Virus record (IMG/VR): IMGVR_UViG_3300045988_017695
Location: 1-5,120 of that record
Origin: a virus
Strand: one strand, 5' to 3'
DNA: 5,120 nt
In this document: positions 1 through 5,120 of the stretch, in pieces
Layout: each line of letters begins with the position of its first letter
Position numbering within the stretch: the stretch's first letter is position 1
Translations under genes and position numbers: made by a program
The notes under the pieces: generated by a model
The model's input: the letters and a program-made list of their open reading frames with translations, nothing else
The model's database searches: none
Told to the model about the DNA's origin: nothing

Positions 1-2
1 AT

Positions 3-719
3 GTGCCTGTCACGTACTATTCTGAAAATGATGACGGTGAAGCTCGTTCTGGTTTGACGCTTCGCGCTCGTGATCTTCAGCTTTTTATGAAACGTTTGAG
101 AAAGGAACATTCTAATGAGCGTTTACGCTTCTTTGCCTGTGGCGAGTATGGCTCTACTACTTATCGCCCTCATTATCACGCAATTATTTTTGGACTCACT
201 CTCAACGATCTGCGACCCTACAAACGTAGCCCCCAAAACTATGATTATTTCATTAGTGATTCTCTTACTAAGTGTTGGGGTCTCGGCTATGTTGTGGTAG
301 GTGCCGTGACATGGGAGACTTGCGCATATACTGCCCGATATATTATGAAGAAAGCCCTTGGTGAAGGTGCTGAGGTATATGAGCGTTTTAACATTGAGCC
401 TGAATTTGTGCGTATGTCTCGTAAGCCTGGTATTGCATATCAGTATTACGTTGATCATCCTGACTTGTATCAGTATGAATATATCAATCTTCCGACTGAT
501 AAAGGTCAGTTGAAATTTCGCCCGCCTCGGTATTATGACCGGCTTTTTGATCTCGATAATCCCGATCAGATGGCTAAGATAAAGGCCAAGCGTCAGCATG
601 CTGCTCTGGTAGATGCTCACAACAAGTCCCTGCAAACGTCCCTTATTGAGCCTGACCGTCTGGCAGTTGAAGAGGCTGCTTTGATGGCTCGCATAAAATC
701 TCTTGAAAGGAAGTTGTAA
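3..719 (+). CDS. VP4: Replication initiation protein VP4 (superfamily I rolling-circle Rep, phiX174 gpA-like), C-terminal 238 codons. The 5' part is at 4819..5065 and joins in frame across the circular junction; full length about 321 aa.
   Basis: Long + ORF. HUH motif PHYHAIIFG (His-Tyr-His codons at 171-179). Two-tyrosine catalytic motif AYTARYIMKKA (Tyr codons 327-329 and 339-341), diagnostic of Microviridae Rep. Frame is continuous with the ORF at the window end, because 5066-5120 equals 1-55. Confidence 0.9.
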   Translation: MPVTYYSENDDGEARSGLTLRARDLQLFMKRLRKEHSNERLRFFACGEYGSTTYRPHYHAIIFGLTLNDLRPYKRSPQNYDYFISDSLTKCWGLGYVVVGAVTWETCAYTARYIMKKALGEGAEVYERFNIEPEFVRMSRKPGIAYQYYVDHPDLYQYEYINLPTDKGQLKFRPPRYYDRLFDLDNPDQMAKIKAKRQHAALVDAHNKSLQTSLIEPDRLAVEEAALMARIKSLERKL

Positions 720-721
720 AA

Positions 722-835
722 ATGCGCAAGAAGACTAAGCCTATTTTGGACAACAAAATTTTTCGTCGCACCGCTGCTCACAGCAAGAAGATCAACATCG
801 ACCCTAAAATTTTTCGTGGAGGTATTAGACTGTGA
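722..835 (+). CDS. Small, highly basic DNA-binding/packaging peptide (gokushovirus VP8-like, functional analogue of phiX174 J), 37 aa: MRKKTKPILDNKIFRRTAAHSKKINIDPKIFRGGIRL
   Basis: ATG at 722 sits 2 nt after the VP4 stop (717-719) and is preceded by a purine-rich AAGGAAG stretch. The 37-aa product has 10 K/R against 2 D. Its size and position right after rep match microvirus J/VP8 peptides. It is absent from the ORF track only because it is short. TGA stop at 833-835. Confidence 0.55.
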   Translation: MRKKTKPILDNKIFRRTAAHSKKINIDPKIFRGGIRL

Positions 836-862
836 TTATTTGTGATTCTCCTGTTCTTGTTT

Positions 863-891
863 TTGATGATGATGTTTGGCCTTGTTATGAA
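863..891 (+). promoter_or_regulatory. Weak candidate promoter: TTGATG (863-868), 17-nt spacer, extended -10 TGtTATGAA (883-891), upstream of the 83-aa ORF
   Basis: Hexamer spacing of 17 nt with a TG extended -10 element. The -10 hexamer matches only 4 of 6, so this is weak. Confidence 0.2.
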
Positions 892-906
892 AGTGAGGAA
901 AATTGA

Positions 907-1158
907 ATGAAACTTGGACTTTATTCTATTAAGGACGCCAAAACCGGCTTTATGACCCCTGTGCTTGAGCAGGGCGACCCCGCTGCTCTTCGTAACTTCG
1001 CGCATGCTGTGAATCAGCCTGATTCTATCATGCATGATTGTCCCAATGATTTTTCCCTTTTCAAGGTTGCGAACTTCGATACCGATAAAGGTATCGATCC
1101 CGTGATCAGTCCTATTCTCATCGCTGATGCTTCGGAGGTGCTGCGCAATGAAAGATAA
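907..1158 (+). CDS. Hypothetical small acidic protein, 83 aa; by position a candidate VP5-like or accessory protein
   Basis: ATG at 907 lies 7 nt downstream of GAGGA (895-899). The ORF is in the genome's coding orientation. It is not a +1 overprint of another gene. TAA stop at 1156-1158 overlaps the start region of the next gene. Confidence 0.55.
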   Translation: MKLGLYSIKDAKTGFMTPVLEQGDPAALRNFAHAVNQPDSIMHDCPNDFSLFKVANFDTDKGIDPVISPILIADASEVLRNER

Positions 1159-1348
1159 GCTTATCTCTATTTTTGTCGCTTTTGTCCGTAAGACTTTTAC
1201 TAAGGAGCGTCTTCTCGATTTTATCGATGATCTCCTTGATATCTTCTATGACCGTTTTGCCGCTCCTTACGGTTGTGTTGACGGACGGTTTGTTGATCAG
1301 GAAGATGCTTTTGCTGATTTGAAGGAGGCTTGTGATAAAGATGTTTGA
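1148..1348 (+). CDS. Hypothetical small acidic protein, 66 aa (MKDKLISIFVAFVRKTFTKERLLDFIDDLLDIFYDRFAAPYGCVDGRFVDQEDAFADLKEACDKDV)
   Basis: ATG at 1148 is 7 nt after the strong SD GGAGGTG (1134-1140) and overlaps the upstream stop (ATGAAAGATAA), indicating translational coupling. The track's ATG at 1127 lies upstream of the SD and is less likely. The TGA stop (1346-1348) overlaps the VP3 start as ATGTTTGA. Confidence 0.5.
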   Translation: MKDKLISIFVAFVRKTFTKERLLDFIDDLLDIFYDRFAAPYGCVDGRFVDQEDAFADLKEACDKDV

Positions 1349-1832
1349 TACCCAGTATACTCCGCATAATCGCATCGCCGCTAATCCTGGTTCACCCGTT
1401 AAGGTGCTTTACGGCGGTAAGTATGACGCGAACGGTCGTGTTATTCTTGAGAAGAAAGGTGAAGAGAATCTGTATGACTATATCCAGTCTTTTCGCGATT
1501 CGGTTGATCTCAACGTTATCCTCGCCCGCTTCTCCAATGGTGACGTGGAAGCCCTTAATAAGGCTCAAGGCTTTTATGCAGATGTGTCCGATTTTCCTAA
1601 GAATATGGCCGATGCGCTTAATCGTATCAATCAGGCCGAAGAGATGTTTAAGGCTCTTCCGCTTGAGATTCGCCAGAAGTTTGACTGTTCTTTTGAGCAG
1701 TTTTTAGCTCAGTCTGGTACTGATGATTGGTTGTCTAAGATGGGCTTTGAAAGCTCTGCGCCGGTAGAGTCCGAGACCCCATCTGTGAAGGTTGAGCCTG
1801 ATGTTGTAAAGGAGATCAAGAATGAATCGTAA
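1341..1832 (+). CDS. VP3: VP3-like internal scaffolding protein, 163 aa (MFDTQYTPHNRIAANPGSPVKVLYGG...)
   Basis: A 150-170 aa ORF directly upstream of and overlapping the major capsid gene, as in gokushoviruses. ATG at 1341 is preceded by GAAGGAGG (1321-1328). The track's GTG at 1332 lies only 3 nt from that SD and is unlikely. TAA stop at 1830-1832 overlaps the VP1 start. Confidence 0.55.
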   Translation: MFDTQYTPHNRIAANPGSPVKVLYGGKYDANGRVILEKKGEENLYDYIQSFRDSVDLNVILARFSNGDVEALNKAQGFYADVSDFPKNMADALNRINQAEEMFKALPLEIRQKFDCSFEQFLAQSGTDDWLSKMGFESSAPVESETPSVKVEPDVVKEIKNES

Positions 1833-3510
1833 TGTTGAATCGCATTTTGCGCTGAATCCCACTCGCATTGATATGTCTCGTTCGACGTTTGATCGTTCGT
1901 CTTCTGTCAAGACCTCTTTCAATGTCGGTGATATTGTCCCTTTCTTCCTCGAAGAGGTTCTTCCCGGCGATACGTTCAATGTACGTACTTCGAAAGTTGT
2001 GCGTATGCAGACTCTGCTTACACCGATGATGGACAATGTTTACCTTGATTCGTATTTTTTCTTTGTTCCTAACCGGCTTGTTTGGAATCACTGGAAGGAG
2101 TTTAACGGTGAAAACACTGAAAGCGCGTGGATACCCACTACTGAGTATTCTGTACCTCAGATTACTTCGCCTTCCGCTGGTTGGTCTGTTGGTACTCTTG
2201 CTGATTATTTCGGCTTGCCTACAGGTGTTGGCGGTCTGAGCGTGTCCGCTCTTCCGTTCCGTGCGTATGCTCTCGTTATGAACGAGTGGTTCCGCGATCA
2301 GAATTTGCAAGATCCGCTCGTTGTTCCGGTTGATGATGCTACTGTTGCCGGTGTGAATACTGGTAACTTTGTTACCGATTGTGCTAAAGGCGGTTTGCCT
2401 TATATCGCTGCCAAGTATCACGACTATTTCACGAGCTGTCTCCCCAGCCCGCAGAAAGGCCCTGATGTTACGTTAAAGGTTGCTTCTCAGGATGATTTGC
2501 CGGTTGTTACAAAAGCGGTTGATTCTCCTTCATCTTCTTTTGCTGAGGGTCTCCGTCTTGGTGTTCTTGGTTCTTCTAATTGGTCTGAAAATGGCGGTTC
2601 TACTGTTCTTGGTATGAATGGTACTTTTACTGGTACTCGACCTGGTTTTGTTACTGATACTTCCGGTATTTCCGGTGGTTCGCTTGGTAATTGGGCTGTT
2701 GCTCCGTCTAACCTTTGGGCTATCAATTCTGGCAATGCTGTTGTTGCTACCATTAACCAACTTCGTATGGCATTCCAGATTCAAAAGCTTTATGAGCGTG
2801 ATGCGCGTGGCGGTACTCGTTATATTGAGGTGCTCAAATCTCATTTCGGTGTGACTTCTCCTGATGCTCGCTTGCAGCGTCCCGAGTATCTCGGTGGTAA
2901 TCGTGTGCCGATCAACGTTAACCAAGTCATTCAGCAGTCCGGTACCGGTGCCGGTGCTGATACTCCGCAGGGTACTGTTGTCGGTATGTCTCAGACTACG
3001 GACTCTAACCATGATTTTATTAAGTCCTTTACTGAGCACGGTTATATCATCGGTGTTATGGTTGCTCGCTATGATCATACCTATCAGCAGGGTATTGAGC
3101 GTCATTGGTCTCGTAAGACGCGCTTTGATTACTATTGGCCGGTCTTTGCTAACATTGGCGAGCAGGCTGTGCTTAATAAGGAAATTTTTGCGCAGGGTAC
3201 CGCAAAGGACAATGAAGTTTTTGGCTATCAAGAAGCTTGGTCTGATTATCGTTATAAGCCTAATCGCGTAACTGGTGAAATGCGTTCTGCTTATGAACTG
3301 TCTCTTGATGTTTGGCATTTGGCGGACGATTATGAGAGTCTTCCGTCACTGTCTGATAGTTGGATTCGTGAGGATAAGAATACTGTTGATCGTGTTCTTG
3401 CTGTCAAGTCTTCTGTGTCTGACCAGCTTTTTGCTGATATCTATGTTTCTAACCGCGCTACACGTCCGATGCCGCTGTATTCCGTCCCCGGCCTTATTGA
3501 CCATCACTAA
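1822..3510 (+). CDS. VP1: Major capsid protein VP1 (Microviridae F-protein family), 562 aa
   Basis: The N-terminus (MNRNVESHFALNPTRIDMSRSTFDRSSSVKTSFNVGDIVPFFLEEVLPGDTF) matches the conserved gokushovirus VP1 signature (RSTFDRSH..KTTFNAG.L.P...EVLPGDTF). Also present are the conserved INQLRMAFQIQKLYERDARGGTRYIE block and FFFVPNRLVW. SD GGAG (1811-1814) precedes ATG 1822. Confidence 0.95.
   Translation: MNRNVESHFALNPTRIDMSRSTFDRSSSVKTSFNVGDIVPFFLEEVLPGDTFNVRTSKVVRMQTLLTPMMDNVYLDSYFFFVPNRLVWNHWKEFNGENTESAWIPTTEYSVPQITSPSAGWSVGTLADYFGLPTGVGGLSVSALPFRAYALVMNEWFRDQNLQDPLVVPVDDATVAGVNTGNFVTDCAKGGLPYIAAKYHDYFTSCLPSPQKGPDVTLKVASQDDLPVVTKAVDSPSSSFAEGLRLGVLGSSNWSENGGSTVLGMNGTFTGTRPGFVTDTSGISGGSLGNWAVAPSNLWAINSGNAVVATINQLRMAFQIQKLYERDARGGTRYIEVLKSHFGVTSPDARLQRPEYLGGNRVPINVNQVIQQSGTGAGADTPQGTVVGMSQTTDSNHDFIKSFTEHGYIIGVMVARYDHTYQQGIERHWSRKTRFDYYWPVFANIGEQAVLNKEIFAQGTAKDNEVFGYQEAWSDYRYKPNRVTGEMRSAYELSLDVWHLADDYESLPSLSDSWIREDKNTVDRVLAVKSSVSDQLFADIYVSNRATRPMPLYSVPGLIDHH
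2455..2750 (+). other. Ser/Gly/Thr-rich hypervariable insertion loop of VP1 (threefold 'mushroom' protrusion region)
   Basis: The stretch KGPDVTLKVASQDD...SSNWSENGGSTVLGMNGTFTGTRPGFVTDTSGISGGSLGNWAVAPSNLWAINSGNAVVAT is low-complexity and G/S/T/N-rich. It is flanked by conserved capsid blocks and sits where the gokushovirus VP1 variable loop is expected. Confidence 0.6.
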
Positions 3511-3523
3511 ATATCATGCTGTA

Positions 3524-3551
3524 GTGGGGGGCAGTTGCCCCCCACTTTTTT
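3524..3551 (+). terminator. Rho-independent terminator between VP1 and VP2: stem GTGGGGGGC (3524-3532), loop AGTT, stem GCCCCCCAC (3537-3545), then TTTTTT (3546-3551)
   Basis: A perfect 9-bp G/C-rich stem, a 4-nt loop and a T6 run lie 14 nt after the VP1 stop. This resembles the partial terminators after the capsid genes of phiX174. Confidence 0.55.
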
Positions 3552-3565
3552 GAAAGGAGTTTTAC

Positions 3566-4417
3566 ATGTCTTATTTTTCCGAGGCTTTGAATACTGGTGC
3601 GAATCAGATCGCACAAATGCAGGGTATTGCTCAAGCAAATAATGCTTGGTCTGCTGGACAGGCTCAAATACAGCGCGAATGGCAGGAACAGCAGAATGCT
3701 AAGGCTATGGCTTTTAATCAGAGCGAGGCCGCTAAGAATCGTAACTGGCAGGAAATGCTATCAAATACTGCTCATCAGCGTGAAGTGCGTGATCTTATGG
3801 CTGCTGGTCTTAATCCTGTTTTGTCAGCTATGAATGGCAATGGTGCTTCCGTTGGCTCTGGTGCTACTGCTCAAGGTGTTACTTCTCAAGGTGCTAAAGG
3901 TGAAACGGATACTTCCGCTAATGGTGCTATTGCTAATCTACTTGGGTCTATTCTTTCTGCTCAGACTCAAATAGAGGCCGCTAATATCAACGCTAAGACA
4001 CAGGAAGCCGTTGCTGATAAGTATACTGCTATGGAAAGAATTGTTTCTGAGATCGCCGCCAGTGCCTCCCGTTATGGTGCTGATACGAGCGCGTCTGCTT
4101 CTCGTTATCATTCTGATCGTAGTTATGAGGCCTCCCGTTATGGTTCCGACCGTTCGGCTGCTGCTTCTATGTTTGGTTCGTCTTTGGCTTCCTCTGCGTC
4201 TCGTTATGCGTCTGATCAGGCCGCGGCTGCTTCTCGTTACGGTTCTGATATGTCCTATAAGCAGCTTAATGATTTTGGACGTGGTGAAACTTCGTCTTTG
4301 ATCGGCATGATTGCTAATCGTTTACCCGGTATCCTTGATGCTGCTAATAAGCGTACTGGTTTCTTTGGTACTAAGAAGTTTGGTAAAGATAAAAATCGTG
4401 TTGGCGGTTTTAGGTGA
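3566..4417 (+). CDS. VP2: Minor capsid / DNA pilot protein VP2, 283 aa
   Basis: SD AAGGAG (3554-3559) lies 6 nt before the ATG. The N-terminal region ...EAAKNRNWQEMLSNTAHQREVRDLMAAGLNPVLS matches the conserved gokushovirus VP2 motif (QE.MSNTA.QR...D...AGLNP.L). The composition is Ala/Ser/Gln-rich, and the gene follows VP1. Confidence 0.85.
   Translation: MSYFSEALNTGANQIAQMQGIAQANNAWSAGQAQIQREWQEQQNAKAMAFNQSEAAKNRNWQEMLSNTAHQREVRDLMAAGLNPVLSAMNGNGASVGSGATAQGVTSQGAKGETDTSANGAIANLLGSILSAQTQIEAANINAKTQEAVADKYTAMERIVSEIAASASRYGADTSASASRYHSDRSYEASRYGSDRSAAASMFGSSLASSASRYASDQAAAASRYGSDMSYKQLNDFGRGETSSLIGMIANRLPGILDAANKRTGFFGTKKFGKDKNRVGGFR
4058..4255 (+). repeat. Six in-frame tandem 33-nt (11-aa) repeats inside VP2, consensus A-[AS]-A-S-R-Y-G-S-D-x-S
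   Basis: The six units are ASASRYGADTS, ASASRYHSDRS, YEASRYGSDRS, AAASMFGSSLA, SSASRYASDQA and AAASRYGSDMS. The nucleotide units differ by synonymous changes (for example tat/tac and gcc tcc/gct tct), so the repeat is old and conserved rather than recent. Confidence 0.85.
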
Positions 4418-4510
4418 GTTTTGATCTTGTCTTTGTGCATTTTGTCGGTTTTATCCGGTTGCCTGGTCAAGCGTTTTTTGTTTGAAATTAACAAAATTTC
4501 TTTTATAAAG

Positions 4511-4555
4511 GAAGCGAAGCGAGTCGCGCCCCTGCGCCAAGCTACGCTTCTTTTT
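4511..4555 (+). terminator. Terminator-like GC-rich hairpin downstream of VP2: arm GAAGCGAAGC (4511-4520) pairs with GCTACGCTTC (4541-4550) with 1 mismatch, inner GCGC/GCGC stem, then TTTTT (4551-4555)
   Basis: An imperfect inverted repeat followed by a T5 run lies about 95 nt after the VP2 stop. Confidence 0.4.
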
Positions 4556-4574
4556 GCACTCCTTGCCAAAATGG

Positions 4575-4596
4575 TATGCAGTCTCTTTTCTGCATA
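4575..4596. repeat. Small hairpin: TATGCAG (4575-4581), 8-nt loop, CTGCATA (4590-4596)
   Basis: A 7-bp perfect inverted repeat in the noncoding region. Confidence 0.35.
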
Positions 4597-4624
4597 AAAT
4601 CTCGGCTGCCGTATCGCATGCCGA

Positions 4625-4664
4625 ACTCGTGCCCATTACTCTTCTTGATGTAATGGGCACGAGT
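4625..4664. repeat. Perfect 15-bp inverted repeat (ACTCGTGCCCATTAC / GTAATGGGCACGAGT) with a 10-nt loop TCTTCTTGAT; candidate replication origin or primosome/packaging hairpin
   Basis: Arms are 4625-4639 and 4650-4664, the loop is 4640-4649. This is the longest perfect palindrome in the window. It lies in the 400-nt intergenic region about 155 nt upstream of rep. The loop contains CTTGAT. Confidence 0.8.
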
Positions 4665-4762
4665 GACACCAAGACACGCAAATTATCATTTACTACTTTA
4701 AAATAGCTATCTAAAATATACATATATCCTTGTATAAAATATTAAAACTAAAAAAAACTATA

Positions 4763-4791
4763 TTGACAAATATAAAATATTTTTTTATTAT
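4763..4791 (+). promoter_or_regulatory. Sigma70-type promoter for VP4: -35 TTGACA (4763-4768), 17-nt spacer, -10 TATTAT (4786-4791), embedded in a roughly 120-nt AT-rich tract (4685-4800) with an A8 run
   Basis: The -35 hexamer is consensus, the -10 matches 5 of 6 and the spacing is optimal. The predicted transcript start is about 4798-4800, just before the SD and GTG start of rep. Confidence 0.5.
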
Positions 4792-4803
4792 ATTAAATAT
4801 AAG

Positions 4804-4809
4804 TGAGGT
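4804..4809 (+). promoter_or_regulatory. Ribosome-binding site GAGGTG for VP4
   Basis: It lies 9 nt upstream of the in-frame GTG at 4819. The in-frame TGA at 4804-4806 closes the frame upstream, so GTG 4819 is the first possible start. Confidence 0.5.
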
Positions 4810-4818
4810 GTTTGCATT

Positions 4819-5120
4819 GTGTCTTGCTTTCATCCCATGTTGGCTGTCAGTACTGGCTTGAATTCTAACGGCAAGCGCGATATTAAATTCGTTTCTGGCC
4901 CCACTGAGTGGGAATCTTACCCGCCTAACGCCCGTCTCAAGATTCCTTGCGGTCGCTGTGTTGGTTGTCGTCTTGAGCGTTCCCGTCAATGGGCTAATCG
5001 CTGTATGCTTGAATTGCAGTACCATGAATCAAGTTATTTTGTTACGTTGACTTATGATGATGAGCATGTGCCTGTCACGTACTATTCTGAAAATGATGAC
5101 GGTGAAGCTCGTTCTGGTTT
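4819..5120 (+). CDS. VP4: Replication initiation protein VP4, N-terminal part (GTG start). It runs off the window end and continues at 3..719 (true junction after 5065).
   Basis: The translation MSCFHPMLAVSTGLNSNGKRDIKFVSGPTEWESYPPNARLKIPCGRCVGCRLERSRQWANRCMLELQYHESSYFVTLTYDDEH resembles conserved gokushovirus Rep N-termini (MACxHP..A). It carries a CxxCxxC motif (4948-4968) and RCR motif I FVTLTYDD (5038-5061). The ATG at 4837 is an alternative start but would drop the conserved SCFHP residues. Confidence 0.8.
   Translation, partial: MSCFHPMLAVSTGLNSNGKRDIKFVSGPTEWESYPPNARLKIPCGRCVGCRLERSRQWANRCMLELQYHESSYFVTLTYDDEHVPVTYYSENDDGEARSG
5066..5120. repeat. 55-nt terminal redundancy, an exact copy of 1..55, marking circular closure of a 5065-nt genome
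   Basis: Direct string identity. The repeat lies inside the rep coding sequence and preserves the reading frame. Confidence 0.95.

Follow-up and report, generated by a model that had tools for sequence, protein, structure and literature searches.

A circular 5,065-nt gokushovirus genome from the human gut and its candidate hairpin-presented plus-strand origin

The stretch of DNA analysed here (5,120 nucleotides of a viral record, called the window below) almost certainly represents one complete, circular human-gut gokushovirus genome of 5,065 nt (Microviridae, Gokushovirinae sensu lato). It carries a well-defined candidate for the plus-strand origin, a hairpin that most likely serves as the nick site of the replication protein, VP4. 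The window is a new species-level gokushovirus, otherwise ordinary in a very well-populated group; thousands of gut gokushoviruses have already been deposited, and one more species-level genome changes little. It does provide a clean and complete reference genome for a clade in which free virions and Oscillibacter prophages are connected, and the Oscillibacter link points to a host for gut gokushoviruses, few of which have a known one.

The window closes into a single circular unit

A comparison of the ends confirmed that positions 1–55 are identical to 5066–5120, as the preliminary description had stated. These 55 nt are the longest terminal overlap in the window, and circularisation leaves a unit of 5,065 nt. 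The VP4 frame passes through the joint as had been claimed: on the circularised unit, a 321-aa ORF extends from a GTG codon at 4819 across the junction to 719, reading ...LTYDDEH before and VPVTYYSENDDGEARSG... after it, with the His codon composed of base 5065 and bases 1–2. An ENA human-gut contig, k127_81413 (ERZ917826 / ERR1190620), is 5,192 nt long and has a 127-nt terminal repeat at a spacing of 5,065. Its unit matches that of the window at 5,065 of 5,065 positions and is linearised at window position 3521, a break point unlike the window's; the two assemblies may share one sequencing run, and their agreement is a check on assembly, not on biology. The claim of a complete, circularly permuted 5,065-nt genome is thus borne out by two assemblies broken at different places, and the topology is circular or head-to-tail. 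The 55-nt wrap-around is an assembly overlap from a circular template and not a biological repeat; the assembler would have walked once around the circle and for that reason produced a linear contig that repeats its first 55 nt at its end.

Since a tandem repeat and a circle give an assembler the same k-length overlap, the template could instead have been a head-to-tail multimer, formed as a concatemer during replication or by rolling-circle amplification, with the overlap derived from tandem copies. We regard this as quite improbable: the 5,065 nt and the gene set correspond to one genome of the relatives (4.8–5.3 kb), and microvirus multimers themselves arise from a circular genome, which would be described in the same way in either case. 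Identical ends would also be seen if the genome were linear and ended in a true direct repeat of 55 nt, but the probability of this is practically nil: 55 and 127 nt are plausible assembler k-mer lengths, which therefore speak for a circular or head-to-tail template, k127_81413 contradicts a linear genome by being cut 3,520 nt away with a 127-nt overlap, a linear molecule would have its Rep ORF cut in two, and the relatives were all deposited as circular.

Seven ORFs and three short noncoding stretches (4418–4818, 401 nt; 836–906; 3511–3565) make up the entire unit, the first of these being the single large noncoding region noted previously. The core genes are all there, and the unit length lies within the range of small circular genomes (about 4.4–6 kb). 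There is no foreign flank: host DNA is absent from the window, as had been proposed, and related free genomes cover 84–99% of its nucleotides.

Gene content and relatives

The + strand carries all seven genes, VP4, VP8/J-like, VP5, ORFx, VP3, VP1 and VP2 (Table 1), and is therefore the mRNA-sense strand; it is T-rich (33% T) and is presumably also the strand packaged by this small single-stranded-DNA phage. Pfam and PHROGs bear out the gene list given before (VP4, a J-like protein, small ORFs, VP3, VP1 and VP2), the profile searches for Phage_F, Rep, Chlamy_scaf and the pilot protein all being matched.

Table 1. Positions of the features in the window
Feature	Position	Strand	Remarks
Wrap-around, first copy	1–55		identical to 5066–5120
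VP4 (Rep), C-terminal part	1–719	+	PF23343 5.9e-18, phrog_942 8.6e-125
VP8/J-like small basic putative DNA-binding protein	722–835	+	phrog_10695 2.9e-6
VP5 (Phage_ORF5 family), 83 aa	907–1158	+	PF20577 7.3e-23, phrog_1670
ORFx, 66-aa small conserved protein	1148–1348	+	ATG 1148 after GGAGG; open from 1127
VP3 internal scaffolding protein, 163 aa	1341–1832	+	PF09675 Chlamy_scaf 5.9e-40
VP1 major capsid protein, 562 aa	1822–3510	+	PF02305 4.5e-167, phrog_514 1e-230
Intrinsic-terminator-like hairpin between VP1 and VP2	3523–3552	+	10 bp (8/10 G-C) + T6
VP2 minor capsid / DNA pilot protein, 283 aa	3566–4417	+	phrog_5158 6e-98
Six 11-residue repeats (..ASRYGSD..) within VP2	4067–4264	+	residues 168–233
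Near-invariant noncoding block	4501–4590	+	alignment of relatives sharing only about 75–88% overall
Candidate (+)-strand origin	4625–4672	+	stem, invariant loop and 3′ flank
Sigma-70-type promoter TTGACA-17 nt-TATTAT (11/12)	4763–4791	+	28 nt upstream of VP4 start
VP4 (Rep), N-terminal part	4819–5065	+	GTG start, MSCFHP...; continues at base 1
Wrap-around, second copy	5066–5120		identical to 1–55

VP1 is a Phage_F-type capsid protein closest to gokushovirus VP1s, in agreement with the earlier assignment to a gokushovirus-like microvirus. It matched the solved gokushovirus capsids 8des_A and 9cgm_A of the PDB (1.8e-149 and 5.9e-141, respectively) and 3,653 phage records, the best of which were gut Microviridae/Gokushovirus genomes, and was 41–44% identical to the VP1 proteins of Chlamydia phage Chp2, Bdellovibrio phage phiMH2K and Spiroplasma phage SpV4, which represent the three classical genera of gokushoviruses, whereas phiX174 F gave only a 23% local match. 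VP2 also matched several PHROGs annotated as 'pilot protein for DNA ejection', which upholds its designation as the pilot protein, and was 40% identical to phiMH2K VP2. The Chlamy_scaf match likewise supports VP3 as the scaffold; VP3 starts, in agreement with a gene call, at ATG 1341 in an ORF open from GTG 1332. This scaffold occurs without an external scaffold (D) or a major spike (G): none of the seven ORFs matched the D and G families in Pfam and PHROGs, and blastp against phiX174 D and B returned nothing, phiX174 G lying outside that blastp set.

VP5, the VP2 pilot protein and a small basic protein are all present. The last of these, the J-like protein called in the preliminary description, has 37 aa with 12 K/R and is a putative DNA-binding protein, to judge from its PHROG match and its C-terminal RGGIRL; the ending RGGIR[LF] is common to Chp2 ORF8 and the phiMH2K J-like protein, the latter matching at 5e-4. 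It is 97% identical in clade relatives, and its assignment is the weakest of the three. As for the 'two small ORFs' reported before, one is the known VP5, and only ORFx, which matched neither Pfam nor PHROGs, is left without an assignment. At its two ends ORFx runs into VP5 and VP3, covering the stop of the former and the start of the latter. It is called as a gene in L002, and an open ORFx was present in each of 21 relatives, as one of two allelic types. Overlapping stop and start codons join VP5, ORFx, VP3 and VP1. No lysis gene was identifiable among the genes of the window.

The gene order VP4-J-VP5-ORFx-VP3-VP1-VP2 was the same in five relatives. Its description as typical of gokushoviruses holds for those of the gut but not for Chp2 (VP1-VP2-VP3-ORF8-ORF4-ORF5) and phiMH2K, in which, as in Chp2, VP3 follows VP2. 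The VP3, VP5 and VP2 proteins of these two phages and SpV4, whose hosts are intracellular or wall-less bacteria, are nevertheless homologous to those of the window.

The closest deposited genome is MG945333 (Microviridae sp. isolate 2135-1801, pig faeces), with 88% nucleotide identity over 71% and a VP1 85.9% identical in amino acids. This identity is below the usual 95% species line, and the window is therefore new at the species level. MG945333, MG945586, MG945407 and MG945570 have the order VP4-(J)-VP5-(ORFx)-VP3-VP1-VP2 as in the window, and MG945333 also shares its noncoding block, hairpin and promoter. The four are shorter (4,864–4,932 nt against 5,065), the window being about 70 nt longer after VP2, and MG945333 differs in its ORFx, which is of the other allelic type, and in a promoter segment that is duplicated. 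IMG/VR gut contigs (L093, L015, L010, L008 and others; 3300045988) are 86–90% identical over 90–99%, none above about 90%; their J-like proteins are 97% and their VP4 proteins 91–96% identical to those of the window, and VP2 and ORFx diverge most.

VP4 and the candidate plus-strand origin

VP4 matched the REP_ORF2-G2P family of Pfam as well as phrog_942, in support of its identification as Rep. Its GTG start is preceded by a Shine-Dalgarno sequence, GAGGTG, at 4805–4810, and the N-terminus M-[SP]-C-[FY]-H-P is kept in relatives whose VP4 starts with ATG. The protein contains FVTLTY, HYHAIIF (residues 140–146) and YTARYIMKK (residues 192–200), the latter two aligning to HFHAVHF and YVAKYVNKK of phiX174 A. 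With both HUH and two-tyrosine motifs, VP4 belongs, as does protein A of phiX174, to the two-tyrosine HUH endonucleases. The Rep proteins of Chp2, phiMH2K and SpV4 are 28–35% identical to it and have the same HUH and Y-x3-Y motifs, and phiX174 (Bullavirinae), with its circular genome and rolling-circle replication, shares the Rep motifs FxTLT, HUH and YxxxYxxK. Replication would thus be of the rolling-circle type and driven by VP4.

The large noncoding region contains a hairpin with a perfect 15-bp stem (4625–4639 / 4650–4664) and the loop TCTTCTTGAT, which folds at −18 kcal/mol (z −8.5). In an alignment of five genomes, the loop and the 3′ flank are invariant and the stem covaries; the invariant segments are TCTTGATGTAA (4643–4653) and TGACACCAA (4664–4672). 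The pattern TCTTGATGTAA-N10-TGACACCAA was present in 99 IMG/VR contigs, almost all of 4–6 kb, with 44 different 3′ arms; this pattern fixes the loop and the flank, which are invariant in the set by construction, so that their invariance speaks only from the five-genome alignment and a relaxed scan. Pair cells were paired in 91.9% of cases as compared with 59.8% in shuffles (0 of 500 reached the observed value), a fraction somewhat inflated by our choice of the 5′ arm register for maximal pairing, and slid registers gave 25–41%. The hairpin is therefore conserved and its stem covaries.

Its CTTGAT is followed by 15 nt and GAC, a spacing as in the phiX174 origin, and according to the phiX174 annotation viral-strand synthesis starts at the A of CTTG↓AT. 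Outside CTTGAT the agreement between the two is modest, at 11 of the 24 other positions, and part of these matches lie in the stem, which varies. By analogy, the hairpin at 4625–4664 is most likely the Rep nick site and the target of VP4, which would cut in the loop at CTTG↓AT, with the predicted nick between G4647 and A4648. In phiX174, the origin is part of gene A and outside any hairpin, whereas the candidate in the window is a hairpin loop. Chp2 has a hairpin of the same kind, with the loop TCTACTTGAT; in phiMH2K, no plus-strand CTTGAT was found.

Alternatively, the hairpin could serve in complementary-strand priming, in packaging or in the termination of transcription, a reading that we consider less probable but one to be taken seriously. 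The intergenic hairpins of phiX174 and G4 prime the complementary strand, such hairpins and complementary-strand priming have been discussed for other microvirus clades (PMC9865509), and the element sits just downstream of VP2. It is, however, not an intrinsic terminator, because no T-run follows the stem. The invariant loop and single-stranded 3′ flank, combined with a variable stem, fit recognition by a sequence-specific protein, and the loop has the phiX174 cleavage hexamer at an equal distance to GAC. In addition, a separate conserved and structured element is available for priming: the near-invariant block upstream (Table 1) contains a hairpin of its own (4510–4550), and its 23-nt core recurs in 10 IMG/VR contigs. 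This block appears to be the best candidate for the complementary-strand origin, where the host would start the complementary strand just upstream of the candidate nick hairpin.

Integration of relatives and lifestyle

The preliminary description had held that the window is not an integrated prophage. This is correct for the sequence itself, an integrated copy of which was not found, but relatives are embedded in contigs of Oscillibacter and other Clostridia, and enterobacterial gokushoviruses integrate at dif (PMC7062461). The window might therefore stem from a temperate gokushovirus that integrates by means of a host Xer-type tyrosine recombinase, and show it in its excised or replicating state. 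In Oscillibacter sp. PC13, a prophage of 5,225 nt is flanked on both sides by a 28-bp site, a palindrome with just one tyrosine recombinase gene next to it. An Oscillibacter MAG, with a VP1 87% identical to that of the window, has this left junction too, the integrated Oscillibacter relatives having 71–87% VP1 identity. In a free genome (L073; 78% nucleotide identity), a matching attP follows the promoter and precedes the VP4 Shine-Dalgarno sequence, and another contig (L077), whose VP4 is 91% identical, passes directly upstream of that sequence into a bacterial gene with an SLH domain, although this junction has no such site and may be an assembly chimera.

The window itself has only 13 nt between the −10 box and the Shine-Dalgarno sequence, where relatives hold the 28-bp site. 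Comparison with the Oscillibacter site, the L073 attP and the dif sequences of E. coli and B. subtilis revealed no dif-like 28-bp site (11+6+11) in it; the best matches to the four had 8–12 mismatches in 28, which is the chance level, and the 8-mismatch match falls on the VP5 start. A temperate form is thus unlikely, and since the window lacks a recognisable integration site, the phage is more likely to be purely lytic or to live without integrating. The Enterogokushovirus EC6098 group prophages (PMC7062461), with VP4-VP5-VP3-VP1-VP2-VP8 content, integrate at a dif-like palindrome as do the relatives of the window, but the integrated Clostridia relatives use a 28-bp sequence different from that of the EC6098 group.

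These observations can be combined into one proposal, to which we give about an even chance of being right as a whole: the hairpin with its flank (4625–4672) would be the gokushovirus plus-strand origin, a hairpin-presented phiX174 core with the loop (T/A)CTTGAT and the flank TGACACCAA, nicked by VP4 at CTTG↓AT; a subset of the lineage would have a Xer-type attP inserted downstream of the Rep promoter and ahead of the Rep start; and the window would be an attP-less, non-integrating form. If this is true, integration at such an attP separates Rep from its promoter. In the searchable literature, the older subscription literature on Chp2, SpV4 and phiMH2K aside, we found no description of the hairpin origin or of an attP in the Rep leader.

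Putative transcription signals

Both hexamers of the sigma-70-type promoter in the large noncoding region are kept in the relatives; this promoter would serve VP4, with the other genes following. Between VP1 and VP2, the terminator-like hairpin has a DNA fold of −12.3 kcal/mol (z −4.2) and, if used as its sequence suggests, probably lowers the expression of VP2.

Circular closure of the genome

The window begins and ends with the same 55 bases, its longest terminal overlap, which gives a repeating unit of 5,065 nt. When this unit is closed into a circle, the VP4 (Rep) reading frame begins at a GTG codon and continues in frame over the 5065/1 junction to encode 321 amino acids; the reading at the junction (...LTYDDEH/VPVTYYSENDDGEARSG...) is exactly the peptide of the preliminary description, which had proposed both this continuous frame and a circular 5,065-nt unit with 55 nt of wrap-around. 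The circular unit was corroborated by a second contig with another break point. An exact-VP1 look-up returned k127_81413, an ENA human-gut metagenome contig of 5,192 nt (ERZ917826, run ERR1190620, PRJEB12123), the ends of which form a 127-nt terminal direct repeat with a spacing of 5,065. Its unit is the same as that of the window at every position and is opened at window position 3521. One sequence linearised at two places, with overlaps of 55 and 127 nt, points to a circular or head-to-tail template; no such pair of linearisations would arise from a linear genome that had a true terminal repeat. The name of the ENA contig gives k = 127, and we infer that 55 nt is likewise an assembler k-mer length. 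Four IMG/VR contigs (L010, L057, L050 and L106) exceed one unit and have imperfectly overlapping ends (identity 84-99%), which looks like the head-to-tail assembly of two strains occurring together.

Gene content

All credible genes of the window lie on the plus strand, and the protein-family searches proposed in the preliminary description matched Phage_F, Rep, Chlamy_scaf and pilot-protein families.

Features of the window and of the prophage insertion site in Oscillibacter sp. PC13 (contig L112)
Feature	Position	Strand	Evidence or sequence
VP4 (Rep)	4819 (GTG)→719 (stop)	+	PF23343 REP_ORF2-G2P 5.9e-18; phrog_942 8.6e-125
VP8/J-like	722-835	+	phrog_10695 2.9e-6
VP5	907-1158	+	PF20577 Phage_ORF5 7.3e-23
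ORFx	1148-1348	+	without family
VP3	1341-1832	+	PF09675 Chlamy_scaf 5.9e-40
VP1	1822-3510	+	PF02305 Phage_F 4.5e-167
VP2	3566-4417	+	phrog_5158 6e-98; many 'pilot protein for DNA ejection' PHROGs
Candidate origin hairpin	4625-4664	+	perfect 15-bp inverted repeat, loop TCTTCTTGAT
Promoter	4763-4791	+	TTGACA-17-TATTAT, near-consensus
PC13 left 28-bp site	5696-5723 (L112)		ATTGAACAAAA-TTTTTA-TTTTGTTCAAT, perfect 11+6+11 palindrome
PC13 right 28-bp site	10921-10948 (L112)		TCTAAACAAAA-GCCTTA-TTTTGTTCAAT

VP4 contains the motifs FVTLTY, HYHAIIF (the HUH motif) and YTARYIMKK (the two-tyrosine motif), and the aligned motifs of phiX174 protein A are FDTLTL, HFHAVHF and YVAKYVNKK. Its GTG start is supported by a Shine-Dalgarno sequence (GAGGTG, 4805-4810) and by the N-terminus M-[SP]-C-[FY]-H-P, which is kept in relatives that use ATG. 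The J-like protein has 37 residues, 12 of them Lys or Arg, and ends in RGGIRL, as does the protein annotated as J-like in phiMH2K; ORF8 of Chp2 ends in RGGIRF.

We take ORFx to be a real gene on sequence grounds, since all 21 relatives compared keep its frame open. There are two allelic types, both with a hydrophobic N-terminal helix and an acidic tail, and they do not follow the flanking genes; in one example, VP5 is 95%, VP3 91% and ORFx 44% identical. Overlapping stop and start codons couple VP5 to ORFx, ORFx to VP3 and VP3 to VP1.

Residues 168-233 of VP2 (window 4067-4264) form six consecutive 11-residue repeats (..ASRYGSD..). The tube of phiX174 H is built partly from 11-residue repeats, and those of VP2 thus fit a pilot-tube role. 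They are seen at the protein level only; Tandem Repeats Finder did not detect them, reporting just two short arrays in the window, within VP1 and VP2. The gap between VP1 and VP2 holds a 10-bp hairpin rich in G+C with a T6 run behind it (3523-3552), which resembles an intrinsic terminator or attenuator placed before the pilot-protein gene. The gap between the J-like gene and VP5 holds 71 noncoding nt only, and no lysis gene is recognisable in the window; at this place the PC13 prophage encodes a Peptidase_M15_3 protein (L112 6879-7262).

Placement among gokushoviruses

The top nucleotide match among deposited phages was a Microviridae sp. from pig faeces (MG945333; 88% over 71%), and the closest IMG/VR genomes among those fetched were 86-90% identical over 90-99% of the genome. 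The window VP1, which is matched by 3,653 phage records, is 90% identical to one from human faeces (OP971952) and 41-44% identical to those of Chp2, phiMH2K and SpV4, whereas phiX174 F gave only a local match of 23%. Solved gokushovirus capsids matched VP1 with E values of 1e-141 to 1e-149. The gene order VP4-VP5-VP3-VP1-VP2 is common to five annotated relatives. The preliminary description had taken this order as that of gokushoviruses, which holds for the gut members but not for Chp2 (VP1-VP2-VP3-ORF8-ORF4-ORF5) or phiMH2K, the orders of which differ from that of the window. The identity levels, gene order and capsid matches therefore place the genome in the gut gokushovirus radiation, as a member that is new at the species level. 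The preliminary finding is borne out and its reading supported: the window is the complete, circular genome of an ordinary gut gokushovirus. Such a genome is of little importance by itself; the points worth passing on are a candidate origin hairpin and an integration site in Oscillibacter.

A candidate plus-strand origin in the large noncoding region

The large noncoding region (4418-4818) contains a hairpin (4625-4664) with a DNA fold of -18 kcal/mol (z -8.5). In four relatives from pig faeces, the stem differs on both sides, with TCTTGATGTAA and the downstream TGACACCAA unchanged. The pattern TCTTGATGTAA-N(8-20)-TGACACCAA, which fixes the loop and the flank, retrieved 99 IMG/VR contigs, nearly all of 4-6 kb and with a gap of nearly always exactly 10 nt; among their 3' arms, 44 different sequences occur, and every one has a complementary 5' arm. 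Across nine stem pairs in 59 distinct hairpins, with the register of the 5' arm picked by us, 91.9% of the cells were paired, as against 59.8% in shuffled sets (none of 500 shuffles reached 91.9%). Double-change cells numbered 161 versus 53 in the shuffles, and slid registers were 25-41% paired. With the looser pattern CTTGAT-N13-17-TGACACCAA, the loop that contains CTTGAT was closed by a helix of 7 bp or more in 76 of the 92 microvirus-size contigs among the matches listed, and the larger contigs listed mostly had a helix of at most 5 bp. Pattern matches in the large contigs L040/L094, L081 and L085 were without the hairpin and were taken as chance. The hairpin recurs in some 100 or more IMG/VR contigs of gokushovirus size and in Chp2, the hairpin of which has the same design (CTAGCGTATAACAG-TCTACTTGAT-CTGTTATACGCTAG-GTGATAGCAA).

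In the RefSeq record of phiX174, viral-strand synthesis starts at the A of CTTG/AT within the origin core CAACTTGATATTAATAACACTATAGACCAC. In both phiX174 and the window, 15 nt separate CTTGAT from a downstream GAC; outside CTTGAT the match is modest. Because this arrangement parallels the phiX174 start of viral-strand synthesis, we propose the hairpin region 4625-4672 as a putative plus-strand origin, which VP4, by analogy, would nick between G4647 and A4648. The searchable literature, which did not extend to the older Chp2, SpV4 and phiMH2K papers, yielded no description of a gokushovirus origin or hairpin, and a text search for the motif returned primers only. Conserved hairpins with compensatory changes were described in other microvirus clades in 2022, their role being left open (PMC9865509).

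Further upstream, a noncoding block of about 90 nt (about 4501-4590) hardly varies between genomes whose identity is otherwise 75-88%. It contains a hairpin fold at 4510-4550, its 23-nt core is present in ten IMG/VR contigs, and it may be the complementary-strand origin. The Rfam scan of the window (E<=1) gave no known RNA family, only a chance miRNA match on the hairpin. A minus-strand ORF at 4451-4723 (90 aa), annotated as a gene in k127_81413, was rejected as probably no gene, since it overlies the conserved hairpins and its frame is broken in relatives, where indels of 1 nt and 6 nt occur within it. The promoter is kept in relatives and ends 28 nt ahead of the VP4 start.

Integrated relatives and the lifestyle of the window genome

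The preliminary description had seen no host flank in the window; this proved correct, and relatives are nonetheless integrated. Scanning species-representative genomes with VP1 identified five bacterial contigs. The 177-kb contig of Oscillibacter sp. PC13 carries a prophage (VP1 71% identical; order VP4-J-VP5-VP3-VP1-VP2) bracketed by two copies of a 28-bp site 5,225 nt apart. An Oscillibacter MAG contig (L115, site 5860-5887), with a VP1 87% identical to that of the window, has the same left junction, and the insertion site of both prophages is the perfect 28-bp palindrome ATTGAACAAAATTTTTATTTTGTTCAAT. Beside the PC13 site is a host gene on the minus strand (L112 4530-5543) that encodes a 336-aa tyrosine recombinase with Phage_integrase and SAM-like domains; the site is some 150 nt upstream of this gene, and the gene on the opposite flank is RadA-like. 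This arrangement resembles the dif/Xer integration route shown for enterobacterial gokushoviruses (PMC7062461). A 2022 abstract (PMC9753089) names hosts of microvirus prophages in Bacteroidales, Hyphomicrobiales and Enterobacteriaceae only.

Attachment-like sites also occur in free relatives. L073, a free circular genome of 5,088 nt with 78% nucleotide identity, has the conserved block and hairpin as in the window, and carries ATTAAACAAAA-CGCTTA-TTTTGTTCAAT (about 2761-2788) between the -10 box and the VP4 Shine-Dalgarno sequence. The free relative L006 (KX513865) has such a site at about 4650-4677, likewise between the Rep promoter and ribosome-binding site. Integration at these sites would cut Rep off from its promoter. 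In the window, only 13 nt separate the -10 box from the VP4 Shine-Dalgarno sequence, the insert of roughly 75 nt present in L073 and L006 being absent. A search of the window for dif-type sites with four 28-mers and one 11-mer gave nothing above chance, whether for the Oscillibacter site and the L073 attP or for the dif sites of E. coli and B. subtilis. Most likely, the window genome is a non-integrating member of a lineage whose integration modules come and go, and Oscillibacter/Oscillospiraceae is the best lead to its host.

In the IMG/VR contig L077 (region 5040-8629), which carries a close relative (VP4 91% identical), the sequence directly upstream of the VP4 Shine-Dalgarno joins a bacterial SLH-domain gene (1,001 aa, 55.6% G+C). 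A 97-kb bacterial contig (L232, region 1-130) with a 99% identical SLH gene ends about 100 nt from this junction, which fits either an integrated close relative at an insertion hot spot or an assembly chimera. In two other MAG contigs from Clostridia/Christensenella (L111 and L114), the phage genes begin with the J-like gene, and those of L114 end with VP4; the break point is therefore apparently at VP4/J and not in the large noncoding region, which points to another integration site or to a rearrangement.

Follow-up and report, generated by a model that had tools for sequence, protein, structure and literature searches.

The DNA pilot protein VP2 of the gokushovirus genome analysed here carries six 11-residue units in tandem, which lie on a single long predicted α-helix and which vary in number, in whole units, among its relatives. 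With moderate confidence, we propose that this array would serve as the register-preserving, length-modular helical shaft of an oligomeric VP2 genome-delivery assembly, packed via a stripe of small residues.

Gokushoviruses belong to the ssDNA phages that are most abundant in guts and waters, and what is known of their DNA delivery comes, to our knowledge, only from the analogy with phiX174. A helix that relatives alter in strict three-turn modules offers a direct experimental handle on this delivery, and the quantisation of its length modulo 11 illustrates neatly how selection acts on helical register in nature. In addition, the lineage, which is linked to prophages of Oscillibacter and other Oscillospiraceae, could reveal the route by which a microvirus without a tail passes a Clostridia-type envelope, a process for which we know of no cultured model.

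Results

Genome context and identification of VP2

The window, i.e. the whole stretch of 5,120 nt that was analysed, is a complete genome of a gokushovirus-type microvirus, in which each gene was identified by Pfam and PHROG matches. A 55-nt terminal direct repeat indicates a circular genome of 5065 nt. The gene order is VP4-VP5-VP3-VP1-VP2, with Pfam matches to Phage_F, Chlamy_scaf, Phage_ORF5 and REP_ORF2-G2P. The replication gene VP4 runs across the ends of the stretch, VP3 is the scaffold, and the capsid gene VP1 (Phage_F, 1822-3510) is directly followed by VP2. The closest GenBank record is a Microviridae genome from pig faeces (88% identity).

The VP2 ORF matches PHROG 5158 (E 6e-98) and also ten PHROGs annotated ‘pilot protein for DNA ejection’, with E values down to 8e-24. 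Its fold matches in BFVD are Microviridae pilot proteins (‘DNA pilot protein VP2’). A tblastn search with VP2 returned 1030 phage records, with VP2 or DNA pilot protein as annotation among the matches listed, and homologues number in the thousands in total. Both the Pfam and the NCBIfam libraries were searched and neither gave a family for VP2. By sequence match and by gene position, the ORF at 3566-4417 is a gokushovirus VP2 pilot-protein homologue. The features of VP2 are collected in Table 1.

Table 1. Features of VP2 in the window, with the evidence or remark for each (positions are those of the whole stretch)
Feature	Position	Strand	Evidence or remark
VP2, DNA pilot protein homologue, 283 aa	3566..4417	+	ORF, PHROG and BFVD matches
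Helix 1 (aa 2-79), predicted, conserved, Asn/Gln/Arg-rich	3569..3802	+	AF2 pLDDT 74-85
Gly/Ser-rich loop AGLNP...GNGA..SGATA (aa 80-116), conserved	3803..3913	+	AF2 non-helical, low pLDDT
Helix 2, single continuous predicted α-helix (aa 117-229, 113 residues)	3914..4252	+	AF2
Upstream anchor ADKY (aa 150-153), for helix-length measurement	4013..4024	+	A150 nearly invariant
Hendecad unit 1, ASASRYGADTS	4058..4090	+	Translation
Hendecad unit 2, ASASRYHSDRS	4091..4123	+	Translation
Hendecad unit 3, YEASRYGSDRS	4124..4156	+	Translation
Hendecad unit 4, AAASMFGSSLA	4157..4189	+	Most divergent unit; M-F in place of R-Y
Hendecad unit 5, SSASRYASDQA	4190..4222	+	Translation
Hendecad unit 6, AAASRYGSDMS	4223..4255	+	Translation
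Downstream anchor YKQLNDFGRGE (aa 231-241)	4256..4288	+	AF2 helix ends at aa 229
C-terminal tail (aa 242-283), basic	4289..4414	+	pLDDT <55

The hendecad array

The array consists of six in-frame 33-nt units at 4058-4255 (198 nt), corresponding to VP2 aa 165-230, with position 4058 as the first base of codon 165. An earlier note on this DNA, made from the sequence alone, had described six in-frame 33-nt units of 11 residues at this place. Coordinates and frame proved exact, and the periodicity lies well above chance: at lag 11, 30 of 55 positions in the array are identical, a value reached at any lag by 0 of 5000 shuffles of the array region (maximum 22), while shuffles of the whole VP2 protein reached 16 at most. 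In composition, aa 165-230 are 61% Ala/Ser/Gly, 12% Asn/Gln/Arg and 6% large hydrophobic residues. Since every Arg has an Asp as its partner, the 66 residues together carry a net charge of about +1. Full-text searches for hendecads or repeats in Microviridae pilot proteins gave only the phiX174 paper and no published description of the array.

At the DNA level, the units have drifted far apart. Nucleotide identity between units in this genome is 42-70%, and Tandem Repeats Finder did not report the array. For amino acids common to two units, the codon is also identical in 46 of 94 cases, compared to 50.4 expected from independent draws on the genome's own codon usage. The DNA similarity between units is thus no higher than the protein requires; therefore, the units are old and the peptide motif alone has been kept. 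The synonymous divergence that the earlier note had pointed out is consequently borne out by the codon comparison and by the silence of Tandem Repeats Finder. Its further claim, that the array does not stem from recent slippage, holds for this genome only: the relatives L002, L015, L021, L022 and L058 carry unit pairs identical at 32/33 or 33/33 nt, from which it follows that tandem duplication of 33 nt is how arrays change.

Purifying selection acts on the array, whose orthologous dN/dS of 0.06-0.11 is about equal to that of the rest of VP2. Moreover, in the relative P0188 six almost identical DSARAASKYSx units have been kept despite many synonymous differences. Selection at the level of the protein, as put forward earlier, is therefore backed by the codon-usage comparison, by dN/dS and by the P0188 units.

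As a separate observation, pN/pS between the units inside arrays was uninformative, because four unit positions are free to vary, and the comparison of orthologues was used instead. An overlapping hydrophobic ORF in the +1 frame (4011-4301) was also considered as a cause of the repeat and was rejected, as relatives have 1-3 stops in this frame. In this genome the frame is open only because no codon for Ala, Ser, Arg, Gly, Asp or Tyr can give rise to a stop there.

Predicted structure of VP2

To describe the array at the structural level, AlphaFold2 (AF2) was run on the VP2 monomer with an alignment of 150 homologues, which were 38-96% identical to the query. In the case of helix 1, an aromatic ladder (W28-W39-F50-W61) could be identified with a spacing of 11 residues, of which F50 and W61 show little or no variation in the family alignment. 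Helix 1 (aa 2-79) is composed of 29% Ala/Ser/Gly, 33% Asn/Gln/Arg and 21% large hydrophobic residues. The loop that follows it contains most of the invariant columns of the family alignment. In the case of helix 2, pLDDT is 87-96 over aa 130-220 and about 95 in the array, which forms the distal two-thirds of the predicted helix. At a rise of 1.5 Å per residue, helix 2 would be about 170 Å long. Its end is marked by YKQLNDFGRGE, the counterpart of an [FY]P motif in other VP2s. From there to the C-terminus (aa 231-283) the protein has a net charge of +7.

A Fourier analysis of side-chain volume showed strong power at 3.67 residues (11/3), which none of 2000 shuffles reached (p < 5e-4). This volume signal is in phase across the whole of helix 2, the part upstream of the array included. 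No heptad signal was found in helix 2, as side-chain volume has no power at period 3.5. Hydropathy also has power at 3.67 residues, yet this power is moderate (p = 0.006) and far weaker than that of volume. The earlier note had argued that an 11-residue period fits three turns of a helix, and it had named disorder or lack of helicity as a refuting outcome. The monomer prediction gives a helix (aa 117-229, pLDDT 87-96) and not disorder; together with the structural period of 11/3 and the missing heptad signal, this agrees with the three-turn fit.

A relative with 10 units was predicted to have a confident helix of 128 residues (to aa 244), compared to 113 residues here. Its last three units were of low confidence and not helical, and the alignment is thin in that part, which is probably the cause. 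A Foldseek search against the PDB gave no match; long single helices are uninformative in such a fold search.

Copy number and length quantisation across the family

Across 416 distinct units of the family, the unit consensus is A-A/S-A-S-R/K-Y-G/A-A/S-D-x-S/A. Position 6 is Tyr or Phe in 98% of these units, and each unit has one Arg/Lys and one Tyr, both highly conserved across the family. ASRY-type units recur even in VP2s with an overall identity of only 40-50%. To cover the family evenly, 150 VP2 representatives were taken, one per 50%-identity cluster. The top self-similarity lag was 11 in 78 of them and 22 in another 33, together 111/150 (74%), while in the shuffled control no single lag was on top in more than 11/150 proteins.

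Relatives of at least 72% identity have between 5 and 10 units, most often 6, and differ in protein length by steps of 11 (273/283/294/305/316). Relatives in IMG/VR have 1 to 11 units. The counting of repeats in relatives, which had been proposed as a check, shows a unit number that indeed varies in whole units.

The length of the helix was then measured as the distance from the ADKY anchor to the helix-ending motif ([FY]P, or DFG in this clade). In 59 diverse proteins this distance ranges from 15 to 147 residues. It equals 3 modulo 11 in 32/59 and 10 modulo 11 in 18/59, so that two classes hold 50/59 (85%) of the proteins (chi-square against a uniform distribution, p = 4e-37). The two classes differ by seven residues, i.e. 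one heptad. Taken modulo 7, the distances of the same 59 proteins are flat, and decoy downstream anchors gave no comparable concentration in two classes. All 21 of 21 distinct IMG/VR VP2s fall in the same two classes. Judged by these distances, helix length varies about tenfold and essentially only by whole three-turn modules. Such a quantisation is what would be expected if azimuthal register has to be kept, for instance in a helix that packs on partners along its whole length.

Discussion

Helix faces and competing explanations

When the unit consensus of the family is drawn on an 11/3 wheel, small residues form a straight stripe of 165° made up of unit positions 3, 7, 11, 4, 8 and 1, which are occupied by Ala, Gly/Ala, Ser/Ala, Ser/Thr, Ala/Ser and Ala, respectively. 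The face opposite the stripe holds Arg5, Asp9 and Tyr6 together with two variable positions. On this face, Arg5 and Asp9 form a ladder in which ion pairs from i to i+4 and from i to i+7 (Asp9-Arg16) are possible. These two faces can be read in several ways.

One reading is that the array is a monomeric rigid spacer, in which a single α-helix, held by Arg5-Asp9 (i to i+4) and Asp9-Arg16 (i to i+7) salt bridges, would fix how far the conserved N-terminal domain lies from the basic C-terminal tail without being part of a tube wall. The confident isolated helix of the monomer run fits this idea, as do the regular Arg/Asp ladder on one face, the highly variable length and the near lack of hydrophobic residues (6%) in the array. 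However, known single α-helix (SAH) domains are rich in Glu/Lys/Arg, and the array has only 12% of these residues against 61% Ala/Ser/Gly, which places it outside the SAH composition. Ser and Gly are poor helix formers, and an unsupported helix is therefore unlikely to be stable. The monomeric spacer would also fail to explain why the small-residue stripe and Tyr6 are so strictly conserved and why length is quantised modulo 11. Altogether, we consider it unlikely.

Because 11-residue periodicity is a feature of lipid-binding helices, the array could also be a surface-binding 11/3 amphipathic helix of the type found in α-synuclein, apolipoproteins, perilipins or LEA proteins, which would lie flat on the membrane or cell wall during penetration. 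A pilot protein must engage the host membrane, and the moderate hydropathy power at 3.67 residues (p = 0.006) points in the same direction. What makes this reading very doubtful is the chemistry of the supposed apolar face, which consists of Ala, Gly and Ser and in which Leu, Ile, Val and Phe are nearly absent (large hydrophobic residues, 6%); in addition, side-chain volume gives a much stronger signal than hydropathy, and the Lys flanks typical of class A helices are missing.

A role of equally low probability is that of an internal ssDNA-contacting element, in which the periodic Arg and Tyr would bind and organise the packaged or transiting genome. Arg/Lys and Tyr are typical ssDNA ligands, and the array offers one of each per unit, both highly conserved. 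In phiX174 H, the lumen likewise meets DNA with guanidinium and amide groups (PMC7354561). Nevertheless, the array as a whole is close to neutral (about +1 over 66 residues), with each Arg paired with an Asp, and DNA contact could be a sub-function of a shaft or tube instead of a rival to it.

Finally, it is extremely improbable that the array is a functionally neutral, low-complexity slippage product or a disordered linker: copy number does vary and fresh 33-nt duplications do occur in relatives, but the protein motif has been kept while the units here retain no residual DNA similarity, dN/dS is 0.06-0.11, the motif persists in proteins whose overall identity is just 40-50%, length is quantised modulo 11, and the region of the supposed linker is an AF2 helix with pLDDT about 95.

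All four alternatives are less consistent with the conserved stripe and the quantisation modulo 11 than the helical shaft proposed at the outset. In such a shaft, because of the 11/3 periodicity of the helix, each unit would add exactly three turns, i.e. about 16.5 Å at a rise of 1.5 Å per residue, and the addition of whole units would leave the rotation of the downstream part unchanged. VP2 helices would pack against each other through the small-residue stripe, and the VP2 assembly would deliver the ssDNA genome as a tube like that of phiX174 H, or as a bundle or stalk. The array lengthens and shortens through duplication and deletion of 33 nt. What the analysis shows is the repeat, its predicted helicity, the 11/3 period, purifying selection, the variation in copy number and the quantised helix length; oligomerisation, the formation of a tube and the choice of a face that would line a lumen are inferred.

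Hosts and envelope type

To relate the array to hosts, bacterial genomes were scanned, one per species, and the closest relatives turned up as prophages. The isolate Oscillibacter sp. PC13 carries such a prophage on a 177-kb contig, with VP1 and VP2 both 71% identical to those of the window. Further close prophages were found in Muriventricola aceti (Oscillospiraceae) and in a Peptostreptococcaceae MAG. Another relative, P0119 with 8 units, lies on a 90-kb contig and adjoins an SLH-domain protein, a tyrosine integrase and a YchF gene; this YchF is 89% identical to an Oscillibacter YchF. From the prophage relatives in Oscillospiraceae and from the P0119 contig, it follows that the lineage is most likely temperate, with Oscillospiraceae (class Clostridia) as its hosts.

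Loci with at least 2 ASRY units occurred only in Clostridia-associated contigs, in 3/10 complete monoderm-labelled loci against 0/22 diderm-labelled ones, a comparison that is confounded by phylogeny. Other Clostridia-associated loci carry the shortest VP2s, of 111-140 aa. The Oscillibacter-linked prophages have 3 units in one case and 8 in another, the latter with an Oscillibacter-like host. Given these 3 versus 8 units and the short VP2s in other Clostridia, no simple relation was found between unit number and envelope type, which argues against a simple form of the link that the earlier note had drawn between repeat number and the host envelope. Strain-level differences in S-layer or wall thickness are a possible correlate of unit number.

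Clostridia, Oscillospiraceae included, have S-layers and thick walls. A wider and more tentative version of our proposal, which we regard as rather unlikely, is that the array may be an evolvable molecular ruler: changes of 33 nt would alter the length of the VP2 DNA-delivery conduit in steps of 16.5 Å with the packing register intact, and temperate gokushoviruses of Oscillospiraceae might in this way match the envelope thickness of different strains, using a small-residue/Tyr/Arg-Asp packing chemistry distinct from the Gln-lined tube of phiX174.

Comparison with phiX174 H and cultured gokushoviruses

The tube of the phiX174 pilot protein H has been described structurally (PDB 4JPP/4JPN; Sun et al. 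2014; Roznowski et al. 2020, PMC7354561). H residues 151-271 (121 residues) form a decameric tube of 170 Å in length, with three hendecads, a kinked transition and eleven heptads, so that the earlier note was correct in naming a decameric tube built from heptads and 11-residue repeats (PMC7354561). The tube is lined mainly by Asn, Gln and Arg, with guanidinium and amide groups of the lumen in contact with DNA (PMC7354561).

Like H, VP2 is a Microviridae pilot protein, its single predicted helix likewise exceeds 110 residues and measures about 170 Å, and it has 11-residue (11/3) repeats. Unlike H, where heptads make up the larger part of the tube, helix 2 of VP2 is without a heptad signal. The two also differ in composition: the H tube (aa 151-271) has 16% Ala/Ser/Gly, 30% Asn/Gln/Arg and 21% large hydrophobic residues, so that it is Gln/Asn/Arg-rich with a conventional hydrophobic content, whereas the array is built of Ala/Ser/Gly with Arg-Asp and Tyr ladders. 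In this respect, helix 1 of VP2 is nearer to the H tube than the array is. The composition of the array argues for a packing chemistry that would differ from that of the H tube. Furthermore, copy number varies in the VP2 family, and no such variation is described for H (PMC7354561).

A relationship at the level of sequence profiles was also looked for. With the VP2 family profile, the best match in the PDB was 4JPP, the H tube, at a non-significant E of 0.31, and hhalign aligned VP2 135-172 with H 151-188 at a non-significant probability of 2.5%. This H segment comprises exactly hendecads 1-3 and the transition. A profile focused on the N-terminal part of helix 2 did not recover 4JPP in the PDB search; in hhalign it gave the same register against H, with a probability of 1.8%. 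In this weak, non-significant alignment the Gln ‘a’ positions of H would fall on the centre of the VP2 small-residue stripe, where Ser is found instead, which is a suggestive register.

The cultured gokushoviruses EC6098, Chp2 and phiMH2K offer a closer comparison. Their VP2s share with the one described here the NRxWQExMSNTAHQRE...AGLNP core, the Gly-rich loop and the gene position, and are shorter, with 186-259 aa. No ASRY-type units were found in these three VP2s (best PSSM scores <0), and their lag-11 signal was not significant. The array is therefore not required for pilot function in general; it is a lineage-specific elaboration and not a universal requirement of pilot proteins. Another difference concerns the hydrophobic N-terminal segment that H and the cultured VP2s possess, with a 19-residue Kyte-Doolittle mean of 1.36-1.96 at or near the N-terminus of H, EC6098, phiMH2K and Chp2. 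This segment is absent from VP2 here, where the maximum is 0.91 and lies at aa 121-139. The suggestion that the array is the tube-forming segment of VP2 consequently stands in part: the long predicted helix and the 11/3 period speak for it, while the non-significant similarity to H, the composition unlike that of H and the cultured gokushoviruses without an array speak against it.

Comparison with other repeat systems

An 11-residue periodicity is a hallmark of lipid-binding helices such as those of α-synuclein, apolipoprotein A-I, perilipins and group 3 LEA proteins. The array resembles them in its tandem 11-residue units, its 11/3 helix and its straight stripe, but unlike them it has no true hydrophobic face, and its stripe is defined by side-chain size and not by hydrophobicity.

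Ruler proteins, in which repeats set the size of a structure, include phage tape-measure proteins and YscP of the injectisome. With these the array would share a helical length that is altered through the duplication and deletion of repeats, the ruler role of VP2 being hypothetical.

Right-handed coiled coils of hendecads or pentadecads are found in tetrabrachion and in the stalks of trimeric autotransporter adhesins, which carry YxD motifs. These stalks are similar to the array in having a non-heptad period, a sequence rich in polar or small residues and periodic Tyr/Asp, with Y-x-x-D as the motif of the array and YxD as that of the stalks, although the proteins are unrelated and their function is different. 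These stalks are rigid rods whose length is set by the number of repeats, as would also be the case for the VP2 array.

Genome organization and relatives

A direct repeat of 55 nt at the two contig termini shows the genome to be circular, with a length of 5065 nt, and the VP4 replication gene crosses the circular junction. The non-coding region downstream of VP2 (about 700 nt) contains a GC-rich inverted repeat, for which the scan returned a terminator-like score on the minus strand only.

The closest relatives were prophages integrated in Clostridia genomes, namely in Oscillibacter sp. PC13 (locus L088), Muriventricola aceti (L089), a Peptostreptococcaceae MAG (L091) and a 90-kb contig (L130). 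In the case of L130, the neighbours are genes for an SLH-domain protein, a tyrosine integrase and YchF, the latter with 89% identity to an Oscillibacter YchF. Judged from this genomic context, the prophages and the L130 neighbours point to temperate gokushoviruses of Oscillospiraceae.

Features of the genome and of the pilot protein VP2
Feature	Window position	VP2 residues
Terminal direct repeat	1-55 and 5066-5120	
Aromatic ladder W28-W39-F50-W61	3647-3748	28-61
15-nt tandem repeat (GGTGCTACTGCTCAA)	3860-3896	
+1-frame ORF (relative to VP2)	4011-4301	
Array of six 11-residue units	4058-4255	165-230
GC-rich inverted repeat	4510-4550	

Repeat regions of VP2

Compared with the relatives L008 and L010, synonymous divergence was lower in the array of 11-residue units (dS 0.23-0.38) than in flanking VP2 (dS 0.43-1.4). 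Gene conversion among the units, a constraint on codons or simply the small numbers involved may account for this difference. A Leu/Val-rich ORF of 96 aa overlaps the array and is open because codons for Ala, Ser, Arg, Gly, Asp and Tyr cannot form stops in that frame. As relatives of the window carry 1-3 stops there, it was rejected as a gene and is regarded as a compositional by-product.

In two public VP2 homologues, P0123 and P0125, VP2-like sequence is replaced, where the array would lie or slightly upstream of there, by Leu/Val/Pro-rich sequence resembling the +1-frame product of the window. Either errors of assembly or genuine frameshifts at the repeat may explain these two entries. Separately, the Gly-rich loop between the two predicted helices holds 2.5 copies of a 15-nt tandem repeat (86% matches), encoding the 5-residue units GATAQ / GVTSQ / GAKGE.

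Periodicity and the N-terminal helix

When VP2 was laid out in rows of 11 residues, a single register extended from about residue 11 to residue 230, with Ala at position 1 of most rows. Within the conserved N-terminal helix, an aromatic ladder follows exact 11-residue steps. Asn, Gln and Arg make up 33% of this helix, a content resembling that of the DNA-translocating tube of the phiX174 pilot protein H, and the N-terminal helix may therefore be the better candidate for a surface that contacts DNA.

Follow-up and report, generated by a model that had tools for sequence, protein, structure and literature searches.

A conserved hairpin in the VP2-Rep intergenic region of a gokushovirus genome, with the phiX174 nick-site core in its loop, as a probable plus-strand origin of replication

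The window, by which we mean the whole stretch of 5,120 nt that was analysed, contains a complete circular gokushovirus genome (Microviridae, Gokushovirinae) of 5,065 nt. Positions 1-55 are identical to positions 5066-5120, and it is this terminal identity of 55 nt that indicates one complete circle; the Rep gene reads in frame over the circular junction. All genes are on the + strand: Rep (VP4, 321 amino acids), with its 5′ part at 4819-5120 and its 3′ part, beyond the junction, at 3-719; a small basic J-like open reading frame (ORF) at 722-835; VP5 at 907-1158; the VP3 scaffold gene at 1332-1832; the VP1 capsid gene at 1822-3510; and the VP2 pilot gene at 3566-4417. Rep starts at the GTG codon at 4819 and is preceded by a GAGG Shine-Dalgarno sequence, both within 4803-4821. 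The unannotated ORF directly after Rep encodes a basic protein of 37 amino acids (MRKKTKPILDNKIFRRTAAHSKKINIDPKIFRGGIRL, 32% K+R) that matches phrog_10695 and ends in RGGIRL, similar to the arginine-rich small ORF located after VP2 in E. coli prophages, and it probably encodes a J/VP8-like DNA-binding protein. In the gap between VP1 and VP2 there is a textbook intrinsic terminator at 3523-3546 (+), consisting of AGTGGGGGGCA-gt-TGCCCCCCACT and then TTTTTT, and a comparable G-run hairpin was seen after VP1 in four relatives (L216, L222, L226, and L230).

By far the largest noncoding stretch is the VP2-Rep intergenic region (4418-4818, 401 nt), the entirety of which is unusually structured on the + strand (z = -5.4). 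An initial reading of the DNA without database searches (the sequence-only reading) had placed a candidate replication origin in this region, which it called the only large noncoding region; it is the largest, but not the only one, because a second noncoding region of 173 nt is present at 1159-1331. The AT-rich stretch that precedes Rep contains a sigma-70-like promoter sequence, TTGACA-17-TATTAT (4763-4791, +), with 11 of 12 consensus matches, which on this basis is likely the Rep promoter. Farther upstream, two additional hairpins are predicted within 4510-4606 on the + strand, one GC-rich at about 4510-4550 and the other at 4565-4606; these are kept only in close relatives, and they are candidates for complementary-strand priming. 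Short direct repeats of an AGCGA type were also seen upstream of the origin-like hairpin, as GAAGCGAAGCGAG in the window and as GCGAGCGCCAGCGAGCG in another clade (L002-type loci), and both the extra upstream hairpins and these repeats are conserved within clades only.

The longest perfect hairpin, or inverted repeat, of the window is located at 4625-4664, between these upstream elements and the AT-rich stretch. The 5′ arm ACTCGTGCCCATTAC (4625-4639, +) and the 3′ arm GTAATGGGCACGAGT (4650-4664, +) are 15 bp in length and 100% complementary, and they enclose the 10-nt loop TCTTCTTGAT (4640-4649, +), which has a pyrimidine-rich 5′ part followed by the hexamer CTTGAT (4644-4649). At the 3′ foot of the stem is the sequence TGACACC (4664-4670, +), called the box hereafter, such that the 3′ arm forms a 14-nt spacer between the CTTGAT core and the box; the segment from the loop to the box reads TCTTCTTGATGTAATGGGCACGAGTGACACC. 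A second GACAC, read directly from the sequence, follows at 4673-4677 (+), 3 nt past the box (GACACcaaGACAC), and a GACAC-type repeat like that of the window is present in one relative (L004, GACACcaGACAC).

The sequence-only reading had described a perfect 15-bp hairpin with CTTGAT in a 10-nt loop as the strongest structure of the genome, and this was borne out: the longest stem in 200 dinucleotide-preserving shuffles of the genome was 12 bp, and usually 7-8 bp, compared to the 15 bp observed. Folding of the region as single-stranded DNA, which had been suggested as a check, gave -18.0 kcal/mol for a segment of 53 nt, relative to -3.8 +/- 1.7 kcal/mol for shuffled sequences (z = -8.5). The hexamer displayed in the loop is, as had been recognized, identical to the core of the mapped phiX174 gpA site CAACTTG^ATA. 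It had also been correctly cautioned that the hexamer is insufficient as an argument by itself: there are 8 copies on both strands of the window compared to 4.0 +/- 2.0 expected, which is not significant. The copies listed at 1235-1240, 2044-2049, and 3304-3309 are present, although the one given as 4325-4330 is actually at 4334-4339. The longer pattern CTTGWT-N13-16-TGAC has a single occurrence in the window.

The hairpin is located 155 nt before the GTG at 4819, that is, upstream of a two-tyrosine rolling-circle Rep as had been proposed. The Rep protein contains a motif 1 (FVTLTY), an HUH motif (PHYHAIIF), and the sequence AYTARYIMKK, which provides the tyrosine pair Y192-x3-Y196, and it has profile matches to PF23343 and phrog_942. 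A BLASTP comparison to the phiX174 gpA protein yielded E = 1e-6, with an alignment that runs through motif 1 and the HUH motif, and as judged from these sequence matches the window Rep is a gpA homologue. The replicon that carries the hairpin therefore itself encodes an HUH initiator with catalytic tyrosines, as for this class of origins in general.

The conservation of the intergenic region was evaluated by a sensitive BLASTN search of deposited phage genomes. It was found that the hairpin segment is the only part of the region kept in distant gokushoviruses, with 84-93% identity over about 45-60 nt, and that this segment is always intergenic and never annotated. In a first alignment of these matches the outer stem covaried, the inner stem and the loop were conserved, and GTGACACC was invariant at the 3′ foot. 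Several ORFs extend across the hairpin (4554-4706 and others), and these were rejected as coding sequences because the loop is either 9 or 10 nt in length among near-identical relatives, and this difference of 1 nt would shift any reading frame.

A viral contig collection was then scanned with two patterns, one anchored on the loop and the other on the 3′ box without any constraint on the loop, and together these scans yielded about 70 distinct modules (a hairpin with its flanking box). Use of the bare 14-mer CTTGATGTAATGGG as a probe of the collection gave mostly chance matches in large contigs, such that context filtering was needed. In some modules with short stems (L023, L058, L110, L150, and L151), GTAAT or TAAT and GAGT were kept though unpaired. 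Because these sequences are retained in the absence of pairing, the conserved unit is linear in nature, namely the motif CTTG(A/T)T-N14/15-TGACAC(C), together with a 5′ arm that is complementary to the spacer. The suggestion that the GTAAT following the core echoes the ATTAAT of phiX174 is weak; GTAAT is kept in many lineages, but it is missing in the Chlamydia phages.

Covariation was quantified in a structure-neutral MAFFT alignment (A2) of 36 modules that were non-redundant by stem. Both sides change in 15 of the 18 pairs, and the number of doubly changed cells was 112, compared to 41 +/- 4.4 in 500 shuffles, all of which remained below 112, and to 25-48 when the partners were slid by 1-3 columns. 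RNAalifold independently recovered the central helix of 9 pairs from this alignment, all 9 of which are compensatory. The invariant columns are the C, T, G, and last T of the CTTGAT core and the T, G, and A of the box, the remaining C, A, and C of which are at least 90% conserved; the spacer between core and box is 14 nt in 27 modules and 15 nt in the other 9. The sequence of the 5′ arm is therefore free to vary as long as it is paired with the 3′ arm, and the pyrimidine-rich 5′ part of the loop varies in length, whereas the core is invariant. These were the properties, compensatory change in the stem and conservation of the loop among relatives, that the sequence-only reading had proposed to look for, and both are clearly present; a stem preserved by compensatory change around an invariant loop core is what is seen in this class of origins.

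The distribution of the motif was assessed in a motif-unbiased sample of 80 loci picked by similarity to the window Rep alone (98-40% identity). The bipartite motif was present on the Rep strand in 54 of these loci, compared to about 4.7 expected, and among the contigs with terminal repeats (complete circles) it was on the Rep strand in 21 of 22, with the motif inverted in the 22nd. Of the 58 loci with the motif, 54 have it in the orientation of the genes and 4 have it inverted. Most of the motif-less contigs run from a point shortly before Rep to one beyond VP2 (for example L216, L222, L224, L226, and L230), and the contigs that lack both the motif and terminal repeats appear to be broken within the intergenic region. 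Assembly may be interrupted at the perfect inverted repeat, and in this way the hairpin may account for many contigs breaking in this region.

The four inverted modules are opposite in orientation to Rep, VP1, and VP2, and are located at 1517-1553 in L272, at 299-343 in L281 (and similarly in L280), and at 3016-3056 in L282, where the module is directly upstream of VP1. One of these contigs, L281, represents a complete circle. The inversion includes the flanks in L272 and L282, whereas the TGAC of L280 and L281 is inside a symmetrical stem.

A role of the hairpin at the level of RNA, as a leaky terminator or an mRNA-stabilising structure that ends the VP2 message, would agree with its location downstream of VP2, with the great stability that the RNA hairpin would have, and with the intergenic hairpins that serve as terminators in phiX174 (bioRxiv 10.64898/2026.07.25.740675). 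An intrinsic terminator was ruled out, because the 3′ flank GACACCAAGACACG has no T-run after the stem and the hairpin was absent from the output of a terminator and promoter scan. A canonical terminator already follows VP1 (3523-3546), conservation of the loop sequence across a subfamily is not a feature of terminators, and the inverted modules would show a different loop in the RNA. A search of Rfam on both strands at a permissive threshold gave only a chance match below threshold, to mir-3910 at 4613-4682 (-) with 21.9 bits relative to a threshold of 95 (E = 0.82), which we regard as a generic artefact of long hairpins. A function of this kind is thus considered very improbable.

The classical cultured gokushoviruses Chp2, phiMH2K, and SpV4 were also inspected, such that all classical genera are covered, and in each of them the strongest perfect hairpin of the genome was found to show ACTTG(A/T)T in its loop. 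The Chp2 module is CTAGCGTATAACAG-tctaCTTGAT-CTGTTATACGCTAG and contains the sole CTTGAT of the Chp2 + strand; that of phiMH2K is AGTTCGGCTAC-ggaccctaCTTGTTgtaa-GTAGCCGAACT; and that of SpV4 is TGGGGCATAT-attaCTTGTTata-ATATGCCCCA-TTGACGAC, which has the form CTTGTT-N14-TGACGAC. The strongest hairpin agrees in two phiMH2K relatives and two further Chlamydia phages (L287-L290), and the latter two have compensatory stem changes without a TGAC box, which is not conserved in the Chlamydia phages but is found 14-15 nt beyond the core in most lineages. The relatives of the Chp2 and phiMH2K Rep proteins came from single-protein searches that gave 2-3 loci each, such that both of these lineages are thinly sampled.

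A similar module, CCTGGCACAGT-gccctaCTTGATgta-ACTGTGCCAGG-TGACACC, is the strongest hairpin of the gokushovirus prophages in complete E. coli genomes, where it is located between VP3 and VP1. When a weight matrix of the gokushovirus modules was used, with Chp2 and SpV4 each left out of training, the hairpin ranked first genome-wide in Chp2, SpV4, phiMH2K, and the E. coli prophage locus. The prophages also bear on whether the hairpin might serve in attachment or recombination, for instance as a dif-like site for XerCD integration, because integration at dif by way of a noncoding phage motif is known for some gokushoviruses (PMC7062461) and the hairpin is a noncoding inverted repeat. However, the dif motifs at the borders of the E. 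coli prophages are separate from the internal hairpin, the perfect 15-bp arms and 10-nt loop are unlike dif (28 bp, with two 11-bp arms and a 6-bp spacer), and the E. coli dif sequence had no match in the window with up to 3 mismatches. We therefore assign a negligible probability to this idea.

Bacterial and archaeal assemblies were searched with a 17-base form of the motif, and 104 matches were obtained compared to about 69 expected by chance. A hairpin is present in 35 of these matches, and 29 of the 35 adjoin gokushovirus VP1 or Rep genes, whereas none of the 69 hairpin-less matches does. The combination of hairpin and motif was specific to gokushoviruses in bacterial assemblies and could be used in annotation. 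The bins and isolates with a module include Sutterella, Veillonella, Phascolarctobacterium, Peptostreptococcaceae, Intestinirhabdus, Alphaproteobacteria, and Prochlorococcus; the exact window-type module was not found in bacterial genome representatives. The occurrence of hairpin-bearing bins in several phyla argues for recognition by a phage protein as opposed to a host protein.

In some of these assemblies the hairpin and gokushovirus genes are situated inside large bacterial contigs, as in the Phascolarctobacterium faecium strain DSM 14760 (L311, a contig of 797 kb) and Intestinirhabdus alba (L354), and hairpin-bearing gokushovirus gene sets within large contigs were also seen in a Sutterella bin (L291) and a Peptostreptococcaceae bin (L313). 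This suggests that there are integrated prophages beyond the Enterobacteriaceae and Bacteroidetes cases in the literature surveyed.

The range of hosts is pertinent to the possibility that the hairpin is a complementary-strand (minus) origin that is read by host RNA polymerase, primase, or PriA, either alone or in addition to being nicked. Elements comparable to such an origin are the F-G hairpin (PriA site) of phiX174, the oric of G4, and the sso of plasmids. A site of this type is required by all microviruses, and there is a stable hairpin (-18 kcal/mol, z = -8.5) on the packaged strand, assuming that the gene strand is packaged. Furthermore, the hairpin is the only strong intergenic one in the small E. 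coli prophages, and a single cassette with both functions would tolerate inversion of the whole module more easily. The conserved hairpins between Cap and Rep of tiny microviruses were tentatively read in this way in 2022 (PMC9865509). However, host-read sites usually track the host, whereas the loop core is common to phages or prophages of Chlamydia, Bdellovibrio, Spiroplasma, Enterobacteriaceae, Negativicutes, Alphaproteobacteria, and others, and this conservation that does not follow the host makes a host-read complementary-strand origin less likely. In addition, the conserved part is a short loop identical to a known Rep cleavage core with a stem that is free to vary, and other hairpins in the intergenic region of the window could serve for priming. 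We consider a minus origin to be unlikely, although a dual role in nicking and priming is conceivable. The sequence-only reading had offered a complementary-strand origin and a packaging signal as alternatives to a nick site, and both are less well supported than the nick site.

A packaging or strand-switch signal belongs to a broader proposal, namely that the hairpin is bound but left uncut by another phage protein, such as VP5 (the analogue of protein C) or the J-like protein, or that it is an operator for Rep. In favour of this proposal, the hairpin is about 100 nt upstream of the promoter-like site of Rep, and protein C of phiX174 is active at the origin complex (bioRxiv 10.64898/2026.07.25.740675). 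The position of the module relative to Rep is variable: among 53 loci it is 90-530 nt upstream of Rep in 35, but in 17 it is located at a distance, in the interval from Rep to VP1, and it is also distant in the E. coli prophages, which is at odds with a Rep operator. A covarying stem with an invariant, asymmetric loop points to a single-stranded target and not to a duplex operator, the identity to the gpA core would have to be a coincidence, and if packaging is tied to Rep, as it is in phiX174, no separate packaging signal would be needed. Accordingly, we view an uncut protein-binding site as quite improbable.

Taken together, the stem that is paired but free in sequence, the invariant asymmetric loop, the adjacent box, the single copy in the window, and the core identical to that of the gpA site favour the interpretation that the hairpin is a plus-strand (viral-strand) origin of rolling-circle replication, nicked by Rep (VP4) between G4647 and A4648. 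We regard this interpretation, which is based on sequence comparisons, as probable. The position of the nick is predicted by analogy with phiX174, in the record of which the viral-strand origin is annotated at 4306 within CAACTTGATATTAATAACACTATAGACCAC, and where cleavage by gpA occurs between G4305 and A4306 via Tyr343 and Tyr347, as restated recently (bioRxiv 10.64898/2026.07.25.740675). In the same study, synonymous changes in the gene A codons Q107 to D115 were found to be detrimental; counted from the first base of gene A at 3981, they correspond to 4299-4325, which includes both CTTGAT and the GAC located 14 nt on. The general scheme of rolling-circle origins places a binding site beside the nick site (PMC5714925), and the TGACACC box is, from its position and conservation, a candidate for the Rep binding ('key') sequence. 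The doubled GACAC of the window (4665-4677) may function in an iteron-like manner in Rep binding, as a lineage-specific feature and not a general one.

A mechanism may be envisaged in which the 15-bp inverted repeat extrudes or melts in the supercoiled double-stranded replicative form, such that the loop would be exposed as single-stranded DNA and Rep would dock on the conserved 3′ half, CTTGAT-N14-TGACACC. Either Y192 or Y196 would then attack the bond between G4647 and A4648, leaving Rep linked to the 5′ end, and the OH of G4647 would prime leading-strand synthesis by host enzymes. After one round of synthesis, the regenerated site, refolded on the displaced strand, would be cut by the second tyrosine, and the old strand would be sealed into a circle, probably with coupled packaging as in phiX174. 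On the basis of this comparison of sequences, it is in the loop of a hairpin that the core would become exposed in gokushoviruses, whereas phiX174 relies on an AT-rich spacer within gene A.

The inverted modules (L272, L280, L281, and L282) fit a plus-strand origin only if the antisense strand is packaged. It may be that antisense packaging occurs in these genomes, that inversion is tolerated for another reason, or that the origin model is incomplete. A more far-reaching version would be that the module is a portable origin cassette of all Gokushovirinae, which shares with the phiX174 origin a common ancestor consisting of a nick core and, 14-15 nt on, an xGAC box, can be moved among intergenic regions and inverted, and sets the packaged strand by its orientation, such that L272, L280/L281, and L282 package the antisense strand, and which may also prime the complementary strand; we put this forward as a speculation that is rather doubtful.

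In gut and aquatic viromes, gokushoviruses count among the most abundant phages with single-stranded DNA. Our survey of the main open papers on gokushoviruses yielded no description of a gokushovirus origin or of this hairpin, and apparently the replication nick site of a gokushovirus has never been mapped. A rolling-circle origin would be an element of a known kind and unsurprising in principle, but it would define a site so far unmapped in a very abundant phage group. If the hairpin is the origin, it would provide a natural point from which to number gokushovirus genomes and prophages, as well as a marker sequence by which to recognize them, and it could make possible gokushovirus phagemids or the production of single-stranded DNA in vivo. 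It would also allow a direct comparison of homologous initiators for which the same core is exposed by a hairpin (gokushoviruses) or by an AT-rich stretch (phiX174). Because the E. coli gokushovirus prophages, which are relatives of the cultivable EC6098, carry the module, the question of the origin is open to standard genetics.

Among the closest known counterparts is the 30-nt origin of phiX174 and the Bullavirinae, CAACTTG^ATATTAATAACACTATAGACCAC, which is cut by gpA and has the same core hexamer as the window. Of the phiX174 recognition decamer CAACTTG^ATA, 7 of 10 positions match in the window and 8 of 10 in Chp2, and a GAC is present 14 nt after the hexamer in both, within TGACACC in the window and AGACCAC in phiX174. 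The initiators are homologous proteins with the HUH and Y-x3-Y motifs, and both elements are single-copy. In contrast, the phiX174 origin is inside gene A and lacks a hairpin, whereas the element of the window is intergenic with a 15-bp hairpin, and the spacer is AT-rich in phiX174 but is the GC-rich 3′ stem arm in the window. The gokushovirus module also shifts between intergenic regions and is occasionally inverted, unlike the phiX174 origin. When the gokushovirus matrix was applied to phiX174, the origin was 8th of 10,772 positions with the full matrix, 4th with the core plus box, and joint 1st only with the core plus TGAC. Because the phiX174 origin is not at the top for the gokushovirus matrix, we do not claim homology of the two origins over their full length, and the likeness in sequence beyond CTTGAT and a GAC at the same offset is modest.

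The double-strand origins of pC194 and pUB110 (Rep_1 plasmids), which are plasmids with copy control, contain CTTGATA, and the nick of pC194 falls at CTTG^ATA, according to the literature of the 1980s. The minimal origin of pC194 contains ...TTCTTATCTTGATAATAAGGGTAAC..., compared to TACTCTTCTTGATGTAATGGGCACG in the window (PMC7072734), and in both there is a pyrimidine run, CTTGAT, and a GGG six positions later; likewise, the pC194 origin sequence CTTGATAATAAGGG is close to CTTGATGTAATGGG of the window (PMC7072734). The Rep of the pC194 family uses one tyrosine and a glutamate (PMC5703833), unlike the two tyrosines of the window Rep, and the palindrome of pC194 is 3′ of the core, which is outside of the loop, whereas the core of the window is inside the loop.

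In pT181, pMV158, geminiviruses, circoviruses, and nanoviruses, the nick site is in the loop of a hairpin, with a variable stem sequence and a conserved loop, as in the window. However, the Rep families and loops of these replicons are unrelated to those of the window (for example, the nonanucleotide TAATATT^AC), and the likeness is therefore one of the way of working and not of descent. Within the Microviridae, conserved hairpins between Cap and Rep that have compensatory stems and a conserved loop have been described in the reekeekeeviruses and roodoodooviruses; minus-strand priming was suggested tentatively, and the function was left open (PMC9865509). These viruses belong to different subfamilies and no link to the gpA core was reported for their hairpins (PMC9865509).
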